From the sequence record MN176217: a stretch of 64,000 nt of DNA. One strand, written 5' to 3'. Position 1 is the first letter of the stretch; each line of letters begins with the position of its first letter. Both the position numbers and the translations under genes were made by a program. The notes below the pieces were generated by a model that was given only the letters and a program-made list of their open reading frames with translations, was not told the DNA's origin and did no database searches. Positions 1 to 64,000 of the stretch are shown here, one piece after another. Source of the stretch: Escherichia phage vB_Eco4M-7.

Positions 1-10
1 AGACTGCGAG

Positions 11-232
11 ATGATCGCCGCGATAGTAAGTCTTAACCATGACGGCTATGAAGGCCACTATGCGAGAGCAACCAACCTTCGGCTCAAGGTGCGCATCCAT
101 TTCAAGGTCGCAGGCGAGGACCGCACCGGACTCTCTAAGGAAGAGTTCAGCAGCATTGCCGAAGCAAAGGCATGGCTCAAGGCATTCTATAAGAACAACC
201 CTAAATTCTATCCAACTAAGGACGCATCATGA
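11..232 (+). CDS. hypothetical protein (may be 5'-truncated by window edge)
   Basis: ORF with protein-like composition; ATGA overlap with next ORF suggests translational coupling. Confidence 0.3.
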   Translation: MIAAIVSLNHDGYEGHYARATNLRLKVRIHFKVAGEDRTGLSKEEFSSIAEAKAWLKAFYKNNPKFYPTKDAS

Positions 233-417
233 CTAATAAAACACAGCTCATCAATTTTGAAGGCAAAGAATACGAAATAGACGCTCGTGCGCGATTCGTT
301 GCGCGCGATTCTAACGGAACCATCTGGGCGTATGAGGGTAAACCTGCATGGAACGATTGGCGCGGCCAGTGGGGGATATGCAATTGGCGATTCACTTTGG
401 TGCAAGCAAATTGGTGA
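229..417 (+). CDS. hypothetical small protein
   Basis: ORF 62 aa; start overlaps stop of upstream ORF. Confidence 0.3.
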   Translation: MTNKTQLINFEGKEYEIDARARFVARDSNGTIWAYEGKPAWNDWRGQWGICNWRFTLVQANW

Positions 418-424
418 TGGAAAG

Positions 425-721
425 ATGTTCGAAGAGAACAGACCAGCATCACGTGATTCATTAAAGGAAGTGGCAGAAATCAAAATCCAAGACCAAGCGC
501 CATCGACCGATAACCAATATGCAGTCGGGCAACGTGACATCGAGCAACTCGACGAGGGCGGCTATTATACGCGCCACATCTATGCCATGACGCATGAAGG
601 ACTTTACAGCAAGTCAGACATCGCCGCTGAACTGGCCCATCGTGACTTGCAAATTGACCTTCTCAAGATAGAAGTGCAAAACTTACGCAACACCCTTTTG
701 AATACTTGGAGCTTAAAATGA
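425..721 (+). CDS. hypothetical protein
   Basis: Internal ATG at 425 (MFEENRPAS...) of track ORF 287..721, just after stop of 229..417. Confidence 0.3.
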   Translation: MFEENRPASRDSLKEVAEIKIQDQAPSTDNQYAVGQRDIEQLDEGGYYTRHIYAMTHEGLYSKSDIAAELAHRDLQIDLLKIEVQNLRNTLLNTWSLK

Positions 722-1137
722 CGCAACGTTATGATGTTGATTATTGCACGCAGCACGCTTGCACCTGCGAAGTTGTAAAGGATGATGAAGGCGGCTACGT
801 TGAATATGAGGACTACGCCGCGCTGGAAGCGAAATACAGTGAAGCGCAACGCGAGTTGGTTGCATTACGCTCACAGGTCCGTGATGCGTCGGTGCTCGTT
901 AAGCAGTTGCATGACGTTGTTGCTACTATAGGCGTGGATGATGCGCCGAAGGAGGAAGCGTGGACCGTTTGGGAATCCAACGCAACCAATCCCGTCCCAG
1001 GACGTATGGTGATGTATATGTTGCGCGACGGCTATGAATCTAAATCACCTGTGCTTTCCGATGGGTTGCGTTGGGAGATGATGGGACTGCCACACGGAAC
1101 GGACATCGTCGCTTATCGGGTTGTTAAGGAGGGGTGA
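718..1137 (+). CDS. hypothetical protein
   Basis: ATG at 718 overlaps upstream stop (ATGA); ORF MTQRYDVDY... Confidence 0.4.
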   Translation: MTQRYDVDYCTQHACTCEVVKDDEGGYVEYEDYAALEAKYSEAQRELVALRSQVRDASVLVKQLHDVVATIGVDDAPKEEAWTVWESNATNPVPGRMVMYMLRDGYESKSPVLSDGLRWEMMGLPHGTDIVAYRVVKEG

Positions 1138-1670
1138 TGGGTAACGATGCAGGATGGGGCAAGCCGCGATACTCAAAACTTGCCCACTACTTTGACGACG
1201 GCGAGCAAATCAGCTTGTGCGGTAAATTCAGCAAAGGCAATACAGAGTTGACCGACGCTCAAGAAATGGAATCAAGTTTAACAATTGGTGATTGTTCTAA
1301 ATGTCGCAAGGCATTATATGAGTTATTAACTCTAAGGGGATTGGAAGCGGCAAAATCAAGGGATGAATGGGTCATTAACGTCTGTGAAGGGAATCCAGAA
1401 TTAATGGATGAATGGCTAAAGACGGATGCTGTTAATGCCATTTTCAAAAGGCATTATAAAACTTGTATGCGTTACAAGATGAATGATGATATTATTTTTA
1501 TGGTATTATCTTATTCAAGGAGCACAATGGACGTCAAAAAGCTTCGACAATATCGCCACAAGGTAATGTGTGAATTACGCCGTTTAGGAGTGATTGTGGA
1601 TAATAATGTTATTAAAACGGAGTTAAAGAAGCGTGATAAAAGGAATGGTGACTGGAAGGTCAGCGGATAA
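1137..1670 (+). CDS. hypothetical protein
   Basis: ATG 1137 preceded by AAGGAGG at 1126-1132; 177 aa. Confidence 0.4.
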   Translation: MGNDAGWGKPRYSKLAHYFDDGEQISLCGKFSKGNTELTDAQEMESSLTIGDCSKCRKALYELLTLRGLEAAKSRDEWVINVCEGNPELMDEWLKTDAVNAIFKRHYKTCMRYKMNDDIIFMVLSYSRSTMDVKKLRQYRHKVMCELRRLGVIVDNNVIKTELKKRDKRNGDWKVSG

Positions 1671-2023
1671 AGAACATTGATTCGTGTGTTTTGAAGAATG
1701 GAATGTGTACAATTGGTCGCTTTACGCGGCCTTTTTGTCGTTTGGGTCGTGTTTTGTGATAGAATAATTATGACGAGGTGTTTTATTTATTAATTGTGCG
1801 GAAATATTTAGAAATATATACAAACAGGATTGTTAATATTTTAATAGTGTATGGCTATTGGTCCGTGGTGTTTGTTAGATTCTATCTATGGATTGGATTT
1901 TCTTGGGTCGTGGAACGTGGTTTTGAACACATTTGATACGCCTAAAATACGGTTAAAAATTAAGCGTATCATGGCTGCAGGCCGCGCCGTTCCTGGATTC
2001 CTATTTTCAAAAGTGGTACACCC

Positions 2024-2294
2024 TTACGTCATGATACGTCATGGTTTTCTATCCGTAAGAGTGTACAGCCCTTGCCGCGCCTGGCTTGTACATTAATCTT
2101 ACGGATGATACGGATAAAACTGAGCATCGTTATATATAGAATTCGAAAAATTAATTAACTCCATTTTAAAAACATTTATATTAATTTTTTTCATATCCTC
2201 ATACTTATGTTAATTTATATATTTAACGTATCATCCGTAAGATATAAGTAAAAACAAAGACTTGCGGCAATACGGATGATACGTCATGATACGC
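2024..2294. repeat. Palindromic GGATGATACG repeat cassette, copy 1: inverted arms CTTACGGATGATACGG (2098-2113) and CGTATCATCCGTAAG (2227-2241) flank a 113-bp AT-rich core; extra half-sites at 2024-2044 and 2271-2294
   Basis: Read directly; same architecture and a conserved core (TATATAGAATTCGAAAAATTAATTA) recur at 18117-18396. Confidence 0.7.
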
Positions 2295-2458
2295 TTCAAC
2301 CAGCCAGCAGCGGCTAAGTCATTGATTTGCATAACAAGCGGCGAAAGGGATGGATTTCTTTTATACGTATCAAACAGTACACCACGCACCACGGTCCGCA
2401 ATCCTATTTGCACTATGATTTGTGTACGTTTATAGCCATAATGAACATCAATCTGCAC

Positions 2459-2488
2459 TTGAATATAATGTCCATCCATTGTATAATT
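2459..2488 (+). promoter_or_regulatory. sigma70-like promoter candidate (-35 TTGAAT, 18-bp spacer, -10 TATAAT)
   Basis: Hexamers read from sequence upstream of ORF 2508. Confidence 0.35.
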
Positions 2489-2507
2489 CACACTATTAAT
2501 TTGCACT

Positions 2508-2996
2508 ATGGGATTTTGCACTATGAGTCAAGATTATGTAGCGATGCCTGAAGACTTTGAAGACCCGCGATTCGCAGAGCACAATCAGGCTTTATTCGAT
2601 GAGTTCATTGACCTTGTTATTCAGGGCCATGACATGCGCGCAGCTTTTGCACTAGTATTTGGAATGGAAGTTGCAACGGATAACTACACTGGCCAGCGAA
2701 TCCTTTGCACGCAACGCAATCCATACTACAAGATGCGCTTCAAAAAGCGTATGGAAGAGATGCCACTCAAGGATTTGTGGAGCGTAAAAGGTGCAATTCA
2801 CAATTTGGTCAAGCTTGTGCGTGATCCAGAAGTCGCAGCGTCAGCCAAGCTTAATGCTATTCGTGAACTGAATATCATCTACGACATCACGATGATTGAT
2901 GAAAACGGCAACAGCAAGATGGGCCGTTCCATGGACGATTTCTACAAGGATTTTGGAGAGGCGGCCAAAGAAGGCGAGCAATTCTCCCGCCACTAG
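2508..2996 (+). CDS. hypothetical early protein
   Basis: ORF 162 aa with acidic N-terminus; alternative start at 2523. Confidence 0.45.
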   Translation: MGFCTMSQDYVAMPEDFEDPRFAEHNQALFDEFIDLVIQGHDMRAAFALVFGMEVATDNYTGQRILCTQRNPYYKMRFKKRMEEMPLKDLWSVKGAIHNLVKLVRDPEVAASAKLNAIRELNIIYDITMIDENGNSKMGRSMDDFYKDFGEAAKEGEQFSRH

Positions 2997-3395
2997 CCAA
3001 TTTGCACTATAAAACGGCCCTAGAACACATTGTCTCCAATTCTAGGGCCATCGGTAATACGACGGGGAAGGTTGCAACCGTAAACGCGTTAGAAAGTGTA
3101 TTATTATAAGTCATCTTTTAGTCACCTTACGTAACAATTTACGACCTTCAACCGTCCAATCGAACGACTCCACCAGCAGATTCGCACTATAACCTAAGAC
3201 CACTCGACCCTTCTCGTTATCGACCCGCCAGCAAGTCTCGAATAGCATTCGATTTGCACTATTAACTATTGCTGCGACTCGCGTAGGATAAGCGCAATTT
3301 GCACTATGGTCGTAAAGGGATAAGGTGCGACCACTTCCGATGGACAACGTAGCGATGAGAATGAGCGTATTCATAAGCCACCAATTTGCACTATG

Positions 3396-3419
3396 AAAAG
3401 CGACCCCGAAGGGCCGCCA
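3396..3419 (-). terminator. Rho-independent terminator candidate (7-bp stem, UUCG tetraloop, U tract) on minus strand
   Basis: Minus-strand RNA GCGGCCC-UUCG-GGGUCGC-UUUU immediately downstream of stop of 3425..4051. Confidence 0.45.
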
Positions 3420-3424
3420 TTCGA

Positions 3425-4051
3425 TTAGATAATCTGGAAGGTGTAGGACTTGTTGCCGAACTCGAAGTTCAAGCGTCCAGCTTCTTTAAGCTTCATGCGG
3501 AAGCGAATATGCTTGCTATCCGGCAAGCCCAGCGCGGCGAACGCTACGCGGACCGATTTGAACTCGCCTACACCCTCGACCATAACGCCGTTACGGGTGA
3601 GACGCTTTTGCGCCACTTCTTTATTATCCCAACTTTTTGCAATACCTTTGCTATTCGAACGGCGATGGGAAGGAATTGCAATTTTATTCGCTCCAACCGG
3701 AGCATCATTAAGGCCGCTTTTAACGAAGGCTTCATATTCTTCGTCGGTCATCGCGTCGAGTTCTTCCTGGGTCGGCTCGGCCTTTTTAACGACCGCGCGC
3801 GCCTTATGCGTTTTTACATCACTGGACACTTCCTCGCGAGACTTTGCGTCTGGGATGGGCGATTCGTTGGACGGATCATCGAGCGCGTTTAAGGATTCGA
3901 TTAACGCGATTACGCGAGTCTCAGCGGTGCGACGGTCCGCGAATTTTTTAATCGGCTTTGAGCCTGAATTTTCGTTATAGAATGCAACGAGGTCGGCGGT
4001 CTTGGTTGCGATTACGTCGCCGCTGGTGGAGAAACGATTCAAACTGGCCAT
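3425..4051 (-). CDS. hypothetical protein
   Basis: 208-aa minus-strand ORF with natural composition and a terminator after its stop; overlapping + strand ORFs are R/F-rich and look spurious. Confidence 0.4.
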   Translation of the reverse strand: MASLNRFSTSGDVIATKTADLVAFYNENSGSKPIKKFADRRTAETRVIALIESLNALDDPSNESPIPDAKSREEVSSDVKTHKARAVVKKAEPTQEELDAMTDEEYEAFVKSGLNDAPVGANKIAIPSHRRSNSKGIAKSWDNKEVAQKRLTRNGVMVEGVGEFKSVRVAFAALGLPDSKHIRFRMKLKEAGRLNFEFGNKSYTFQII

Positions 4052-4192
4052 AATAAACTCCTAGTTTGGGAGCGGTGTCAACGACCTATTCGTTAACTCA
4101 TCCGTCCCGATATGAGTACATTATAATATAGTGTAGAAAAAAAGTAAAGCACTTTTTCGATAAAAATGAGATAAATTATTTTATCTTTTTTC

Positions 4193-4220
4193 TTTACTTC
4201 TTCGTACACTCGCGTATACT
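4193..4220 (+). promoter_or_regulatory. Promoter-like element copy A (-35 TTTACT, 16-bp spacer, -10 TATACT) within conserved block CTTTACTTCTTCGTACACT
   Basis: Near-identical block repeated at 4589-4619. Confidence 0.4.
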
Positions 4221-4276
4221 TGTTTATATCGAGACGGGCGATGGCCCTTCCTTCTAATAGCATCGGGAGTTTTATT

Positions 4277-4579
4277 ATGACCACTTTAATCTCTTCTATC
4301 CTTACTTACGACGAAGACCGTTTAACCGTTCGCTCTCTTATCGCCGCCGTTAACGCGGAACTAGAATCCACCATTATTAAGGTCCGCGCGGTCGCTTTCG
4401 TCGGCCTTTCCTTCGACGATATTAAGTACGCCGAACGTAGCGTCATCCGCTTCGCGAAGACCGATGACGAAGCCGTTACCCTTATCGAGACGGTTACGCC
4501 GCGCGGCGAAGCGTTAATTATCGTCGAGTATATCGACGTAGAAGGCGATAAGGCTTATAAATATTTTATCGCAAAATAA
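4277..4579 (+). CDS. hypothetical small acidic protein
   Basis: ATG 4277 (MTTLISS...), 100 aa. Confidence 0.4.
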   Translation: MTTLISSILTYDEDRLTVRSLIAAVNAELESTIIKVRAVAFVGLSFDDIKYAERSVIRFAKTDDEAVTLIETVTPRGEALIIVEYIDVEGDKAYKYFIAK

Positions 4580-4590
4580 CGAAAAAGTGC

Positions 4591-4619
4591 TTTACTTCTT
4601 CGTACACTAAGACTATAAT
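4591..4619 (+). promoter_or_regulatory. Promoter-like element copy B (-35 TTTACT, 17-bp spacer, -10 TATAAT), followed by 8-bp stem hairpin GGTAGCGA-ATAGG-TCGCTACC in the leader (4641-4661)
   Basis: Read directly. Confidence 0.4.
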
Positions 4620-4686
4620 GTTTTATATCGAGAGGGGATGAGGTAGCGAATAGGTCGCTACCCTCCCGACTAACTAGGAGAATATT

Positions 4687-4977
4687 ATGATTACTTTAGC
4701 CGCTATCCGCGACGCTCGCGTCGAGACTTCCGAAAATTCCAACGTATTTGGCGAAAAGCTTAAAAACGTCTATCTTTTTAACGTAGACGCAACTATCGAG
4801 CCTATTTATGAGCCGATCAACTTCCTCGACCTTTACAAGTATCGCGACGAGGACATCGTATCATCCCGCGTAACGATCAACGGCTTCGTCTATACGATTA
4901 CCGAAATCGGCGGCGAATATCTCGCGGTCCCGCAACTCGGCGGCGAAGTAACTTTCTTTAAAATCGTAAGCCTGTAA
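4687..4977 (+). CDS. hypothetical small protein
   Basis: ORF 96 aa with AGGAG RBS at 4676-4680. Confidence 0.4.
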   Translation: MITLAAIRDARVETSENSNVFGEKLKNVYLFNVDATIEPIYEPINFLDLYKYRDEDIVSSRVTINGFVYTITEIGGEYLAVPQLGGEVTFFKIVSL

Positions 4978-4988
4978 GGAGAAGGAAG

Positions 4989-5198
4989 ATGACTAATATG
5001 AATAATTCTCTTAACGCGCGCGCCCATCGCACCGCCGTAATCGATATGTTCCGCGAGCTTAAGGAATTATGCGATAATATGAACGCGATGTTATCCATCG
5101 GCGGCTGGGGATACGAAGAAGAGGTTAAATACGCGGTTATGCGTCGCCGTCGCGATAACGTCCTTGGACAAATTAAACGCGCCGGATTATTCCTTTAA
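4989..5198 (+). CDS. hypothetical small protein
   Basis: ORF 69 aa; RBS GGAGAAGGAAG upstream. Confidence 0.4.
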   Translation: MTNMNNSLNARAHRTAVIDMFRELKELCDNMNAMLSIGGWGYEEEVKYAVMRRRRDNVLGQIKRAGLFL

Positions 5199-5224
5199 TT
5201 ATAATTACCCACCGTTACTAATAG

Positions 5225-5250
5225 GCCGCGCTTAGTCGCGGCTTTTCTTC
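5225..5250 (+). terminator. Rho-independent terminator (GCCGCG-CTTAGT-CGCGGC then TTTTCTTC)
   Basis: Perfect 6-bp GC stem plus T tract right after the + strand early gene block. Confidence 0.55.
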
Positions 5251-5370
5251 GTCCCTATCTCGATGCGCTTCTCCGCGAAAACTCCTTTATCCTTCCCTTC
5301 GTCGTCGCATAATCTTCGTCGAGATGCGCCTTAGTTCGCATAACAGGTATTACGTTAAATGGAGAACATC

Positions 5371-5442
5371 GCGTAAGTCGTTGTTTTATATAGACACATA
5401 TATCGGACCGTTAGGGCGGGTCGCGTAAGTCGTTGTTTTATA
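5371..5442. repeat. Direct repeat CGCGTAAGTCGTTGTTTTATA x2 (5371-5391 and 5422-5442)
   Basis: Read directly in 650-bp non-coding region. Confidence 0.6.
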
Positions 5443-5568
5443 AAGGCGCAAAACTTTCCCTTCGTTCCGAACTAAAACGAGAAATATGCCGACCCTTCGC
5501 CCGAAAATAGTACGCATGCGAAATTACATGCATCTCGAATAATCCCCACCGATACTATCCTACACGCA

Positions 5569-5622
5569 ATCATTCGCTTTCGAATCATTATGCTTCATAT
5601 TATCATGCGTCGAATCATTCGC
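5569..5622. repeat. Direct repeat AATCATTCGCTTTCGAAT x2 (5569-5586 and 5605-5622)
   Basis: Read directly. Confidence 0.6.
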
Positions 5623-5903
5623 TTTCGAATTGTAACGCTGGAAACTGTAACGGCGATTGATTATTGCGTTCGTGTGGTTTTTATGGCATGGGTCTTTTGG
5701 TGCGTTTTGCTACTTGATGGAATTTGCGGTACACTAATCAAAATACGACACATTTGGTCCACTAACTTTTCAAAGAAAAAGTCCTAGACAGTACCGTACT
5801 ATTTTGTACCCACAGGAAATTTGCAGTACACTCCTGCGCAGCAGGCAAAATAAAGGGCCGCACTAAGCGACCCACGATTCACGGTTAAAGCAACATCCAC
5901 CCA

Positions 5904-6368
5904 CTATTCAATCTTATGGGCATCACCAAAACCATCAGCAATCTGGCTGATCAACGACTCAATGGACACAGTTTTACCAATTGATCGAGCGGTAATAGCA
6001 AGCATATTATCAATCAAGCCACGATTGACTTCACATGTTCCAGGCTTTAACTCATCTTCAGAACAACCAAAAAGCTGGTCGCGCAGACTTTCAAGAGAAC
6101 GCTCAATATTTTCCAACTTCTCTTCTAAATCGGATTGGCGACGTAAAACCCATGTCAAGTCACGGTTGCCGACTTCCAATCCATCAGAATAGCAAGGTGG
6201 AGCGTCAATTTTGATGCTGGAACTAAAAGCAGTGCCGCTGCCTTTAGTATAAGTATGGCTCATAGAATCATTTTGGCTCATAGAATCATTTTTATTTGAC
6301 ATATCATTACCTTTAATATTTGGGTGATTAACAATAACTATAATAAAGCCGCATAGCGCGCCATTCAA
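5904..6368 (-). CDS. hypothetical protein with internal tandem 18-bp duplication
   Basis: ORF 154 aa; tandem GGCTCATAGAATCATTTT x2 at 6257-6292. Confidence 0.35.
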   Translation of the reverse strand: MNGALCGFIIVIVNHPNIKGNDMSNKNDSMSQNDSMSHTYTKGSGTAFSSSIKIDAPPCYSDGLEVGNRDLTWVLRRQSDLEEKLENIERSLESLRDQLFGCSEDELKPGTCEVNRGLIDNMLAITARSIGKTVSIESLISQIADGFGDAHKIE

Positions 6369-6399
6369 ATCGATTTATTAATTGTGACGATTGGATTCA

Positions 6400-6627
6400 T
6401 CAATCGATACAAATTGTGCAGGGTCGCCGGATACAGTTGCGCCGATGATACCCATCTGAGAGAAAAAATTCTGAATAAACTTCCTTCCAGTACTTACGCG
6501 CTGCTTTCTGGGCTTGACCTTTGCGCTTGAAGCTTTTACCTTGAAATATGAAGCGGTCTTTTGGTGCGTAATACTCCACCACACCTTCCAGCCATTGTAA
6601 GAACGCTACTGATTCATTTTTATTCAT
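6400..6627 (-). CDS. hypothetical small basic protein
   Basis: ORF 75 aa. Confidence 0.3.
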   Translation of the reverse strand: MNKNESVAFLQWLEGVVEYYAPKDRFIFQGKSFKRKGQAQKAARKYWKEVYSEFFLSDGYHRRNCIRRPCTICID

Positions 6628-6634
6628 ATTAACC

Positions 6635-7030
6635 TCAATATTTTAATAAGAAAGCACCCAACCAACTTTCCTCAACCTCACGGCCAGTAGCCACACGGTC
6701 GGTCTTGGCTATGGGTCTGTATTCGCCACAGGGCAATCCGTCTTGTAGTTGTGTACTATTGCCAATTCTCACCAGAACCTTTCCATCAGGGTCGATATAA
6801 GCGCGACAACCCATGATTTCGAGTCGTTGTAGACACTGGCGAATCGTTTTCAGCTTCTCACCGGACCGGATAGAGCGCGGTCGCGACCGCTGACCGTTTT
6901 TATTCACTGTACGCTTGGCGACCGGAATATCATTGGTGCGTTGCGGCTTGGGTCGGTAATAAGCCTCTTCGCCAGGAGTCGCACCTGGCGTCAGTTCGCG
7001 CTTGAGCGCCTTTTCAATATCAATGATCAT
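6635..7030 (-). CDS. hypothetical protein
   Basis: ORF 131 aa. Confidence 0.35.
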   Translation of the reverse strand: MIIDIEKALKRELTPGATPGEEAYYRPKPQRTNDIPVAKRTVNKNGQRSRPRSIRSGEKLKTIRQCLQRLEIMGCRAYIDPDGKVLVRIGNSTQLQDGLPCGEYRPIAKTDRVATGREVEESWLGAFLLKY

Positions 7031-7124
7031 GATTTATGCCGCAGCAGCGTGGATGATTGCGTAAACGATTCCAAACAGGGCGACAACACAAACCGTGCCC
7101 CAAAATGCAAAGCGTCGTGCCTCT

Positions 7125-7412
7125 TTATCCATTAGACCCTTCTCCGCTGTTAATGTTGTCTAGAATCAAGGTTGGAATTTCATCTTGAGTTCTGACTTTG
7201 TAATGCGAAGGCATTTTGCTTTCTAACAATGCCTGTTCGGCTTCTCCCTTTGTCTCAAAGAGCGGGATGCACCAATCAACTGCATCGCCATGTTCATCGC
7301 CTGTAACGGCTTTCAAAAAGACAAGGCGTTTGTCTGCAGGGTCGATTCCGCAAATTAAGTATTTTGGAAGAGCCTTTGCTTTCTGAGCCTTATCAATATC
7401 TTCAAATTTCAT
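7125..7412 (-). CDS. hypothetical protein
   Basis: ORF starting MKFEDIDKAQ... Confidence 0.35.
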   Translation of the reverse strand: MKFEDIDKAQKAKALPKYLICGIDPADKRLVFLKAVTGDEHGDAVDWCIPLFETKGEAEQALLESKMPSHYKVRTQDEIPTLILDNINSGEGSNG

Positions 7413-7493
7413 AAAACACCTCACTTGTTAACGTATAATGAGTATAACTTAATTGCGCATAAAGTAAAGGCGCTTTTCAGCGCCTTGAGTGAA

Positions 7494-9833
7494 TTATTTT
7501 GCTGCTTTCAGCGCGGCTATCTCTGCCTCGAGAACCTCGATGCGGTCCATCAATGCAAGAATAGCCTCGTGGTGCAGTGCTGCTGCTACGCCTGGTGTGT
7601 TGACAGATTTTATGTTATCCAACGTCGAACCGTCGCGCAGAGTAACAGGCGATGACTGTGTTTCAGATACTGCTTCAGGAAAGTCTTTCTCTACATCCTG
7701 GGCGATGAAGCCAAAACCGACGGAGCCATTAGTTTCCAGAGTCCATGCCACGCCTCTAATATTGCGCATCTTGACGAGTGGATCAGTGATCCGCTCAATG
7801 TTACTTTTAATACGTTCATCAGATATACTCCGCCACTCCTGACACCTTGCTATTCCATCGGAGCCAAAAAGATAAGAGGCCGCGCCGCCTGTCCCGCTGT
7901 AAACGTTCAATTGAGCGCGGTCCAGCGCGGTCGTGCTACTCCTTATGCCTCCGAGAATCCAGCTTCCGCTGTACCAGTCACCGCTGATTGAGTTTACAAA
8001 ATTTCCTTCTGGAACGTTGGCATAGTTTTGAATCCTTATGGCGTTGTTTTCTGCAGCAGCAACGCCTACTGAATTAACTGGGGATGCAACAAGGTCTTTA
8101 GACCGGATATATGCATCAACAAATATTGTTCCATCAGGGCGCAGAGTTCCAATCTGGGATGTGGAATTTGGCAACACCAATTTGCCATCTTGGTTAAATG
8201 CCCACTCTTGCACCCCATTAGATATCACCGCACCTTGTTCAGATGTTAATCCATCAATCTTGCCGTATGCCTGCAAGAATGCTTGATACGCGATGTTCGT
8301 GCCAATCTTATATTCAGATTTTACACTACCGCCTCTGACAAGCGTTCCGGTTGCAGGTTTTACTGCGTCACCATTAATGACGCTCCAAGTCGTATTCGCG
8401 GCAACAAATCCACCAGATGCACGAATCACCCAAACACCTTCAAAGGCATTAGGTCGAATTTCATTCGCATCATCACGTCCATAAGCGCCATTTGACAGCG
8501 ATGCATCAAAGTTCACGTCTACATAATAACCATCAGAAGTCCCGCGCATACTTCCAGCAGTTTTTACTATTTTTGGCTCAAATGCGCCATATCCTCGCGT
8601 CACGCCAGAGGTGCCGAATGCAGTAAGCATAGACACATTAGGTGAACCAGAAATATTTGGTGCAGCACTCTGCCTGACACGACCGTCGTTTGAAGATACA
8701 CCTCCATCACCACGCCCGAATAAACCTGGGATTGAGCCTGCTTGAACGCCGTTGCGGTCTGGAACTCGAAATGTAGTTGTGCCGTTGCCTAATGAATACT
8801 TGCCGCGTTTCGCTGGGTCCGCTAACCAATCTGCATCAGCAATAGGCGAAAGCATTTGCGCATATGCCCAAAGTTCAGGCCAATCTGCACGATTGAGTAA
8901 TTGGCCGTCAGAAACGACTTCGTAAGGCTGGATGTAAGCACGACTGTCTCGCAAGTGGAAGTCGCCGACGCCATAGTTCATAACACCGTTCATGCTTGGG
9001 CCAACGGTGCCTGTGTTCACTAAGTTCTCAACCCAACGCTTGGTTGCAGCATCATAATCGTTTACCGGATCACCAGCAAGCGGAGTCGGCCCTTGTGGAC
9101 GAATATTCAACCAAGCTTGAGCATTGTCTGCTGATCCTGTGCCGCCCATTGAAGTTGGAACGATGCTTTGATCAGCGACTTGTCCGAATCCAAAAGCAGA
9201 CTTCATCCCCTGTATGGTAGTTTGACCTGTGCCGCCATTTGCGACTGGTATAACGCTTTGCGTGTTATAAACTTGAACCCAATCAGACCAGGATGATATA
9301 TCGACGCTATACAACCTTTGGTATACTGTGTTTATCCAGTAAGGCGTGTATCTCTGCACACAGCTGTTCGTTGAAACTCCCGTTTGTAAAACTTCAAGTA
9401 TTCCAGCTTGTTCTACAGGATAGTTGAGTGCTGTTGACGCCCCAGCATTAGTCGGTTGGTAATATTGACCGAACCAGCTTCCGTTCAGCGCGTTAAGGTT
9501 TATGCCATTAGGAATTACGCCAAAGTTTCGGACAGTACCCGTCAAAGTCGCGGCAGTAGTTCGAATGGAAAGCATATCACCAGCCGCCCAAGCACGCGCT
9601 GCAGTACCTTCCTGTGCACGCTGCACGGTCAGGACGTTTCCAACAACGGCTGTTACTGTGACGATTTCGAATTGGAGGCCTGTTGCGGCGTCAACGATTG
9701 TCGCCACTACACGCTCGTTTGCGCCCAAGGTCGGAAAGCCCGACCCTGAGCGAATTGTGATTGTGGTGTCTGAAGTCGTCGTTGGCTGAGCGAGCGCGAC
9801 CTCAAAGTTGTTTTTGAATATTAGCCTTGGCAT
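7494..9833 (-). CDS. Tail fibre / tailspike protein with C-terminal intramolecular chaperone (peptidase S74-like) domain
   Basis: 779 aa; G/T/S/N-rich beta-type body; C-terminal SDERIKSNIE motif typical of the auto-cleaving chaperone, followed by a coiled-coil tail. Confidence 0.65.
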   Translation of the reverse strand: MPRLIFKNNFEVALAQPTTTSDTTITIRSGSGFPTLGANERVVATIVDAATGLQFEIVTVTAVVGNVLTVQRAQEGTAARAWAAGDMLSIRTTAATLTGTVRNFGVIPNGINLNALNGSWFGQYYQPTNAGASTALNYPVEQAGILEVLQTGVSTNSCVQRYTPYWINTVYQRLYSVDISSWSDWVQVYNTQSVIPVANGGTGQTTIQGMKSAFGFGQVADQSIVPTSMGGTGSADNAQAWLNIRPQGPTPLAGDPVNDYDAATKRWVENLVNTGTVGPSMNGVMNYGVGDFHLRDSRAYIQPYEVVSDGQLLNRADWPELWAYAQMLSPIADADWLADPAKRGKYSLGNGTTTFRVPDRNGVQAGSIPGLFGRGDGGVSSNDGRVRQSAAPNISGSPNVSMLTAFGTSGVTRGYGAFEPKIVKTAGSMRGTSDGYYVDVNFDASLSNGAYGRDDANEIRPNAFEGVWVIRASGGFVAANTTWSVINGDAVKPATGTLVRGGSVKSEYKIGTNIAYQAFLQAYGKIDGLTSEQGAVISNGVQEWAFNQDGKLVLPNSTSQIGTLRPDGTIFVDAYIRSKDLVASPVNSVGVAAAENNAIRIQNYANVPEGNFVNSISGDWYSGSWILGGIRSSTTALDRAQLNVYSGTGGAASYLFGSDGIARCQEWRSISDERIKSNIERITDPLVKMRNIRGVAWTLETNGSVGFGFIAQDVEKDFPEAVSETQSSPVTLRDGSTLDNIKSVNTPGVAAALHHEAILALMDRIEVLEAEIAALKAAK

Positions 9834-9871
9834 TTTACGGTCCTCGTTTTGTCGACAACCGTATTATAACC

Positions 9872-10213
9872 TTAATTTCTTTTGAGAGGAATATGACGGT
9901 TGCTGTCATTATTTGGTTTAATAATGAGCATAAAAACGATTAGAAAGATGATGGCTGATATACTTAATTCAATCAGCGCGGCTTGAGATATGGATTGATC
10001 TTCATGATACTGCTTTTGCATTTCCGCTTTCTTTTGAGCGCAAACTTCAGGTGATATATAATCGCCTTTTGAGTTGCCATAATAAATCTCGCCATTCTCA
10101 GAAATAAGCCTGCCGCAAATATCCGTTTCAGCCTTTGCACTTGACATCATAATAACGGTGCCAATGATAGCAGCGATTGTCCAGATTAGCAGTTGTGATA
10201 AAGTGTTGTTCAT
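9872..10213 (-). CDS. membrane protein (N-terminal signal/TM segment and C-terminal TM helix)
   Basis: Hydrophobic N-terminal segment ending SSAKA and C-terminal hydrophobic stretch. Confidence 0.4.
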   Translation of the reverse strand: MNNTLSQLLIWTIAAIIGTVIMMSSAKAETDICGRLISENGEIYYGNSKGDYISPEVCAQKKAEMQKQYHEDQSISQAALIELSISAIIFLIVFMLIIKPNNDSNRHIPLKRN

Positions 10214-10408
10214 GATAACCTCTTTAATTCCCTTCCCGATGTGGGAAGGGTGAATATTATTTTACGCGAAAGAATAGGCGCGTGCCACACAGCGAGTCCC
10301 AACGGCCCTCACCATCCCATATCGACCCAACACCAGCAGCGATTGGTCCAGCAGAATTGGCGGCATTGGCCCAGGCGAGTCGTTTAAGCTTCCAACTGCA
10401 CCAACGAT

Positions 10409-10660
10409 TCACAGTTCGCCTCCAGACTTCAAAATTAATCCCGCATAGATTATTGCCAGAGCTAAAGGCTCACCGTCGCCAGCCTCTCTATTCTCTTTGA
10501 TTTGAAGAGTATCCTTAAGGAATTGCAACTGAACGTTAAATTCATTTTCAATCCCAAGCGTCACAGCCAATTCTTTTACAGAATCTGCATATGCCTTGTC
10601 TAGCACTTCTTTTGGTACTTTTAAAGTTAATTCACTTGCCATTTTCTTTCCACTCCACAA
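10409..10660 (-). CDS. hypothetical protein
   Basis: ORF 83 aa. Confidence 0.3.
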   Translation of the reverse strand: MWSGKKMASELTLKVPKEVLDKAYADSVKELAVTLGIENEFNVQLQFLKDTLQIKENREAGDGEPLALAIIYAGLILKSGGEL

Positions 10661-10853
10661 ATGTGCTGCCGCTTGTTTCTCTGTTTAGCAGGTATCTGCC
10701 GCGCATCCCATGAAGGCTGAACTCAACCGTCGATGGATTAGATTTTGAAAGCCATATAGGTTGCCCGTCGAATGGACCGCCTACGCATGTATATTTCGCT
10801 TTTGGCTCACTCCTTTTGGGCCGTTTTGCCCGCTCTTTGATTGATAGTCTCAT
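10632..10853 (-). CDS. hypothetical small basic protein
   Basis: ORF 73 aa. Confidence 0.3.
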   Translation of the reverse strand: MRLSIKERAKRPKRSEPKAKYTCVGGPFDGQPIWLSKSNPSTVEFSLHGMRGRYLLNRETSGSTFVEWKENGK

Positions 10854-11068
10854 CAGTCTTCACCTTGAGATTCCAGACAAGTAAGGACAAGCCACGTCAT
10901 CGGAAGAATCAAAACCAGAGAAATGAGGGACCAGATAGACCAGCACAAGATGACAGACTTGAATGTGTGAACGTCGCCAAACACAGCAGTAAAACAGAAT
11001 CCCATTACAAACGCAATAGCTGTGGAATGGTTGTCTATGGCTTTGATGGCACGGTCGATGAGTTTCAT
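10853..11068 (-). CDS. small membrane protein with two predicted TM helices (holin-like topology)
   Basis: 71 aa, two hydrophobic stretches, charged C-terminus ESQGED; not adjacent to endolysin. Confidence 0.3.
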   Translation of the reverse strand: MKLIDRAIKAIDNHSTAIAFVMGFCFTAVFGDVHTFKSVILCWSIWSLISLVLILPMTWLVLTCLESQGED

Positions 11069-11156
11069 ATTACCTCCGGTTTTGAGTTAATATGATTATA
11101 ACGCAGACTTTCAGAAAGGCAAACTTTTTGTGAATTATGCCGTCCATGGCATTGTA

Positions 11157-11387
11157 TCAGTGTGAAGACACAATTAGTGTGCCACTTCCCTTTGCGAAAA
11201 TTTCAACTCCTGGCGGGATTTCGATTGTGCCGTTAACAGCAATGCCGATCAGCTTGTCATCGGCCTTTTCCTCAAAACAAATTTCAGCAGCGCCGCCGCG
11301 AACTTGAATGAGTGCGCCGGATACGTTTTCGGCAACGGAAATAACGGAAGTATAAGAGGGAGTGAGTTGAATGTTGACTAGGGCCAT
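11157..11387 (-). CDS. hypothetical protein
   Basis: ORF 76 aa. Confidence 0.35.
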   Translation of the reverse strand: MALVNIQLTPSYTSVISVAENVSGALIQVRGGAAEICFEEKADDKLIGIAVNGTIEIPPGVEIFAKGSGTLIVSSH

Positions 11388-11474
11388 GGTTTACTCCTGA
11401 TAAAAAAATGGCCAGAAAGAATCTGGCCGAAAGATCACCCTTTATCCACTACTAAGCTGGAATCATAATTTTAC

Positions 11475-11504
11475 TTGATATAGCTTGTACAAGCAAACTA
11501 TAAT
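11475..11504 (+). promoter_or_regulatory. sigma70-like promoter (-35 TTGATA, 18-bp spacer, -10 TATAAT) abutting the terminase ORF
   Basis: Hexamers read from sequence. Confidence 0.45.
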
Positions 11505-12965
11505 ATGAATAAAATATTAACACATAATTGGAAATTCATGTACCAGTTGAATCCTGCTTTAAAAGAAGTCTGGAAGACAAAAGCGCGATACAAAGTAATA
11601 TACGGCGGTCGTGCATCTTCCAAATCGCACGATGCCGCTGGTTTTGCTATTTATTTGGCGGCAAACTTCAAATTAAAATTCCTTTGCGTTCGACAATTCC
11701 AGAACAAGATTTCTGAATCTGTATATACTCTATTAAAAGACAAAATAGAGATTTCTGATTTCAAAGATGAGTTCAATTTATTAAAGAACTCTATTGAACA
11801 TAAAAGAACTAAATCTGAATTTCTATTTTACGGTATCGCACGTAACGTTGATGAAATTAAATCAACAGAAGGTGTTGACGTCCTTTGGTTGGAAGAAGCG
11901 CACGCGCTTACTGAAGAACAGTGGGACATTATTGAGCCGACAATCCGTAAAGAAGGGTCCGAAATATGGATCATCTTTAACCCTGATGAAGAGGCCGATT
12001 TCGTCTACCAAAACTTTGTTATGCGACCGCCGAAGAATGCCATTGTTAAAAAGATAAACTGGCAAGATAATCCATTCTTGTCGCAAACAATGCTGGACGT
12101 TATCGCAGGTATGTACGAGCGTGACCCGAAAAAGGCAGAGCACGTTTATGGCGGTGTGCCGAAGACTGGCGGCGACAAATCTGTAATCAACCGCGCATTC
12201 GTTAAGGCCGCGCTAAATCTCCACAAACACCCTATGCTGGGGTGGAGTTTGTCAGGGTCTAACCGTATAGGCTTTGACGTAGCGGACGATGGCGACGACC
12301 TTAACGCCACTGCATTCGTCACAGGAAACGTATTGCGCGGCATCAAGACGTGGGAAGGTCTGGAAGATGAATTGTTGAAATCGGCAAGCGGAGTTTGGAA
12401 AGATGCGCTTACATTTGGCGCTTCTATAACTTATGACGCCATCGGTGTCGGCGCTTTTGCTGGTTCAAAATTTGATGAACTGAACGAGTATGCAATACAT
12501 GAAAATCCATCATTTCCAAGAATCGAATTTAATGCGTTCAATGCGCAAGGGTCTGTTGATGATCCTGATGACGTTTTTCTTGAATTACCACACGTTGAAA
12601 TACTCAATAAAGACCATTTCGCAAACATAAAAGCGCAAAAGTGGACTGAAATTGCAGAGAGATTCAGAAAGACATACGAATATGCAACTGGGCAAGCCGT
12701 ATATCCGACTGATGAATTGATTTCAATCGACACCGATGGTATACCGGAACTTGGGATTCCAGCTTGGACCACTGAAGAGATTGAGACGTTTCTTTTTGAG
12801 ATGTCAGCGCCGCGCAAAGATACGTCTGTTCTTGGCAAGTTCAAAGTTGAATCCAAAAAGGATATGGCAAAGCGTGGAGTTAAATCACCTAACAAAGCGG
12901 ACGCAGCAATCATGGCATTGATGAAACCAATCGTTGCAGCATCCGGCTTCTTCTCTAACCTTTAA
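11505..12965 (+). CDS. terL: Terminase large subunit
   Basis: N-terminal Walker A YGGRASSKSH, ATPase then nuclease-type acidic motifs; first gene of morphogenesis module; true start may be ATG 11538. Confidence 0.85.
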   Translation: MNKILTHNWKFMYQLNPALKEVWKTKARYKVIYGGRASSKSHDAAGFAIYLAANFKLKFLCVRQFQNKISESVYTLLKDKIEISDFKDEFNLLKNSIEHKRTKSEFLFYGIARNVDEIKSTEGVDVLWLEEAHALTEEQWDIIEPTIRKEGSEIWIIFNPDEEADFVYQNFVMRPPKNAIVKKINWQDNPFLSQTMLDVIAGMYERDPKKAEHVYGGVPKTGGDKSVINRAFVKAALNLHKHPMLGWSLSGSNRIGFDVADDGDDLNATAFVTGNVLRGIKTWEGLEDELLKSASGVWKDALTFGASITYDAIGVGAFAGSKFDELNEYAIHENPSFPRIEFNAFNAQGSVDDPDDVFLELPHVEILNKDHFANIKAQKWTEIAERFRKTYEYATGQAVYPTDELISIDTDGIPELGIPAWTTEEIETFLFEMSAPRKDTSVLGKFKVESKKDMAKRGVKSPNKADAAIMALMKPIVAASGFFSNL

Positions 12966-12968
12966 CAA

Positions 12969-13208
12969 TCAAAGCATTCCGTGCTGAAGGTCGAGTTTTC
13001 TTGCAGCAAATGACCTGGCACGGAATCGCTTACCAGCTCTTACTGCTTGCCGAATCTTCTTTTGCATACACTTACGGTCAAAATCGTTGCGGTCAACGGC
13101 TTCGAGTAAATCCCGACGCAAAGCACCTAGTGTCGACTTTTCGGATACTTCTATGCCCAGCGCGGCTGCAACATCTTTCAAAACATCGAGTTCGGTTAAC
13201 GTTCTCAT
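12969..13208 (-). CDS. hypothetical small basic protein
   Basis: ORF 79 aa on opposite strand between terminase and portal. Confidence 0.35.
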   Translation of the reverse strand: MRTLTELDVLKDVAAALGIEVSEKSTLGALRRDLLEAVDRNDFDRKCMQKKIRQAVRAGKRFRARSFAARKLDLQHGML

Positions 13209-13621
13209 TTGATAATCCCCTTGATGTCTGATTCTGCCATAAAGATTGGAGTGCCGCTGCCAGGAACAATAGAGCGCGTTACTTTGTCGAACATATCGTT
13301 CTCTTCAACTTGAATACGATAAAATTTATTTTTGGATGAAGATGGGCACAATCCAATAAATTTACCAATGCCGCGAACGCATTCATCTTCAAAGTATACT
13401 GTTTCACCTTGAATGGATTCGATGTTTTCAACCGGATACACCTTGCGACCTAAAAGCCATTCATCCATGGTCGCCTGCAACACGTTTCGCGCATCCAAAA
13501 TCCAAGGGTCAACTGTGGCACCTTCATATCGCGCAGCAGTGGCTTTTGCCAGCTCTTCATATTCGCACACATTTACTACTTCGCCTTGATGAAGGACGAC
13601 AAATACAATTGTTGTGCTCAT
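13205..13621 (-). CDS. hypothetical protein
   Basis: ORF 138 aa, overlaps downstream ORF start. Confidence 0.4.
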   Translation of the reverse strand: MSTTIVFVVLHQGEVVNVCEYEELAKATAARYEGATVDPWILDARNVLQATMDEWLLGRKVYPVENIESIQGETVYFEDECVRGIGKFIGLCPSSSKNKFYRIQVEENDMFDKVTRSIVPGSGTPIFMAESDIKGIIK

Positions 13622-13716
13622 TTCAATCTCCTTTCGTTTGGTTAACTAAAATATAACTCAAAATGATACAAAAGCAAAATATTTTATGAACTATTTATGA
13701 TTACTATACATATCAT

Positions 13717-13745
13717 TTGCTTACAAACACATGAATATTTATAAT
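13717..13745 (+). promoter_or_regulatory. sigma70-like promoter (-35 TTGCTT, 17-bp spacer, -10 TATAAT) upstream of portal gene
   Basis: Hexamers read from sequence in AT-rich gap. Confidence 0.5.
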
Positions 13746-13783
13746 ATAGATTGATTCCCTTTCACTGTCAGGTGGCGTTAACA

Positions 13784-16159
13784 ATGAAAATTCTTGGCAT
13801 AAAACTCTGGGAGAAGACGCAACCAGAAGCCGAACCAGCGGAGATGCCGCCAGGCGACCCATTGGCACCGTTTGAACGCCTTGAAAGGCGCGGCAGCGGT
13901 CAACGCTGGGAAAAGACTGAAAGCAATCGACCGACCTTTAAAACGGTTGATGACTTCCCTTTATATGAGCCTGATATCAACGGGGACGGTGTTGCAATCA
14001 TCAAAGGTCGCTCAGTAGATTCAGCAACCGTATCCAAAAAAGTTATGGATAATGCCTTAAAGAACATCAGTTCAGAAGGGCAGGTGAATCCATACACAGT
14101 GCCTATTCAGCTGCAAAACTGGTACTTATCGCAATCATTTATCGGATATCAAGCTTGCGCCATCATCGCGCAGCACTGGCTGGTGAACAAGGCTTGTTCC
14201 ATGGTAGGTCGCGATGCGGTCCGTAAAGGCTGGGAAGTAAAATCCAGCTCTGAGTCGGAATTGTCAGTACAGGCCAGCGAACGCCTAAAGCAAATTGATA
14301 AAGAATTTAATATCAAAGAGCACTTAGTTGAAGCCGAACGATTCAAGAATATTTTTGGCATTCGCGTCATCATATTTGACGTGCGCAGCGATGACCCAGA
14401 ATATTATAGCAAACCTTTTAACATCGATGGTGTGACAAAAGGGTCTTATAAGGGAATCATTCAGGTTGACCCTTATTGGATGATGCCATTCTTGACGTCT
14501 GAAAACACTGCGGACCCTGCATCACAGCATTTCTATGATCCAGAATATTGGGTGATCAGCGGACAACGTTATCACCGCAGCCACCTCATCATCTTGCGCA
14601 ACGATGAGCCAGCTGATATTCTCAAGCCGACTTATATCTATGGCGGCATTCCTCTGACTCAGCAGATTTATGAACGTATCTATGCCGCTGAACGTACCGC
14701 TAACGAAGCGCCATTGCTGGCGATGTCTAAGCGTACAACCACGCTGCGGACCGACGTTGACAAGGCGATTGCCAATGAGCGGTCGTTTGCCGAACGTTTG
14801 ATGATGTGGATTAAGTACCGCGACAACTATGCGGTAAAAGTGCTTGGTCAGAAAGAAGAGATGGACCAGTTTGACATCAACTTGTCAGACTTCGACAGCA
14901 TCATCATGAACCAGTACCAGCTGGTGGCCGCAATCGCAAAAGTTCCGTCGACAAAACTGTTAGGGACGTCACCTAAAGGCTTTAACGCCACTGGTGAGTT
15001 CGAAATGGTCAGCTATCACGAAGAATTGGAGACTTGTCAGCAGCACGATTTGACGAAGATTCTTGACCGTCACTATAAAATCCTTTTGAAATCTGAAGGT
15101 GTTGAAGTCGACGTTAAAGTGGCATGGGAGCCAGTTGGTTCACTTACTGCTACTCAGCTTGCAGAGATTAACGACAAACGAGCGAATACTGGTAAGACTC
15201 TCATTGATGCTGGCGTCATCTCCCCTGATGAAGAGCGCGACCGCATCAAGGACGACAAAAACAGCGGCTACAACCGTTTGCCAGAAGATACAGCAGAAGA
15301 AACCCCAGGGATGTCTCCAGAGAATATGGCATTGCTTGGCAAGTCTGCTGGTGAAGTTCTGCAAGGCAAAGCCGATATTGAACAGGCCAAAGCTGATGTC
15401 GTCAAGATGAGCGGCCAGTTCTATAGTAAGACTGGTATCATGCCGGAAGGTGCCGCGCGCGGTGAGTTGGCAGAAAACCCTGACAGGGCACCAGTTGAGA
15501 TTAACATGGATGATACCGATGACGAATCAAGCCATCAGGTTGATGTCCTAACGCAACTGAAAGAAGGTCTGGAGGGTATTGCTGACTATTACCTTAAAGA
15601 AGGTCAGGATGTGGATTTTGACCCTCAAAAAGACGCAAGGTCTGTGCAGCCGTCTACCCTTCCAAGCGTAAAAGGAAATGTGGTGAATTTACGCCACAAC
15701 GTAGGGAAGATGGATGCCGCATCGCTGCCTAAGATGAAGTTGCATGGAATGATTCTTGGAATCGAGAATCCTCGCAACAGCATTCGCAGGGGTAACAGCC
15801 TTGATGGTGAATGGGCAGTTAAGATGCCGCACCATTACGGATTCATCAAAGGAACCAAGGGCGCTGATGGTGATGAAGTCGACTGCTTTGTTGGACCAAA
15901 TATGAAGTCGCCTAAAGTATTCATCATTAACCAAAATGATAATTATTCTGGCGAATTTGATGAACACAAGTGTATGCTTGGATTCGATTCAGCAGAAGAA
16001 GCGAAAGAAGCATATCAGGCATCATTTGGTAACGGTTGGAATGGATTCGACTCAATCCACGAATTGGATGTAGACTCATTCAAGGAGTGGTTGAAGGGTG
16101 ATTGCTCTCAAGCATATGGAGCACTCAATAATCCTACTAATTCACCGAAGCAAGGTTGA
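13784..16159 (+). CDS. Portal protein with about 130-aa C-terminal extension carrying an inorganic pyrophosphatase-like signature
   Basis: Large ORF directly after terminase region; ATG 13784 with GGTGG RBS; C-terminal DGDEVDC motif (15864-15884). Confidence 0.6.
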   Translation: MKILGIKLWEKTQPEAEPAEMPPGDPLAPFERLERRGSGQRWEKTESNRPTFKTVDDFPLYEPDINGDGVAIIKGRSVDSATVSKKVMDNALKNISSEGQVNPYTVPIQLQNWYLSQSFIGYQACAIIAQHWLVNKACSMVGRDAVRKGWEVKSSSESELSVQASERLKQIDKEFNIKEHLVEAERFKNIFGIRVIIFDVRSDDPEYYSKPFNIDGVTKGSYKGIIQVDPYWMMPFLTSENTADPASQHFYDPEYWVISGQRYHRSHLIILRNDEPADILKPTYIYGGIPLTQQIYERIYAAERTANEAPLLAMSKRTTTLRTDVDKAIANERSFAERLMMWIKYRDNYAVKVLGQKEEMDQFDINLSDFDSIIMNQYQLVAAIAKVPSTKLLGTSPKGFNATGEFEMVSYHEELETCQQHDLTKILDRHYKILLKSEGVEVDVKVAWEPVGSLTATQLAEINDKRANTGKTLIDAGVISPDEERDRIKDDKNSGYNRLPEDTAEETPGMSPENMALLGKSAGEVLQGKADIEQAKADVVKMSGQFYSKTGIMPEGAARGELAENPDRAPVEINMDDTDDESSHQVDVLTQLKEGLEGIADYYLKEGQDVDFDPQKDARSVQPSTLPSVKGNVVNLRHNVGKMDAASLPKMKLHGMILGIENPRNSIRRGNSLDGEWAVKMPHHYGFIKGTKGADGDEVDCFVGPNMKSPKVFIINQNDNYSGEFDEHKCMLGFDSAEEAKEAYQASFGNGWNGFDSIHELDVDSFKEWLKGDCSQAYGALNNPTNSPKQG

Positions 16160-16160
16160 T

Positions 16161-17012
16161 ATGGCTTTTAAAGCTTCGAAAAAACGTGAACGCCGCTCAC
16201 CCGATAGAATCGGGCGCGGCAGTCCGATAATCCCATCCAACGCTATTGCGATGGCCTATCGTCGTGAGATGAAAGGTCTTTGCTATACGATGATTGACGA
16301 CTATCAAGCAGGAATTGCTGAGTGGCTTGAAAAGAAGCAGGTGAAAAAGTTCTTTGCGCAAGACTCTGCTGATTCAACTTTTCAAACCTTGATGAAGCGA
16401 CTGCAACTGAAATGGGCAAAAGCCTTCGCCCGTGTCGGGTCAAAGATTGCCGCAGATTTCATCAAGTCAGTTGAAAAGGGCGCCACTTCTGCTACATTTG
16501 CAAGTCTTAAATCTGCAGGAATAGAAGCGCCAAAAGCCACATATAATAAATTCGTTGAGAACACTCTTAAAACAAGCGAGACGTTCAACACGACTTTAGT
16601 GACTAAGGTTGGCGAAGATATTCACAACAGGGTGTACGAAGCGGTGATGCTTTCGCTGACTTCGCCAGACCCAGCACAACAAGGCACGTCAGGCATTCAG
16701 GCGGCATTAAGAAATGTAAAACACTTCTCTGCAAAACGCGTAGACCTTATCGCTAAAGACCAAACAAGCAAACTTTATTGCGTATTAAGTGATGAAAGGA
16801 TGCGACAGAATGGCGTTGAGGAATTTGAGTGGGCGCATTCAGGAGCAGGCAAAGAGCCGCGAATATCACATGAGCACGTCGACGGCATGAGATTCAAGCT
16901 TGATGACAAACGCTTATGGGAAGTAGGTGGAGAACTTAAGTTCAAAAAGGGTGACATCGGTCCTCCTGGATGGGCGATACACTGCAAGTGCAGAAAAATA
17001 CCAATTATCTGA
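16161..17012 (+). CDS. Head morphogenesis protein (MuF / SPP1 gp7-like minor head protein)
   Basis: Position after portal; C-terminal HEHVDG...W pattern typical of the family. Confidence 0.55.
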   Translation: MAFKASKKRERRSPDRIGRGSPIIPSNAIAMAYRREMKGLCYTMIDDYQAGIAEWLEKKQVKKFFAQDSADSTFQTLMKRLQLKWAKAFARVGSKIAADFIKSVEKGATSATFASLKSAGIEAPKATYNKFVENTLKTSETFNTTLVTKVGEDIHNRVYEAVMLSLTSPDPAQQGTSGIQAALRNVKHFSAKRVDLIAKDQTSKLYCVLSDERMRQNGVEEFEWAHSGAGKEPRISHEHVDGMRFKLDDKRLWEVGGELKFKKGDIGPPGWAIHCKCRKIPII

Positions 17013-17019
17013 GGTCATT

Positions 17020-17940
17020 ATGACGATACCAATCAACACATTCCCTCTATCTGGACAAACTCCAGTCTTGCCTGCGGTGTATGCTAATGGCTTGGCGATT
17101 GTCTCAGAATTCACATCAGATAAAAACCTGATTGTTCCATTGAGTCCGCCGCTTGCATCAGGGTATAACTCAGTAGGTCAATTCTTTATGATTGGCAATG
17201 ATGGCGATTCGACCAGTAAGCCTAATCTGACATTGTCTGTACCTAAGATGGACATCACAGACGTTCAAACTGGCTTGACTGCATCAACAATCACCATTGC
17301 TTTTGGAGAAGCGGTGATTATAGGAATGGAGTCTGGAGGGTCCAAGAATGCTGTCGCCGTTAAGGTAGTCAAATCCAGCGACAACCAATACACGTTACCA
17401 GCTGCGACGGATTCCGTTCTCGGCGGCGTCAAAATAGGAAGCGGAATAAGCGTCGCAGGTGATGGTACAATTAGCGTCACTCAATACTCATTGCCGATTG
17501 CGTCAGCATCTACTTTAGGCGGCGTAAAGGTCGGTACAACTCTATCAATTGATGGTTCCGGTGTGCTTAACGCAGCGGAAAGCACCGTCCAGAATGCCAC
17601 GAACAGTGTTAGCAATCCTCCAACCACTTTGGTTAATCTGGCAACCTTAAACCTTCCTGCAGGAAAGTGGCTTGTGACGGCAAGTCAGTTGACTGTCGCG
17701 ACAGCAGGAATTCAAGCGAACACCGGAATTACAGCCAAATTGTCAACAAGCGATTCAGATATTACGGATGATGCATTTACGATGTCAGCGGGCATTCGGG
17801 CTGCAGGTCGTTTTGGCGGCAACATCCCGACAAAAATAATCACTCTTGCCGCGCCTGGTGATGTATATCTAAACTATCAGTGCACCGATGCATTGACATC
17901 TACCGTTCACGGACAGATCACCGCAATTAAGCTGAACTAA
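17020..17940 (+). CDS. Virion structural protein with internal LGGVK(I/V)G repeats
   Basis: Repeats LGGVKIGSGISVAGDGTISV / LGGVKVGTTLSIDGSGVLN; S/T/G-rich. Confidence 0.4.
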   Translation: MTIPINTFPLSGQTPVLPAVYANGLAIVSEFTSDKNLIVPLSPPLASGYNSVGQFFMIGNDGDSTSKPNLTLSVPKMDITDVQTGLTASTITIAFGEAVIIGMESGGSKNAVAVKVVKSSDNQYTLPAATDSVLGGVKIGSGISVAGDGTISVTQYSLPIASASTLGGVKVGTTLSIDGSGVLNAAESTVQNATNSVSNPPTTLVNLATLNLPAGKWLVTASQLTVATAGIQANTGITAKLSTSDSDITDDAFTMSAGIRAAGRFGGNIPTKIITLAAPGDVYLNYQCTDALTSTVHGQITAIKLN

Positions 17941-17950
17941 AGAGGAAGTT

Positions 17951-18088
17951 ATGCAAAAGATCATTCAGTCACGTTATGTTAAAGTGCGAAATATTAATTG
18001 CAACTCTTTGCTTTCTTGGAAATGGGCTGTTTATGACTCAATGTTGATTGGCGTTTTAGTTGCAGGAGTGCTATTTAATATTCACTGA
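17951..18088 (+). CDS. Small hydrophobic protein, 45 aa (not in ORF track)
   Basis: ATG 17951 preceded by AGAGGAAG; translation MQKIIQSRYVKVRNINCNSLLSWKWAVYDSMLIGVLVAGVLFNIH. Confidence 0.3.
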   Translation: MQKIIQSRYVKVRNINCNSLLSWKWAVYDSMLIGVLVAGVLFNIH

Positions 18089-18116
18089 ATTCATCGGCAA
18101 AGGATTGCCGCGAGTT

Positions 18117-18396
18117 TTATACGTATAATGACGTATCATACGTATCAAGTAAGTTATTGTTTTCAAAAGAATCTTACGGATGATACGGATGATACGCATC
18201 GCCGCCGTACTATATAGGAATTCAAATAAATTAATTTAAAATTATATATCTAATTTAATTTTATTTTTTTATAAACTCTTATATATGAAAAGTATCCGTA
18301 TCATCCGTATCATCCGTAGCACACCAGTGATAGCGCGGCTTATACACCGATACGGATAAAAATACGCCTCATTTTATCCGTATCATCCGTATCACA
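18117..18396. repeat. Palindromic GGATGATACG repeat cassette, copy 2: CTTACGGATGATACGGATGATACG (18173-18196) and GTATCCGTATCATCCGTATCATCCGTAG (18292-18319) flank a 95-bp AT-rich core; more half-sites at 18347-18396
   Basis: Read directly; paralogous to cassette at 2024-2294. Confidence 0.7.
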
Positions 18397-18451
18397 CTAA
18401 TAAAGGCGCGGCTATATCGGTTGTTATACATATTCAAACCATAATTATTGT

Positions 18452-18480
18452 TTGCCTAAGTTTTTTTCATTAGATATAAT
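18452..18480 (+). promoter_or_regulatory. sigma70-like promoter (-35 TTGCCT, 17-bp spacer, -10 TATAAT) for capsid operon
   Basis: Hexamers read from sequence; GAGGG RBS and ATG follow. Confidence 0.5.
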
Positions 18481-18503
18481 ACACAATACTTATTTGAGGG
18501 TGG

Positions 18504-19922
18504 ATGCGAATGCAAACGGCACGCGAAATTGACAAAAATGGATTCTTGACGATTATGGGTTGTCCAATTTCGTCATTTGGCATTTTTGATTATTCTGCTG
18601 GTCAAGTTGGTCTTGATGGTGATCCGAATCGCATCGTAAAAGTCTATCGCCCTGAGTCAGCGGTGAAAGACCCCGAAGCGATAGATTCATTCAAAAATAT
18701 CCCTTTCATCGACAATCACGAAATGCTTTCTGGATTTGAAGGTGATGAGGATAACACAGCACCCGAAGAGTATGGAGTTGATGGCGTTCTGACTGGCAAT
18801 GTTTATTATGACAAGCCATGGATGCGCGGCGACCTTAAAGTGTTTAGCCGTCGTCTGAAGAAGGCCATTGATTCTGGAAAGGTTGACTTGTCTTTGGGCT
18901 ATGACTGTGAATTCATCATACAGTCTGGAGAGTTTGACGGGCAGCCGTATGAAGTGGTGCAGACAACTCTTCGCGGCAACCACATTGCTCTCGTGGACGT
19001 TGGTCGAGTACCAGGTGCACGGGTGCTGGATGGTCGTTGCTTTGACCATCTTTGTTTGACGACTGTAACACCATCCAACGAGGATTTAGACATGCCAAAA
19101 CCGTTAAAAGGTAAAGCGCGTGATAATGCTGTTGAACAGCTGAAATCACTGATCCCTGCGCTCGAACAATTTCTGAATGAAGAGAGTACTGAAGCTGCTC
19201 ATCAGGACGAAGTTGAAGTGAAAGCAGAAGAGAAGGACTCAACCGAAAATCGTGAAGAAGTAATGGTTGATCCAGAAGTCAAGGCAGAAGCAGAAGAAAC
19301 CCCAGAAGGTGAAGAGAAGTTTGAAGTTGAAACTGAATCTAACGCTGGCGGCGAACTTCCGCAATTGATCAGCCAAATCGAAGCACTTATTGCAAAACTG
19401 AAAGGTGGCGCGGTAGGTGATGAAGAAGAAGTTGAAGCCGAAGTCAAAGACGAAGAAGTTGAAGTCAAGGCTGAAGATGTATCACCTTGCGACAAAGCTG
19501 AAGATGTGGTTAGCGGCCTGCAAAACAGCAACGTAAAGGGGGCTTCGGTCGAAAAAGATGACAAACCGACAAAAGCGGCGAAAGCGTCGCCAGGTCCAGC
19601 AAAAGGGGAACACTCAATGGCATCTGATTCAGCAGTTGCTGCTTTCTACGCTGATTCTGCTCGTAAGAATAGCCTCTACCAGCGCCTGTCTAAAGTTGTT
19701 GGTGCCTTTGATCATGCAACTATGGACTCCAAGTCCGTAGCGAAATATGGCGCTAAAAAGTTAGGCTTGAAGTGCGTTGATGGTGCTGAGTTTGACGTGG
19801 TGGATAATTATCTACGCGGCGTTGAGCACGGTCAAAAACAGCGTGTAGTCGCAAAACAAAAGGCCGCTGCGGATTCTGCAGCAACTGACGAAGCATTTGA
19901 AGCTTGGTTGAAAGGGGAATAA
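18504..19922 (+). CDS. Putative prohead protease / scaffolding fusion protein
   Basis: Globular N-terminal 190 aa then long E/K/A-rich acidic low-complexity region; sits between head morphogenesis and capsid genes. Confidence 0.45.
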   Translation: MRMQTAREIDKNGFLTIMGCPISSFGIFDYSAGQVGLDGDPNRIVKVYRPESAVKDPEAIDSFKNIPFIDNHEMLSGFEGDEDNTAPEEYGVDGVLTGNVYYDKPWMRGDLKVFSRRLKKAIDSGKVDLSLGYDCEFIIQSGEFDGQPYEVVQTTLRGNHIALVDVGRVPGARVLDGRCFDHLCLTTVTPSNEDLDMPKPLKGKARDNAVEQLKSLIPALEQFLNEESTEAAHQDEVEVKAEEKDSTENREEVMVDPEVKAEAEETPEGEEKFEVETESNAGGELPQLISQIEALIAKLKGGAVGDEEEVEAEVKDEEVEVKAEDVSPCDKAEDVVSGLQNSNVKGASVEKDDKPTKAAKASPGPAKGEHSMASDSAVAAFYADSARKNSLYQRLSKVVGAFDHATMDSKSVAKYGAKKLGLKCVDGAEFDVVDNYLRGVEHGQKQRVVAKQKAAADSAATDEAFEAWLKGE

Positions 19923-19924
19923 AC

Positions 19925-20542
19925 ATGACTTTCCAAACTAGTGTAGGCCGTCAATATACAACTGGCTTTCCTGGCGACATCGTTCGCGACGGCCCACAGC
20001 GTGGGAAGCCAGGCCGAATCGTTAGTGCCAACGACGGTGCAAACGTAAACGCCATCAGCCGTGTGTTTGGTTTTAAGGCTGACGTGTCATTAATGGGTAC
20101 TGGCCAGACCAAAACCTTGGGCGCGCAGGACTTTGAAGTTGAACTGGGCGGCACCAATTACTATGGCATCCTTGGCAACAGCAAGCGTTACGCTCTGTAT
20201 GGCAACTCTACTGGTCCTTTGGGTGCCAGCATGGTTCTGCCTCAATATAGCGAAGGCGAGTTCTACGATATGTGCACGGGCCTCGTAGTTGAAGTATTCA
20301 ACCCAAGCACCAGTCCGCAGACGCTGAACTACGGCGACCTGCTCGCTTATGTACCTAAAGGCATTTCCAGCGGTAACAACCCGAACAACTTGCCTATCGG
20401 TGCAATTATCGCCTATACTGGCTCACTGCCAACTGGCATGGTTGCCATTCCAGGCGGTATCGTGATTGACCCGACTGCTATTGCCCTTTCCGGCCCAAGC
20501 GTCCAGTCTTCCACTTATACCATTGTACAATTGACTCGTTAA
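19925..20542 (+). CDS. Capsid-associated structural protein (decoration or cement candidate)
   Basis: ATG 19925 with AAAGGGGAA RBS; immediately upstream of major capsid gene. Confidence 0.4.
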   Translation: MTFQTSVGRQYTTGFPGDIVRDGPQRGKPGRIVSANDGANVNAISRVFGFKADVSLMGTGQTKTLGAQDFEVELGGTNYYGILGNSKRYALYGNSTGPLGASMVLPQYSEGEFYDMCTGLVVEVFNPSTSPQTLNYGDLLAYVPKGISSGNNPNNLPIGAIIAYTGSLPTGMVAIPGGIVIDPTAIALSGPSVQSSTYTIVQLTR

Positions 20543-20556
20543 TAGGCAGGTGAATA

Positions 20557-21696
20557 ATGACTCGCATTAGCCAAACACACTCTCGCCTCCCAGCGAGCAA
20601 GGTGCGCCCTTTTGATATGCAATCCGTTACTGATGCGGCTGTTTCCCAGCTTGCTCGTATCGGTATTGTGTTTGATTCCGCGATTGTGCGTGATCAGATT
20701 GAGCACTTAAACCGTGCAGGCGCTTTTCGCGTAGGTGACGCCGCGTTTACTGCGCCGCAGACTACTCCGTCAATCCCGACCCCGTTGCAATTCCTGCAGC
20801 AGTGGTTGCCTGGCTTCGTCAAAATCATGACCGCTGCTCGTAAAATCGACGAACTGGTTGGTATTGATACCGTTGGTCAGTGGGAAGATGCAGAAATCGT
20901 TCAGGGTATCGTTGAACCAGCTGGCACCGCAGTTGAATATGGTGATTTCACCTCTATTCCTCTGGCAAGCTGGAACGTAAACTTTGAACGTCGTTCTATC
21001 GTTCGTGGCGAAATGGGCATGGCAGTTGGTATGCTGGAAGAAGGCCGCGCGTCTGCGATGCGTCTGAACTCCGCAGAAACCAAGCGCCAGCAGGCTGCTG
21101 TATCTCTGGAAATCATGCGTAACGCAATCGGCTTCTATGGCTGGTACAACGGGAACAACCGTACATTCGGCTTCCTGAATGATCCAAACCTGCCAGCGGC
21201 GATGACTTCCAACACCACTTCCGGCTGGGCTACTGCGACCTTCCAACAGGTGACTGCAGACATCCGTTTGATGGTTCGTCAAATTCGTGTGAACTCTCAG
21301 GACCAGATTGATCCAGAGAAGGTTGACATGACTCTGGCACTGCCGACCAACTCTATCGATTGGCTGTCCAACACCACTGACTTCGGTATTTCTGTACGTG
21401 ACTGGATCACCCAGACTTATCCGAAGATGAAGATCAAGTCTGCACCGGAACTCAACGGCGCACTTGGCAGCAACCCGACTTTCTTGAACGTGGCATACCT
21501 GTACGCTGATCACATTGATTCCTCAATCGATGGTTCAAGCGATGATGGTTCCGTATTCAGTCAGCTGGTTCAAACCAAGTTCATGACTCTGGGCGTTGAA
21601 AAGCGTGCTAAGAGCTACGTCGAAGACTACGCAAACGCAACAGCAGGCGTTCTGCTCAAGCGTCCTTTCGCAGTCGTCCGTATGACTGGTATTTAA
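20557..21696 (+). CDS. Major capsid protein
   Basis: 379 aa, position after scaffold, composition typical of HK97-fold capsid proteins. Confidence 0.65.
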
Positions 21697-21811
21697 TTGC
21701 TGTGATTACACAGTAAAACACATGGGGCGTGGTCGAAAGGCTTCGCCCCATATCAATAGACCTCAAGGGCTGTAGGGGCTTATTTGAGGCTTATATAAAT
21801 AGGACTACAAA

Positions 21812-22276
21812 ATGTCAAAATACATCGTTTCAACTATGTCTATGTCAGTAAACTACACCTTCTATACGGAAGTGAAAGAAAACCCGAATGCAAAAGCTGG
21901 TTCAGGCGCTCTTCCAAATATTCGCAAACAGATTCTAATCAAGGGCGGCGCTGGTCTTACTTCAGAAACTTCCGGCTTTGGTGAAATGGCAAAAGGCGCT
22001 GACGGTGCACCTTTGTGGACTCCTGAAGGAATCGTCACCGTTGTAAGCGATGCAGATTTTGAGCATCTGAAAGATCACCACGTGTTTAAGCAGCATCTTG
22101 AAAAAGGTTTGGTGAAAGTCGTAAATCACGACATTGTTGGCAATCACAAAGCCGTCGCTAAAGAAGTTCGCAGCATGTCAGACGACCCGTTTGCGCCTAT
22201 GACGCGCGAAACTGCTGACAAGCGCATCAAGGTGAAATTGAGCGGCGACCAAGAAGATGATTTATTCCGCGTTTAA
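21812..22276 (+). CDS. hypothetical structural protein
   Basis: ORF 154 aa after capsid gene. Confidence 0.4.
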   Translation: MSKYIVSTMSMSVNYTFYTEVKENPNAKAGSGALPNIRKQILIKGGAGLTSETSGFGEMAKGADGAPLWTPEGIVTVVSDADFEHLKDHHVFKQHLEKGLVKVVNHDIVGNHKAVAKEVRSMSDDPFAPMTRETADKRIKVKLSGDQEDDLFRV

Positions 22277-22290
22277 ATAAGGTGAATGCC

Positions 22291-22746
22291 ATGTCATTAG
22301 ATTACGAAAAGTTCAGAATTAAATTTCCACAGTTTGCTGATCAGGTTAAATTCCCTGACACAACACTTCAAGTATTCTATGACATGGCATGTGAATTTAT
22401 TGAATCACAAGACAGTCCTTGTCGTGTTTTAAATGGCAGTAAATTGGAGCTGGCATTGGAATATATGACGGCTCATCTTTTATGCATAGCCGCAGACCAA
22501 CAAGTGTCTGTGTCTTCTGGTGACGGAGTTGAACAAGGCGGCTTCGTGACTGGCGCAACAATTGGTGACATCACAGTGAACAAAGTCGCGCCGCCTGCGA
22601 GTGATGGCTGGGAATACTGGCTATCAAGCACTCCATATGGCATGGCGCTGTGGGCGCTTCTTCAAGCACTGGCCGTTGGCGGCTTGTCATTCGGCGGTCT
22701 TCCAGAGCGTGAAGGATTCCGTAAAATTGGTGGGGTATTCTGGTGA
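22291..22746 (+). CDS. Head-tail connector / adaptor candidate
   Basis: ATG 22291 with AAGGTG RBS; position between capsid and tail genes. Confidence 0.35.
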   Translation: MSLDYEKFRIKFPQFADQVKFPDTTLQVFYDMACEFIESQDSPCRVLNGSKLELALEYMTAHLLCIAADQQVSVSSGDGVEQGGFVTGATIGDITVNKVAPPASDGWEYWLSSTPYGMALWALLQALAVGGLSFGGLPEREGFRKIGGVFW

Positions 22747-23129
22747 GGATTCCTGGCGTAAACTTATATCGAGTTGCGACAAAGGTTATCGGTCGCCAAC
22801 CGATTCAATATTACATGTACAAGGGGCGCACCCTTGATAAGATGCGCAACTATGTCACTACATATGAAAAACCAATCACCTTGCTTGCTTCGGTGCAGGC
22901 TGTACTTCGAAACCAATACGTTGAGCTTGGTTTAGAGCTTCAAAAGAACTATGTTAAAATCTGGGTGGACAAAGACATTGTTGACCTTGACCGCGACGCT
23001 TCCGGCGACTATTTTGTGTTTGGTGGCAAAACGTACAAGATGGAAGATGAAACGACATGGTTTGACCAAGATGGTTGGACGACTTGCCTTGCCGTGGAAG
23101 TAAAACAAAGCTTTCCAGTGTCTACTTGA
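22743..23129 (+). CDS. Head-tail joining protein candidate
   Basis: GTG start overlapping upstream stop; 128 aa. Confidence 0.35.
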   Translation: MRIPGVNLYRVATKVIGRQPIQYYMYKGRTLDKMRNYVTTYEKPITLLASVQAVLRNQYVELGLELQKNYVKIWVDKDIVDLDRDASGDYFVFGGKTYKMEDETTWFDQDGWTTCLAVEVKQSFPVST

Positions 23130-23130
23130 G

Positions 23131-23712
23131 GTGTATATGACAGATGTCGACCTGATTGACATGCTGGCAACGCGAATTGAAGAAGGTCTGGCGGCGTATA
23201 GTCGTGCAGACCTTTCTGCTGTTCCGGTCCAGAAAAAATACCAACCGACTCAACAGGGCATTCCGACTGGTGATCAGATTTGGTTTAACCTTTTATTCTC
23301 AGTCCCATTCGGTTGGTCAATGAGAAAGAATGAATTTGTCAATGATGAATCTCAATTCGTTAATGGCAAATTTAAAGACATTGAAGATCAGATATACGCA
23401 ACACGTTTTCAAATTAGCGGCTTATTTCCAGAAGTGCCTGGCAATCCAGAAAAGCCTACGGCTAATGACGTTTTGACTTATTTAGCAAGATTCATAACCC
23501 ACAAGGCTAATTTGAGGGATTGGTTTAAAAGGCATCAAGCTTCAGTATATAGAGTCGACATGAACAACAATGAAAAGTTCTATGACGACATGTCTCAGTT
23601 TGAATCGTTTCCTTCTTTTGATTTGGTAATCCTTCACAGAAACGCAATTTCAATTGACACGCCTGCTGTTGCAAGAGCTGTTAATAACGATTTAGGCGAT
23701 ATTCCGGTGTGA
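23131..23712 (+). CDS. hypothetical structural protein
   Basis: ORF 193 aa; GAGGTG RBS. Confidence 0.4.
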   Translation: MYMTDVDLIDMLATRIEEGLAAYSRADLSAVPVQKKYQPTQQGIPTGDQIWFNLLFSVPFGWSMRKNEFVNDESQFVNGKFKDIEDQIYATRFQISGLFPEVPGNPEKPTANDVLTYLARFITHKANLRDWFKRHQASVYRVDMNNNEKFYDDMSQFESFPSFDLVILHRNAISIDTPAVARAVNNDLGDIPV

Positions 23713-23713
23713 T

Positions 23714-24199
23714 ATGACAAAATCAAAAATGATAGAAAAACAGATAAAGGCGCTTCAATCGATGAAGGGTCTTACTGTTGAGGCAGGATGGTTTGATTCT
23801 ACCAGATACCCTTCAGAAACTGGTGGAGAAGGAGTGTTGGTGTCAGAAGTCGCGCGGCTTAATGAATTTGGTCACATAGCCGTTTTGAACTTTGGACAAG
23901 GGCCAGTCAGGGTAGAAGTTCCACCCAGACCATTCATGAGATATGCCTATGAATTATTCGTTAGTGAGCGCAGTGAAATAGAGAATAAAATTGCTAAAAA
24001 GATTTTTTCCGGTAAAATAGACGCTAGACAGGCATTAGGTCAAATTGGGCTTGCGATGGAAGCAAAGATTGTCGAATCAATTAAAAACGGACCTTGGCAA
24101 AGAAACGCCAGATATACCGTGCGTGTGAAAGGATTCGACAAACCTTTAATTCACAGCAGCCTTATGTGGCAATCTGTCAACAGCCAAGTCATTAAATAA
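23714..24199 (+). CDS. Tail completion / neck protein candidate
   Basis: ORF 161 aa immediately upstream of sheath gene. Confidence 0.35.
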   Translation: MTKSKMIEKQIKALQSMKGLTVEAGWFDSTRYPSETGGEGVLVSEVARLNEFGHIAVLNFGQGPVRVEVPPRPFMRYAYELFVSERSEIENKIAKKIFSGKIDARQALGQIGLAMEAKIVESIKNGPWQRNARYTVRVKGFDKPLIHSSLMWQSVNSQVIK

Positions 24200-24211
24200 G
24201 AGGACACCGAC

Positions 24212-25750
24212 GTGATCAGTCAATCTCGTTATATTAAAATTGTATCAGGGGTCGGAGCAGGCGCGGCTGTTGCAGTTCGCAAACTGTCGCTTCGCATCAT
24301 GACTTCCAATACAGTCCTGCCGCCTGGCATTGTAGCAGAATTTTCAACTGCTGATGCCGTTGGATCATATTTCGGTTTTTCTTCCGAAGAATACAAGCGT
24401 GCAGCATTGTATTTTGGATTCATCAGCAAGCAAATCAACTCGCCTGATTCAATCAGCTTTTCTCGCGTTGTATCCACGGCGATTCCTGCAATGGTTATCG
24501 GCGATACTGAGCCTAAAACGCTTGCTACTTTTCAGGCATTCACTGGCGCTATCTTAAGCATCACTTATGACGGCACAGACTACCTGACTGACGCCATCAA
24601 CCTTTCAGCGGCAACAAGCCTTGCCAACGTAGCGGAACTTTTGGAAACGGCAATCAACACCAAGTTTGCAGCCGAAGGTGGCACGTCGGTGCCTGCACTT
24701 GCTGATGCAGAAGTGTATTGGAATGCCAACACCCAGCAGTTCACTTTGGAAGCCGCTACGTCGACCGCTGGTGCTGGAAACCTTTCGATTAACGTCACAG
24801 GTCAACCGACAGACCCATCTCAGGCGCTTGGTTGGACGACTACTGGCACCGTTACGGTTGCTGGCCAGGGTGTAGCAAGTCCGGTAGAAGCCATCGCGGC
24901 ATCTGTGGAGATTTCCAACAACTTTGGCTCATTCCTTTTCGCTGGAGCAAACCGAACGCTGGAAGAAATCACAGCCGTTGCAGCTTGGACTCACTCGCAG
25001 AACAATATGTACATGTATCTGTTCTCGACTGCATTCGCCAACATTGGCTCATACTATACCGCACTGAAAGGTTACTCAGGCGTTGGTATGATGATCCGTG
25101 CAACCAACCTTGCGAATGATTACATCGACCAGGCACCTGCTGAAATTCTCGCGGCGACAAACTATAATACTGTAAATGCAACTCAAAACTACATGTACTA
25201 TCAGTTTGACACGCGAAATGTTACTGTATCGACTGATTCACGCGCAGATACTGCTGATCAAAACCGTGCAAACTATATCGGCGCTACTCAGCAAGCTGGT
25301 CAAACGCTCGCATTTTTCCAGCGTGGCGTTCTGATGGGCGGGTCTACCGCAGCAGTTGACATGAACACTTATGCCAACGAGATGTGGCTTAAATCTGCTA
25401 TCACTTCTCAGCTGTTCAGCATGTTCTTGGATCTTGGTCGCGTGCCTGCAAACGAAGAAGGCAAAGCGACTGTCCAAGCAATGATTCAAGTTGCTGTTGA
25501 CAATGCGAAGGTTAACGGCACCATCTCTGTCGGTAAGGCGCTGACGGAAATCCAGAAACAGTACATCACGCAAACTTCCGGTGATAACACTGCTTGGCGG
25601 CAGGTTGAGACTATCGGTTATTGGTTGACTGTCGATTTTGACACTGAAACCACTTCCGATAACCGCACCGAATACTATGCAACATACACGCTAATCTACT
25701 CTAAAGATGATGCTGTGCGTCGCGTTGAAGGTCGTGACGTTCTTATTTAA
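24212..25750 (+). CDS. Tail sheath protein
   Basis: 512 aa, GTG start with AAGAGGA RBS, followed directly by tube gene. Confidence 0.6.
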   Translation: MISQSRYIKIVSGVGAGAAVAVRKLSLRIMTSNTVLPPGIVAEFSTADAVGSYFGFSSEEYKRAALYFGFISKQINSPDSISFSRVVSTAIPAMVIGDTEPKTLATFQAFTGAILSITYDGTDYLTDAINLSAATSLANVAELLETAINTKFAAEGGTSVPALADAEVYWNANTQQFTLEAATSTAGAGNLSINVTGQPTDPSQALGWTTTGTVTVAGQGVASPVEAIAASVEISNNFGSFLFAGANRTLEEITAVAAWTHSQNNMYMYLFSTAFANIGSYYTALKGYSGVGMMIRATNLANDYIDQAPAEILAATNYNTVNATQNYMYYQFDTRNVTVSTDSRADTADQNRANYIGATQQAGQTLAFFQRGVLMGGSTAAVDMNTYANEMWLKSAITSQLFSMFLDLGRVPANEEGKATVQAMIQVAVDNAKVNGTISVGKALTEIQKQYITQTSGDNTAWRQVETIGYWLTVDFDTETTSDNRTEYYATYTLIYSKDDAVRRVEGRDVLI

Positions 25751-25797
25751 ATAATTGCCGCCGTAACTGGCGGCCATCTCTCTGAGAGGAATCTGTA

Positions 25798-26265
25798 ATG
25801 ATTAACGTTTCCGGTTTTGGCGCTTCGATTCGTTTGGTAGCATCAAACACTTTTCCGAATGGTGTGACTCTTTCTGATTTTGCAGATGATGCTGATCCGA
25901 TTGACGCGCCGGACCTGCAAATCTCTGAGGCCGCAATGGGCCTTAACGGTGACTTAGTAGTATGGAACCGTGCAAACCCGCTTGAAGTTGGCGTGAACAT
26001 CATCCCTACTTCTGAAAGTGATGTCAACTTGGACGTTCTTGCAGCTGCAAACCGCGTAGGCAAGCGTAAGAACTCCGCAAAAGACGTGATCACACTTGTG
26101 CTGACTTATCCTTCTGGAATGGTTATCACGCTAAACAAAGGCACCTTGACAACTGGTTCAGTAATTCCTGGCATCCAGTCTCAAGGTCGTGTGAAAACAC
26201 GCCAATATCGCTTCAAGTTTGAGAACGTAGTCAAAACTGGCGTGAGCAACCAAGAGATTTTATAA
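25798..26265 (+). CDS. Tail tube protein
   Basis: 155 aa, directly downstream of sheath; paralog of 27216..27713. Confidence 0.55.
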   Translation: MINVSGFGASIRLVASNTFPNGVTLSDFADDADPIDAPDLQISEAAMGLNGDLVVWNRANPLEVGVNIIPTSESDVNLDVLAAANRVGKRKNSAKDVITLVLTYPSGMVITLNKGTLTTGSVIPGIQSQGRVKTRQYRFKFENVVKTGVSNQEIL

Positions 26266-26594
26266 TGTATCAAATACCACTTGACAGCGTACCTAACCAG
26301 AATATCAGCTTTAACGTTGACGGTGCATATTGGCAGTTGCACATTTTTGCCGCTATCGAGCATATGTGTGCCGACGTATATCGCAATGGTGAACTTTTGA
26401 TTCAAGGGGTGCGCTGTTTTGATGGTATCCCAATGGTGCCTTATAAGTATCTCATGATTGGGTACGGTAATTTCATTTTCGACAGCGTACCTGATTATGA
26501 AAGTTTTAACTCTGGCGGCTGTAATCTATATTACATGTCAGAATCTGAGTTGGCTGAATTCCAGGCCACTGCTGAAGCGGAGTTTGCAATTTGA
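26265..26594 (+). CDS. hypothetical tail protein
   Basis: ORF 109 aa. Confidence 0.35.
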   Translation: MYQIPLDSVPNQNISFNVDGAYWQLHIFAAIEHMCADVYRNGELLIQGVRCFDGIPMVPYKYLMIGYGNFIFDSVPDYESFNSGGCNLYYMSESELAEFQATAEAEFAI

Positions 26595-26947
26595 CAACTC
26601 TAACCATTGAAGTGAACGAAAATAATGACCTTTTTCTACCTGATGGAAGAAACTTAAATATTCTTTCAGGAGAAAAAGCGATGGTGCAAGTAATCAAGGC
26701 CGCGCATCAGATGCGACTTGGTGAAGACTTGTACGATATAGAAAACGGGGTCGATTATTTGGGGACCGTTTTCAAGTCGCCCGTTGACGAAGACGGTGCG
26801 CGAAAGTCGATTGCAGATGCTATTCTGAAGAAAGCAGACGTTGCCGGAATCGACTCATTGACTGTCACCATCCAAAACGGTATCCTTGGATTCACTGCAG
26901 AAGTGGTGACTATTTATGGCGAACGTATAAAGGTGAGTAATCAATAA
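26591..26947 (+). CDS. hypothetical tail protein
   Basis: ORF 118 aa. Confidence 0.4.
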   Translation: MTTLTIEVNENNDLFLPDGRNLNILSGEKAMVQVIKAAHQMRLGEDLYDIENGVDYLGTVFKSPVDEDGARKSIADAILKKADVAGIDSLTVTIQNGILGFTAEVVTIYGERIKVSNQ

Positions 26948-27213
26948 TGGCACAAGTAATTCATTTTGCAAATGGCGTCATGAAATTTGGCGAAAAATTT
27001 GAAGACGCATCAGAGCTGTTTAATAAGAAGGTTGAGCCTGTTACAGAAATCAAAGAGCAGGTCGAAGAAAAGTCCGTTGAACAAAAACTCGATTTTGATT
27101 CCATGAGTGTTTCAGAATTGAAGTCTTATGCCAAAGAAAATGGCATCGACATCAAGGGTCTTTCTTATAAGGATGAAATTCTTGCTGCAGTTAAATCTGC
27201 ATCTGCGGAGTAA
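26947..27213 (+). CDS. Small protein with C-terminal HeH / Rho-N-like motif
   Basis: C-terminus SVSELKSYAKENGIDIKGLSYKDEILAAV resembles helix-extension-helix DNA-binding motifs. Confidence 0.4.
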   Translation: MAQVIHFANGVMKFGEKFEDASELFNKKVEPVTEIKEQVEEKSVEQKLDFDSMSVSELKSYAKENGIDIKGLSYKDEILAAVKSASAE

Positions 27214-27215
27214 AA

Positions 27216-27713
27216 ATGGTCAATATTAGTGGATTTGGCACAAGCATTAGAATTGTCGCTCTTCAATCTTTTCCTGTTGGGCTGAATATCAGTTCTTTGT
27301 CTGATGACCAGGATTCGCTAATTATTGAGGAAGTTGAATCAGTAGGTTATCAACTTACTTACGACGGCGGCATTTGCATATACGACAAAGCCGCCGTCGT
27401 TCGCGTATCCATTGCGGTCATTCCAAACACTGAAGATGACATAAATCTTAAGCTTTTATTATCTGCCCGTAAAGGTGGATTCAAGTGGTTGCCAATTCAG
27501 GATGTGACATCAATGCTTATTACATATCCTGACGGTGGAAGGGTGGCATTCTCTAACGGAACAATAATCAGCGGTCCGCTTGGTGACTCCATAGAGCAAT
27601 CAGGCCGTCGCAAGACAAACCGATACACATTTGTGTTTGCCAGCTACGGCGGCGCGCAGAGCACGTCTCAAATTGCCAAGGGCGTGGTGCAGAGCATATT
27701 GGGGTCCATTTAA
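27216..27713 (+). CDS. Tail tube protein paralog
   Basis: Shares MxNxSGFGxSIRxVA, IPNTEDDINL and ITYPxG blocks with 25798..26265. Confidence 0.5.
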   Translation: MVNISGFGTSIRIVALQSFPVGLNISSLSDDQDSLIIEEVESVGYQLTYDGGICIYDKAAVVRVSIAVIPNTEDDINLKLLLSARKGGFKWLPIQDVTSMLITYPDGGRVAFSNGTIISGPLGDSIEQSGRRKTNRYTFVFASYGGAQSTSQIAKGVVQSILGSI

Positions 27714-28246
27714 TGGCTATCGATTTACTGTCATATAGTCTATCAAACAGAAGCTTCACGATAAAGAGCTTCAACCTTGGAGAAGTATCCACGCTTGGAT
27801 GGGCCATAGTCAACGTCAAAATAAGACTCCAAGCGAAGATATTCAAAAACCAAAGGGAAGACGGCAGCTATATTGTCGATGGCAGAGTAAAGATGCCGCG
27901 AATACTCACTGTCACCGTGATAGCGCAAACGAAAAGTGCATCAGATGCAATAGCTAAAATGCTGCAAAACAGGTCGACTATATACACAATTAATTCCCGT
28001 GGTCTAATATTCGAACGTATGGTGCTGCAAAATAACAACTTCAGCCAGGACGCTGACAATATAACGTCTCAGCCCATACAATTGGTCTTCCATGAGATAT
28101 TAACACAGCAGGATGTGTCTATTCAAACAGCGCAGGCAGGCGACTCAACAGTAATAGAGCGCGGCATTGCATACATAAAAGAAACTTCTGCCAGCGTCAC
28201 TGGCGTCGCTACAAAGGTGATGAATGGTATCAAGGGGATGTTCTGA
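27713..28246 (+). CDS. hypothetical tail protein
   Basis: ORF 177 aa. Confidence 0.4.
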   Translation: MAIDLLSYSLSNRSFTIKSFNLGEVSTLGWAIVNVKIRLQAKIFKNQREDGSYIVDGRVKMPRILTVTVIAQTKSASDAIAKMLQNRSTIYTINSRGLIFERMVLQNNNFSQDADNITSQPIQLVFHEILTQQDVSIQTAQAGDSTVIERGIAYIKETSASVTGVATKVMNGIKGMF

Positions 28247-28806
28247 TGGACTTCGTTTCGATTCTGCTTTCTGGTCAATCTTTGACCATAACGAATGAGT
28301 CAACAGGTCTTCCTGTCTGGACAAGGCTTTCACCTGTTTCTGCAGAAATAACATCCCCAGCAGAAACAACTCAATTCCCTCTTGCCGGTACAGCCATGCA
28401 GGTTGTCGAAGTATCAAGCACGTCATCAGTAAGCAATTTACAGGCGGCAAAGGTTGTAATGCCAGCCCATATGGCGTTAAACGTAATTTGCAATGACCAG
28501 TCTACAATTGAAAATATCATAAATTCATTTGATGATGACGAAGTCACATTTTCAATAACTTCTCGAAGCATCATTGCCAGTAAAATGTCGATGTCCGACG
28601 TTGAAATAACCCAGTCAGAAGAAAACTTGAATGGAGTCTCAATAGTAATAACTTTCGAGCAAACGTCATTTAGCATTCAAGGAAGCTTCGACCCTAAACA
28701 ATCTGCAGACGAATCATCAAATGGTGTTGCTATTAAAGAACCAGTCAGTTTGACTACAACTGTGAGTTCGTTATATAATAAAATAAAATCAACAGTAGGA
28801 ATATAA
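28246..28806 (+). CDS. hypothetical tail protein
   Basis: ORF 186 aa. Confidence 0.4.
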   Translation: MDFVSILLSGQSLTITNESTGLPVWTRLSPVSAEITSPAETTQFPLAGTAMQVVEVSSTSSVSNLQAAKVVMPAHMALNVICNDQSTIENIINSFDDDEVTFSITSRSIIASKMSMSDVEITQSEENLNGVSIVITFEQTSFSIQGSFDPKQSADESSNGVAIKEPVSLTTTVSSLYNKIKSTVGI

Positions 28807-28807
28807 A

Positions 28808-29224
28808 ATGAAGATCACCAACAAACAAACTGGTCGTACAGTAGAAATTAAAATCAGCAAAATGACTGCGATGGAAGGCTGGAATATTCAACGTCGCTTT
28901 GTCGAATTTGCAATGTCGAAGGACCCTGCGTTTCGTTCAGAGTATACGATGGAAGTGTTGAGCTTCGCAAAAGTCGAGCTTGATGTGGGCCAAGAAATCC
29001 CATTAAGTACTGGTGCACTAATTGACAACCATCTTGGTGACTGGGAAAACCTTAAAGAAGTCTTCGAAGCAGTCCTCATGGAGAACGGTATAAACCCAGA
29101 TACTCACGCCGAGCGTGAAGGCTACTGGGAACAAGCTGGCGGCGAAATGGCTGCAGCATTCATCGGCGAATCGATGCGATTAATCGCGCCATTCCTCAGC
29201 GGCGAGACTCCAAACAAGGGGTAA
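28808..29224 (+). CDS. Tail assembly chaperone candidate
   Basis: 138 aa acidic protein immediately upstream of tape measure. Confidence 0.4.
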   Translation: MKITNKQTGRTVEIKISKMTAMEGWNIQRRFVEFAMSKDPAFRSEYTMEVLSFAKVELDVGQEIPLSTGALIDNHLGDWENLKEVFEAVLMENGINPDTHAEREGYWEQAGGEMAAAFIGESMRLIAPFLSGETPNKG

Positions 29225-29227
29225 ACT

Positions 29228-31408
29228 GTGTCTGACTCATTAGAAAAATTTGTGCTTCAATATACGGTGGACTTGAAAGAGTCCATCAATCGTCTTGAGC
29301 AATTGCAAGATAAGGTTGATCAGACAAACAAAAAGGCAAAATCCGCTGGCAAAGATTTCTCTGGAGCATTCAAAGATGTTTTTGGCGAGCTAAAGCCGCT
29401 TACTGGTGAGCTAGGGTCAATTGACGGAATACTTGCGCGGCTGACATATCGTTTTGCCGCGCTCGTCCCTGTTGTCGCAGGATTGGCCGTCGTCGTCAAA
29501 TCCATCGTTGATGTTCGAAAAGAATACGAAGCGCAAAGAAAGCTTGGTTTTGAAGCCGGACTCTCTCCAATGGGTGTCGAACAACTACAACGACAGTTGA
29601 ATGAAAGTTCAGGGGGCATCCTTGGCGCACAGGGGTCGCGCGATTTAATCAGCAAAGCTTCTAATTTGGCATTCAACGCATACACCAACCCTGATGTGAT
29701 GAACAAGGACAACTTGTTGCTGAACAAGATGGGGACAAGTCCTTTCAACAGTAACGGCGGCATCAAAGACACGAATCAGCTGCTTGATGAAATTGGAACA
29801 AAGCTGAGAAGTGTTAATGAGCAAACCGCGCGTGCCATTGGTGCTCTGGCAGGATTCACGGCTGATGAAGTCCGCGCCCTTCGTGAGCGCAACCAGTCTG
29901 TGAAAGAAAGCACGCGCATAAGTGACGAAGAAACCGCGAAGCTGCAAAGACAGCAAGCTGCTCTTGAGACTATACGAAATAGTATGGGGCAAATTCAAGA
30001 AGATTGGCGGCGTATTGAACTGGTCATCGGTGAAAACGTTATGCCTGCATTCTCGACGCTTGTCAGCAAAACCGCCGATACAGTCGAAGGATTCCAGATG
30101 ATGTTCCAAAGAATGTCTGACGGATGGAGCGAATTTGTCGACAATTTCATTGCTGACTTGAAACATCCGTTCGACAAGCAGGCCGCTGTCAACGAGCGTC
30201 ACGAGCGTGCCGTTGATAGATGGATCACGCAGATGGCAGACGGCGATGTGAAACGCCAGAGGAATCAAGAGCAGAACGCTGCTGAACAACGTTCTGCACA
30301 GGCGCTTTTCACTCGTGATATAAATCTTTTTTCAAGCGCCGTGTCAACTTTTGCTGGCGTGATTGATGAGCGTCAAGCTTGGGCGGCATGGGCAGGTGAA
30401 ATTGGGCGCAGCGCAGGGCAATCCGCGATGCCTGGAACGCCTGCATTGAATACTGGCGCGACCATAGGGAATAATCTTGGGTCAGGAAACCCGACAGTGT
30501 ATGACTCAATATATGAGGAAGCTTCAAAACGCTATGGCATACCTGTGGCGATGATGAAGGCCGTGACTGAAGTTGAATCTGGATTCAATCCAAATGCTGT
30601 GAGCGGAGCAGGCGCGACTGGTTTGATGCAAATAATGCCTTCTAACTTCAAGGGTCTTGGAATAACCGATGGCAATGATCCTCGACAAAACATTATGGGC
30701 GGCGCTCAACTGTTGAAAGAGTATTTAAACGCTGCCAACGGCGATTGGAATCTTGCGCTGACGATGTATCACGGTGGCTACGACCGCAGCGGCTGGGGCA
30801 AGAATACACGCGCTTATCCTGGAAAGGTCATGGCCGCTCTCGACCGACAATCCAATGGTGAGTATGCCACGGCAGCGCCGCAAGGTGCACCAGTTACTCC
30901 AGTACTTAGCGGTAGCGGAGCGGAAGCGCCAAAGGGCAGCTATGCACCAGTACAAGGCCAATCGCGCCAAACGGTGCAATACAGGCAATTGCAAGAAGCC
31001 ATTGCAGGATACCTGAACGTACCAGTTGAGCAGTTGATGCAGGGACAAGTCAACAAAGGTGATATTGACTTTGCTCAAACTTACCTTAAGCTTGGCACGC
31101 AAAGGGATTATATTAAAAACATGCAACTGGCTTCAACTCCAGGTGTAAGACCGAACATTCAAGCCGAAGCGATGAAAAACGCTCGTCTTGCTGCATTCCA
31201 GCTTGAAGCATTCCAGAAATATGGCGGCGACCTTTCCGCGAATAGTCGACCTGGTGGGCGTGATATTACTATGGGTCAGAAAAACGTTGTCATCAACGTC
31301 AACGGCGCTCAAGACCCACGCAGCACGGCATTCGAAACGAAACGGGTGCTTGAACAAGATGATATCAACGACATAAACAACCTTACTGCTACACCTTTGA
31401 AGTGGTGA
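29228..31408 (+). CDS. Tail tape measure protein with lytic transglycosylase (SLT) domain
   Basis: 726 aa, helical N-terminal half; SLT motifs VTEVESGFNPNAVSGAGATGLMQIMP. Confidence 0.8.
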   Translation: MSDSLEKFVLQYTVDLKESINRLEQLQDKVDQTNKKAKSAGKDFSGAFKDVFGELKPLTGELGSIDGILARLTYRFAALVPVVAGLAVVVKSIVDVRKEYEAQRKLGFEAGLSPMGVEQLQRQLNESSGGILGAQGSRDLISKASNLAFNAYTNPDVMNKDNLLLNKMGTSPFNSNGGIKDTNQLLDEIGTKLRSVNEQTARAIGALAGFTADEVRALRERNQSVKESTRISDEETAKLQRQQAALETIRNSMGQIQEDWRRIELVIGENVMPAFSTLVSKTADTVEGFQMMFQRMSDGWSEFVDNFIADLKHPFDKQAAVNERHERAVDRWITQMADGDVKRQRNQEQNAAEQRSAQALFTRDINLFSSAVSTFAGVIDERQAWAAWAGEIGRSAGQSAMPGTPALNTGATIGNNLGSGNPTVYDSIYEEASKRYGIPVAMMKAVTEVESGFNPNAVSGAGATGLMQIMPSNFKGLGITDGNDPRQNIMGGAQLLKEYLNAANGDWNLALTMYHGGYDRSGWGKNTRAYPGKVMAALDRQSNGEYATAAPQGAPVTPVLSGSGAEAPKGSYAPVQGQSRQTVQYRQLQEAIAGYLNVPVEQLMQGQVNKGDIDFAQTYLKLGTQRDYIKNMQLASTPGVRPNIQAEAMKNARLAAFQLEAFQKYGGDLSANSRPGGRDITMGQKNVVINVNGAQDPRSTAFETKRVLEQDDINDINNLTATPLKW

Positions 31409-31412
31409 TAAT

Positions 31413-32285
31413 TTGAAAAAGAGAATCCTTAAAGTCACCTTATCTATGCCGGATGGCACAAGCCAAGTGCTTGATGAAGGATTGATGCTCAGATGCCGAA
31501 TCAAAAAGGCAGCACTTTCCGTGCAGAATAAGGCCACAATCGAAGTTGCAGGATTGACAGGGTACTTGAGAGAGTACCTGCTTTCCAACTTCACCGCATT
31601 CAACAAACGTCTGCGTGATCAAGGCCAATTGGCGGCGAATTATGTCAACGTAACAATTGAAGCTGGATATAGAGAAGGCAACGTTGTTAGTAGCAACTTA
31701 GTCTACAAGGGGCAAGTCACAACGGTCGAGATAACAGCGCCGCCGCCGAACATCGTCATACGCATCACTTGCTACACCAACCAGATAAACAGGACTAAGT
31801 TTATCACTCAAGCTGCACCGTCAAACCCAACATTCAAAGAGTTTGTGGAGTGGTCGGCAAAGCAAATGGACATTGATACTGTTATATGCGATACTTCGAT
31901 TAACAATCAGCGCCTTGTTAACCCAGGCCGCACAACATATGTTGCAGCCGCCTTGTTGCTTGAGATTCAGAACTATCAAAGGAACTCTATTGCGGCATAT
32001 ATCGATGATGATACGCTCATCGTCAAGGATAAAGACAAAATTCTGAATCCAGAACAGATAACGGTGATTGAGGAATTTGTCGGAATACCGATGTGGAACG
32101 AGTGGGGTGCTGACTTCACTTGCATGTATAACGCGGATTTGAAGCTTGCCCAAGGTGTGAAATTCAAATCAGTCTTAAACCCAAGCTTGAACGACACCAC
32201 ATTTGTCATCATGCAACTTGAATATGATTTAGCAAGTCGTGATGATATATTTACGGTGACGGGCGGCGTTGCACCATCGGCCTAA
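31413..32285 (+). CDS. Tail / baseplate hub protein candidate
   Basis: 290 aa directly after tape measure; TTG start (alternative ATG 31446). Confidence 0.4.
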   Translation: MKKRILKVTLSMPDGTSQVLDEGLMLRCRIKKAALSVQNKATIEVAGLTGYLREYLLSNFTAFNKRLRDQGQLAANYVNVTIEAGYREGNVVSSNLVYKGQVTTVEITAPPPNIVIRITCYTNQINRTKFITQAAPSNPTFKEFVEWSAKQMDIDTVICDTSINNQRLVNPGRTTYVAAALLLEIQNYQRNSIAAYIDDDTLIVKDKDKILNPEQITVIEEFVGIPMWNEWGADFTCMYNADLKLAQGVKFKSVLNPSLNDTTFVIMQLEYDLASRDDIFTVTGGVAPSA

Positions 32286-32287
32286 AT

Positions 32288-32809
32288 ATGAGAAAGAATA
32301 AAGTAATTGAGCTGTTTGGAGTTACTTATGAAATACATCAATTCAGCGCAATAGACGCGTTTGAAATGGTTGATGCGATAAGCATATTAACTCCACTTGA
32401 ATTATTAAGTGAATGTTATGTTATTAAATATGACGGAACTAAAGTCAGATTAAACTCTGAGAAGGCCATAAGTGAAGAAGTGAAAAGTGTGCCAAATCAC
32501 TTGCCGCCCAACCTTGTATTGAAAGTTCTAATGGAAGCGGTGAAGAAGCACAATTTTGGATTCCTCAGTGATTGGAAAGGCACTAAGATCCCAAATAGAT
32601 TCTTGGCTGACGTCCCGACCGTAGAGCCTAATTATCTTGAGCCGATGGTTGCAAGCCTAATAAACAATGGTCTTGCTTCGTTAAAAGAATTGGAAGAATA
32701 TTATTCATTGCGTGATGCATTCGCTATGTTTGATGGACTAATAGCAAAATCACTTAATGAAGCCTACTCAAACGAAGCTGCCATTAAAGAATCAAAGTCA
32801 AATCGCTAA
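32288..32809 (+). CDS. hypothetical baseplate-region protein
   Basis: ORF 173 aa. Confidence 0.4.
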   Translation: MRKNKVIELFGVTYEIHQFSAIDAFEMVDAISILTPLELLSECYVIKYDGTKVRLNSEKAISEEVKSVPNHLPPNLVLKVLMEAVKKHNFGFLSDWKGTKIPNRFLADVPTVEPNYLEPMVASLINNGLASLKELEEYYSLRDAFAMFDGLIAKSLNEAYSNEAAIKESKSNR

Positions 32810-32866
32810 AATATTGCTTATAGACTCCTTATAGATTATAATTTGTTGATCAGATCTAAGGAGTCT

Positions 32867-33595
32867 ATGATGGCAGAAAAGTTAACCCAACTTACAAGCC
32901 CCAACCAAACTGACAAATCAAGTATGTTTGCCGCGCTGCAGGGAATGCTGGACCGTGGCAAGTATACCACTGACGGCATGATTCCTGCACAAGTAATATC
33001 TTATGACCGCAAACAAAATTTAGCAGTCATAAAGCCTGTTATTCATTTCGTAAGTCTTGATGATAAACCAGTGGAGCGTCAACCTTTGGTGTCAATTCCT
33101 GTATTGGCAATTGGCGGCGGCGGCTTCGTGATCAACTTTCCTTTGAAAGAGGGCGATTTGGGCTGGATATTCGCTGGCGACCGCGAGTTGTCGACATTCC
33201 TTGAAGAATTGAAGCCGACCGCGCCTACCAATGGCCGCGCGAAAACTTTCGCTGATGGACTGTTCATACCGGATGTATTCCGAAAATACACCATAAGCGG
33301 AGAGGATGCAGGCTCAATGGTAATTCAGTCACTCAGCGGCGCTGTACGAATCGCATTAAGTGATGACTCGATAAACATAACTGCATCGGCTGGAGTAAAT
33401 GTGAAAACACCAATAACCACTATCGACCAACAATTGATAGTTAATGGAAAGGCAACGTTCAATGGTGGTATAGAAGGGAAAGAAGGAACGACGGCAACGC
33501 TTCCGACTGGCACAACAATCGGCGGCACAAATGTATCCACTCACGGTCACATAGGTAACGGACCTGGAAACAGAACTGGGGATATGATAGAATGA
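32867..33595 (+). CDS. Baseplate protein (spike / gpV-like candidate)
   Basis: ATG 32867 after TAAGGAG RBS; just upstream of baseplate J. Confidence 0.4.
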   Translation: MMAEKLTQLTSPNQTDKSSMFAALQGMLDRGKYTTDGMIPAQVISYDRKQNLAVIKPVIHFVSLDDKPVERQPLVSIPVLAIGGGGFVINFPLKEGDLGWIFAGDRELSTFLEELKPTAPTNGRAKTFADGLFIPDVFRKYTISGEDAGSMVIQSLSGAVRIALSDDSINITASAGVNVKTPITTIDQQLIVNGKATFNGGIEGKEGTTATLPTGTTIGGTNVSTHGHIGNGPGNRTGDMIE

Positions 33596-34863
33596 GTGCA
33601 CAATATTCTTACATAGTAAGCACTGGTGTAATAACCATCGACACAGCCGATTTGCTGGCTGACGTTCAAAGTGAATGGATTGAGTCATTAGGGGTCGGGC
33701 TTGACGTTGATGCCTCGACACCGCAAGGCACCCTAATCGCAACGGAGACTTTGGCAAGAACTTCAGTGATGAAGAACAACGCCGAGCTGGGAAGTCTCAT
33801 CAACCCAAATTATTCGTATGGCGTATACCTTGATGCCATCGCGGCATTGCTTGGGATTGAGCGAACTAAAAACATCAGCACGATGCTAAAAGGAATTACC
33901 GCAGAAGGAATGCCGCTGTTGGAGATTCCTGCTGGAAGTTTGCTGACGGATTCAAACGGTACATACTGGTATGTTCTGGAAGACGTTCAAATCGCTTCGA
34001 CTGGCAAGACAAGCAATATGACTCTTGCATCAAAAGAGTACGGCTCATTCACTGTTGCGCCTGATGAAGAGTTTACCGTGGTGCAAGGATATGACGTCAT
34101 CGGATGGTCAAGAACGTATTCAACATCAGCAACGACGACCGTACCAGGTACGCAATACATGGGCGACGGAGCGTTAAAGGCCGCTCGCGTTAAGCGCCTT
34201 TACCAGCAGGGAATTGCATCGCTTGGTGCTATTCGCGCTCGCGCCATGTCGGTCGACGGCGTGGAATCGGTTATGGTCGTGGAGAACGACACGGGATTGC
34301 CTGGAACGGTGCGCGGCATCACCTTTTCAACGCCTAACGGTGTCTGGGTGTGCGCAAGCGGAACGTTCGATAAGCAAGTTTTTGCTGAGACTATTTTCAA
34401 GGCAAAGATGGGCGGCCAGCCGTGGGACTTTGGTGCTACCAACCAGGGTGATCCAGTCAACTCGCCTGATGGAATAGAAGTTGTCGACGAAGAATCGCAA
34501 CTGTCTTATTTCGTAAAGTTCAACACTGCTGTCATATATGACTTGTATGTCGATATTACTGTTGTAAGAGGCACCGCAACCGCCGATGCCGAATCTATTA
34601 TTGCCGCTGTGTTGAATTACGGTAATGGAAATTTTAACGGCGAGCAAGGATATGCAGTGGGCCAATCTCAATCTTCTTTTGAGATTGCTTCAGCAGTGTC
34701 TTGCGAGTATCCAGGTCTGTACATTAAAGATTGCAAAATTGCAGCAGTAAAAAGCGGACAGGCAGCGCCAAATTATCCATCCGATTACGGCAGCGAGTGG
34801 ATTGCCAACCCTTGGGATAAGGCGAATACTATGCGCGGCTTCATCAACGTTAAATTTGTGTGA
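33592..34863 (+). CDS. Baseplate J-like protein
   Basis: 423 aa; position and composition typical of baseplate wedge J family. Confidence 0.55.
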   Translation: MSAQYSYIVSTGVITIDTADLLADVQSEWIESLGVGLDVDASTPQGTLIATETLARTSVMKNNAELGSLINPNYSYGVYLDAIAALLGIERTKNISTMLKGITAEGMPLLEIPAGSLLTDSNGTYWYVLEDVQIASTGKTSNMTLASKEYGSFTVAPDEEFTVVQGYDVIGWSRTYSTSATTTVPGTQYMGDGALKAARVKRLYQQGIASLGAIRARAMSVDGVESVMVVENDTGLPGTVRGITFSTPNGVWVCASGTFDKQVFAETIFKAKMGGQPWDFGATNQGDPVNSPDGIEVVDEESQLSYFVKFNTAVIYDLYVDITVVRGTATADAESIIAAVLNYGNGNFNGEQGYAVGQSQSSFEIASAVSCEYPGLYIKDCKIAAVKSGQAAPNYPSDYGSEWIANPWDKANTMRGFINVKFV

Positions 34864-34869
34864 GGAACT

Positions 34870-37608
34870 ATGCAAAAGTTTGACACAAACCTGTTGCAAA
34901 ACCTTAAGTGGATGCAGAACAACGCGCCAAACATCACATCTTTGGTTCAGAAGAAGAGTGACTGGTATGAGCGATATCAAGATCAGTTTTGGATTGACTG
35001 GTACAAGAACATATTCAACATTGATACTTGTGATGCAATGGGCATCTATATTTGGTGTGACATACTATGCATACCAAGGGATTTTGTTGACTTAAGCAAC
35101 TATGAGCACAACTGGGCATTTGGACCCACACGCGACAACTTCGAAGGGCCGGACAATATCGGCGGCAACTTCTTTGGTGCTGGCGGAAAGGTTGTGAAAA
35201 ACATCGAAGAAGCCCGCATCCTTCTGAAGCTTCGTTATCTGACGCTTACAAGTGATGGCCGCATAGAAAGCATCAACCGTATGCTTAAGTGGATTTTCAA
35301 CCGTGGAGAAGATTGGGATTACTCTTCATCGCGCTACGCATATGTGACAGATAATACTCAAGGCGCGGTGTCTTCTTCTGAAGCAACAAACGGCTCATTC
35401 CTTCTGTACGACTGGCAGGGGTCAACTGAGATTCAGCACGATTATAAACAAGTTCTTTTGAGCCACGGCAACAACGCAGGACTTACCATAAGTGGGGTGG
35501 CAGGGACCGTTTCGCGAATGGCACACCCAGACTGGTATTCATGGGGTAATGGTTCCGGCGCTGGTATTGTCGGCGGTGATACACGACAATATGGCGGCCC
35601 TGACTATTACGGCCAACTGTGCGGTGACTACCCAGGAGAGGCCATAGAGAATTTCGCCAACGCAGTACGGGTCATCAAGACCGCTTCCAGCGGCGAGCCT
35701 GTGTATTCTTTGGCCAATAATCCAAGCGCCAAATCTATTGCTCTTCCTTCTCAGGCTGGTGTAAACGTTTGCTATAGCTTCTACATAAAAGTGCTTTCTG
35801 AAAACGTGGCTTCTGTTTCCGTAACAGAGAACAGTGATGCATCGAGTAATGGAAAACTTTTCGACCCAGTGACTGGGCAGTTCAACCTTGACTCTTCTTT
35901 GAGTTATTTCATCACAGGCAAGTTCGACGGTGTGAGAAGGGAATCAAACCGTGGTGGCATCAAGGCAATCGGCGGCGATTGGTACAGAATCTGGATTGTA
36001 GAGCAAACTGCAAACGCGACGGCTGGGGTGAAAACAAGCTTTTCAATTGAGTTGAAAGCAACTGCCGCTGGATCAACCCAGACTCGCGAATTGCCTGAAG
36101 GGTCTGATGCGCTTCTTTTTGGATACTCCATTTGTGTTTGCGACCCTGTTCAAAATCCTAATGGACCTGAGCCTTATTTCTATGGGACTCAAAATCCTCC
36201 TGCAGATGGAACGGCAATCCTGTCTGTTACGGCAGGAACGCTCAACAACATATCTTGCGCAAACGGTCCGTTGACAACAAGGGATGGCGTGGTAGGTGAA
36301 TCATTCATGCAGCCTGGTTCATCGCTTGCATACTCTGGTTCAATCGACGGCTACCCGTACCCAGGAAACGCAACATTGATTGCAGAGACTGACGGCATCA
36401 GACGCTCATGGAACGTTAGCCGATTGGACGGCGTACCGCCGCCGCCGACCGCTGACTATTACATGGAATATGTCATCGGGCCTTATTTCGCCAACAACTT
36501 ATCCGACAACTTTAAGACGCTAGTTGGCGACAGGAATGAAGGATTCTTGCCAGCAAATGCCGGAATACGTTGGCAGCTTTACCAAGAAGTCGCAGACTTA
36601 TCTGATATTGATTTGACTGTCAGCAACATAACAGACACGCGAGTAGGATTCGAAACGGAAGGTGTCGCATGGATTAACACTGACGGCATCATCAGAGTTG
36701 GCGGCATAAACGAGTGGCCGTTGAACAACTTCAAAGGTGTTATACGACAGCTTGAATCTTTGAAAGGTGTGAACCAAGTTATCGACGGCGCACTTGTCAA
36801 CGACTATTCAATCTCAAAAGCATCAAGAGATGACTTTGGTCGTGAAATCCCACGTGCCGCGATCACAAACTACTGGCGATACACACAACCCAATGACGGC
36901 ACATCTTTTGGCAATATCGTCAAGGACGGAGATAACACGGTAACGGCGACGCCAATCAGCGGTGTGCCCAACCAGTTCCCATCATTCAAGCTTTCCGCTA
37001 CAATAGGGACTGTGCCAGCATCCGGCTATGCACGTGCTGTACTTGCTACTAAATACACTGGCAACCTGACTGGTCCTTTGTCATTTATCGCAATAGTTAA
37101 AAACAACACGGTAAACGGTCAAAAACTTTTCGTAACCGTACCGGATGGTATGGGCGGCTATATCCCTAAATTCTACAGCATAGGCGCAGGTGATTTGCAA
37201 CGTATCGAAATTGACCTTGCCGCTGAGATTGTTGCAGGAACGACTTGGGATGGTTCGACAGGTGGAATCAGCATTGGTTTGATATCAGGGAAAGACTTGC
37301 CGACCGAAGTTGGTACGACTCTTGAACTTGATATTTTAAGCTTGATGCTTGTTTCTGGTAATACGATGAATGCGCTTGCGATTTCAACAAGCGAAGACTT
37401 TGCAAAGAAAACTGCAACTTCTATATACATCAAAAACCCAGGGTCACTGGCGACTGGAGTTCAATTGATAGCTTCGAATGGGGATGTTGTAGCGACAGTA
37501 AACTTTCCAAGAAGTGCTGCTGGCGGTTATGTTTCAAGCATGAATATAACTGACTTAACTGGTGATTGGGCATCAACCCTTTTATCAAAAATTAAATACA
37601 TCGTGTAG
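34870..37608 (+). CDS. Large tail fibre / baseplate wedge protein
   Basis: 912 aa, G/T/S/N-rich, between baseplate J and distal fibre gene. Confidence 0.5.
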   Translation: MQKFDTNLLQNLKWMQNNAPNITSLVQKKSDWYERYQDQFWIDWYKNIFNIDTCDAMGIYIWCDILCIPRDFVDLSNYEHNWAFGPTRDNFEGPDNIGGNFFGAGGKVVKNIEEARILLKLRYLTLTSDGRIESINRMLKWIFNRGEDWDYSSSRYAYVTDNTQGAVSSSEATNGSFLLYDWQGSTEIQHDYKQVLLSHGNNAGLTISGVAGTVSRMAHPDWYSWGNGSGAGIVGGDTRQYGGPDYYGQLCGDYPGEAIENFANAVRVIKTASSGEPVYSLANNPSAKSIALPSQAGVNVCYSFYIKVLSENVASVSVTENSDASSNGKLFDPVTGQFNLDSSLSYFITGKFDGVRRESNRGGIKAIGGDWYRIWIVEQTANATAGVKTSFSIELKATAAGSTQTRELPEGSDALLFGYSICVCDPVQNPNGPEPYFYGTQNPPADGTAILSVTAGTLNNISCANGPLTTRDGVVGESFMQPGSSLAYSGSIDGYPYPGNATLIAETDGIRRSWNVSRLDGVPPPPTADYYMEYVIGPYFANNLSDNFKTLVGDRNEGFLPANAGIRWQLYQEVADLSDIDLTVSNITDTRVGFETEGVAWINTDGIIRVGGINEWPLNNFKGVIRQLESLKGVNQVIDGALVNDYSISKASRDDFGREIPRAAITNYWRYTQPNDGTSFGNIVKDGDNTVTATPISGVPNQFPSFKLSATIGTVPASGYARAVLATKYTGNLTGPLSFIAIVKNNTVNGQKLFVTVPDGMGGYIPKFYSIGAGDLQRIEIDLAAEIVAGTTWDGSTGGISIGLISGKDLPTEVGTTLELDILSLMLVSGNTMNALAISTSEDFAKKTATSIYIKNPGSLATGVQLIASNGDVVATVNFPRSAAGGYVSSMNITDLTGDWASTLLSKIKYIV

Positions 37609-37618
37609 AGGAACGGCA

Positions 37619-39406
37619 ATGCCAACACTTATTAACAGACCTTTCGCGCAAAGCGGTGATGTATCCGTGGTGCCGGATGCAAGTCCAAGCGGTTATGTGA
37701 ACTTCCAGCGCGGCTACACCCCTGACTATGCACTTGCGCTGGAAGCCGGAAACGTCGCCGCGAAAGCAGTTGAACGTGAGTCGATGAACTGGTTGCTGAA
37801 TCTGATCACCGACAACCTTATGTTCATCCAGGACCACGGCGCTCAACAGTATTTCTCGTCTGACTTGAAGCCAGATGGATACCCGAAAAATGCCATCGTT
37901 GTCAGCAACTCTGGCACCCCTTCAGCGCCTGAATGGCGCATTTTCCAGAGTGCGGTAGACGGCAACACCAGCGCAGTCCCAGCTAACGGCGAAACGGAAT
38001 CTTGGCAGGAATTGACGCTGCCTAGCGAAGCGAGAAAATATATTCCTATGCCTGCTGGCGGCGATGCGCAAAACCCGTATTTTGTTCGCGGACTGATTTC
38101 AAACTTTGTGGACTTTGATAATATCACGACTTCCACAACTATTGTCATTCAATCTGATGCCGTTGCCGCTCTCTGCTCTAATATCCCGAACGCGGTTGGT
38201 GCGACGAAGGTTGCAGGTCGTCTCCAGGTTTGCGCTTGGCAGGTTAATGCGCAGACTTTCGCCCTGCAGCAATACACGTCAATGAACGGATATGTTTTCA
38301 CCCGCTCTTATACTTCTGGTGCTTGGAGTACCTGGATTCAAAATGCTACTGTTCAAGACGTGCAAATTGGAACGCCGAATCTTGCATCAGGTAAAGGCGC
38401 ACAAGATATAATCCTTACCGTTCCAGCAGGTTATTCATGGCCTCCGTCAGCAGGTAGTCGCCTGACCATCGTTAATGATGTCACGACCACCGGACCTGTC
38501 ACCGTGACCATTGGTGCAAACAAAGTTGCAGTCCTTGGATTCGACGGCGGCGAGCTGCCAGCAGGGTCCATCGTCGGTCTTCTTCCTTTTACTATTATTT
38601 ATGACGGCACCGTTTGGCGTCTTCTTCAAGCATTCGGCGCGGCGCAAATCGGTGTCGATGCTAGTGAGCCGCAACAGTTTGTCACAAAGCGCCAACTCGA
38701 TGCTTTGGCCGCGAAGTTGATAACTATGGGTGATGTATTCGAAGTCGGTGAGACTCGATTCTTGACTAATGGCACAAACCCAAATACTAAACTGGGCGCT
38801 TACGGTCAGGTGTGGACCAGATTGCCTGACAACATGGTCATCAGGACGTCTGGCACGGCAAGAAACGGTCTTGACACTGGAGGTGCAGACTCTGTTACTC
38901 TTACCGCCGCCATGCTTCCTCTGCACAATCACAGCGTTAACATAACTACGCGACAGAGTGGTCCATGGTCCAATACCACTGGAGACGCAGGCAACCATAA
39001 CCACACAGGCGATACCAGTCAAAACGGTGCTCACGTGCACGGAATGGATTCAGCAGGCAACCACCACCATGACAGTAGCTGGGGTGAATCGAATACGAAT
39101 GATGCGCGGTATGGCGTGTATGATGGGACGCACAACAACTTCGGAAGTCGAAAGGGCGGCGACTGGGACAACTATAAATACAACACCTCAACTAACGGCA
39201 ACCACGTTCACAATATTCAATCTTCTGGGTCACACACTCATGGGTTGAATATAAATTACGCTGGCAATCACAGCCATGGATATACCCTCCCCGCTCACAC
39301 TCACGATGTGGTCGGTAACACTGGCAATGCAGGGCAGTCCGTCCCAACGGCTGTTTCAACTCTGCCGCGATATGTCGTCTTGAACGGCTGGTACAGAAGC
39401 GCATAA
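37619..39406 (+). CDS. Tail fibre protein with His-rich HxH repeat tip
   Basis: C-terminal repeats NHNHTG, AHVHG, NHHHD, NHVHN, SHTHG, NHSHG, AHTHD, as in metal-binding fibre tips. Confidence 0.6.
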   Translation: MPTLINRPFAQSGDVSVVPDASPSGYVNFQRGYTPDYALALEAGNVAAKAVERESMNWLLNLITDNLMFIQDHGAQQYFSSDLKPDGYPKNAIVVSNSGTPSAPEWRIFQSAVDGNTSAVPANGETESWQELTLPSEARKYIPMPAGGDAQNPYFVRGLISNFVDFDNITTSTTIVIQSDAVAALCSNIPNAVGATKVAGRLQVCAWQVNAQTFALQQYTSMNGYVFTRSYTSGAWSTWIQNATVQDVQIGTPNLASGKGAQDIILTVPAGYSWPPSAGSRLTIVNDVTTTGPVTVTIGANKVAVLGFDGGELPAGSIVGLLPFTIIYDGTVWRLLQAFGAAQIGVDASEPQQFVTKRQLDALAAKLITMGDVFEVGETRFLTNGTNPNTKLGAYGQVWTRLPDNMVIRTSGTARNGLDTGGADSVTLTAAMLPLHNHSVNITTRQSGPWSNTTGDAGNHNHTGDTSQNGAHVHGMDSAGNHHHDSSWGESNTNDARYGVYDGTHNNFGSRKGGDWDNYKYNTSTNGNHVHNIQSSGSHTHGLNINYAGNHSHGYTLPAHTHDVVGNTGNAGQSVPTAVSTLPRYVVLNGWYRSA

Positions 39407-39414
39407 GGTGATTT

Positions 39415-40059
39415 ATGATTAATGCAAACGTAATATCTAAAGGGACCGGATGCAGCATGGATGTCGCAGAGGAGTGGGTGGACCCTTTCAAGCAGGCTTG
39501 TGAGCACTACGGAATCAAAAGCAAGAATGCCATCGCGGCGCTGCTTGCAAACGTAGGAGTGGAAACAGGCAGTCTGAAGACCTTTGTGGAAAACTTGAAC
39601 TACTCCGCTCAAGGTCTTGCGAATACATGGCCTAGCCGTTACAGCGCCAGCGGTCGTTTCGGCGGCGCACCAAACTCCTTGGCACTGTCGATTGCCCGTA
39701 AACCAATGGAAATCGCCAATAATACATATGCAAACCGAATGGGCAATGGTTCGGTAGCATCTGGCGACGGTTGGAAGTACCGTGGCCGTGGTGCCATTCA
39801 GCTGACTGGAAAGGCCAACTATGCAGAGTATTCAAAGCAATCAGGGTATGACGCATTGAATAACCCTGACATTTTGACTGAGCCGAAATACATCGCTGAC
39901 AGCGCGGCATGGTTTTTCAAGAACAGCGGTTGCATTCCACTTGCTGATGCTGGCGCATTTGATTCGACTGTGAAGCGGATTAACGGGGCCGCGCCAAATA
40001 CGGCTAACCATGGGGATTTGCGACGGAAGCGTTACAAGGATGCACTAGCAGTTGTGTAA
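39415..40059 (+). CDS. Endolysin, glycoside hydrolase family 19-like
   Basis: Motifs LLANVGVETGSL and YRGRGAIQLTGKANY. Confidence 0.75.
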   Translation: MINANVISKGTGCSMDVAEEWVDPFKQACEHYGIKSKNAIAALLANVGVETGSLKTFVENLNYSAQGLANTWPSRYSASGRFGGAPNSLALSIARKPMEIANNTYANRMGNGSVASGDGWKYRGRGAIQLTGKANYAEYSKQSGYDALNNPDILTEPKYIADSAAWFFKNSGCIPLADAGAFDSTVKRINGAAPNTANHGDLRRKRYKDALAVV

Positions 40060-40060
40060 G

Positions 40061-40091
40061 AAAAAGGCCCATATGGGCCTTTGTTTATTTT
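40061..40091. terminator. Bidirectional rho-independent terminator (AGGCCCATATGGGCCT flanked by A and T tracts)
   Basis: Perfect palindromic stem with T-rich tails on both strands at the junction of convergent modules. Confidence 0.65.
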
Positions 40092-40311
40092 ACGGCTTCA
40101 ACCTGGACGGGCGGCGCGGAACTTGTATCAATGTCTGGCAAGTCGAAGTAATACCCCGCCATGCCAATTACGCCAACAATCGCAGCCCGTGCCACCTTGT
40201 TGCTGATTGACTCCCCAATAAGCTTTACCAACAGGGACAAGATTTGAGACGTCAAAGCCTTTTTCAGCCTTTTGTTTTCTTCCAAATCTTTCTGCATAAC
40301 TACCACCCATG

Positions 40312-40854
40312 TCAACGCACTTCCTGTGTCTTAACATTACCTGAAGCATCTCTTAAGGGCAGTGGATAGTAGGCCATTTGGTAGTCTGATACGCCTTCAA
40401 CATGATAAAACACGATTACGTCTTTGCTGTTGATGAGCATGTTAACGACATCTGATTTATCTTCTGGAGTGAGTATGAGTGCGCCGCCTGTCCTGCTGTC
40501 TACTGCAACAGGGTATGTCTTGTCGACAAGGCCGCTGTCCAATGTATTATACCTGACAACGATTTCAGCGGCATCAACTTTTGCAATTGACATTCCGAAC
40601 ACAAACGAAACGACTTGGCGACCGCGATCATTCATTACGCACATCTTTTCCTTATCAAACCTTTCCTTTATCACATCATATTTGTTCCAGCAAAATTCGA
40701 ACGATTGGCCGTTGTTAAAATATCTCGTTAACACTTTGGCATTACTATTTGGCGGTGTAAACATACTTTCAGCCGCTGCACTTTTGGTGAAGAACAAGAC
40801 TGTCAGCATAGCCATGATGGTGATCAAAACAATCTTTAAAGTTTTCGATTTCAT
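40312..40854 (-). CDS. Secreted / periplasmic protein
   Basis: N-terminal signal peptide MKSKTLKIVLITIMAMLTVLFFTKSAAA. Confidence 0.4.
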   Translation of the reverse strand: MKSKTLKIVLITIMAMLTVLFFTKSAAAESMFTPPNSNAKVLTRYFNNGQSFEFCWNKYDVIKERFDKEKMCVMNDRGRQVVSFVFGMSIAKVDAAEIVVRYNTLDSGLVDKTYPVAVDSRTGGALILTPEDKSDVVNMLINSKDVIVFYHVEGVSDYQMAYYPLPLRDASGNVKTQEVR

Positions 40855-40925
40855 TATAATTCACCTTTTGATTACGAATATTAATAGTATAGGCCGAAGG
40901 TTTTGAAAGTAAATAAGGCGAAAGG

Positions 40926-40956
40926 TAAATAAAAGAAAAGCCGGAGATTTCCGGCT
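40926..40956 (-). terminator. Rho-independent terminator on minus strand (AGCCGGA-loop-TCCGGCT then U tract)
   Basis: 7-bp stem and TTTTCTTTTATTT on minus strand, downstream of ligase gene. Confidence 0.5.
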
Positions 40957-41030
40957 TTATGTATACACTGTATATTAAATTCTATAAAACAACGCGATAG
41001 ATTATCCGCACCAATTACTTATCTAGTGTC

Positions 41031-41993
41031 TTAAAAATACTCCATATCGGTAATATCACGGAAGCATTTATACAAAGCAGAGCGCGGCACGTCGACGATG
41101 CCAAAGTTAAAGAATTTATACGTTAGGTATTTATCGCGATAGTTCTCGCGATTCTCCCAAAGCATTTTACGCTCTGCCATAGGCATTGAACCAGCGGAGA
41201 CGCGGAAAGGAATCATTTCACCTTTCTCATCCACATATTTTGGATTGACGACTATGAATGAGCCAAGGTATGCTTTCGCAACTAAACCTTCAGCCTCTTT
41301 TGAACGCTTGGTGCGACCCAATTCGTCAATGAATGCTTCGTTGTTGTTCTCCATCATCTCAACGAAGTCTATGATCAACCCTTCTTCATCGGTCCACGGC
41401 TTGTCCTTCCACACATCACGTGACTTCGGCGTCGCGCGCCCATGCTTATATTTGCCCGTCCAAGACTTGCCATACAAGCCTTCATATCCAAGCTGGTCTG
41501 CTTCGATTTGCATCGCCGCGTACTGTTCCATATTTTCGATGTTTCGATATTCGAGAGCGCGAAGGAATGGGCGTCGACCATGGTTGATGAGATGTTGATT
41601 AACTTCAGCAACTCTAGCTCGATAGTTTGCATAACGCTTTTCAAAAGGCAGATCAGGGTCGCTGAAGTCATCAAACACCCACCATGTAAAGTTAGTGATT
41701 GCATCAGTATTCATGCATGCAGTATAGGCCTGTTGCATGACGTTCTTATCATTTGGATTGCCGTCGATTAGCTCTCCATCAAGTCCGTGAATTAGCTCAC
41801 CCAAAAAGAGGAACTCTTTTTTGATTTGAACGTTGCGCAACGGCATGCCGGAAGTGCCCATTGGCAAGTTGTCATACGCCATTGCACGTATGCCATCGAC
41901 CTTGAATGACAGTCCGCAAGGCAGCGGCACGTCCTCGCCGCGCTCGATAATCTGCTTACGTTGGCAACCCTTCATTGGTTTTAATGCTGTCAT
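41031..41993 (-). CDS. ATP-dependent DNA ligase
   Basis: Nucleotidyltransferase motif I KVDGIR near N-terminus; 320 aa. Confidence 0.65.
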   Translation of the reverse strand: MTALKPMKGCQRKQIIERGEDVPLPCGLSFKVDGIRAMAYDNLPMGTSGMPLRNVQIKKEFLFLGELIHGLDGELIDGNPNDKNVMQQAYTACMNTDAITNFTWWVFDDFSDPDLPFEKRYANYRARVAEVNQHLINHGRRPFLRALEYRNIENMEQYAAMQIEADQLGYEGLYGKSWTGKYKHGRATPKSRDVWKDKPWTDEEGLIIDFVEMMENNNEAFIDELGRTKRSKEAEGLVAKAYLGSFIVVNPKYVDEKGEMIPFRVSAGSMPMAERKMLWENRENYRDKYLTYKFFNFGIVDVPRSALYKCFRDITDMEYF

Positions 41994-41995
41994 AA

Positions 41996-42619
41996 TTATT
42001 GTCCTGTAACTTCTCTGATCACACGGTCTTCAAGTTCCAGCTTCTTTACCATTTTGCAGGAGTGCTCATAAGCTGGATCAGTAGATTTGATGAACGTTCC
42101 GTTGTACATGACACCTTTGCGGTCCTTGATGTCTTCGTAGGCCGCTTGCGCACAGTCGGATAAGCGAAGGCCATAATCATGAGCTACGCCGGAAAGGTAA
42201 TCGACTGCGGCCATGATGGTGACGTCAATATCCATGGTCTGATTCTTAGCAATAGCATCACCAAGCCGTCCAAGGGTCTTTGCCAGGCGAAGGATGAATG
42301 AATGAGGGTGAGCGCCTTTATCAGCACAACCGCCGCCATTAATGTTTTCGATTTCAGTACCGTTTTGCGCCGCCAGGATGGTCAACACAACAAGACAATC
42401 GCCAATGTCGTCCTTGATTGCAGCTTGCAAGTCACAGATGGCCTGCTCTGTATATCCAATTTCAGGGTCGAAGAACACAAGGTCATGGAGTTGATCAACG
42501 TGGTCGGTTAACTCCCCAAACTCGCTGATAAGCTTCGGGTATTGGTCCTTAAGGTCGCAACCTTGGATGATGTTACGGTCAGAAGCCCACTGGCGAATGT
42601 TTGCATAAATCTGTTTCAT
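41996..42619 (-). CDS. All-alpha NTP pyrophosphohydrolase (MazG / dimeric dUTPase-like) candidate
   Basis: Acidic helical motif ISEFGELTDHVDQ; 207 aa. Confidence 0.35.
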   Translation of the reverse strand: MKQIYANIRQWASDRNIIQGCDLKDQYPKLISEFGELTDHVDQLHDLVFFDPEIGYTEQAICDLQAAIKDDIGDCLVVLTILAAQNGTEIENINGGGCADKGAHPHSFILRLAKTLGRLGDAIAKNQTMDIDVTIMAAVDYLSGVAHDYGLRLSDCAQAAYEDIKDRKGVMYNGTFIKSTDPAYEHSCKMVKKLELEDRVIREVTGQ

Positions 42620-43135
42620 TTATTTTTCCTTTGATGCATTGAATTGATCGATTTTTATTTTAGCCTGATTATAAGTATCAATCAAGCTATTAACTTTCTC
42701 TTTTAATCGATTTGTTTCTGCGGCGAACTGAACAAGAAATCTGACATCCTCTTCTGATAGTCCACAGTTTCCTTCTGGGATAGAGAGGCGTCCAGTGGTC
42801 GCAGAGTCGGGCACACTCCTGAGTAACTCACGGGAACAGCTGAGTTGCTCGCGCAACTTGACATTCCCAGACTTGTAACGAGCAATAGTGTCATCAGCAA
42901 CCAGTTGCGCTTCCTGGCGACCCTTCTCATATGCCGATGCCGATTCAACCTGTAAAGTTGCAATTTGCTCTTCGAGTGCATTTATCTTGTCCTTACGCTC
43001 ATTAAGCGATGTCAGATATTGATTATCCTTGGCCAGTGATGCGTTGGTTTGCTGCAGGTCTTCAACGTATGATCCAGCGGCAAATGCGCCAACAAGGGCC
43101 AGAATCTTCAGGAGCGGTACAATTCTTTCTATCAT
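42620..43135 (-). CDS. Membrane-anchored coiled-coil protein (i-spanin / Rz-like)
   Basis: N-terminal TM helix, heptad-rich body, nested out-of-frame ORF with signal peptide. Confidence 0.35.
   Translation of the reverse strand: MIERIVPLLKILALVGAFAAGSYVEDLQQTNASLAKDNQYLTSLNERKDKINALEEQIATLQVESASAYEKGRQEAQLVADDTIARYKSGNVKLREQLSCSRELLRSVPDSATTGRLSIPEGNCGLSEEDVRFLVQFAAETNRLKEKVNSLIDTYNQAKIKIDQFNASKEK
42703..42930 (-). CDS. Nested out-of-frame small protein with signal peptide and Cys (o-spanin / Rz1-like candidate)
   Basis: MRRVARKRNWLLMTLLLVTSLGMSSC... entirely inside 42620..43135 in another frame. Confidence 0.25.
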   Translation of the reverse strand: MRRVARKRNWLLMTLLLVTSLGMSSCASNSAVPVSYSGVCPTLRPLDASLSQKETVDYQKRMSDFLFSSPQKQID

Positions 43136-43192
43136 GATGCACCAGATAAATAAAAGGCCGCCAAACGGCAGCCTTGTTGATTTGATTGTCGA

Positions 43193-44053
43193 TTAAAACT
43201 CTTCTGCGTCGGTCGGAGTTTCATTGACAGGACCAGCGGCACCGCTTGCTTCTTCCTGCTTGCTGCGGTCGATGTTAACGTTACCGCCAACTACGTCGTT
43301 GTGGAATGCCTTGGCGACTTCGTACAGGCCTTTGTCCTGCACCAGACCTTCTAGCTCAAACTTCAGAACAGACCAGGTGTTGCCGTCTTTGGACTGGGAT
43401 GCAGTACCCATGCGAACGATGTTCATAAAGGTCGGCGGCGTTTTCAGACCCTGCGGAGTCTGAACTTTCTTCTGCTGCAGAGCGGTCATCAGCATGCGAG
43501 ACGGCTTGATCATGGAAGAAGTCAGAGACAGCATTGCGCTACCAAATTCACCAGTTTCTTCGTTCAACAGAATTACGAAGTGGTTGCGTGTATCTGCGTA
43601 GTAAGGAGATTTCTTCTCGTGCACCTTGCCGTTTTCGTCCGGCACGAATACCTTACCGTTGATCTCAACAGCGCGGCCTGCCGCGACTTCTGCATCAACG
43701 TGCTCTTTGGTGAATTCACCTTTAAAGCCTTTATCGTCGGACTCGCGACCGCCCCAAAGAATGAAGGTGCGTTTGAATGCGCAAGGGATGATCTGCACGC
43801 CTTTCTTACCGTCATACAACTCACCAGTAACGGTGTTGTAAAGCATGCCAGCTTTTGCACCAGGAACGTGTTTTGGATCATCTTCGTCGACCATAGGAGA
43901 CATCTTCTGCAGGACGACGATAAAAGGAATGGCATACGCATCGGCATCGGCACCTTCAAAACCAGCGCCAAAATCGGTCATGTCGACAAAATCAGCCATA
44001 GCGGACATCTGGGTGTTTTTCACTGCAACTTCGGTAGTTTCTTTCTTAGACAT
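43193..44053 (-). CDS. Single-stranded DNA-binding protein candidate (T7 gp2.5-like)
   Basis: 286 aa with acidic C-terminal tail ending ...TDAEEF, as in SSB interaction tails. Confidence 0.4.
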   Translation of the reverse strand: MSKKETTEVAVKNTQMSAMADFVDMTDFGAGFEGADADAYAIPFIVVLQKMSPMVDEDDPKHVPGAKAGMLYNTVTGELYDGKKGVQIIPCAFKRTFILWGGRESDDKGFKGEFTKEHVDAEVAAGRAVEINGKVFVPDENGKVHEKKSPYYADTRNHFVILLNEETGEFGSAMLSLTSSMIKPSRMLMTALQQKKVQTPQGLKTPPTFMNIVRMGTASQSKDGNTWSVLKFELEGLVQDKGLYEVAKAFHNDVVGGNVNIDRSKQEEASGAAGPVNETPTDAEEF

Positions 44054-44112
44054 TTGATATTTTCCTATAGTATCAAGTTTCGTGGCAACCTGATTTCAAG
44101 ATAAAGGTTAAA

Positions 44113-44670
44113 TTACTTTTTGCTTTTAGGCAAGGTTATTTTAGCTTCTTTGTATTCAAAAACGCTAATATCTTCACTAACTGGGTTGCCCGCTTCCAGC
44201 TGTTCTTTTACAAATGACTTCAGTGTAGCAGAATGAACGCCTTGTTTCAATGTGGCTTCAACACCATCTTCACGCAGCGCGGCAACAATCTCTTGCGCCT
44301 GTTCGATTTCTTCGCGACCGAACTCAGCCGTGACGCTGGACTTGATCAAGCCGCCGTAACCGTTGTTTACAAGCCAATCGAAAACTTTTAATTCGTTTTC
44401 TTTCTTGATTGAAGCGTTCACCTTGGACTCGACCTTGATTTTGGTCTTGTCCTCAAGCTTGATTTCGGACACACCAAGCTCATCCATAACGCCAGGAAGC
44501 AGAACAGTTTTGATTTCACTGATGCGCTGCTTTTGCATATCAGCTTCATCTTCAAGCTCTGTCAAAGCTTCTTGGCGTTCTGCCAGTTCAGATACTAAGC
44601 GCGCAAGGCGCTCTTGAATGCCCTCAGGAGCAACCTGCGGCAAATCATCTTCCCAATTAATATTGCTCAT
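44113..44670 (-). CDS. hypothetical protein with N-terminal coiled coil
   Basis: ORF 185 aa. Confidence 0.4.
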   Translation of the reverse strand: MSNINWEDDLPQVAPEGIQERLARLVSELAERQEALTELEDEADMQKQRISEIKTVLLPGVMDELGVSEIKLEDKTKIKVESKVNASIKKENELKVFDWLVNNGYGGLIKSSVTAEFGREEIEQAQEIVAALREDGVEATLKQGVHSATLKSFVKEQLEAGNPVSEDISVFEYKEAKITLPKSKK

Positions 44671-44930
44671 ATTTTACCTTCTTGCATTAGCCCTTCAACA
44701 CGGGTCATTTGATAACGTTCAGGTTTCCAAGCCGCCAAAGCCTTCTCAGCGCCTTTTAAGGTTTTATATGCCTTGATGCCAGGCACAATAACGGTATTCA
44801 CCCCAGCACCGTTGCCATAATCAAACTCTTTCACAACGCGGAACATCCCGTCAATTTCTTTGACCAAAAGACGTTTGAAAGCGATTGCGCCAGTAGCTTC
44901 ATTTTTGTAACGTTCAAGGATGCGTACCAT
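44667..44930 (-). CDS. hypothetical protein
   Basis: ORF 87 aa overlapping downstream start. Confidence 0.4.
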   Translation of the reverse strand: MVRILERYKNEATGAIAFKRLLVKEIDGMFRVVKEFDYGNGAGVNTVIVPGIKAYKTLKGAEKALAAWKPERYQMTRVEGLMQEGKI

Positions 44931-45004
44931 TTTGTATTCCTCTGTTTCGTTTCGATGAAGTAATTATGACTCATCTTCCGTGACAAGTCAAATTATTTTT
45001 GATA

Positions 45005-46528
45005 TTAATTCATCTTTTTGCCGTCGAGGATGTGATCAGCAAGCATAGACTTCATACTCAATGAACGCTGAATTTCTTCGTCGATGGTATCAACCCCAAT
45101 AAAATCAACATACAACACGCTTGATTTGGTGCCGATGCGGTGATTTCGGTCTTCGGATTGCTTGCGCAACTCGTTGTCATAGTTGCAAGAATAATAGATT
45201 GCCAAGTCGGCGGCGGTAAGCGTGATTCCGATGCCTGCCGCTGCAGCGTGACAAACTAAGACTTGCGTTCCACCGTTCTCAACTGTGTTCTTTTGGAAGT
45301 CATCAATCAAGAACTCGCGCTGCTCTTTTGATGTTTCACCGTTGTACACACCAGTGACCACGCCTTCAGACTCAAGCCAATCCTTAATCTGGTTCATCTC
45401 TTCCTTAAAGATGGCCCAAACAATGAATTTGCGCTCTGGGTCATCTTCCAACACCCCTTCCACATAGTCCTTAAAGGCCGTGAATCGTGGGTTGTCTTCC
45501 ATGTACACCATCTCATCATACACCTTAACAAAGCCTGATGTCACCTGCTTCATCTTAGTGCGAGATGCGATCATCTCAAACTTAACGTTTTCTTCTTCGC
45601 CTTTATACTCCATCAGATAGTTGTACTCATTCTTGAGTTCATCATAGACATCGCGCTGCTTAGGCGACAACTCGAAGTCGATAAACTTGTACACCTTCTC
45701 TGGAAGGTCCGGCAGGTATTCCGCTTTTGTCGCGCGGAAATAGTGCGGCTCCATCAGCCGGATAAGCTTGTCAAGGTTTTTGTACATCGGTCGGCCAAAC
45801 TGGTCTTTGCGCGGCACTTGCGGAATGCCATAACCGTTGCCGCCGATTTTCTTGAGAATGGCCTGCATCTCTGGGTCGTGCGCTTCAAGTAGTACTGTGA
45901 ATTCAGAGTTAAATGCGCGGAACGATTTGGTGCCAAGCAAACCTGCTTCAAGGAAGTGATACTGCATGTAAATATCAGCAGGCGAGCGCGGCAGCGGCGT
46001 ACCGGAAAGGATTCGACGGGCCTTTGCCAGCCGTCCCAATTCCACAACCTTGATGGAGCGTTTGGCTGTGTTATTTTTGATACGCGTCGATTCATCAATG
46101 ATCATCAAACAGCGGTATTTCTTCAAGACCGACTCAATGTGTTGATAACCGACTGGTGTGTTGACGGTGTCAATGTTGAATGAGAAGATGCGCGCAGGCA
46201 CTTCGCCTTCAGGGTAGTGATCAGCAAACATCTTCTCCCAAAGCGCCTTGCCCTTTTTAGTCTTCATCTTGTCATTGCCGCGCCAGTAATGCCCAATCCA
46301 CTTGATGGAAAGGTGTTCTGGTGCTTCACGACGAATCCAGTTTGAGTGTACACCGTTAGGAGCGATGACAACCATGGCATCAAATGCGCCAGCGGCGAAG
46401 TGTTTTTCAAACTCTGCCAAAGCGGTCCAGGTTTTGCCAAGACCCTGCTCCATAAAATAAGCAAAGTATTTTCTGCGGCCTGCTTTATCAAGCGCCAATA
46501 ATTGGTGGCGCATTCCTTGTGTTTTCAT
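45005..46528 (-). CDS. SNF2-family (DEAD/DEAH) helicase
   Basis: Motif I GLGKT, motif II IIDESTRIKN, C-terminal helicase domain. Confidence 0.7.
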   Translation of the reverse strand: MKTQGMRHQLLALDKAGRRKYFAYFMEQGLGKTWTALAEFEKHFAAGAFDAMVVIAPNGVHSNWIRREAPEHLSIKWIGHYWRGNDKMKTKKGKALWEKMFADHYPEGEVPARIFSFNIDTVNTPVGYQHIESVLKKYRCLMIIDESTRIKNNTAKRSIKVVELGRLAKARRILSGTPLPRSPADIYMQYHFLEAGLLGTKSFRAFNSEFTVLLEAHDPEMQAILKKIGGNGYGIPQVPRKDQFGRPMYKNLDKLIRLMEPHYFRATKAEYLPDLPEKVYKFIDFELSPKQRDVYDELKNEYNYLMEYKGEEENVKFEMIASRTKMKQVTSGFVKVYDEMVYMEDNPRFTAFKDYVEGVLEDDPERKFIVWAIFKEEMNQIKDWLESEGVVTGVYNGETSKEQREFLIDDFQKNTVENGGTQVLVCHAAAAGIGITLTAADLAIYYSCNYDNELRKQSEDRNHRIGTKSSVLYVDFIGVDTIDEEIQRSLSMKSMLADHILDGKKMN

Positions 46529-46947
46529 GACAATTCCTCTAAATACTTGATGATGTGATGAATAGTTCCCTTCACGATTATCTCACGTTGAACGTCTGCA
46601 GTATTATAACGCTTTAATTCAATCGAAGGGTGGACTAAATAAAACATCTTCTCAGAATCAACCTTAAGCAAAACGAATGATGGGTATCTCCAATCATTCC
46701 AAGAAGAAAGAAAGCTGCATTGACCTTTCTCAAATGCATTTCTGAAAGGTGCAGTGGTGGCCCTTGCAGGCCACGATTCAAAGAACTTCATTTCAAGCCA
46801 AAAGCCGCGCCCTTTCCGGTTGGTGCCGATTACGTCCGGCACGCCGTCACCCGTCATCGACTCGATTCGTTGAAGCTTCAATACTGATTCTGAGTGCTTC
46901 TTCAGGGGCACGAAAATGTATTTTTGTTCACGGTTATTTGTTGCCAT
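46525..46947 (-). CDS. VRR-NUC domain nuclease
   Basis: PD-(D/E)xK-type GVPDVIG...GFWLEMK; start taken at ATG 46947. Confidence 0.55.
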   Translation of the reverse strand: MATNNREQKYIFVPLKKHSESVLKLQRIESMTGDGVPDVIGTNRKGRGFWLEMKFFESWPARATTAPFRNAFEKGQCSFLSSWNDWRYPSFVLLKVDSEKMFYLVHPSIELKRYNTADVQREIIVKGTIHHIIKYLEELS

Positions 46948-49831
46948 CTGGATACACCTGTTTGATAACGTCGACGATGAACATGTCAATTCCTTCAAGC
47001 TTGCGACCTTTCATCAGGAAGAATGCGCCGTTCCCGACGTTTTCAGCAATGTATTTCCCGTACTTCTGGAACTTCTCTGGACGAATCCTGAAGCGCATTG
47101 GCGAGTCTGTCGAGTCGTCTTTGCACATAAGGTCGATGAACTGAGTCTCAAGCTTGTTCCCGTACTGGTCAAACTCTGCGTAGCGGCCATCAGCTTGAAG
47201 ACCCTTTTTAAGCTTGCCGTGCTTTGTATAGATGCCGCGCTCAAGTCGTTTACGGATGCGTGTTGCTTCGTTCTCGTCCGCAAGCACTTTCTTTGTCAAC
47301 TTGCCGATTACTATTGCACGCTCGTCATCGCCGACTTCCTTCATCTGGCGTATTGAAGCGCCGGACGTCACGCCAATCAGATAAGGGTCATTATATGCCC
47401 ATCCGAACTTTGTGTGCATCTCTGTAAGGTCGCCATATTTTACTTCAGCAGCGGCCAATGCATCCTTCTGTTTTTGCGTTAATGTTCCGGCTTCGCGCGC
47501 TTCGATATACTTCATCGCCTTCACCATGCCGTACCCTTTCGCGTTCATAATGCCGCCGATTAGCTTTCCGTTCGCGATTGTCCAGTTCATTGAAGAGTGA
47601 TCAGGGTCGATTGGAACGTAATCCACGCCTTCCTTCGCAAGTTCACGTAATATCGCAATCGTCTGGTCTTCGTCCTTAGCAGCGCGTAAGCAGGCAGCGG
47701 CAAATTCCAACGGGTAGTGTCGCTTAAGCCACAATGTCCAGTAGGTCACGACCGCGTATGACACGGAGTGCGACTTGTTAAAGCCCCATGACCCGAACGT
47801 GGCCATCGCTTGCCAAAGCTTTCTTGCATCCGCTTCCGGTACGCCGTTATTTATTGCGCCTGCAACGAAGTCTTCGCCAAGCTTGTTAAAGTATTCTTCA
47901 CCCTTACGGCCTGACATTGCCTTACGTACAGCGGATGTTTTCGCCCAGTCAAATGAACCAATCTCTTTGACCACGGCCATGATTTGCTCTTGGTAAAGAA
48001 ACACTCCGTAAGTCTCTTTTAAGTACGGCTCAAGCTGCGGCACGTCGTATTCAATCGGCGCACGCCCTGCCGCGCGTTCAATGTATTTCTGGGCCATACC
48101 GGACGACAACGGTCCAGGTCGACCAAGGGCTGTCAGGTTATCGATTTTGTTGAAGTTGTCAACGTGCACAAAGTTTGTCACTGAGCGTACAGCATCGCCT
48201 TCGAACTGGAAGATGCCTGACATCTTGTTTTCGTTAAGGATGTCAAGGACGCTTTGATCATCAAGCTTGATTCCGTAGAGCGTTTCAGCATCAATAACGC
48301 CTGTATCAGAAATAATGCCGAGAGTACGAAGGCCCAGCGCATCAAGCTTCAAAAGGTTGAGGTATTCGCTGTCAGGCTTATCGATTTGCGCAATCCCTTC
48401 TGCAGTTACAGTACAGTAATCAGAGATTGGGTCATTACAAACAATGATTCCCGCTGCGTGCACCCCTGTGTGGGACGGGTGAATCTCAAGGTCACCCATG
48501 CAACGCGCGGCGTCAGGATATTTCGCCACGAACTCTTGGCCCGTGGTCGTTGTTGCAAAGGTATCCTCCAGGCCGTGACCATAACGGGCGTCACCGGATG
48601 AGTATTCAAGCAGTGCGTTTTTAATGTTGGCCGTTTCGTGGTATCCAATGTTGAACTTCTTACCAACCTGCGCCATTACTGAGTTGGCCTTAAGCGTGTT
48701 GATGTTGCCAAGCTTTGCAACGTTCATTTCGCCGTATTTCTCTTTAAGATAATCAAACACCATATAGCGTTTGGTATCTTCAAAGTCGATGTCGATGTCA
48801 GGAAGGTCGGCGCGGCTTACGTCGATGAATCGGGCAAACAGCAGCTTATACGGGATTGGGTCCACTTCCGTGATGCCGAGGCAATAGCAAACAAGTGAAC
48901 CAGCCGATGAGCCGCGTGCAGGACCGACGAGCATTTTTGTTTTTGCGAATCGTACAAGGTCCGCTACCACCAGAAAGTATGAGTCGAAATCTTTCAGCTG
49001 AATCTGGTGAATTTCTTCGTTGAAGCGGTCCTCATATTCCTGAGTCCATTCTTTGATGTGACCTGCTTTTAGACGGTACTCCATCCCCTCGCGAGCAAGC
49101 TTTACCATGTCACCAGCAAGGTGAATAATCGGTGCCTTACGCAATTTCAAGTCAAGTCCGACTATGCCGTTTGCTATGTCAACAGCATTGGCCGTTGCCT
49201 GATCAAGTTCATCTTCAGTCAAGATGCCTTTAAGCTGTTTGCGCAAGTCTTCCACGCCAACGATGCAATGCGGCTTAACCGTATCGCGAACTTCCCAAGC
49301 ATAAGCGAAGTCAACGTGCTCAGGAGAAGGCATGTGATTGTATCCGGTTAAAACCAGCGGCCTTCCACCGCTACAATGAGCCAATGCCTGGCGCTTTGCC
49401 AAAAGGAACGATGATGGGTTGACGTCTATATAGTCGTAGTCCTCTGGCCGCAGCAGCTCCACGGCACCGCCACAGAATTTAACGACGCCATCAAGCGCAC
49501 CGAACTCTGCACGGGTAAGGCCGCCGCGCTGCGTTGCAAGTGTCGTAGCGTTGTAAAAAGATTTTAAGTCAAGGGCCAATATCCAAGCCTTCGGTTTGAA
49601 TCCCTTTTTCGGGTCCGCATCAGGGTCGATGATTGGAATCTCCATTCCAAACATAGGCTTAATATCATTTTTCTGGCATTCCTTTTCCCAGCGAACGTGA
49701 CCCCATGTGTTGTTATCAACTAATGCCGCGACTTCGCAGCCCAACTCTTTGAGCCGTGCTATAATTTCAGGATGCCGTCCATAAACTTCTTTGAACGTGT
49801 AACCGCTGCGAACTCTCAATTGTGGAAACAT
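46934..49831 (-). CDS. dnaE: DNA polymerase III alpha-type (DnaE-like) replicative polymerase
   Basis: 965 aa; signature NKSHSVSYAVVTYWTLWLKRHYPLEF; N-terminal PHP region looks degenerate. Confidence 0.75.
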   Translation of the reverse strand: MFPQLRVRSGYTFKEVYGRHPEIIARLKELGCEVAALVDNNTWGHVRWEKECQKNDIKPMFGMEIPIIDPDADPKKGFKPKAWILALDLKSFYNATTLATQRGGLTRAEFGALDGVVKFCGGAVELLRPEDYDYIDVNPSSFLLAKRQALAHCSGGRPLVLTGYNHMPSPEHVDFAYAWEVRDTVKPHCIVGVEDLRKQLKGILTEDELDQATANAVDIANGIVGLDLKLRKAPIIHLAGDMVKLAREGMEYRLKAGHIKEWTQEYEDRFNEEIHQIQLKDFDSYFLVVADLVRFAKTKMLVGPARGSSAGSLVCYCLGITEVDPIPYKLLFARFIDVSRADLPDIDIDFEDTKRYMVFDYLKEKYGEMNVAKLGNINTLKANSVMAQVGKKFNIGYHETANIKNALLEYSSGDARYGHGLEDTFATTTTGQEFVAKYPDAARCMGDLEIHPSHTGVHAAGIIVCNDPISDYCTVTAEGIAQIDKPDSEYLNLLKLDALGLRTLGIISDTGVIDAETLYGIKLDDQSVLDILNENKMSGIFQFEGDAVRSVTNFVHVDNFNKIDNLTALGRPGPLSSGMAQKYIERAAGRAPIEYDVPQLEPYLKETYGVFLYQEQIMAVVKEIGSFDWAKTSAVRKAMSGRKGEEYFNKLGEDFVAGAINNGVPEADARKLWQAMATFGSWGFNKSHSVSYAVVTYWTLWLKRHYPLEFAAACLRAAKDEDQTIAILRELAKEGVDYVPIDPDHSSMNWTIANGKLIGGIMNAKGYGMVKAMKYIEAREAGTLTQKQKDALAAAEVKYGDLTEMHTKFGWAYNDPYLIGVTSGASIRQMKEVGDDERAIVIGKLTKKVLADENEATRIRKRLERGIYTKHGKLKKGLQADGRYAEFDQYGNKLETQFIDLMCKDDSTDSPMRFRIRPEKFQKYGKYIAENVGNGAFFLMKGRKLEGIDMFIVDVIKQVYPDGNK

Positions 49832-50373
49832 TATTTACTCCAGATGTCATATACGCCAATTTGTTGGCAGACTTTGTGCAGTAATATTACGTCGTCTAAT
49901 GCACGGTGTTTCTGTTCATATTTTCCGAAATATAATTCATACAGCTCTTGAAGCTTAACTCTTCGGCCAAAAATAGGCAAGGTTTGCTCAACTGTACAAA
50001 TGTTTATTTCTGGAAAATTAACATCATCAAGCGTAAGTCCTTCGCGCTGTAGTGCATAATCAAGAATGTTTTTATCGAACGCATGGTTGTGCGCGATAGT
50101 GGCATCCGTCTTCTTGAAGATTTCTTTTAGCTGCGGGACAAAATTGATGAATGGTGGATTGCACTCAAGGTCTTCATTTGTTAATCCGGTAATCTTTGTG
50201 ATAATTTCTTCAATCACGATTTCAGGATTAATTATGAATTCAAACGTTTCAAGAATCTCTTTGCCGTCTGTCAACAGACCTGCAAATTCAATAGGGCGCG
50301 GCTGCATCCCAAGCGGCGCTTTCGGGTGCACGGTCAATCCGGTTGTTTCGAAGTCATAAGGGAGAAATAACAC
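49831..50373 (-). CDS. DnaQ-like 3'-5' exonuclease (DEDDh family)
   Basis: Exo motifs DFETTG, HNHAFD, HRALDD. Confidence 0.75.
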   Translation of the reverse strand: MLFLPYDFETTGLTVHPKAPLGMQPRPIEFAGLLTDGKEILETFEFIINPEIVIEEIITKITGLTNEDLECNPPFINFVPQLKEIFKKTDATIAHNHAFDKNILDYALQREGLTLDDVNFPEINICTVEQTLPIFGRRVKLQELYELYFGKYEQKHRALDDVILLHKVCQQIGVYDIWSK

Positions 50374-50427
50374 ATTAGCCTCCTACAAAAAGGCCGCCCA
50401 TTAGGACGGCCACAGATTCACGATTCG

Positions 50428-50979
50428 TTATACAGTGTACGGAGTACCGTCTTGATTCAAGCGCACGATAAACTTCAAATCAACGCCGATGATTTCACGC
50501 GTATCAAAGATCACATAGTTGTAACGACGTTGACCAGCAATGTTCGGGTTGGTATGAGAGTCAGTTACAACTTCCTGTGCAACCTGAATGCCTTCTTCGC
50601 TAAAGAACTTACGCCATTCAGCAAGTTCAGCGGCAGTTACGTGCATACCAAGATGGCTAACCTGATTGTCATGCGCATCGATATATTCGATGTTTTCGTT
50701 AATCCAGTTGCAACCCATTGTGTAGTCAAGGATTTCAAGCTCAAGAGGCTTACCAGCGCCCCCATCAGTACCGTTGCCAGCCTGATAGTTGAAGCGCAAG
50801 TCAGCTTCATTGGTGCAATCGTCGCGACGACCTTTAAAGTCATCAGCTTCAAATACGCGACCAGTAGCAACAACATGATCATGGAACCATTCTGTCAGGC
50901 CGATTTTAGCCAAGAAATCCTGTGCGCGCTGAGCATCTGGAATTGACAGGGCGATTTGTTCAATTTTAAAATGTGGCAT
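50428..50979 (-). CDS. VOC / glyoxalase-bleomycin resistance fold protein candidate
   Basis: 183 aa with His/Glu-rich pattern; assignment weak. Confidence 0.3.
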   Translation of the reverse strand: MPHFKIEQIALSIPDAQRAQDFLAKIGLTEWFHDHVVATGRVFEADDFKGRRDDCTNEADLRFNYQAGNGTDGGAGKPLELEILDYTMGCNWINENIEYIDAHDNQVSHLGMHVTAAELAEWRKFFSEEGIQVAQEVVTDSHTNPNIAGQRRYNYVIFDTREIIGVDLKFIVRLNQDGTPYTV

Positions 50980-51075
50980 TTTGTTTCCTTAATTAAATAT
51001 TATTGATTAATTACTGTGTTGTCTTCGTCCTGTTTCTTTTCAGGAGCGGGTGTGACAACTTCAAATGTTCGTGAT

Positions 51076-51759
51076 TTATTTACCAAATGGAATATCAGTA
51101 CCAGACATAAAGCGCCATGCGCCCGTAATTAAGATATGGCGAATGAAGTCAGCAATTACTTGCGGCTCAGTCTCCAATCCATTCATCAATGCCTTTTTCT
51201 GGTATTCAGCGGCGTATTCAGGAGTCCAGCCGCGAGTCGCGCAAACGGCATCTTCAATCTGTTTAGACATGCCAGTGCCGCGCAACTTGTTAGGACTAAT
51301 AGAGAATACCGTGATGCCGTACTTAGGCGTAAGTTCGTGAGCCATCTGCTTGCTGATCATAAGCGCAGCAGCCTTGGATGCATTATAACATAAGCTGGAC
51401 GTCATAGGAATATGCGCAGCGTTGGAAACAATGTTGATCACAAAGCCTTTGTTGTCGATAAGACTTTTCAGCGCAGCCTGAGTCGTGTTAACGAAAGAGA
51501 ATGCGTTGGTGTGCATAACGCGGTTAAACTCTTCATAGTTTACATCTTCAAACCAATTGTTAGAGTTGACACCAGCACAGTTGATCAAGCCTTCAACATC
51601 ATATGGGCTTAAAATTTCTTTCATCTGTTTAGCATCGCGGACGTCATATCCGTATGCTGAATCGATGCCAAGCACGTTATGACCGTAAGCGCCAAGGGTG
51701 TCAAAAATAGATTTACCAAGACCGGAATTGGAACCTGTTACAACAATTACTTTTTTCAT
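51076..51759 (-). CDS. Short-chain dehydrogenase/reductase (SDR)
   Basis: Cofactor motif VTGSNSGLGKS and catalytic YNASK. Confidence 0.65.
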   Translation of the reverse strand: MKKVIVVTGSNSGLGKSIFDTLGAYGHNVLGIDSAYGYDVRDAKQMKEILSPYDVEGLINCAGVNSNNWFEDVNYEEFNRVMHTNAFSFVNTTQAALKSLIDNKGFVINIVSNAAHIPMTSSLCYNASKAAALMISKQMAHELTPKYGITVFSISPNKLRGTGMSKQIEDAVCATRGWTPEYAAEYQKKALMNGLETEPQVIADFIRHILITGAWRFMSGTDIPFGK

Positions 51760-51826
51760 TTATTTATCCTTTTTTTGGACTTCGTTTCGATGAGGTAAAT
51801 ATAACTCATCGAAACGCACAAGTAAA

Positions 51827-52702
51827 CTATTTATTGAAATTAATATTATGGGTGTTGACAAGACGTTCACACATGGCGCTATAAACACCATCGTCGTGTA
51901 TCGAGTCTTCATGCTTCAGGCCGCTGATTGCGAAGCGTGTAAGCTTGACAATCTTAAGCTCGAACAGGTGCCACATGTGGTAGTCTTCCGGTGTCTTCAA
52001 CGTTACGCCATTAGGGAACAACACCTGCATAACCTGACCTACCATCACAGCGTTATCGCCATAAACGGCATTGCGCTCACGGAAGGTCGCTGCCATCGCA
52101 TCAAGAATATCAGCAGCGGTTGCTGGGGCTTGTTGTTCAACTTCAACAAGTTTAGTCTCTTCTTTTCCTGTTGCACTTGGATCAACTGCTAATTGTTGCA
52201 CCACTTCACCTGCCTTGCAAAGATTAAATGTAAAGGCGATTTTATTTTGCGCCATGGAATTATAATGCAAAGCTTCTTCTTGCATCCGCGCGAGTACGTC
52301 TTGTCTATCTTCAAATACGTTGATTATTCGATAATCGCCGTGTCGCAATACATACGATAACCATGCAGATTTCATAACAGTTGATGGACGCTTGTCGCCA
52401 TGTTCTCTCATCTTGATTGTGAATTCATCAAAAGGGAAAACGTTGTCCAGACGTTCAAAAGTGACTTGTCTGTATTTTTCTGGTCTTGCAGTCCAATATT
52501 CAACCGCCTCACCGCGAAGTGATGCCGTCTCTACTGCTGACGCAATGTTAGGATAGAACTGATCATAACCAATGCCGCTGTGGTAATCATCATAGTCGGA
52601 CAACGGGCCTGCCACCCTGATACGGTCTAAGCGCCAACGGTCATCAAACAGAGTTCCGTCAAGGTCGAATACGTTTAAGATTTGGTTATTTTTGATACTC
52701 AT
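51827..52702 (-). CDS. HAD-superfamily phosphatase domain protein with extra C-terminal domain
   Basis: N-terminal DLDGTL motif I; 291 aa. Confidence 0.5.
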   Translation of the reverse strand: MSIKNNQILNVFDLDGTLFDDRWRLDRIRVAGPLSDYDDYHSGIGYDQFYPNIASAVETASLRGEAVEYWTARPEKYRQVTFERLDNVFPFDEFTIKMREHGDKRPSTVMKSAWLSYVLRHGDYRIINVFEDRQDVLARMQEEALHYNSMAQNKIAFTFNLCKAGEVVQQLAVDPSATGKEETKLVEVEQQAPATAADILDAMAATFRERNAVYGDNAVMVGQVMQVLFPNGVTLKTPEDYHMWHLFELKIVKLTRFAISGLKHEDSIHDDGVYSAMCERLVNTHNINFNK

Positions 52703-53502
52703 CCTTTTGATACTCCATCTTTGGCAACTGGATTATTGGTGATTGGCATCGCATCCCAAAACTGGATGCGCAACTCTTCTTGCTGTGCAGTGGTATCCAT
52801 CCAATCACGATACCATGGGCAATGGGCCTTACCGTGACGAGGAAATGCGCACTTACCCATACCGATGCACTGCGGCTGTAGTAAAGGATTGGCCCACGGG
52901 TGCACCTTAAGGACTTCCGCAACCATTGCACGGAATACTTCTTGATACTCGCCTTGAGTACGCGTGCACAAGCGGTTAGAGGCCATTTGTTGTAGAGTGC
53001 GCAAGTTGAACTTTGCCATGATATGCGTTTGCATATTAGAAGGCAACACGGCACGTGCATCTTGAATCTCTGCGCCAGCCGCGCGAAGTTCTTGGTATAG
53101 GGCGTCAATGGTTGCCATTGCATCATCCCATTTCTCTGCCAGTTCAGCAGCCTTCTCGTCATGACGAGTCCATCCCTTTGGATCATCCTCTGGGTAAGTA
53201 AATTTGGCAGGACGAATCGCATCAAACGCTGATGACTCTTGAGCGCGGCTTGTGCGTTCTTGATATGCACCTGTTCGTGTGCGCACCATCTGATGAGTCA
53301 TATTCTTTGATACATCAGTGATGTCAAAGATATAGTCAACAAAGTCGAAAGGTGACTTGATGGTGTCAAGCATGTAGCGCCAGTGCTCTTGCTTCTCTGA
53401 TTCTGTCATCTCAGAGACGGGCTTGCCAGTCATGCGCGTGTTCTTTGTTTCCAGCAAAAGGTCAAGTGCATCTTGGGTGTATCGAATTAATTCAACTTTC
53501 AT
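52699..53502 (-). CDS. thyX: ThyX-like flavin-dependent thymidylate synthase homolog (variant active-site motif)
   Basis: THQMVRTRTGAYQERTSRA aligns with ThyX SHQLVRHR...S signature but has RTR in place of RHR. Confidence 0.5.
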   Translation of the reverse strand: MKVELIRYTQDALDLLLETKNTRMTGKPVSEMTESEKQEHWRYMLDTIKSPFDFVDYIFDITDVSKNMTHQMVRTRTGAYQERTSRAQESSAFDAIRPAKFTYPEDDPKGWTRHDEKAAELAEKWDDAMATIDALYQELRAAGAEIQDARAVLPSNMQTHIMAKFNLRTLQQMASNRLCTRTQGEYQEVFRAMVAEVLKVHPWANPLLQPQCIGMGKCAFPRHGKAHCPWYRDWMDTTAQQEELRIQFWDAMPITNNPVAKDGVSKG

Positions 53503-53515
53503 TTTAATTATCCTA

Positions 53516-53962
53516 TTAACGGTAGTTAACTAGTTGCTGATCACCAGAGAAGGTGCAATGATAAACGAATTGTGCGTTATAAAGCAACTGAAAACTTTTC
53601 TTTGGTTCATTATTAGAACTCATTGATGTAAAGATTTCTGCACCAGAACGGTTTTCACCAATAAGGTTTATAAAGCCGCCAGTTGAACGAGGTTGGACGA
53701 AAGTGAAACGTTGCATCCACGGAGTGCGGTTGGCACCTTTCCCTGTGAATCCCTGAATCTGAATATTCAGACCTTCTTGCTCGTTCACACCGATGTAAGT
53801 GGTAATTGTTGCGCCAGTCGTCGCTGCAGTCTTGCCGTCCATCGCTTCGCAATCGTAAACAGCGATTGAATCGGAAGTACGGACAGCGGCTTCAGTCGCT
53901 TCCATATACATGGTTCCGAGAATAGCAGTTGCGGCAAGCGCGATTCCAGTGATGCGTTTCAT
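53516..53962 (-). CDS. Secreted hypothetical protein
   Basis: N-terminal hydrophobic signal-like segment MKRITGIALAATAILG. Confidence 0.4.
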   Translation of the reverse strand: MKRITGIALAATAILGTMYMEATEAAVRTSDSIAVYDCEAMDGKTAATTGATITTYIGVNEQEGLNIQIQGFTGKGANRTPWMQRFTFVQPRSTGGFINLIGENRSGAEIFTSMSSNNEPKKSFQLLYNAQFVYHCTFSGDQQLVNYR

Positions 53963-54027
53963 TTTCGTTTCCTCTATGAGTTCTGCTTCAATGATTAAAG
54001 TATACGCCCATTGAAGCAGAAAGCAAA

Positions 54028-55023
54028 TTATTTATTAGCAATATAAGCAAATTTTTGATAGTTATTTGCTTTGATGAGTTTTTCAACTTCAGCAAGGTCA
54101 TGGGCGACGTCATCAAGCAAAATGTTTCGCCAAGTAGCGAATCGACCGACACTAAATACGTTCAAATCCATGGTCAGTTGCAGGAGTAGGGCGTGTCGTA
54201 AGTCTTTCGGAATGTCGACAATCTTGCCATACTTCTGGTCGACCTTTTCAACTTCTTCAAGAGCGATGTCACTCCATGAGAGGCCAAAAGCCGTCAACAC
54301 TTCGTCAACTTCTGCACGCAACTTAATGTCACGGTAACGAGTAATGCCGCCAGCGGCTTCAACTGCGGCTTCACTTACGCTAACCAAAGGAATTGTTTCA
54401 ATGATCAGCGTGTCACCAGTGATTGATGCGCGGTAAGTTCTGACGGAGTAGTCAGGAAAGTAAATGGTTTGATACAGTTCACACTTGCGTTTAATCTTAA
54501 AGCGGTAAACACGAATGTTTGCCTTATCGAATGAGAAATCAATCTTTTGATCAATCCCAGCAAGCTTCATCATGACTGGCAGCGGCGATGTGTTGATGAT
54601 TGGCGTCTCGCTATAGCCGCAAAGCGTGTCGACCGGAGTATTAAAGAATATACGGTCACCCAGTTTATCGACAAGCTGATCATAAAAGTCATCAGGCGCA
54701 ATATAACGCGTTGCAGTTTTAAGCTTCATGATTGAACGGCTGCCAAACTGATTGGTGACCTTCATGGAATACATATTGGCAAGGTTGATTGGGCAATGGT
54801 CGTGATAGTAGTTACCGCGAAAATACACAGCCTTGTCAACTGTCACGGCCTTAAAAGGGATTCCGGTAATACGGCTTACTTCTTCGCCGCGAAAGCGTAG
54901 CAGGGCCTTGTGCTGTGGCGCTCGCTCCCCTGCTTCGTACACAATAGAGTTCGGGAAGTGACACGCGGTAATAAGTCCTGCCAAACCGCCGCCGATAATC
55001 ATTACAGGTTGTTTCATGTTCAT
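54028..55023 (-). CDS. FAD/NAD(P)-binding oxidoreductase
   Basis: N-terminal Rossmann dinucleotide motif MIIGGGLAGL. Confidence 0.55.
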   Translation of the reverse strand: MNMKQPVMIIGGGLAGLITACHFPNSIVYEAGERAPQHKALLRFRGEEVSRITGIPFKAVTVDKAVYFRGNYYHDHCPINLANMYSMKVTNQFGSRSIMKLKTATRYIAPDDFYDQLVDKLGDRIFFNTPVDTLCGYSETPIINTSPLPVMMKLAGIDQKIDFSFDKANIRVYRFKIKRKCELYQTIYFPDYSVRTYRASITGDTLIIETIPLVSVSEAAVEAAGGITRYRDIKLRAEVDEVLTAFGLSWSDIALEEVEKVDQKYGKIVDIPKDLRHALLLQLTMDLNVFSVGRFATWRNILLDDVAHDLAEVEKLIKANNYQKFAYIANK

Positions 55024-55100
55024 TTGTCCTTTGTGGGTGATATGAGAAGTATAATAGCTAAATTATTTTACAGCAACAAGTCATTTCTATTTAGTACAGA

Positions 55101-55129
55101 CGAAAAAAGACCCACAACAAGTGTGGGTC
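55101..55129 (-). terminator. Rho-independent terminator on minus strand (GACCCACA-loop-TGTGGGTC then UUUUUU)
   Basis: 8-bp stem and T6 tract on minus strand 30 nt after stop of 55158..56003. Confidence 0.6.
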
Positions 55130-55157
55130 AATTACCGCTATATAACCGTCCTACAGG

Positions 55158-56003
55158 TTATTCCGCTTGATCACCGTCTTCAGCATCGTCGTTGGATTCA
55201 ACATCGACAAACTCGATGTGGCCCATCTCTTCCAGCTTGCTCAGGTAGGAGCGAACAGAAGCGCCAAACAGTTGATCTTTAACTTTTTCGCCCAGCTCAT
55301 CGATAGACTGTGCCACACCAACTTCGCCTTCTTTGATCGCCGCCAGAACGCGTCCACGGGTGGAATGCTCTTGCGGCTGGCTCAGGCCATTGCCAGTGTA
55401 GATGAAGTGAGTGGCTTTTGCACGACGCTGACCGTTTGCCTTTTTAGCAGCCTTACGTTCTGCGATGGCTTTGCGACGTTCTTCAGCTTCTTTCTTACGC
55501 TGTTCTTTCTGCTGTTCTGCAGCTTCTTTCGCCGCAATCTTAGCAGCTTCACGCTCTGCCTTGCGTTTCGCTTTAGCTTCTTCTTTGGCCTTCTCTTTTT
55601 CGGCCTTCGCTGCAGCACGGGCTTGATCACGCTCTGCTTTCTTGGCCGCAGCCTGCTCAGCTTTCAGGCGCTTGGCTTCTTCTTTAGCCTTTGCCTTTTC
55701 GATTTCTTTTGCTGCTTTAGCGGCTTCACGCTCTGCTTTCTTGGCAGCAGCCTTTTCTGCACGCTCTTTAGCTTTCTTAGCTGCTTCTTCAGCACGCTTC
55801 TGAGCCTTCTCATCAGCAGCCTGCTTGCGTTTCAGCGCAGCTTCTTCACGCTTGGCTTGTTTTTCCTGCTCACGCTTCTGGCGTTTTTCTTCGGCTTCTT
55901 TCTTTTTAGCCAGGCGTTTTTCTTCAGCCACGCGACGACGTTCTGCTGCGGCTGCTTGTTTTTCTTCTTTAGATAATACTTTGATTGCTTCGGCCATATT
56001 CAC
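55158..56003 (-). CDS. Lys/Ala/Glu-rich charged helical protein with small C-terminal globular domain
   Basis: About 200 aa of KAE-rich repeats then an 80-aa non-repetitive C-terminus. Confidence 0.5.
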   Translation of the reverse strand: MNMAEAIKVLSKEEKQAAAAERRRVAEEKRLAKKKEAEEKRQKREQEKQAKREEAALKRKQAADEKAQKRAEEAAKKAKERAEKAAAKKAEREAAKAAKEIEKAKAKEEAKRLKAEQAAAKKAERDQARAAAKAEKEKAKEEAKAKRKAEREAAKIAAKEAAEQQKEQRKKEAEERRKAIAERKAAKKANGQRRAKATHFIYTGNGLSQPQEHSTRGRVLAAIKEGEVGVAQSIDELGEKVKDQLFGASVRSYLSKLEEMGHIEFVDVESNDDAEDGDQAE

Positions 56004-56156
56004 AGTCCTTAAATAAATTAGTTTATTTTATATTCCCCGTTTGGGATAACTTAATTATGCCTTCAGTCGTCGCCAGTAGCAACTAAAAACTATGGCGGCA
56101 ATGCCACTTTAATTAAACTGATTTTCAGTTTTATTTTTCGTAAATTTACGTCAACA

Positions 56157-57341
56157 TTAACGCGCTTTCAAATCACGGTACACGGTCAGATTCTTCTTAG
56201 CGCGGGTGATTGCGGTGTACATCATCTTGGAGTACGGGACGCCGCGCAAGATTTCTTCCAGCACGCACACGTTATCCCACTCGCTGCCTTGCGATTTGTG
56301 CACCGTGATTACATAGCCATAGTCCATCCCGCCAACAGCGCGTTGCGCTTCTTTGCGCACTTCCTGATCAGTAGAGAAGGAAAGAGGATTGATCTTCACC
56401 TTTATATCTTTACCATCAGTTAATGAACGCAAGTTGACATACATTATTTCATTCGACTCGTCTTCATCCCTTTCAAAGTCCGGCACTGGTTCATAGCTAA
56501 TAACAATCCCCTGCTCGCCATTACAGAATCCTGGCCCGTGCTGGTTGAAGGTGCAAATAACTTTCTCGCCGATTCCTGGCATTGGCGTTATACGTCCGCT
56601 CACTTGCCGTAATAATGAATTCCATTTATCTTTGGTGCTATTATAGGAGCAAATAATTTGATCATCTTCGCCCATGAATTTCTTCAATGCAGTAACGCGC
56701 GGCGATTCTGCCAATACTTTGACGTCATCGTATTCACGCGGAGGAAGGCGGTTGCCTTGGCGCACGAAGAAGGAGGCGCGGATTATATTGGACTCTTTCC
56801 CTTGCCGCATGATTTCGGTTAACAGCACGTCAACGGCATCTTCAGTAAAGTAGGCGGCGGCTTTTACCGGAGGGACTTGTCCAATGTCGCCTAATGCCAG
56901 GACAGGGATGCGGTGATCAAGAAGGCGCTCTGTGTCCCACTCGCCAACCATCGACGCTTCATCGAGTACAACAAGGTGCGGCCTTTCATCCAGCTTTGAC
57001 TTTCTCGAAAAGATTGGCTCATTGTCGTCATTTACGCCGCGCACGTTATAGATGAACTGGTGAAGGGTCTTAGCGCCACGACAGCCTTTTTGCTTTAATC
57101 GGCTTGCAGCCTTTCCGGTCGGCGCAATATAGATAGCGCCGTACTCACCGACACAGCGGCGCACAATCTCACGAGCAATAGAGGTTTTACCAGTCCCTGC
57201 ATAGCCAGCAATGAAAAACACACGCTTCGTCGTTTTACCGTCCTGCAATCGCTTGTACCATGCAACGGCCTTCTCGATGGCATCGATTTGTTGCGCGTTA
57301 AACTGAATAACTGGCTCATCATTAAATTCTGGAATGTTCAT
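56157..57341 (-). CDS. SF1B DNA helicase (Dda / RecD-like)
   Basis: Walker A GYAGTGKTS and downstream helicase motifs. Confidence 0.7.
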   Translation of the reverse strand: MNIPEFNDEPVIQFNAQQIDAIEKAVAWYKRLQDGKTTKRVFFIAGYAGTGKTSIAREIVRRCVGEYGAIYIAPTGKAASRLKQKGCRGAKTLHQFIYNVRGVNDDNEPIFSRKSKLDERPHLVVLDEASMVGEWDTERLLDHRIPVLALGDIGQVPPVKAAAYFTEDAVDVLLTEIMRQGKESNIIRASFFVRQGNRLPPREYDDVKVLAESPRVTALKKFMGEDDQIICSYNSTKDKWNSLLRQVSGRITPMPGIGEKVICTFNQHGPGFCNGEQGIVISYEPVPDFERDEDESNEIMYVNLRSLTDGKDIKVKINPLSFSTDQEVRKEAQRAVGGMDYGYVITVHKSQGSEWDNVCVLEEILRGVPYSKMMYTAITRAKKNLTVYRDLKAR

Positions 57342-57676
57342 TATAACTCCACTACGCTGTCAAGGTCCAGATATACTGGAATAAAATGGCAATCTTCTTT
57401 TCGTTCAAACATCTCACCATCAACATGGCTGAAGAAAACAGTTGTGTTTGGTATCTTCCATCCTTTCTCGTCGCGCACTAAGTACGCCATGGATTCAACA
57501 GGGATGTACAGCGATACCGGATTTGCGGCAAAAATAAATTTGATTCTGTCTGGTTGACCCAGGAATCGCATGATTGTTAGGCTTGAATTCAATCTTGTAT
57601 TAAGGAAGGACTCAACGATTCCGACGTGTGTTGCACGTTCGCGTTGCTTCGTCTCTTTTTCGTTCATTTCAGGCAA
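57341..57676 (-). CDS. hypothetical protein
   Basis: ORF 111 aa, first gene of minus-strand operon. Confidence 0.4.
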   Translation of the reverse strand: MPEMNEKETKQRERATHVGIVESFLNTRLNSSLTIMRFLGQPDRIKFIFAANPVSLYIPVESMAYLVRDEKGWKIPNTTVFFSHVDGEMFERKEDCHFIPVYLDLDSVVEL

Positions 57677-57770
57677 CCTTTGTTAGTGCGGAAATATTTT
57701 TTGATAGTATAATTGCAGATATAGTATAAAGCAAAGTAAATCGAAATTGTGAACTAAATGGTAAATATTG

Positions 57771-57798
57771 TTGACTTTGTATCACTCAATATTATACT
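57771..57798 (+). promoter_or_regulatory. sigma70-like promoter (-35 TTGACT, 16-bp spacer, -10 TATACT) in divergent intergenic region
   Basis: Hexamers read from sequence; AGGAAAG RBS and ATG 57828 follow. Confidence 0.45.
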
Positions 57799-57827
57799 GC
57801 AGGTATTGATCACCGAAGGAAAGAAAG

Positions 57828-58910
57828 ATGGCTAGTTTAAGAGAAGAAGCAAAAATAATTGAAGAGTTTTTAACAGAACTCCAAAGAGGCATTCCAGAAG
57901 ATGAGCGCGTCATGACGGTGTTTGCTCCTGAAGCAACGGTACAGACCGACGAGCGCGGCAAGAAGATTAACAGCAGCTTCTGGCCTAAGCCTTGGAAGTT
58001 GGGCAAGCCGCTCATGCAGCACCAAAACGGCTATGCTTGCATCAGTTCAATGCGTAAGTCTCCCAACCCAAAGACGGGTGAGATGCGATACTGGCGTACA
58101 GAGTCTGCCTTTGGTCACGGCATGGCGATGATGGTTGATGACATCGGTCACGGTAAAGGGTCCAAAGGCGATTTAGATTTGGAATTCTTTTTCGAGCGAC
58201 TGAAGCCGACTGTCATCGTCGAGACTTCACCGAACAACCACCAGCTTTGGTACTTCTTTAAAGAACCGATTGGCCATCTTATTCAGTTCAAAGCGTTCCT
58301 TGGGTCTTTCGTTAACATGGTACTCAAGAAGGGCGGCGACAACACGATTAAAGACGTAACGCGCGTGGGTCGTGTTCCTGGGTGCATCAATAACAAGCGT
58401 GTGACTCACGACGGCCCCTATAAATATGTCGATGAGAACGGCGACCCGTTCCGCTGCCGACTTGTCCATGCAGACTACTCCTTGCGCTACACCATCGAAG
58501 ACATTTGTCAGGCATTTGGCTTTCACGTCGTCATGCCGCAAAAGCGTGAGATTCAAATTGACGTCGATGAATACAAGTATGATGCTGTTTGGTATAAAAT
58601 AGCCCAGCAGATTCTAGCGCGCAACAAGATGGGTGAAGGGTCTGATGGCGACGTCATCGAGAATATGTCAGGCAAGTGTCGCATAATCTGTCCTTGGGGT
58701 GAAGAGCACACCAACGGCGACCCGTATGGCGCTTACTTTCGCGGCCCTATCCCTGGTGCAGAACATGAATTTGTGTTCGGTTGCGCCCACGACTGCCACC
58801 GGAAAGGGGAAGGCAAGAAAGGTTGGACTGCTTTTGTTGAAGCAATCGTCATGCCTTATATTGAGAATCAACTTGACATGATAAATCGTCGTGCAGGTGG
58901 CATAAAATAG
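57828..58910 (+). CDS. Putative DNA primase / primase-polymerase with C-terminal Cys/His zinc-binding cluster
   Basis: Acidic MMVDDIGHG motif; C-terminal CPWGEEH...CAHDCH cluster. Confidence 0.4.
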   Translation: MASLREEAKIIEEFLTELQRGIPEDERVMTVFAPEATVQTDERGKKINSSFWPKPWKLGKPLMQHQNGYACISSMRKSPNPKTGEMRYWRTESAFGHGMAMMVDDIGHGKGSKGDLDLEFFFERLKPTVIVETSPNNHQLWYFFKEPIGHLIQFKAFLGSFVNMVLKKGGDNTIKDVTRVGRVPGCINNKRVTHDGPYKYVDENGDPFRCRLVHADYSLRYTIEDICQAFGFHVVMPQKREIQIDVDEYKYDAVWYKIAQQILARNKMGEGSDGDVIENMSGKCRIICPWGEEHTNGDPYGAYFRGPIPGAEHEFVFGCAHDCHRKGEGKKGWTAFVEAIVMPYIENQLDMINRRAGGIK

Positions 58911-59117
58911 TTTGCTTTTATTTTCATAGCAACTATAATCATTTTATGAACTGAAGCAGAGGTGATTCATGCAAAGCGAAGAATTGAACATCGAGGTTGA
59001 ATGTCTGTTAAAGTCGTTAGAACCTAAACCAGCAGAGCTTCCGACCCTTCAAGGAGTCATGGCTCACCATCAAGCGGCTGCGGCCAAACAATACTCTGAA
59101 TTTGTTAAGGAATAAAA

Positions 59118-59408
59118 ATGAACGAACCAAAAATGATGACCGTTGAAGAAGCACAAAAGCTTCGTGTTGAAAACGAGCTTAAGCTTGTCAACCAGATTCT
59201 CCCCTTGTTTGCAGGCTACGCAGTGGAGGAAGTTGTTGGGGCAATCCTTAACGTATCCACGCATGTCGCTATGAATCTTCAGGCAGAGCGATTCAACACG
59301 CTGCTGACTATTAAAGACCTTACCGTCAGCGCAACGTTCACTGTTGAGCCAGTCAATTTTGACGAAGCTTCAGCCGCGATTCAACAACAAAGAGATCAAG
59401 AGGTGTAG
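59118..59408 (+). CDS. hypothetical protein
   Basis: ORF 96 aa. Confidence 0.35.
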   Translation: MNEPKMMTVEEAQKLRVENELKLVNQILPLFAGYAVEEVVGAILNVSTHVAMNLQAERFNTLLTIKDLTVSATFTVEPVNFDEASAAIQQQRDQEV

Positions 59409-59409
59409 C

Positions 59410-59673
59410 ATGGGCGCTTTCCGTAACGAGTTCATCTGGAACGTCACCAGCAATCTCTCGACTTGTCCTAACTGTGCGAGCGATGTTATCAAGGTGCGGC
59501 AGCATCGCAACGCGGAGGAAGGTGCCTGGGAAGATGGCGACCTTGTAGAGTGCCAGTGCTGCTCTCATGAAGGTGTTGTGGAACTTCACGCTGGCAAAGG
59601 TTGTCCACCAGCAGAACGTACAGCACGCGTTGAATGGGATGCAACAGACTCCATTGGTGATCCTCAACAGTAA
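59410..59673 (+). CDS. Small zinc-ribbon protein
   Basis: ATG 59410 after AGAGGTG RBS; CPNC...CQCC cysteine pairs. Confidence 0.35.
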   Translation: MGAFRNEFIWNVTSNLSTCPNCASDVIKVRQHRNAEEGAWEDGDLVECQCCSHEGVVELHAGKGCPPAERTARVEWDATDSIGDPQQ

Positions 59674-59792
59674 ATTTAGGTATAGATACTTATGAAAGCC
59701 GTAAAGAAATACACATTAATCATTTCCCTTGTCATCATCCTGGGGCTATTATATGTATTGGATATGGCATATTATTTGGCAGGGGTGAGTGG

Positions 59793-60083
59793 ATGAATAT
59801 TGTAATTCTTTATGGTGAAAATATCAGCGATGACGACATCGAAGTTGCCGTTGATGTTTACGGTATCGATGAGGTGAAACGTGTTGAAGAAATTAGTGGC
59901 GCAAATCTCAATGAGATTGTCAAAGAGGCTGGCTGTCCTTCGGAAGAGATTCTGGTGGTTACTAACGATGACCTGTCTTCTATGGATCATTTGCGCCGCA
60001 TCTTCACCGATTGCCAATACCTTCATGCTGTTCAATCAGTAAACAAATTGAGAAAGGCATACGCCAACCAATTTCCTTGCTGA
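59793..60083 (+). CDS. hypothetical protein
   Basis: ORF 96 aa. Confidence 0.35.
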   Translation: MNIVILYGENISDDDIEVAVDVYGIDEVKRVEEISGANLNEIVKEAGCPSEEILVVTNDDLSSMDHLRRIFTDCQYLHAVQSVNKLRKAYANQFPC

Positions 60084-60219
60084 TAGTTCACCAGTTATAT
60101 TGCTTTAAATTGAGTTTTACTATATTAATATACAACGCCAGATTTCTGGCGTTTATTTACCGCACCCTGAAAGGATATATCCATGCAACAATATAACAAA
60201 GCCGTATCAGGAGGATTAA

Positions 60220-61890
60220 ATGTCAATTAATAATGGCAATCTTCCAGAGGATACAGGTGATGAATTTGGTGCAATCTTTGACGAAATTCAAGATGCAGGC
60301 GTTTCGGAAGAAATGCAGGCAGCAGAGCAGCAAGGCACCAGAGCTAAAATCAGCCTTCAACATAAAGCTGTTGAAAAAGATTCAGAGCGCATGGAATGCT
60401 ACGGTGAAGAAGACTTGGTTGAAAGAGCACGCTTGCTCGCCTCACTTCAGGTAATCAAGTTCCCTCACTACAAGCCTACCAAAGATGACTTCGTTCTACA
60501 GGCAGACCGGACGAGTGACATGAACCGTTATGCGGTTTTCGACGCGTTGTTTGATAAGGGAAGTGGCGTTGTTCCATTCCCTCACAAAGATACTTTTCGT
60601 GGGCGCTTAGTCGACCATCGCGGCGAAACATTCACCGACCGTACTTTGGAAGTCACAGAGATAGTTGCCGCTGTCGACGCAGCAGGATTGTCCAACCCAA
60701 ACTCACGTCAGGTCGCTCAATCCTATAAGGAATGGGCCTTGCGTTATCAGCGCGACGACCTGATGGACTTCTTCTACAAGAAGCTGCCTGAATGGGACGG
60801 TACTGCGCGCATCGAGAAATACCTTATCGAGCTATTCCGACCGTTCGATACAGAGTTAAACCGACAAATCGGTGTGTATTTTTGGCTATCGCTCTACAAC
60901 CGCCTGACCAACCCTGGCTGTCAAGCGCCAATCTCCATCGCGCTCATCGGCGGCCAGAACGCAGGGAAGAGTTATTTTAGCAAGCTGCTTTGCGAAGCTA
61001 TTATGAACGACCGCCACGCAACACCGATTCCGTTGAACTTAGCCGCGCAAAACTTCAACCCGTTCTTGCGAGCTATTACGGGTCGCTCGATTATCGCGAA
61101 CGTCGGCGAGATGACAGGCTTTAAAAAGGCCGACATCGAAAACATGAAAGCATTCCTGACTAAGACGGAAGATGACCTGGACTTCAAATTTGAAGATACG
61201 CAGGTTAAACCACGCCAGTGGATTGCGATCATGGACGGCAACGAATACGCAGGCATGCAGCGTGACGACACGGGCAACCGTCGTGTGTACCCTATCTTTG
61301 TTGGCCAACTCGCTGACAAGGACGGGCAACCGAACTGGTCTAAGGACTTCCAAGCCGACCTTTCCACTTTGAAAGAAGACGTTTGGCAGCTTATGGCTGA
61401 GTGCGCTGCGTGGATGGAGAAGCACGGCGAAGCAGGCTATAACGCGTTTGTTGGTGAAACATCTCGAATGCTTACTGAGTTCAGTAAAAACGAAATGGAA
61501 CGTGCGCGCGGCGTTATCCGTGATGAGATGGTGGACAACGACCTTGTTGAAGTCGTCATCACCGCGCCTTATGACCGACATCACAGCGGACGCTGGCACA
61601 TCACCAGTGGTGCTATTGCTATGGGATTCAGAGCGAAGTGTGGCAAGTCGCCTTTCTCTCGTACCCTTGCGCCGCACATGTCGAAGCTTGGTTTTGAGCC
61701 TGCAACCTATCGCAACCAGCGCGGGTACTTTACGCCGCTGATTAAGAATGAAGCAGGAGAATACATTTCTGATTTGATGACCATCTTAGCGTATCTTATC
61801 CGCGATGAGTCTGACCCTGAAGATATTGAATTCTTGAAGAAGGTTATTGAGCGTAAACGTTCTTTGGGAAGAGATAAGGATGAATTCTGA
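60220..61890 (+). CDS. P-loop NTPase, VirE / D5-like primase-associated helicase candidate
   Basis: Walker A IGGQNAGKS in the middle of a 556-aa protein; downstream of primase. Confidence 0.5.
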   Translation: MSINNGNLPEDTGDEFGAIFDEIQDAGVSEEMQAAEQQGTRAKISLQHKAVEKDSERMECYGEEDLVERARLLASLQVIKFPHYKPTKDDFVLQADRTSDMNRYAVFDALFDKGSGVVPFPHKDTFRGRLVDHRGETFTDRTLEVTEIVAAVDAAGLSNPNSRQVAQSYKEWALRYQRDDLMDFFYKKLPEWDGTARIEKYLIELFRPFDTELNRQIGVYFWLSLYNRLTNPGCQAPISIALIGGQNAGKSYFSKLLCEAIMNDRHATPIPLNLAAQNFNPFLRAITGRSIIANVGEMTGFKKADIENMKAFLTKTEDDLDFKFEDTQVKPRQWIAIMDGNEYAGMQRDDTGNRRVYPIFVGQLADKDGQPNWSKDFQADLSTLKEDVWQLMAECAAWMEKHGEAGYNAFVGETSRMLTEFSKNEMERARGVIRDEMVDNDLVEVVITAPYDRHHSGRWHITSGAIAMGFRAKCGKSPFSRTLAPHMSKLGFEPATYRNQRGYFTPLIKNEAGEYISDLMTILAYLIRDESDPEDIEFLKKVIERKRSLGRDKDEF

Positions 61891-62537
61891 TGAATAAAGC
61901 AATCAACATCGCTAAATTCTTTCAACATCTTGGTGAACTGAACAAAGAAAGTGACGTTCACGGCGAAGAAATGAACCGAATGATCTCAACCGTGTTGCGT
62001 GGCTTTGGTTATGATAAGGACTCGATCACTTGCAAGCGTACAAAGCTTGTCGATGAGTCTTATCTTTACTACGTAGAGCTGCGCATCGGGAAAGATGTGA
62101 TGATCATTGACCCTAAACTGGAAGGGGCGCACTGTTTTGGCGCTCACCCTCGTGCGAGTGAATTCAAGGGTCGCGGTCGCAACCGAATCCAGAAGCTTGA
62201 TGACGCAGGCGACTTGAACATTGCCATGTTCCTTAAAGAGTTCCTTGCTCTTCCAAAGGTTGCATCATCCACTGGTCGTGATGACCCTTGCAAGATTGGC
62301 TTCAGAACTAAAGATTTGCGCAATGCGCTACGCAAGAAGGGATTTGTGCCTTCTTATGACAACGTCGCCGCGCTGATGGCTTCAATGGAGGAAGCTGAAG
62401 CGATGGACAAGGTGCGCGGCTATTTCCTGAATACAGGCTTCACCATGTATGAATGGCACACGAAGGGATTGACTGTCGCCGACTTCATCTATTCATTAGA
62501 GCAGAAGTATGTACGCAATATGCAGGCCACAGGATAA
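61890..62537 (+). CDS. hypothetical protein
   Basis: ORF 215 aa overlapping upstream stop. Confidence 0.4.
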   Translation: MNKAINIAKFFQHLGELNKESDVHGEEMNRMISTVLRGFGYDKDSITCKRTKLVDESYLYYVELRIGKDVMIIDPKLEGAHCFGAHPRASEFKGRGRNRIQKLDDAGDLNIAMFLKEFLALPKVASSTGRDDPCKIGFRTKDLRNALRKKGFVPSYDNVAALMASMEEAEAMDKVRGYFLNTGFTMYEWHTKGLTVADFIYSLEQKYVRNMQATG

Positions 62538-62972
62538 TTATCATCAAAATATTTGCTTTTCTGACGAGGTGATATTATGATTAATTTAGACAGGATTGAG
62601 TTAGCACTTAGTACCTTAATCAAATATTACCAGTTTGCTTTTAAGGCTAGTTTGTTCGGCTTGTTCAATCCTCATCAAGCAGCAAAGGCGCGAAGCAATG
62701 CCAACCGCCTGCGCTGCACTGGTATAGTTATCCACGACCGGATATTGACAGAGGGTAGATTCAGCCATGAATACACAGGGGAGAATAACAAATCAACGTA
62801 GGGCTTTACAAGTCCTCATCCACTACCTGTCACGCCTTTATCCAACGGCGCACGAGCAGAATCCAGCACCTGGCAATCTGTTTAAGCGCCGTAACCTTTC
62901 GTTAAAAACATTCGCTTTAATCCAACATGACCGCTACCTGGACGGGCGCTACTGCGGCCCGAAGGATTCTCT

Positions 62973-63251
62973 ATGATTACTACATACAAAGTATTCTTTG
63001 TCAAGTGCACATCATCTATTGATGACCAATTTACTGCTGGCAAGAATTATCCCGTGATTTCTGAGTCAAGGCTAGATATAATCTTGAATGATCATGAAAT
63101 CTATGAGCCGATGCCAGCAACTGCGTTTGACGTTATCGGTCACGTTCGGATTAAGACGAATGTTGAGACGATGCATGACCCGTTGTTCAAGAAGCAAATC
63201 AAGAATGCCATGCAAGACTTTTGCGCGGCTATGTTTAAATATTATAAGTGA
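62973..63251 (+). CDS. hypothetical small protein
   Basis: ORF 92 aa. Confidence 0.3.
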   Translation: MITTYKVFFVKCTSSIDDQFTAGKNYPVISESRLDIILNDHEIYEPMPATAFDVIGHVRIKTNVETMHDPLFKKQIKNAMQDFCAAMFKYYK

Positions 63252-63258
63252 GTTGAAG

Positions 63259-63480
63259 ATGAGCAAGAAAACCCTTAAGGCTGGCGACCGTATCCGTTGG
63301 GTATCAGGACAACATATGCGAGCAGGCACCATCCTTGAGCTGGATGAATACCTTACCGATTCTCGCGGTCGAAATCACTACCGCGTCAGAATCGATACAG
63401 TAAAAGAAGATGACAAGTCACTGGTTGGTGAGGTCGTCATTGTAACTCCACGTCAAATCAAGGCGGCTTGTGAAGCATGA
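63259..63480 (+). CDS. hypothetical small protein
   Basis: Internal ATG of track ORF 63088..63480 (MSKKTLKAGDRIRW...). Confidence 0.3.
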   Translation: MSKKTLKAGDRIRWVSGQHMRAGTILELDEYLTDSRGRNHYRVRIDTVKEDDKSLVGEVVIVTPRQIKAACEA

Positions 63481-64000
63481 ATAAATATCAATTTAGCGAT
63501 AATAAAATCAGCAAGGCAGACGCAATCAAGCAGCTTCGCCGCGTACTTGAAGCCAGCGGACATACGAAAGAGCGTGCACGCGTCCTTGCCAAAGAGCATT
63601 ATAAACGTTTCGTGTCACAAATCAGAGGTTAATTATGATCATACATCGCCCTTTAATGTTAAAGAAAGAAGAGTGTGAAGAAATTTTACACGCATTGAGA
63701 CGTGCAGAGGCAGATGTTAACCTTCGTGTAAGGGTGAGAGACTTTATCATGAAGGAGTTTGAAAGTGATGACGTTGACTATGCCATTGATGAATTACTGA
63801 AGCGCAACGTCAAAGGCGCAACAAGACCCATTTGCCATCAATCACGTTGCGTAAGAGTTCCTATTAAAACTTATGTTGATAAAAAGCCGCGCCTTAAGCC
63901 AATTGACATATTTGACATAAAGAACGGCGACTCAATCATAAGCAAGGACGCGGAAGAGGGTGCAATTCCTGTCAATGGCCGAGTGATTCACGTGTCGCAC

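Follow-up and report, generated by a model that had tools for sequence, protein, structure and literature searches.

The window that we analyzed, a 64,000-nt stretch of the genome of Escherichia phage vB_Eco4M-7 (sequence record MN176217), comes from a Wifcevirus, a myophage of E. coli O157. Its two largest non-coding regions each hold a cassette of short repeats (iterons) arranged around an AT-rich core, one upstream of the small terminase gene terS (C1) and the other upstream of the head maturation protease gene (C2). Both cassette regions are 100% identical to those of vB_Eco4M-7n, and the 3 kb from 1500 to 4500 are ∼96% identical to vB_EcoM_WFC. Wifcevirus is distantly related to the Pbunavirus (PB1-like) phages of Pseudomonas (PMC11990801). 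The window holds no match to known RNA families and no tRNAs. The parts of C1 and its surroundings are as follows.

1715 to 1731, plus strand: terminator-like hairpin followed by a T-run, closing the upstream early-gene block
1934 to 1971, unstranded: outermost left iteron pair of C1, TGATACG on the plus strand at 1934 and on the minus strand at 1965
1981 to 1985, minus strand: GCGGC box, left side of C1
2024 to 2044, plus strand: left outer iterons of C1, 1.9 tandem copies of the 10-bp unit TACGTCATGA
2074 to 2078, minus strand: GCGGC box, left side of C1, in the context GCCGCGCCTGG
2098 to 2113, plus strand: left inner arm of C1, CTTACGGATGATACGG
2114 to 2226, unstranded: AT-rich core of C1, 113 bp
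2153 to 2172, plus strand: genome terminus and packaging-initiation cut, between AATTAACTCC and ATTTTAAAAA (between 2162 and 2163)
2163 to 5778, plus strand: direct terminal repeat (DTR), left end fixed at 2163
2227 to 2241, minus strand: right inner arm of C1, CGTATCATCCGTAAG
2264 to 2342, plus strand: three GCGGC boxes to the right of the C1 core, at 2264, 2310 and 2338, with an IHF-consensus match among them
2271 to 2294, plus strand: right outer tandem iterons of C1, TACGGATGA, TACGTCATGA and TACGC
2359 to 2374, minus strand: outermost right iteron of C1, CGTATCA at 2366
2459 to 2487, plus strand: sigma-70-like promoter TTGAAT-17-TATAAT, upstream of terS and outside C1
2523 to 2996, plus strand: terS, the small terminase gene, with a product homologous to the E217 TerS decamer

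The hairpin at 1715 to 1731 insulates C1 from transcription. The outermost left iteron pair forms a 12-nt inverted repeat with a 14-nt spacer. The flank to the left of ∼2096 is replaced in some Wifcevirus subgroups by unrelated sequence that carries the same iterons, and the GCGGC box at 2074 to 2078 is retained even there. The second cassette, C2, separates the portal/MuF genes from the head-protease operon and consists of the following parts.

18095 to 18110, plus strand: terminator-like hairpin upstream of C2
18113 to 18147, minus strand: left outer iterons of C2, 9-bp array of 3.1 copies of ATACGTATC
18173 to 18199, plus strand: left inner arm of C2, CT followed by 2.4 tandem copies of the 9-bp unit TACGGATGA
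18200 to 18293, unstranded: AT-rich core of C2, 94 bp, 18.1% GC (8.7% over the inner 80 bp)
18294 to 18321, minus strand: right inner arm of C2, 2.8 tandem copies of the 9-bp unit ATCCGTATC
18335 to 18412, plus strand: right flank of C2, with two GCGGC boxes (18335 and 18408), a perfect inverted repeat of 13 nt (18349 to 18384) and outer iterons (2.1 copies of ATCCGTATC, 18376 to 18394)
18452 to 18480, plus strand: sigma-70-like promoter TTGCCT-17-TATAAT, upstream of the head-protease operon and outside C2
18504 to 19922, plus strand: head maturation protease gene, the first gene downstream of C2

The initial annotation had described inverted arms at 2098 to 2113 and 2227 to 2241 around an AT-rich core, with further half-sites at 2024 to 2044 and 2271 to 2294 and a second copy some 16 kb away. 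Its coordinates and arm sequences are exact, the 113 bp between the arms have a GC content of 16.8% (compared to 46.1% for the window), the additional sites are present, and the second copy, at 18173 to 18321, is a 25-nt inverted repeat with 96% complementarity and a core homologous to that of the first. The true extents exceed those described earlier, with C1 spanning ∼1934 to 2372 and C2 spanning ∼18113 to 18417. In both cassettes, mirror-oriented 9- to 10-bp iterons and GCGGC boxes surround an AT-rich core of ∼17 to 18% GC. Each contains eight TGATACG sites, partly in tandem arrays with a period of 9 or 10 bp. The GCGGC boxes, five in C1 and four in C2, are all on the minus strand to the left of the core and all on the plus strand to the right. 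We rejected a 31-aa ORF overlapping an arm of C1 (2099 to 2194, minus strand), which has no counterpart in the other cassette, and a 24-aa ORF in C2 (MKSIRIIRIIR...), which is without a ribosome-binding site.

The iterons are concentrated at these two places rather than spread over the genome, so the cassettes withstand the genome-wide motif count that the initial annotation had proposed. TGATACG occurs 24 times in the window, compared to 7.05 occurrences expected from shuffles, and 16 of these lie within the 744 bp of the two cassettes (binomial probability 7e-26); the other eight represent the chance rate. With up to one mismatch allowed, GGATGATACG gives 14 matches where 2.8 are expected, a number reached in none of 100 shuffles. 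The complete Mansfield genome has the same two TGATACG clusters and no third one. The IHF match inside C1 (2315 to 2327) counts for little, because the window contains six such matches compared to 4.1 expected.

The base at 2163 is a genome end. Five end-resolved Wifcevirus records (WFC, WFH, Mansfield, analyzed with PhageTerm, SP13 and Ro157lw) start at the base homologous to it. This base is at the center of the C1 core, with ∼50 bp separating it from the left arm and 64 bp from the right. We took these ends from public records and papers; some GenBank record starts may copy the orientation of an earlier record rather than reflect independent end mapping, and, judged by their dates and stated methods, Ro157lw, WFC/WFH and Mansfield, at least, seem to be independent. 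The junction of AATTAACTCC with ATTTT (10 bases to the left, 5 to the right) is invariant in seven Wifcevirus genomes, and the Mansfield record ends in CAATTAACTCC. Base 1 of WFC is the same as its base 68689, and therefore the terminal repeat, of 3784 bp, is present in the WFC record. The published length of the WFC/WFH repeat is ∼3.7 kb (Korf 2019, PMC6563267), and the repeat called by PhageTerm in Mansfield comprises bases 1 to 3673. The right end of the repeat in the window accordingly lies at 5778 by homology to the end of the WFC record or at ∼5697 by homology to the Mansfield PhageTerm boundary. The first gene to the right of the genome end is terS, which starts 360 bp downstream, is annotated as the small terminase in Mansfield, and encodes a protein matching the E217 TerS decamer (PDB 7UXE) with E = 2e-34. 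The cut thus adjoins eight TGATACG and five GCGGC elements disposed mirror-wise around the core. In describing the first copy as repeats bracketing an AT-rich core, the initial annotation was borne out; it missed the left end of the genome, or terminase cut, inside that core.

Equivalent sites in other genera carry genome ends as well. The record of Pantoea phage Kyle, which includes the DTR, begins inside the core of the Kyle cassette, and terS follows at ∼357 bp; the Kyle TerS is 42% identical to that of vB_Eco4M-7. For Pbunavirus, two experimental studies provide independent evidence. In JG024, 36 of 161 long reads begin at 59,376 ± 5, in agreement with a pac restriction fragment (Ipoutcha et al., PMC10913387). 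Phages Ab27 to Ab29 have a single fixed read end and no DTR (Essoh et al., PMC4482731). Position 59,376 of JG024 and nucleotide 1 of Ab27 are the same base, at the junction of GCGAAAAT and CGATTGCC, which sits between inverted iteron arms upstream of terS. Packaging in Pbunavirus is of the headful type. MyoSmar fits the general picture only loosely, with a PhageTerm boundary at the edge rather than the center of the cassette and weak iterons. Because the Wifcevirus ends, the Kyle DTR end and the JG024/Ab27 pac cut all lie in homologous cassettes, C1 is the packaging-initiation (pac) site of this phage group and, in Wifcevirus, also the left boundary of the DTR.

C1 and C2 can be aligned across arms and core in three genera (Wifcevirus, Kyle and Pbunavirus), and by this alignment C2 is a full-length paralogue of C1. 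None of the published genome records or read analyses that we found places a genome end in C2. The sequence at the cut site is alike in C1 and C2 only in Kyle, where, because of this similarity, C2 might also be cleaved. Among six Wifcevirus genomes, the inner AT-rich core and the right arm of C2 are without differences, the core varying only at its left edge, and the conservation of C2 is about equal to or above that of the rest of the genome.

The two sites change together. In at least seven related lineages the iteron differs from one lineage to another and is identical at both sites within each; the iterons are listed below.

Wifcevirus: TGATACG / ATCCGTA
Kyle: GGTTATT (in GGAATAACC tandems)
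Pbunavirus: GGTAATT(T)
First uncultured lineage: TATCCGAT
Second uncultured lineage: CCGCAAC
MyoSmar: ACGAAAAG (weaker)

When repeated 7-mers common to the regions upstream of terS and upstream of the protease gene were compared among six lineages, the resulting matrix was strongly diagonal. In Kyle, all 10 occurrences of GGTTATT in 24 kb fall within the two cassettes. C2-like cassettes, with at least nine specificities, are found upstream of protease genes that are ∼43% identical or more, and they are absent upstream of the protease genes of more distant relatives. As a blind test, we searched the C2 iteron GGAAAGTAGGAAAGTA of an unrelated 69.8-kb contig against the whole viral collection and obtained exactly one further locus within that contig, which had the architecture of C1 (12 iterons along with mirrored GCGGC boxes, a core rich in AT and, downstream, the start of an ORF) and extends the rule to one more lineage. 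The suggestion in the initial annotation that one DNA-binding protein controls both loci is well supported by this same-iteron rule, and one protein probably reads both C1 and C2. The GCGGC boxes are kept across genera whereas the iterons are not; therefore two different proteins may be involved, with a second, more conserved factor recognizing the boxes.

The most likely reader of the iterons is TerS, because it is the recognition subunit in machines of this kind, its gene adjoins C1, its helix-turn-helix is variable, and it forms a decamer with an expected subunit spacing of ∼9 bp. The helix-turn-helix region is the part of the protein that varies between genera. The tandem arrays have a 9-bp period, which approximates the spacing expected for neighboring helix-turn-helix domains on a TerS ring of 9 to 10 subunits. 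Two points speak against TerS as the reader: the E217 protein reportedly bound DNA to no appreciable extent in vitro (PMC9611059), and perfect iterons are more numerous in C2 than in C1, the reverse of the expectation if C1 were its main target. The same paper reports higher-order oligomers of E217 TerS, an indirect hint that rings might bridge the two sites. We also compared TerS with the phage helicase for co-variation with the iterons; both proteins have a variable putative DNA-binding region, so that co-variation does not discriminate between them.

These observations can be combined into a reading that we consider reasonably probable: C1 is a pac-type site and the left boundary of the 3.6-kb DTR, TerS is its probable reader, and C2 is an uncut paralogue served by the same reader. 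A lineage-specific reader, most probably the decameric TerS encoded 360 bp downstream, would bind the TGATACG iterons, which are phased at 9 to 10 bp and mirrored around the 113-bp AT-rich core, with the DNA presumably wrapping on the ring. This assembly would present the core to the large terminase, which would cut at AACTCC^ATTTT (2162/2163). Packaging would then proceed rightward through terS and end after the second copy of the repeat (∼5697 to 5778), a direction suggested for Wifcevirus by the JG024 read starts and coverage. Because the sources that we consulted place no genome end in C2, we infer its role to be that of a second loading platform, which could act as a synapsis or sensing partner of pac, as proposed for T4, or as a link between packaging and the head operon.

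Several features of C1 have counterparts in known packaging sites. In P1 pac, hexamer repeats (TGATCA/G, in four and three copies) bound by PacA flank a central cleavage region that also has an IHF site. C1 is similar in that short repeats lie on both sides of the region of the initiating cut, the site adjoins the small-subunit gene and its flank has one IHF match. In contrast to P1, the repeats of C1 are 9- to 10-bp phased tandem and mirrored units, the core has a greater length and a very high AT content, C1 shows no sign of Dam control, a second complete copy lies 16 kb away, and the Wifcevirus cut marks a fixed DTR end instead of starting a headful series. Packaging from SPP1 pac and lambda cos proceeds in the direction of terS. 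These sites, unlike the vB_Eco4M-7 cassettes, are present in a single copy per genome. The likeness to SPP1 pac (pacL/pacC/pacR) and lambda cos (cosN/cosB) is that putative TerS elements flank or adjoin a cut near terS; the difference is that terS here is apart from terL, by ∼58 kb in E217 (PMC9611059). For C2, T4 offers the nearest precedent, a pac site in gene 16 and a homologue in gene 19 that are joined by TerS rings in the twin-ring synapsis model (PMC10893049). C1 and C2 likewise are two homologous pac-like sequences kilobases apart. The T4 sequences, however, lie in coding regions and are short and GC-rich, and the ends of T4 DNA have no sequence specificity, whereas C1 and C2 are non-coding cassettes of 300 to 440 bp that evolve in concert, one of them holding a precise end.

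The initial annotation had offered a replication origin as one interpretation, and the cassettes could be origins, or an origin with a cis-acting enhancer in the manner of P4 ori/crr, a reading that we regard as rather unlikely. The initiator would be the VapE/D5-type SF3 helicase (60220 to 61887) together with the RepB'-type primase (57828 to 58907), and the mirror-image iterons would load a pair of helicases on the AT-rich core; the cut in the C1 core would be coincidental, or a replisome loaded there would duplicate the terminal repeat. The architecture is indeed the classic one, with iterons in both orientations beside an AT-rich element of ∼17 to 18% GC, and the phage encodes both a RepB_primase (PF16793) and a VapE-like helicase (PF05272), whose C-terminal 130 residues are winged-helix-like and are its most variable part between genera. 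The helicase gene lies directly upstream of C1 in PB1, JG024 and MyoSmar; in Wifcevirus it is ∼8 kb away. We rejected the divergent early-promoter region at 57680 to 57828 as an alternative origin, since it has promoters only and no repeats, and its lack of iterons counts in favor of the cassettes. GC skew is uninformative as an origin guide because it follows the direction of transcription, and it was set aside.

Known replicons provide partial precedents for an origin. In P4, two distant clusters of type I iterons, ori and crr, are bound by one protein, the alpha primase-helicase, and RSF1010 oriV works with the RepB' primase. The vB_Eco4M-7 genome resembles these systems in having two distant clusters of one iteron along with an SF3-type helicase and a RepB'-type primase, and differs in having a packaging cut in one cluster (C1) and in the location of the other (C2) among the head genes. 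In T7, phiOL, phiOR and the primary origin are origin-like elements that combine a promoter with an AT-rich part; they occur near the genome ends and at an internal position, and concatemer processing requires them. Related AT-rich modules occur here at the terminal-repeat boundary and internally, ∼15 to 25% into the genome, but the T7 modules are promoters for the phage RNA polymerase, whereas vB_Eco4M-7 encodes no RNA polymerase and has iteron arrays as its modules. Host DnaA boxes are found in many, not all, iteron-type origins. Boxes of the form TTATNCACA with at most one mismatch number 55 compared to 64 expected, and neither cassette contains a perfect one. In three genera, the only property mapped to C1 is that of a packaging end, not of an initiation point; C2 lies within the head-gene module, far from the replication genes; and the near-invariance of the C2 core across six genomes exceeds the constraint needed for a mere unwinding element. 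These points speak against an origin.

A control of transcription was the other interpretation offered initially, as a promoter pair. In this form, the iterons would be operators of a phage regulator timing the two main morphogenesis operons (terS, and the head protease onward), and the terminus would merely share the intergenic region. The context of the two cassettes is alike and fits such a role, each lying between an upstream terminator-like hairpin and a strong, near-consensus sigma-70-like promoter that drives a morphogenesis gene, a layout found also in Kyle and PS44. The authors of the JG024 study predicted a sigma-70 promoter inside the C2-equivalent core (PMC3008698). The products of the terminal-repeat genes beside C1 gave no Pfam matches, and the sole lead to a regulator among them is a 69-aa product (4989 to 5198) that matches a PHROG annotated as transcriptional regulator. 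The promoter reading nevertheless loses its force because the strong promoters are outside the arrays and the matches in the cores occur at chance level: the best core matches agree at 9 of 12 positions, the frequency seen in shuffles, and the promoters matching at 10 of 12 (2459 to 2487 and 18452 to 18480) stand 60 to 250 bp downstream of the arrays with no overlap. In addition, a near-consensus sigma-70 promoter needs no activator, and operators leave unexplained a packaging cut at the center of the cassette in three genera. We therefore hold this explanation to be quite improbable. Finally, we give very little credence to the idea that C2 is a copy of the pac region with no function, its co-variation reflecting gene conversion and not a common reader: the alignment of C1 with C2 over the whole length in each lineage, and a C1 left arm nearly identical to the C2 left arm in the ECML-117 subgroup, suggestive of conversion, are in its favor, but the position of C2 is kept even where TerS is only 31 to 42% identical and the iterons are entirely different, most of C2, including the inner core and the right arm, is invariant in the six aligned Wifcevirus genomes, and a 300-bp repeat of no use should decay in, or vanish from, compact genomes with 93% coding density.

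Packaging from C1 with C2 as its uncut partner is thus the reading that we prefer. Repeat-flanked pac sites are already known as a kind of element. We found no earlier description in the literature of these cassettes, their lineage-specific iterons or the conserved uncut twin; prior mentions are of "AT-rich boxes and conserved intergenic motifs" of unclear function (PMC3008698) and of a putative pac coordinate in JG024 (PMC10913387). The DNA signal for the start of packaging had previously been undefined for the whole group, and E217 TerS, although its structure is solved, had no established DNA target. The cassettes provide an explicit candidate for that target, with the cut site placed to the base, and, since related lineages share the architecture but not the iterons, a specificity-swap experiment is ready-made. 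There are practical consequences as well. In therapy, Pbunaviruses rank among the most used Pseudomonas phages, and vB_Eco4M-7 has already been rebuilt synthetically by in vitro synthesis (PMC11074155); engineering may fail when sequence is inserted or deleted close to either cassette, or when a rebooting design splits the cassettes.

An uncut twin that co-evolves with the pac site is not predicted by the standard pac, cos or DTR models. It is possible, and we propose this tentatively, that two-site packaging is obligatory throughout the PB1-like supergroup (Pbunavirus, Wifcevirus, Kylevirus, Myosmarvirus and uncultured relatives). If this is true, the distant uncut twin of the pac site must also be occupied by the same lineage-specific reader. 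The twin might then let the terminase check the continuity of the concatemer, a natural case of the synapsis idea from T4, or tie the start of packaging to head-gene expression, or it might be an origin, with the copy at the repeat boundary loading a replisome that duplicates the 3.6-kb terminal repeat. Whether small terminases bridge two DNA sites becomes directly testable in these phages.

The GCGGC boxes (contexts TTGCGGCAA, CAGCGGCTAA and GGCGCGGC) are oriented in perfect mirror symmetry about the AT-rich cores of both iteron cassettes, C1 at the packaging terminus and C2 upstream of the head-protease gene, and occur at the following positions:

1981 and 2074, minus strand: GCGGC boxes of C1
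2264, 2310 and 2338, plus strand: GCGGC boxes of C1
18107 and 18201, minus strand: GCGGC boxes of C2
18335 and 18408, plus strand: GCGGC boxes of C2

These boxes are kept in the Pantoea phage Kyle, in Pbunavirus, in MyoSmar, and in one uncultured lineage, despite the differing iterons of these phages, and a second, conserved factor may target them.

A third class of repeat, ATTTGCACTAT(G), lies near the terminus, with related copies at the right end of the direct terminal repeat (DTR):

2406-3395, plus strand: six exact copies of ATTTGCACTAT(G)
2514 and 3180, plus strand: near-copies of ATTTGCACTAT(G)
5722-5732 and 5819-5829: related copies, ATTTGCGGTAC and ATTTGCAGTAC

The exact and near-copies are all on the plus strand and are confined to the ∼1 kb immediately right of the terminus, where they extend across the small terminase gene (terS) and into the minus-strand genes beyond it. 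A degenerate pattern of this class gave 8 matches against 0.39 expected, and no copies were present near C2. Depending on which boundary call is adopted, ATTTGCGGTAC and ATTTGCAGTAC either flank the right DTR boundary or sit just past it. The third class could be oriented terminase signals or termination signals of the DTR.

The left DTR boundary falls at the same base in all records, unlike the right boundary, which was placed at 5697 by the PhageTerm call for Mansfield and at 5778 by the end of the WFC record, 81 bp apart; this gap may reflect either an imprecise right end or a difference in how that end was mapped. An AATCATT-type repeat array was located 60 to 200 bp inside this boundary and is followed by a (T/C)TTGC(G/A)GTACACTAATCA box:

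5568-5640: AATCATT-type array, period of ∼15, 4.2 copies

Kyle retains both the array and the box (3440-3600 in that phage), and this conservation suggests that the right-end (termination) cut has a signal of its own. An 18-bp unit repeated perfectly in tandem (TGGCTCATAGAATCATTT × 2.1, 6256-6292) sits a short way beyond the terminal repeat, within a block of small minus-strand genes as judged from the Mansfield map.

In the ECML-117/WFH subgroup, the C1 left arm, ATCTTACGGATGATACGGATGATACGCGTCGCCGC, is near-identical to the C2 left arm (compared with 18165-18210), and the remainder of the C1 left flank is unrelated to the window; this comparison suggests that the two cassettes have exchanged sequence by recombination or gene conversion. 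A metagenomic Wifcevirus contig of 68.5 kb, IMGVR_UViG_3300045988_152943, terminates exactly at the C2 left arm, 334 bp upstream of the protease gene. This is probably not a physical end: the sequence that C1 and C2 have in common is likely to have broken the assembly there.

An additional candidate reader of one repeat class is encoded inside the terminal repeat (4989-5198, plus strand): this 69-aa protein matched PHROG 10377 (E = 1.6e-37), annotated as "transcriptional regulator". The replication genes include the following:

57828-58907: RepB'-type primase (PF16793)
59793-60083: 96-aa protein, related by HHpred to primase RepB of plasmid RSF1010 (Mansfield annotation)
60220-61890: VapE/D5-like helicase

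The genes for a DnaE-type Pol III alpha and for epsilon lie elsewhere in the genome, apart from this primase/helicase module, which is a plasmid-like priming system, unusual in a lytic myophage.

Follow-up and report, generated by a model that had tools for sequence, protein, structure and literature searches.

The DNA analysed here, a stretch of 64 kb referred to below as the window, is from a Wifcevirus coliphage and is 99.9% identical to vB_Eco4M-7n. The locus under study comprises the following features.

2086..2253, no strand: inverted repeat with TACGGATGATACG (arms 2086-2112 and 2227-2253) around the AT-rich left terminus
2164..5778, no strand: direct terminal repeat of ~3.6 kb, with the left physical end at 2164 and the right boundary at 5697 (Mansfield, PhageTerm) or 5778 (end of the WFC record)
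2442..2487, plus strand: two overlapping sigma-70-like promoters 5' of TerS (TGAACA-16-TATAAT and TTGAAT-17-TATAAT; -10 at 2482-2487)
2523-2996, plus strand: gene for TerS, the small terminase subunit, 157 aa (phmmer E=2.2e-34 to PDB 7UXE, the E217 TerS decamer; Mansfield annotation)
3016..3049, minus strand: hairpin terminator with a 10-bp stem, then GTTTTATAGTGCAAAT on the minus strand
3111-3374, minus strand: gene for an 87-aa protein with a signal-peptide-like N-terminus, the homologue of Kyle gp2, with homologues in Kyle, PA1 and L176
3400..3417, minus strand: hairpin terminator 3' of the 208-aa gene, then TTTTCATAGTGCAAAT on the minus strand
3425..4051, minus strand: gene for a 208-aa protein (phrog_4730), kept beside TerS in Kylevirus and Pbunavirus

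The ORFs of this region had been described as weak in the first-pass annotation. This description did not hold: among relatives, the variable columns fall on the three codon positions as 5/2/46 in TerS and 4/5/27 in the 87-aa gene, the ORF of which is intact in 13 genomes, and both thus evolve as coding sequence. The 208-aa protein has a distant counterpart (20% identity) in Xanthomonas phage FoX7. The sigma-70-like promoters 5' of TerS show almost no variation among relatives. The AT-rich stretch 2120-2230 is the genome terminus itself, and the inverted repeat around it, which represents a separate, lineage-specific repeat family, is a candidate terminase cutting signal. Scanning 1500-6500 and 1-8000 for Rfam families and tRNAs gave no matches. 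The terminal repeat, the genome end, the terminase gene and the Chi sites described below constitute the decisive context of the locus and were all absent from the first-pass annotation.

Within this region, the word ATTTGCACTAT occurs at ≤1 mismatch at eight sites, all on the plus strand and all in 2406-3394, and a scan of both strands found no further site elsewhere in the 64 kb. The earlier count of at least seven co-oriented motifs is thereby confirmed, as are six of the eight positions given for them; the other two, 3001 and 3296, were off by one and are 3000 and 3297. In dinucleotide-preserving shuffles, the mean number of such sites was 1.68 and the maximum 5, and 0 of 100 shuffles reached 8. 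Similarly, the 8-nt core T[TC]GCACTA occurs nine times on the plus strand in 2408-3386 and once on the minus strand, at 45556, with ~2 occurrences expected per strand of the window. The nine copies, all on the plus strand, are:

2406..2416, plus strand: ATTTGCACTAT; lineage-specific, exact in the window only, with 1 mismatch in Bas98 and as ATTCAGCACTAT in most relatives
2499..2509, plus strand: ATTTGCACTAT, the upstream member of a tandem pair; lies 3' of the sigma-70-like -10 and 5' of the TerS start
2514..2524, plus strand: TTTTGCACTAT, second of the tandem pair; its final bases, together with the following G, make up the TerS ATG at 2523
2647..2655, plus strand: core-only ninth copy TTGCACTAG, within the TerS coding sequence
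3000..3010, plus strand: copy immediately 3' of the TerS stop; on the minus strand, after the T-tract of the 3016-3049 hairpin
3180..3190, plus strand: ATTCGCACTAT, in the 87-aa gene and read as Y-S-A-N; begins 2 nt past the Chi complement CCACCAGC
3252..3262, plus strand: copy in the 87-aa gene, read as N-S-A-N; site common to Kyle, PA1 and L176
3297..3307, plus strand: copy in the 87-aa gene, read as H-S-A-N; site common to PA1
3384..3394, plus strand: copy in the non-coding gap between the terminator of the 208-aa gene and the start of the 87-aa gene

Copy 2499 is kept in all Wifcevirus sequences examined, and the spacing of the 2499/2514 pair is 15 nt in the window and 14 nt in most relatives. 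As previously described, two copies end in the ATG of candidate start codons, copy 2499 at ATG 2508 and copy 2514 at ATG 2523, the latter being the annotated TerS start. In most Wifcevirus relatives, the 208-aa gene contains 2-3 additional co-oriented copies. All eight start positions in the window are 0 mod 3, but this was rejected as a general rule by the 14-nt pairs in relatives and the mixed frames in Kyle. Moreover, a near-copy, AATTTGCAGTA, at 5818 is part of a separate conserved element at the right boundary of the terminal repeat.

Arrays of the co-oriented core TTYGCACTA, with 9-13 copies, lie at the same place in the Pantoea phages Kyle and PA1 and in the metagenomic relative L176, a lineage found by scanning genome and metagenome collections with a 3-sequence TerS alignment. 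The TerS proteins of Kyle, PA1 and L176 are 41-51% identical to the window TerS, and the array region is not alignable at the DNA level between these three and Wifcevirus; the word is nevertheless constant within this group, with the consensus (A/G)ATTYGCACTA(T/C) across lineages, the final base being T in Wifcevirus and mostly C in Kyle. Co-orientation of the word with TerS is strict in all four lineages, i.e. Wifcevirus, Kyle, PA1 and L176. Confinement to the terminal repeat was assessed in the two genera with whole or nearly whole genomes: Kyle has nine copies per terminal repeat and none elsewhere on either strand, and the window has nine versus one. While the positions of the copies show partial turnover between lineages, pairs spaced by 14-15 bp are found at three unrelated places (2499/2514; ~3681/3695 in relatives; 2820/2835 in L176). 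Other TTGCACTA pair "arrays", found among the 120 IMG/VR loci listed, were rejected as unrelated low-GC repetitive coding sequence with fibre-like Ser/Ala repeats. The word-carrying lineages form one monophyletic TerS subclade. Relatives with a homologous TerS in Pbunavirus and among Serratia, Salmonella and Xanthomonas phages have no comparable array 3' of TerS; they have lineage-specific repeats upstream, near the terminus, that look more like classical terminase sites. The word is not mentioned in the literature on Wifcevirus, vB_Eco4M-7, WFC/WFH and Mansfield.

The copies sit in non-coding DNA as well as in several frames of three genes and on both strands relative to these genes. In non-coding DNA, 1 of 42 columns is variable in word copies versus 79 of 463 in the flanks (p=0.008). 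In the small minus-strand proteins of the four lineages, all 14 SAN/SAK tripeptides have the Ser codon AGT, which makes up 9% of the Ser codons in vB_Eco4M-7. An origin as a peptide repeat, for which the threefold occurrence of (H/N/Y)-S-A-N in one frame could speak, was rejected in view of the non-coding and other-frame copies and the 14/14 use of AGT. Because the word is conserved across genera, leaves a footprint in non-coding DNA and dictates the use of AGT, it is selected as DNA, to the point of overriding codon choice. In total, these sequence comparisons strongly support that the word is a functional cis-acting DNA element and neither a product of chance nor a by-product of coding.

What such an element might do is constrained by its distribution. 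A phage-specific promoter element, as had been proposed, would drive rightward transcripts, including antisense RNAs to the 87-aa and 208-aa genes. Every copy points in one direction, the word is compact, as is the factor-dependent late promoter of T4, and in five of the eight copies it is directly followed by G, giving ATG. However, downstream of five of the eight copies there is no gene in the same orientation; three lie in a genuine gene on the opposite strand, and copies 3000 and 3384 lie in the intergenic DNA flanking this 87-aa gene. Moreover, there is no conserved -35/-10 partner at a fixed distance, the terminal T is replaced by C in most Kyle copies, and the remaining ~60 kb of genes lack the word. 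Middle or late promoter boxes are expected genome-wide, upstream of co-oriented genes and at a fixed distance from the -10 or the transcription start site, whereas this word is confined to 1 kb. By eye, sigma-70, sigma-S, sigma-54, extended -10 and T4 MotA-type readings found no consistent partner in the flanks, and no phage RNA polymerase or sigma factor has been reported for vB_Eco4M-7. Altogether, the promoter proposal fits poorly and is the least probable of the explanations that we considered.

A second proposal, that the copies are operator sites, could apply to the 2499/2514 pair only, which lies between the -10 and the TerS start; the position of this pair is not kept in the Pantoea phages. 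In a broader version, the array would serve another phage DNA-binding protein, which, by coating the left part of the repeat, would control or shut down the convergent TerS and early operons, the array working as an operator or a roadblock; candidates for this protein are the adjacent 208-aa protein and a 69-aa "transcriptional regulator" encoded at 4989-5198. We consider this broader version improbable.

Replication iterons, a T5-like injection stop or a cluster of host DnaA-binding sites in the terminal repeat would also place repeats in this territory. The direct repeats are close to the very AT-rich stretch 2120-2230, and the octamer iterons of phage P4, which are likewise irregularly spaced, speak for the iteron reading. 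The inner 7 nt of the word, TTTGCAC, fit the interior of the DnaA box TTWTNCACA; moreover, T5-like long terminal repeats carry clusters of repeats and DnaA boxes (bioRxiv 10.1101/866236). However, ATTTGCACT matches the DnaA box at 7/9 positions with both outer bases wrong, and the most strongly conserved part of the word, CTA, lies beyond the box. Against iterons, the nearby AT-rich stretch is the genome terminus, and the neighbouring genes encode TerS, an 87-aa secreted-type protein and the 208-aa protein, with no initiator gene adjacent. Iterons would be regular direct repeats of 17-22 bp beside an initiator gene and an unwinding element; here, the unit is ~11-12 nt and the gaps are irregular and range from 15 to 486 bp. 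The earlier proposal of iterons is therefore a poor fit. Similarly, an injection stop is expected at the inner boundary of the repeat, whereas the array lies at its left. We regard this group of explanations as very improbable. By eye, no convincing match to the word was seen for the EcoKI site, the P1 parS box A (ATTTCAC) or the ops element recognised by RfaH.

Chi sites are interleaved with the words. In the window, these are:

3170..3177, minus strand: Chi site 5'-GCTGGTGG-3', in the orientation active for RecBCD entry at the left genome end
2990..2997, minus strand: Chi-like GCTAGTGG with one mismatch, which ends 2 nt ahead of word copy 3000

The Chi site at 3170..3177 is kept in all Wifcevirus loci checked, and the array territory of Wifcevirus contains one exact and four one-mismatch sites. 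Clusters of nine, seven and seven Chi sites occupy the same ~1.2-kb territory as the word, in the same orientation, in Kyle, PA1 and L176, respectively, and in all four lineages the Chi orientation is that active for RecBCD entering the TerS-proximal end. On the relevant strand, the word reads TAGTGCRAA and is not Chi (GCTGGTGG); the genuine Chi sites are separate from it. Several words lie 1-10 nt from a Chi site, and one such junction is a single orthologous site within TerS. A cluster of Chi sites is kept in the Serratia relative MyoSmar, from which the word is absent, and the Pseudomonas Chi candidate GCTGGCGC forms no cluster near TerS in Pbunavirus loci.

This arrangement raises the possibility that TAGTGCRAA is a companion signal to Chi, whose reader at the left end would be a host or phage factor, either a helicase-nuclease or one acting in end protection or recombination. 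Together with Chi, such a signal would limit the degradation of infecting linear DNA and would channel the terminal repeat to RecA recombination, giving circularisation, concatemers or recombination-dependent replication. Like Chi, the word is short, asymmetric and oriented relative to the end, with irregular spacing, turnover of positions and 9-13 copies on one strand, in any frame, in four lineages. It has its territory and orientation in common with the Chi clusters of all four lineages and several of its copies adjoin Chi sites; moreover, a conserved host reader would be in keeping with the exact conservation of the core among phages whose proteins differ widely. On the other hand, the word differs from Chi, MyoSmar has a Chi cluster without the word, the adjacency events are few with one being the orthologous TerS-internal junction, and recurrent 14-15-bp pairs are unexpected for a signal to a translocase. 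We also know of no second Chi-like octamer in enterobacteria, which counts against this explanation, and of no enzyme that reads TAGTGCRAA. Terminal clustering of Chi, by contrast, is an established strategy in P1 and the lambdoid phage LLS and speaks in its favour (PMC12315714). On balance, we consider a companion role unlikely, although it is the main rival to the explanation favoured below. Somewhat less likely still is the specific form in which TAGTGCRAA, on the strand ending 3' at the left end, would be a second orientation-dependent control sequence of the Chi kind, read during end processing. As parts of this specific form, the reader would be a helicase-nuclease or an end-binding factor of the host or the phage, and the word would have been stacked with Chi in the terminal repeats to survive attack on the ends and to trigger recombination of the repeats.

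The words are real, non-random, locked to one strand, confined to the terminal repeat, conserved as DNA across genera, and located beside and within a genuine TerS gene near the genome end. The explanation that we tentatively favour, at somewhat less than an even chance, is that the array is a cosB/pac-like TerS recognition region for packaging. According to this explanation, TerS decamers would bind the repeated (A/G)ATTYGCACTA(T/C) words via their HTH domains, using single words as well as 14-15-bp tandem pairs, which could contact neighbouring TerS subunits. Bound TerS would then load the large terminase onto concatemeric DNA in one direction, and the large terminase would cut the AT-rich boundary a few hundred bp leftward, which has lineage-specific inverted repeats of its own. 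The position of the 2499/2514 pair, downstream of the TerS promoter and ahead of the start codon, might in addition allow autoregulation. We infer that TerS would be the reader of the word and packaging its purpose.

Several observations argue for a packaging role. The terminase recognition sites of lambda, SPP1, P22 and P1 are located close to the cut site, adjoining the TerS gene or within it. The array lies within the terminal repeat near the genome end at 2164, with copies 243-1221 bp from this end (first conserved copy at 336 bp, last at 1221 bp), and it flanks and enters TerS, a layout shared by Kyle, PA1 and L176. Its confinement to the terminal repeat, its strict co-orientation with TerS in four lineages, the selection on the word as DNA and the restriction of the word to one TerS subclade all favour packaging. 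The pairs at three unrelated places suggest binding by adjacent subunits of an oligomer, and the copy number of 8-13 is of the order of the ten HTH domains in an E217-type TerS decamer. Finally, no other DNA site is known to hold the recognition role for the E217-type TerS family.

Other observations weaken the packaging explanation. For the solved homologue, E217 TerS (PDB 7UXE), no appreciable binding to DNA was reported in vitro. Stretching over 1-1.8 kb, with uneven gaps of 45-486 bp, the array is much more dispersed than known cosB/pac sites (100-200 bp), and relatives with a homologous TerS outside the subclade have no comparable array 3' of the gene. Phage-encoded readers usually drift along with their sites; here, phages whose TerS proteins are only ~42% identical have exactly the same 8-nt core, and the putative recognition helices are not obviously conserved. 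Moreover, the Chi cluster interleaved with the array suggests that what counts may be closeness to the genome end and not to TerS.

How genomes are recognised and cut in phages with long direct terminal repeats is poorly understood. The terminase family concerned is that of the E217/PB1-like phages, which are in wide use for phage therapy against Pseudomonas, and of their E. coli relatives. For this family, the array offers a concrete candidate for the site read by the small terminase, in an E. coli phage amenable to rebuilding, in vitro assembly and rebooting of vB_Eco4M-7 from PCR fragments having been published (PMC11074155). Should the word act together with the interleaved Chi sites instead, it would be a new oriented DNA signal governing the fate of incoming phage DNA ends. 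With either reading, the array clearly exemplifies a DNA word that takes precedence over codon choice in several phage genes, and caution is called for when the array region is recoded or engineered for phage-based diagnostics.

Among known systems, cosB of lambda has the sites R3, R2 and R1, which are bound by the TerS protein gpNu1 and give packaging its direction. Like the array, it consists of several short asymmetric copies just inside the genome end, adjoining the TerS gene. However, cosB comprises three sites and an IHF site in ~120 bp of non-coding DNA of a phage with cohesive ends, whereas the array comprises 8-13 copies over 1-1.8 kb, partly in three genes, in phages with long direct terminal repeats, and its words are candidate TerS sites. 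P1 pac consists of seven TGATCA/G hexamers and SPP1 has pacL and pacR boxes, both being read by the small terminase. These sites share with the array multiple short direct repeats in or adjoining the TerS gene; they are compact (~160-270 bp) and flank the cleavage site, whereas the cut site here lies 0.3-1.2 kb leftward and has separate repeats of its own. In T7, the short co-oriented repeats SRL and SRR adjoin the terminal repetition, and a role in concatemer processing or packaging has long been suspected without proof. SRL/SRR and the array are alike in being short co-oriented repeats just inside the terminal repeat of a direct-repeat phage; the array differs in sequence and unit, the T7 arrays are non-coding, and the T7 TerS (gp18) is unrelated to the window TerS.

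The left terminal repeat of T5 contains an injection-stop region, DRD repeats and DnaA boxes (bioRxiv 10.1101/866236). T5 and the phage studied here are virulent coliphages in which a long direct terminal repeat carries conserved arrays of short repeats of unproven function. However, the T5 repeats, among them palindromes and inverted repeats, occupy an untranslated region of 1.6 kb in the innermost part of the terminal repeat (bioRxiv 10.1101/866236), whereas the array has a single word in one orientation, lies partly in genes, and occupies the outer, left part of the repeat. In P1, Chi sites are concentrated in or near the terminal redundancy (Genome Res 2025, PMC12315714), and terminally clustered Chi sites act only on an enzyme arriving from that end (PMC12315714). 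While the array uses TAGTGCRAA instead of GCTGGTGG and is confined to two related phage genera, it resembles the terminal Chi clusters of P1 and LLS in that both consist of oriented octamers near one end that are multicopy and independent of reading frame (PMC12315714).

A scan of both strands of the 64-kb window for ATTTGCACTAT with at most one mismatch detected eight sites, all on the + strand, and no further site on either strand in the rest of the window; dinucleotide-preserving shuffles averaged 1.68 sites and yielded at most 5, and none of 100 reached eight. These counts confirm the array of co-oriented motifs described in the first-pass annotation, in which six coordinates were exact while two were off by one, the true starts being 3000 and 3297. 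The information-rich part of the word is ~11-12 nt long, i.e. (A/G)ATTTGCACTAT, often followed by G. The array and the genes around it are as follows.

2406, 2499, 2514, 3000, 3180, 3252, 3297 and 3384, + strand: word copies (ATTTGCACTAT, at most one mismatch)
2647: ninth copy, 8-nt core only (TTGCACTAG)
2442-2487, 5' of TerS: two overlapping sigma-70-like promoters
2523-2996, + strand: small terminase gene, TerS (PDB 7UXE match, E=2.2e-34, 145 residues)
3111-3374, - strand: 87-aa gene
3425-4051, - strand: gene for a 208-aa protein, phrog_4730

All eight 11-mer starts are 0 mod 3, i.e. in the TerS frame; this phasing is absent in relatives, where the pair spacing is 14 nt, and in Pantoea phage Kyle.

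By its PDB match, the ORF flanked by words is a genuine small terminase. In an alignment of 13 Wifcevirus genomes, variable columns by codon position numbered 5/2/46 in TerS, 15/19/98 in the 208-aa gene and 4/5/27 in the 87-aa ORF, and this third-position bias contradicts the earlier impression of weak ORFs. The 87-aa ORF is unbroken in 13 of 13 genomes and is a real gene under purifying selection; the protein has conserved cysteines, an N terminus like a signal peptide, and homologues in Kyle (gp2), Pantoea phage PA1 and a metagenomic relative (L176). Because this ORF varies as coding sequence, is intact and has homologues, copies 3180, 3252 and 3297 lie inside a real opposite-strand gene, in one common frame of which they read (Y/N/H)-Ser-Ala-Asn. 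The ORF is missing from the annotation of several records.

The 208-aa protein has two folded domains, a disordered charged linker and a nearly invariant C-terminal motif (FKSVRxAFxALGLPDSKHIRFRM), where short stretches of DNA are 80-88% identical to the Pantoea phages. Kylevirus and Pbunavirus have its gene in synteny with TerS, and Xanthomonas phage FoX7 has a distant counterpart (20% identity); the middle of the gene differs between the window and WFC-type relatives, which have extra word copies there. In the window, the 315-nt gene WFC_00111 (4132-4446, - strand) is interrupted by an in-frame stop codon, possibly as a pseudogene or a strain difference.

The tandem pair 2499/2514 lies between the -10 elements of the TerS promoters and the TerS start codon, and copies 3000 and 3384 lie just past the T-tracts of minus-strand terminator hairpins (3016-3049 and 3400-3417). 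Most copies have no co-oriented downstream gene, no partner element is present, the last base of the word varies in Kyle and the word is confined to 1 kb of the repeat; on these grounds the promoter role suggested at first fails, and we regard it as the least likely reading of the word.

The window represents a Wifcevirus myovirus of E. coli, is 99.9% identical to vB_Eco4M-7n across the region and 91-98% identical there to 27 other records. The Mansfield GenBank record, whose first base is equivalent to window 2164, has a PhageTerm-predicted direct terminal repeat annotated at bases 1-3673; the WFC record has the same first base and the repeat at both ends, and Korf et al. gave ~3.7 kb for the terminal repeat. 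The right boundary is at 5697 (by Mansfield) or 5778 (by WFC). Because these ends and boundaries map there, the array lies 0.24-1.2 kb inside the left physical genome end, within the terminal repeat. The AT-rich stretch 2120-2230 near the array is the genome terminus itself, bracketed by a different inverted repeat. The iterons originally proposed fail because of the unit size, the irregular spacing of the copies (15-486 bp) and the lack of an adjacent initiator; an origin or injection-stop element is very unlikely. Separately, a DnaA box, prompted by the T5 terminal-repeat literature (bioRxiv 10.1101/866236), was rejected: the word fits only 7 of 9 positions, leaving the invariant CTA unexplained.

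Other repeated elements lie in and around the terminal repeat.

2100-2112 and 2271-2283, inverted arms 2086-2112 / 2227-2253, both orientations: examples of the TACGGATGATACG(T) family
5721-5740 and 5818-5832 (Kyle, about 3625-3650): right-boundary element
5552-5639 and 5369-5450: direct repeats in the right part of the terminal repeat

The TACGGATGATACG(T) family occupies 1934-2299 in both orientations, either side of the AT-rich left terminus at 2164. At the equivalent place, GAACTTGCGG occurs five times in another TerS-lineage locus (L039), TCGCGGCA three or four times in Pbunavirus, and ATATAACG/CGTTATAT in PCSE1/L045; these left-terminus families are candidate terminase cutting or recognition signals. 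PCSE1 also has GATATAACGG 5' of TerS (360-720; three on +, four on -), and Serratia phage MyoSmar has three copies of AAAAAATAAGCATGCTTT, with a palindromic core, just 3' of TerS (3525-3645). The conserved right-boundary element (AATTTGCRGTACACTAATCA in Wifcevirus, CAATTTCACAGTACACTAATCA in Kyle) has a partial second copy at 5818 and is similar to the array word over its first 12 nt (AATTTGCAGTAC vs AATTTGCACTAT). The direct repeats comprise a 43-nt repeat containing ATCATTCGCTTTCGAAT and a 30-nt unit, TCGCGTAAGTCGTTGTTTTATA, each present twice. Divergent TTTACT-17-TATAAT sites at 4120-4148 (-) and 4591-4619 (+), accompanied by inverted repeats (4139-4162 / 4577-4600), probably serve the genes of the terminal repeat as strong early promoters. 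A 19-nt segment, CTTTACTTCTTCGTACACT, is present in identical form at 4192-4210 and 4590-4608.

Seven word copies are kept in position in all Wifcevirus relatives examined, and in most of these the 208-aa gene contains two or three more, likewise co-oriented. The window alone has an exact copy at 2406; most of the others have ATTCAGCACTAT at this site. Among 19 distinct Wifcevirus sequences, 1 of 42 columns was variable in the non-coding copies vs 79 of 463 in the surrounding non-coding DNA (Fisher p=0.008). Third codon positions in the motif showed no significant excess of conservation over third positions elsewhere (3/12 vs 28/76 variable).

A tblastn search with TerS gave 358 phage records, mostly from Pbunavirus but also from Pantoea, Serratia, Xanthomonas, Salmonella and other phages. 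In Kyle, whose TerS is 43% identical, the core T[TC]GCACTA occurs nine times, always on the TerS strand, over a stretch that starts within the 3' half of TerS and reaches the end of the convergent 208-aa-gene homologue, and is absent from both strands of the other ~66 kb. PA1 (TerS 60% identical to that of Kyle) carries the core 10 times, or 13 times under relaxed matching, with every copy co-oriented and in an equivalent location, and L176 (TerS 51% identical) has five core and four relaxed co-oriented copies. The array region of Wifcevirus gives no DNA alignment with these three relatives, apart from two short blastn matches that each fall within the 208-aa gene. None of the Pbunavirus, Serratia, Salmonella, Xanthomonas or other metagenomic relatives examined has the word, and the four lineages that do have it group as a single clade in a TerS tree, with MyoSmar as sister. 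This conservation across genera is our key result.

The word falls in at least four frame/strand combinations in Kyle: it reads LSAK, NSAN and LVQ in gp2 and VVQ at two sites of gp3, and it lies in two frames of TerS. The four lineages share an orthologous NSAN site, and Wifcevirus and PA1 have two more SAN sites in common; other copies are lineage-specific. All 14 Ser-Ala-Asn/Lys tripeptides in the small proteins of the four lineages are encoded as xxT-AGT-GCR-AAW, and AGT accounts for only 9% of serine codons in long ORFs of the window phage, so the peptide repeat is a consequence of the DNA word; the converse is ruled out by this uniform coding and the several reading frames. Selection on the word acts on DNA and not on protein.

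The region is shared with Chi sites, which are clustered at the TerS-proximal side of the terminal repeat, CCACCAGC on the + strand being the complement of E. coli Chi, GCTGGTGG.

Kyle, 255-1972: nine sites
PA1, 3861-5433: seven sites
L176, 1625-3322: seven sites
Serratia MyoSmar group, TerS +652 to +992: four sites
Wifcevirus window, 3170-3177, - strand: one conserved exact site, 2 nt from copy 3180

The nine Kyle sites, in the first 2 kb of the repeat, are among 13 genome-wide on that strand, where ~1 per strand is expected; in Wifcevirus, four one-mismatch sites lie within window 2164-4200. By the published orientation rule (PMC12315714), all counted sites are in the orientation active for RecBCD entry at the TerS-proximal end. 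Several words lie 1-10 nt from Chi. The main rival reading, a Chi-companion signal in end protection or recombination with a conserved host or phage enzyme as reader, accounts for this co-location and for the Chi-like population behaviour of the word; however, it has no known reader and the Serratia relatives are without the word, and we consider it unlikely. The TTYGCACTA word is an element separate from Chi, with common territory and polarity.

The reading left, we infer, is that of a word locked to one strand, recognised by a protein and linked to the end of the repeat nearest TerS. We tentatively favour recognition by the small terminase because the array brackets the TerS gene near the cut site, only one TerS subclade has the word, recurrent 14-15-bp tandem pairs suit neighbouring subunits of a ring, and the copy number is of similar magnitude to the number of HTH domains (ten) in the homologous decamer. 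The cosB and pac sites likewise lie around TerS, near the cut. Against this reading, the core is exact across TerS proteins only ~42% identical, relatives outside the subclade have no equivalent array, dispersion over >1 kb is unusual, classical terminase sites are more closely resembled by the lineage-specific repeats that lie nearer the terminus, and the E217 TerS gave a negative result in vitro. According to a review, 7UXE is this E217 protein, the decameric TerS of a Pseudomonas phage; its binding to DNA in vitro was not appreciable, and its gene is far from TerL. Binding by another phage protein is improbable.

We found no description of the word in the Wifcevirus, vB_Eco4M-7, WFC/WFH, Mansfield or BASEL papers, nor of terminal Chi clusters in Wifcevirus, Pantoea-phage or MyoSmar-type genera in the literature. 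The array is real, conserved and experimentally tractable, its function being read from context, and it bears on which DNA an E217-family small terminase recognises. Terminally clustered Chi sites are already known in P1 and the lambdoid phage LLS (PMC12315714), and the Chi cluster is therefore a new instance of a known strategy. The word itself we rate with terminus-associated recognition repeats, or oriented words, among which its dispersion, its entry into three genes overriding codon choice and its interleaving with Chi are unusual.

Follow-up and report, generated by a model that had tools for sequence, protein, structure and literature searches.

A conserved, repeat-rich spacer in the Wifcevirus vB_Eco4M-7 as the probable right-end junction of a long direct terminal repeat

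What is the purpose of some 650 nt of repeat-rich DNA at the point where two convergent gene blocks of a phage genome meet? A spacer of this kind is found in Escherichia phage vB_Eco4M-7 (sequence record MN176217), a Wifcevirus, that is, a PB1-like E. coli myophage; the 64,000 nucleotides analysed here are referred to as the window. An earlier note, made from the letters alone, had put the spacer forward as a candidate replication origin, packaging site or small-RNA locus. The explanation that we favour, with a probability of roughly 70%, is that the right end of a direct terminal repeat (DTR) of ~3.5 kb, at 2163-5697, meets the unique part of the genome in this non-coding DNA. The features on which this account draws are collected in Table 1.

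Architecture and coding content of the spacer

The genes on either side are convergent, the plus-strand gene ending at 5198 and the minus-strand gene at 5904, which agrees with the strand switch described in the earlier note. The strong terminator reported there at 5225-5250 is a hairpin with a T-run at 5223-5250 on the plus strand, and it is also annotated in phages Mansfield and WFC. A further terminator, missing from that description, closes the minus-strand block; it is annotated in WFC, and its stem repeats the plus-strand stem in inverted orientation. At both sites a GC-rich hairpin and T-run lie 3' of a gene on the same strand, as is expected of intrinsic terminators. The heptamer repeat beside the second terminator is present in one to two copies in the window; Mansfield has several more, and SP13, F13 and Bas99 have one more each.

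Both repeat pairs of the earlier note, of 21 and 18 bp, are present. The 21-mer CGCGTAAGTCGTTGTTTTATA occurs exactly twice, at a spacing of 52 nt, and has no other match with up to three mismatches in the 64 kb; two matches were obtained in none of 100 shuffles. A sequence similar to its core, GCGTAAGTCGTTG, lies close to where the DTR ends in Serratia phage MTx (GCGTAAGTGGTTG), a likeness that is not significant alone. The 18-bp repeats are 18/19-mers of the form (G/C)AATCATTCGCTTTCGAAT, with two copies at a spacing of 45 nt found in the spacer alone, each of which contains the small palindrome ATTCG-CTTT-CGAAT. This pair falls in the stretch of the spacer with the most variation, and in some relatives the palindrome is disrupted. 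A third pair, AATTTGC(G/A)GTACACT at 5721-5735 and 5818-5832, had gone unmentioned. Genome-wide promoter motifs can be ruled out as an explanation of the repeats, which are found only in the spacer. The heptamer GTACACT occurs seven times in the window where 7.8 would be expected, and five of the seven lie within 2060-5826. A shared 19-mer of the predicted early promoter, CTTTACTTCTTCGTACACT, recurs at 4590-4608, where it is followed by TATAAT (repeat families D8 and D9).

The view that the spacer holds no convincing open reading frame is borne out. Two small frames, at 5386-5517 on the minus strand and 5590-5787 on the plus strand, have 4, 5 and 5 and 12, 9 and 6 variable columns per codon position, respectively, with no excess at the third position. 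In relatives they are interrupted by a frameshift or premature stops or lack the start codon, and neither frame has a Pfam or PHROG match; a hidden gene is ruled out on these grounds, and both frames were judged non-coding. The tRNA and covariance-model scans that the earlier note had proposed returned no tRNA (ARAGORN), no tmRNA and no known RNA family, with no Rfam match at the gathering score in 64 kb and best sub-threshold scores of 14 to 16 bits at an E of about 1, which is chance level. In folds of 120-nt sliding windows on both strands, z-scores stayed within +/-2 outside the terminator, giving no structured RNA, and reached -2.4 to -3.0 solely at the minus-strand terminator. A minus-strand hairpin at 5533-5512 is abolished in most relatives by a 3-nt substitution. 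Apart from the terminators, then, no fold exceeds that of shuffled sequence, and a small RNA is not supported; an unstructured transcript would be compatible with these results.

Table 1. Features of the spacer and the adjoining terminal repeat in window coordinates
Feature	Position	Strand	Remarks
Direct terminal repeat (DTR)	2163..5697	none	Putative; 3535 nt, single copy in collapsed assembly; relatives' boundary sequences match exactly
TTTGCACTAT array	2400-3400		
Small terminase subunit (TerS) gene	2508..2996	+	Within DTR, ~350 nt from left end; Mansfield annotates TerS
CA/TG-depleted, CG/TA-enriched domain	3531..5697	none	TerS-distal ~2.2 kb of DTR
Sigma-70-like early promoter	4192..4220	+	TTTACT-16-TATACT; predicted, read from sequence
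Intrinsic terminator closing plus-strand early block	5223..5250	+	8-bp stem, 6 GC pairs, T-run
21-mer repeat, copy 1	5370..5390	+	CGCGTAAGTCGTTGTTTTATA
21-mer repeat, copy 2	5422..5442	+	Nearly invariant in 14 Wifcevirus genomes
18/19-mer repeat, copy 1	5567..5585	+	CAATCATTCGCTTTCGAAT; internal palindrome ATTCG-N4-CGAAT
18/19-mer repeat, copy 2	5612..5630	+	GAATCATTCGCTTTCGAAT
Last 67 nt of DTR	5631..5697	none	Most conserved spacer stretch within genus, diversity 0.015
Boundary element, unique side of cut	5698..5738	+	TGGTGCGTTTTGCTACTTGATGGAATTTGCGGTACACTAAT; holds first 15-mer copy (5721-5735)
Alternative DTR boundary	5778..5779	none	Deposited for WFC only, …CAAAGAAA/AAGTCC
15-mer, second copy	5818..5832	+	AATTTGCAGTACACT
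Intrinsic terminator closing minus-strand block	5845..5873	-	Stem 5873-5855, T-run to 5845
Heptamer ACCCACG/ATTCACG, variable-number tandem repeat	5869..5882	+	Between minus-strand gene stop and its terminator
First gene of minus-strand block	5904..6302	-	132 aa, no family match

Terminal repeat boundaries in relatives and in the window

Long exact terminal repeats are usually exemplified by phages of the T5 and SPO1 classes. A repeat of ~3.5 kb is already known in close relatives of the window phage: PhageTerm reported a DTR for Mansfield (PMC6753283), whose record gives a PhageTerm DTR as a repeat_region at 1-3673, and a DTR of 3533 bp for Ro157lw (PMC6454146). The records of WFC, Ro157lw, SP13 and WFH carry copies of 3533 to 3899 nt at both ends with no mismatches. 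These relatives thus have the same sequence at both ends, corresponding to the T5-like "DTR long" class of PhageTerm, while the window holds one collapsed copy. Over 4600-6500 the window shows 100% identity with Escherichia phage vB_Eco4M-7n; for 27 further records, from Wifcevirus or from coliphages close to it, the figure is 91-95%.

Four relatives, Mansfield, Ro157lw, SP13 and WFH, have GGGTCTTT/TGGTGCG at their right boundary (a slash marks the cut), which corresponds to 5685-5704 of the window with the cut at 5697/5698. The left end, …AACTCC/ATTTT, is common to the mapped relatives and corresponds to 2163, where the window reads …AATTAACTCC/ATTTTAAAAAC. Searches with the relatives' boundary sequences located AATTAATTAACTCC/ATTTTAAAAACATT at 2149-2176 and GGCATGGGTCTTT/TGGTGCG at 5685-5704, so that the mapped boundaries are found, conserved, at the corresponding places. 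Because the right boundary of the mapped relatives falls at 5697/5698, the spacer is, by sequence identity, most probably the junction of DTR and unique DNA and the carrier of the virion's right terminus. The mapping draws on four close relatives, through two reported PhageTerm analyses and duplicated record ends, and its position in the window is carried over from them. The boundary deposited for WFC lies 81 nt to the right of the consensus, whereas its sister phage WFH, from the same study, has the consensus boundary, and in the Serratia phages discussed below the MTx boundary lies 14 nt to the left of that of MyoSmar; single-base precision is therefore not guaranteed.

The repeat also contains the TerS gene near its left end, together with a separate 8-copy repeat array. 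The product matches the TerS of phage E217 (PDB 7UXE; PMC9611059) with a phmmer E of 1.8e-34. A search for a motif common to the left and right boundaries gave only chance 8-9-mers, and AATTCGAAA, tried as a shared boundary motif beside the left end, is not kept in WFH.

Constraint, a shared cut register and a compositional domain

The spacer is under purifying selection. Pairwise diversity in Wifcevirus is 0.045 across the spacer and falls to 0.015 over the final 67 nt of the repeat; in the flanking genes it is 0.12-0.16 at third codon positions and 0.05-0.07 at first and second positions. At the right boundary, GGGTCTTT(T)TGGTGCGTTTTG is present in each of the 14 Wifcevirus loci.

The cut can also be compared across genera. 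The Serratia phages MyoSmar and MTx (Myosmarvirus) have ~17% nucleotide identity with ECML-117 (PMC6753285), and their PhageTerm DTRs, of 3559 bp and 3566 bp, are laid out as in the window. The MyoSmar boundary reads …AAGGGC/TGGTGCGATTTC…GTACACTAA, which places its independently mapped cut directly before TGGTGCG. When the sequences are aligned on the two termini, each mapped independently, the window and MyoSmar are identical at 27 of 40 positions outside the DTR (binomial P about 1e-6) and at 13 of 40 inside it, which is chance level. An unanchored local alignment of the junctions of both genera scored 21-23 against a null of 20 +/- 2.3 and was not significant, and only the register fixed by mapped termini is informative. 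A conserved element at a fixed distance from the cut, as is expected of a terminase recognition or cleavage site, is thus present, with TGGTGCG at +1 in Wifcevirus and MyoSmar. The boundary element also holds a sigma-70-like TTGCTA-17-TACACT, and a second GTACACT lies downstream of the element in MyoSmar too. In the genome announcements and GenBank annotation of Mansfield, Ro157lw, WFC/WFH, MyoSmar and MTx, the papers report only the repeat length; the junction repeats, the selective constraint, the TGGTGCG…GTACACTAA cut element and a compositional domain are not described there. The shared cut register of Wifcevirus and Myosmarvirus appears to be a new detail. Searches of IMG/VR with TerS and of a protein database with the 208-aa protein gave, among the matches listed, only near-identical Wifcevirus.

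The second detail that appears to be new is a compositional domain at the DTR end. Its observed/expected ratios are 2.03 for CpG, 0.49 for CpA and 0.50 for TpG, against 1.08, 1.19 and 1.17 elsewhere in the window, and the maximum CpG ratio among 281 control windows was 1.30. The depletion of CA/TG is strongest over 3531-5514, with the CpG excess continuing to about 5697. Both genera show the pattern: over the final ~2 kb of the repeat, CA/TG is depleted 2-5-fold and CG enriched about 2-fold, through coding and non-coding DNA, and the deviation stops at the DTR boundary or no more than ~200 nt from it. Homology between the Wifcevirus and Myosmarvirus genes in the domain is not detectable. Horizontal origin of the odd composition was rejected for the 69-aa gene, which has a Klebsiella-phage homologue of normal composition. 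As to restriction-site avoidance as the cause of the CA/TG loss, the CG/TA palindromes TCGA, CGCG and CTAG are enriched, and site counts are small. A narrowly worded literature search found no earlier account of a dinucleotide pattern like this in the early regions of phages.

End formation and its alternatives

The mechanism by which long terminal repeats arise was stated to be unknown by Casjens and Gilcrease in 2009, in the passage quoted in PMC6454146. For the window phage, it is thought that the repeat occurs once between genomes in a concatemer; terminase must therefore make one fixed cut to its left and another to its right, and packaging would duplicate it. The right-hand cut would fall at 5697/5698, directly 5' of TGGTGCG. 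The ~40-nt element at 5698-5738 and the conserved last ~70 nt of the DTR are together a candidate cis signal defining the right end, and we infer that the boundary element may be recognised by terminase. The 21-mer and 18-mer pairs inside the repeat may be accessory protein-binding or architectural sites, and the convergent terminators would keep the transcription of both blocks out of the junction. Of the packaging site proposed in the earlier note, what survives is the right DTR boundary, mapped in four close relatives, and the 40-nt cross-genus element at the cut; the spacer would be an end-formation (termination) site and is not necessarily where packaging starts. Several observations weigh against this account. 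The boundary element resembles a sigma-70 promoter and could be conserved for transcription instead of cutting; no motif is common to the left and right boundaries; the 18-mer pair, with a palindrome that relatives do not maintain, lies where the spacer varies most; and the homologous E217 TerS has no appreciable DNA binding in vitro (PMC9611059).

By analogy, the closest counterpart of the spacer is probably found in T5, in the untranslated repeat region where the terminal repeat ends. T5 Repeat Region 3 is untranslated, repeat-rich and conserved, and straddles the terminal-repeat end between convergent genes (10.1101/866236). Like the spacer, this region (iss), at the inner end of a 10.2-kb repeat, has direct repeats and palindromes, follows a terminator, lies mostly inside the repeat but runs over into unique DNA, and is better conserved than its neighbours. 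The differences are also considerable. The T5 region is ~1.2-1.7 kb long with eight DnaA boxes and 131-bp inverted repeats, as opposed to ~650 nt, no DnaA boxes and three repeat pairs here; T5 is a siphovirus unrelated in sequence to the window phage; and the CpG excess of its terminal repeat is only mild (1.2-1.4 vs 0.75-0.84). Nearer in kind are the DTRs of Mansfield, Ro157lw, WFC/WFH, MyoSmar and MTx, from the same or a sister genus, with ~3.5-kb repeats that include the TerS gene. The concatemer junction of T7 offers a further likeness in its fixed ends, a repeat duplicated at packaging, short repeats beside that repeat and transcription signals. The work of Dunn and Studier from 1983 and later T7 packaging studies reportedly describe a 160-bp repeat flanked by short repeat arrays, and a pause or termination signal is said to be needed for concatemer processing. 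The window repeat is 20 times longer than that of T7 and carries genes including TerS, and the window phage appears to use host-type promoters, with no RNA polymerase of its own identified. The closest well-studied relatives are the Pbunavirus phages PB1, E217 and JG024, which share a homologous TerS (41% identity), the 208-aa neighbour gene and structural genes. Their genomes, however, are reported to be circularly permuted and terminally redundant, without fixed long repeats (PMC10913387, PMC12345254), and in PB10 the TerS and 208-aa genes lead directly into the minus-strand block without a CA/TG-depleted cassette.

The likeness to T5 raises another possibility, which is compatible with a role in end formation and which we consider unlikely, that the DTR is a pre-early segment entering the cell first and that the conserved spacer holds or releases DNA transfer, as proposed for the T5 iss. 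An untranslated, conserved, repeat-rich region between convergent genes is indeed found at the same position, the inner repeat end, and the adjacent 2 kb has short genes behind sigma-70-like promoters and a unique composition. Of six restriction systems tested, wifceviruses withstand five, and no protection of their genome is known (PMC11990801), a situation also reported for T5 (PMC8594841). The window DTR has no EcoRI, no EcoRV and one EcoKI site but six EcoP1I sites in both orientations, EcoP1I being the one system to which these phages are sensitive, although such counts are too small for significance (0.2-0.9 expected). In contrast to the T5 iss model, with its paired DnaA boxes (TTWTNCACA) in large inverted repeats, 5200-5900 has no DnaA match with up to one mismatch, and the longest inverted repeat in the spacer is 23 nt with 78% complementarity. 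The two-step DNA transfer of T5, dependent on pre-early proteins, has never been reported for wifceviruses. It is about equally improbable that the boundary element and its downstream copy are rightward promoters for an antisense or non-coding RNA that would cross the end of the minus-strand block, with the other repeats as operators. Predicted hexamers TTGCTA-17-TACACT at 5707-5735 and TTGTAC-17-TACACT at 5804-5832 would fit, as would two copies in both genera and a 17-nt spacer at an identical offset from the boundary in Wifcevirus and MyoSmar (TTCACA-17-TACACT); the 18-mers hold a small palindrome typical of dimeric regulators, and a 69-aa protein whose PHROG is annotated as a transcriptional regulator is encoded just upstream. 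But a simple sigma-70 scan did not list these sites (score 7-8 of 12), the spacer bases ATGGA are conserved although promoters do not need them, the 69-aa gene is absent from about half of the genomes while the repeats are retained, and a structured RNA signal is absent, as is any gene downstream on that strand.

Far less probable is a replication origin built from iteron-like direct repeats, as the earlier note had suggested. What commends it is the presence of direct repeats spaced at 45-52 nt within conserved non-coding DNA where the coding strand changes, yet each repeat has only two copies, no initiator gene is adjacent, and there is neither a DnaA box (up to one mismatch) nor an IHF site. 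An AT-rich unwinding stretch is missing as well, with at most 70% AT in any 40 nt of the spacer compared with 90% at the left end, and the extremes of cumulative GC skew lie elsewhere, at about 11 kb and 39-40 kb; the set of at least three iterons, AT-rich element, host-factor boxes and adjacent initiator that marks an iteron origin was not found. We give just as little credence to a functionless spacer whose repeats are remnants of 45-nt and 52-nt tandem duplications. The pairs do extend into diverged units of 43 and 30 nt (families D1 and D3), as tandem duplications would, and the copies drift independently in relatives, but the spacer is three-fold more conserved than the synonymous sites of its neighbours and part of it is conserved across genera.

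A broader proposal, doubtful but somewhat less so than any of these alternatives, is that Wifcevirus and Myosmarvirus, in contrast to the circularly permuted Pbunavirus phages related to them, share a T5-like leading-end cassette of which the spacer is the end, combining a right-end signal with an entry function. The TerS-distal ~2 kb would hold unrelated small genes in each genus, behind sigma-70-like promoters in the window, and position-specific selection would remove CA/TG from coding and non-coding DNA alike, extending to under-use of Gln, His, Cys and Trp. Such selection could arise if this DNA, as the first part exposed or as a free end, meets a host or phage nuclease or defence system before protection is in place. 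The cut 5' of TGGTGCG would be the terminase right-end signal. If such a cassette exists, the broad restriction resistance of the genus would be explained.

To return to the favoured reading, a junction of DTR and unique DNA, most deposited Wifcevirus genomes, including the one matching the window, are collapsed or opened at an arbitrary point. The short element that starts at the cut and is common to two genera with almost no DNA similarity there is a concrete candidate for an end-defining signal. The system to which it belongs has a small genome (68 kb), grows fast and can now be handled in E. coli K-12 by way of the BASEL isolates Bas98-101. Should the CA/TG-depleted terminal domain result from selection on the DNA exposed first, it may bear on the resistance of these phages to most restriction systems.

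Probable right junction of a long terminal repeat

Most of the finding at the repeat-rich, non-coding stretch around 5250-5900 is explained by a repeat already annotated in sister phages, as the region appears to form the junction at the right end of a long direct terminal repeat (DTR). Over 4600-6500, the window is 100% identical to Escherichia phage vB_Eco4M-7n, and identity is 91-95% to 27 other records of Wifcevirus (family Lindbergviridae, per the kaset record) or closely related coliphages. Among related Wifcevirus genomes, the Mansfield record annotates a "direct terminal repeat predicted by PhageTerm" at 1-3673 (PMC6753283), the PhageTerm repeat of Ro157lw is 3533 bp (PMC6454146), and WFC and WFH were reported to have terminal repeats of ~3.7 kb (PMC6563267). 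In the WFC, Ro157lw, SP13, and WFH records, the repeat copies at the two ends match perfectly. The left end in all mapped relatives, …AATTAACTCC/ATTTT… (slash, boundary), corresponds to window position 2163, and the right end in Mansfield, Ro157lw, SP13, and WFH, …GGCATGGGTCTTT/TGGTGCG…, to 5697/5698; in WFC alone, it lies 81 nt further right at 5778/5779. These matching boundaries argue that the window carries one collapsed copy of a 3535-nt DTR (2163-5697), and with the region placed at its right junction, the packaged chromosome would have its right physical end inside it. The matching GenBank record, PP596836.1 (68194 nt), has the gene for TerS, the small terminase subunit, at 67550-68035 and window position 4600 at 1559, and the two TerS differ by one residue. 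Since the mapping is not collinear (111-nt offset), either this record is an arbitrarily opened, collapsed assembly without repeat annotation, or the window is a near-identical isolate.

A packaging site, one of the roles proposed in the earlier note, holds in part: the region would be the site of end formation at the right DTR end, but packaging initiation may lie elsewhere, for example near TerS. Eight copies of TTTGCACTAT lie around and inside that gene (2405-3400), all on the + strand and at distances of 240-1230 nt from the left end of the genome. Seven of them match ATTTGCACTATG with one mismatch or none, where chance would give 0.5. They may form a terminase-binding (pac-like) array or, alternatively, represent a phage-specific promoter motif. 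CCACYAGC precedes several copies, and the equivalent region of Serratia phage MTx has a similar CCACCAGC…CACT motif. The left boundary itself falls inside a ~840-nt non-coding stretch (1670-2508), which includes a segment of 90% AT at the terminus and two motifs that flank the boundary.

Features of the terminal repeat and its right junction
Feature	Position	Strand	Remarks
TACGTCATGATACG	2025 and 2280		flanks left boundary
TACGGATGATACG	2100 and 2271; reverse complement 2226-2239		flanks left boundary
TerS gene	2508-2996		inside DTR; E = 1.8e-34 to Pseudomonas phage E217 TerS (PDB 7UXE)
Sigma-70-like promoter	4192-4220		CTTTACTTCTTCGTACACT-N4-TATACT
Sigma-70-like promoter	4590-4619		same 19-mer, N4-TATAAT
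Intrinsic terminator of + gene	5223-5250	+	
Direct repeat CGCGTAAGTCGTTGTTTTATA	5370-5390 and 5422-5442		both copies exact
Direct repeat (C/G)AATCATTCGCTTTCGAAT	5567-5585 and 5612-5630		
Direct repeat AATTTGC(G/A)GTACACT	5721-5735 and 5818-5832		
Intrinsic terminator of - gene	stem 5873-5855, T-run to 5845	-	

Content and conservation of the spacer

The spacer (5199-5903) is flanked by convergent genes, a + gene ending at 5198 and a - gene (5904-6302) ending at 5904, and their terminator stems are inverted copies of one another. The 21-bp and 18-bp direct repeats, palindromes, and terminator listed in the earlier note are all present; the - strand terminator and a third repeat pair had been overlooked. 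All three pairs are located between the terminators, and each (C/G)AATCATTCGCTTTCGAAT copy has a small palindrome, ATTCG-N4-CGAAT, inside. The first two pairs are unique in the 64 kb, with no further match at up to 3 mismatches, and no shuffled sequence contained two matches to either. Between the - gene stop codon and its terminator, the heptamer ACCCACG (5869-5882) differs in copy number among genomes: Mansfield has several more copies, and SP13, F13, and Bas99 have one more each.

The spacer had been described as lacking a convincing ORF, and a coding role can be rejected. The ORFs 5386-5517(-) and 5590-5787(+) have variable columns by codon position of [4,5,5] and [12,9,6], with no third-position excess, and neither matches a Pfam or PHROG family. 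In relatives, the small ORFs are disrupted by a frameshift (SP13), stops (F13, kaset), or loss of the start codon (EC150). The proposed small-RNA locus is likewise unsupported: ARAGORN found no tRNA and Rfam no match at gathering level in the window, a permissive Rfam scan of 5150-5950 gave at best 14-16 bits (E about 1), and sliding 120-nt folds on both strands were at most as stable as shuffles, with the - strand terminator the sole exception. A replication origin, also proposed, fares no better, as each repeat has only two copies, no DnaA box (one mismatch allowed) or IHF site is present, AT does not exceed 70% over 40 nt, and the neighbouring genes include no initiator.

A functionless spacer is contradicted by its conservation. 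In pairwise comparison of 14 Wifcevirus genomes, diversity is 0.045 across the whole spacer (5251-5848), compared with 0.12-0.16 at third and 0.05-0.07 at first and second codon positions of the flanking genes. Diversity falls to 0.015 in the last 67 nt of the DTR, 0.027 in 5443-5500, 0.033 in the 21-mer pair, and 0.034 in the first 83 nt of unique DNA. The most variable stretches are 5501-5566 (0.109) and the 18-mer pair (0.071), whose palindrome is not kept in relatives. These values show purifying selection at the junction. The 69-aa gene just upstream (4989-5198; PHROG 10377, annotated transcriptional regulator) is found in only about half of Wifcevirus genomes; those lacking it retain the entire spacer, so its protein is not the spacer's essential partner. 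Klebsiella Webervirus siphophages carry its nearest homologues beyond the Wifcevirus group (40-46% identity), and the window copy is recoded to the local CA/TG-poor composition.

A less likely rival role is that of an injection stop signal (iss) like that of T5, to which the region is strikingly similar in placement. The iss (9140-10149) is part of a conserved, untranslated stretch, rich in repeats, that spans the end of the 10,219-bp T5 repeat, between convergent genes and after a terminator (10.1101/866236). The DnaA boxes and large inverted repeats by which the T5 iss is defined, however, are missing here.

A candidate signal at the cut

The Serratia phages MyoSmar and MTx (Myosmarvirus; 17.4% nucleotide identity to ECML-117, PMC6753285) also carry PhageTerm repeats (3559 and 3566 bp), with a TerS homologue near one end. 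With record end joined to start, the MyoSmar junction reads …AAGGGC/TGGTGCGATTTCACACAAAATGGATTGGCACGTACACTAA…, and the window reads …GGGTCTTT/TGGTGCGTTTTGCTACTTGATGGAATTTGCGGTACACTAA…. Setting the two in register by their independently mapped termini gives 27 identities in the first 40 bases beyond the repeat (binomial P about 1e-6, p = 0.3), compared with 13 of 40 within it, which is chance level. Local alignment of these junctions without anchoring was not significant, and the cross-genus argument therefore depends on the anchored register. The deposited MTx boundary is 14 nt left of MyoSmar's. Downstream in both genera, a GTACACT box occurs a second time.

We conclude from these comparisons that the conserved block 5698-5738 probably belongs functionally to the repeat boundary, and it is most economically read as a candidate signal that positions the right-hand cut just 5' of TGGTGCG. 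The main alternative is a promoter, as -35-like and -10-like hexamers occur at identical offsets in the window (TTGCTA-17-TACACT) and MyoSmar (TTCACA-17-TACACT), although this is compatible with a role as cut signal.

A CA/TG-depleted domain in the repeat

The TerS-distal ~2 kb of the repeat has an anomalous composition in both genera, with CA/TG reduced 2-5-fold, CG raised ~2-fold, and TA raised; coding and non-coding DNA are affected alike, and the anomaly stops at or close to the repeat boundary. In the window, CA/TG depletion spans ~3531-5514 and CG enrichment ~3500-5697. Observed/expected ratios in 3500-5697 and the rest of the window are 2.03 and 1.08 for CpG, 0.49 and 1.19 for CpA, 0.50 and 1.17 for TpG, and 1.12 and 0.66 for TpA; 281 control windows of 2.2 kb gave a mean CpG ratio of 1.085 (sd 0.076, maximum 1.30). 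In steps of 100 nt, the CpG ratio is ~2.0-2.5 as far as 5699 and drops to ~1 at the repeat boundary, from 5700 onwards. G+C content overall does not change. The pattern extends over genes of both strands and over the non-coding 5250-5697; within genes it affects all three codon junctions, most strongly across codons (TG 3.6% vs 13.2%; CG 23% vs 9.7%). NCA and NTG codons are nearly gone, usage of Gln, His, Cys, and Trp is low, and CAG/CTG is the most depleted trinucleotide (0.15-0.17 of background). Two near-identical sigma-70-like promoters precede the repeat's two small + strand genes, each followed by a conserved leader, TTTATATCGAGA(C/G)GGG; their -35 element, TTTACT, avoids TG as well.

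All five Wifceviruses with mapped repeats share the CA/TG-poor, CG-rich pattern. It is stronger in Myosmarvirus, where it likewise adjoins the TerS-distal boundary (MTx, L029, ~1800-3560; MyoSmar, L028, ~200-2000) and CA+TG falls to 1-9 per 200 nt vs ~30 outside. The domain genes of the two genera have no detectable homology. The Klebsiella phage KP36 homologue of the 69-aa gene has normal composition, and inheritance with the genes is rejected. Pbunavirus PB10 and Salmonella phage PCSE1 have neither the cassette nor the pattern, and the T5 repeat, unlike this domain, has only a mild CpG excess. Together, these comparisons show a pattern tied to position, not ancestry. The TerS-proximal half shows an opposite kind of anomaly to this symmetric depletion, a strong CA vs TG strand asymmetry in MTx (1-1400; CA 21-33, TG 4-11 per 200 nt) and MyoSmar (2000-3400) that is weaker in the window (2250-3250).

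One lead towards the cause of the depletion is that Wifceviruses resist EcoKI, EcoCFT_I, EcoRI, EcoRV, and EcoCFT_II without known protection and are very sensitive to EcoP1_I (PMC11990801). Sites in the window's DTR are too few to carry weight (EcoRI 0, EcoRV 0, EcoKI 1, EcoP1I 6, both orientations). A narrow literature query needing several terms jointly returned no earlier report of such a dinucleotide pattern. The cross-genus cut element and the CA/TG-depleted terminal domain both go beyond the cited papers' descriptions of these phages; they are testable, and lift the finding above routine annotation.
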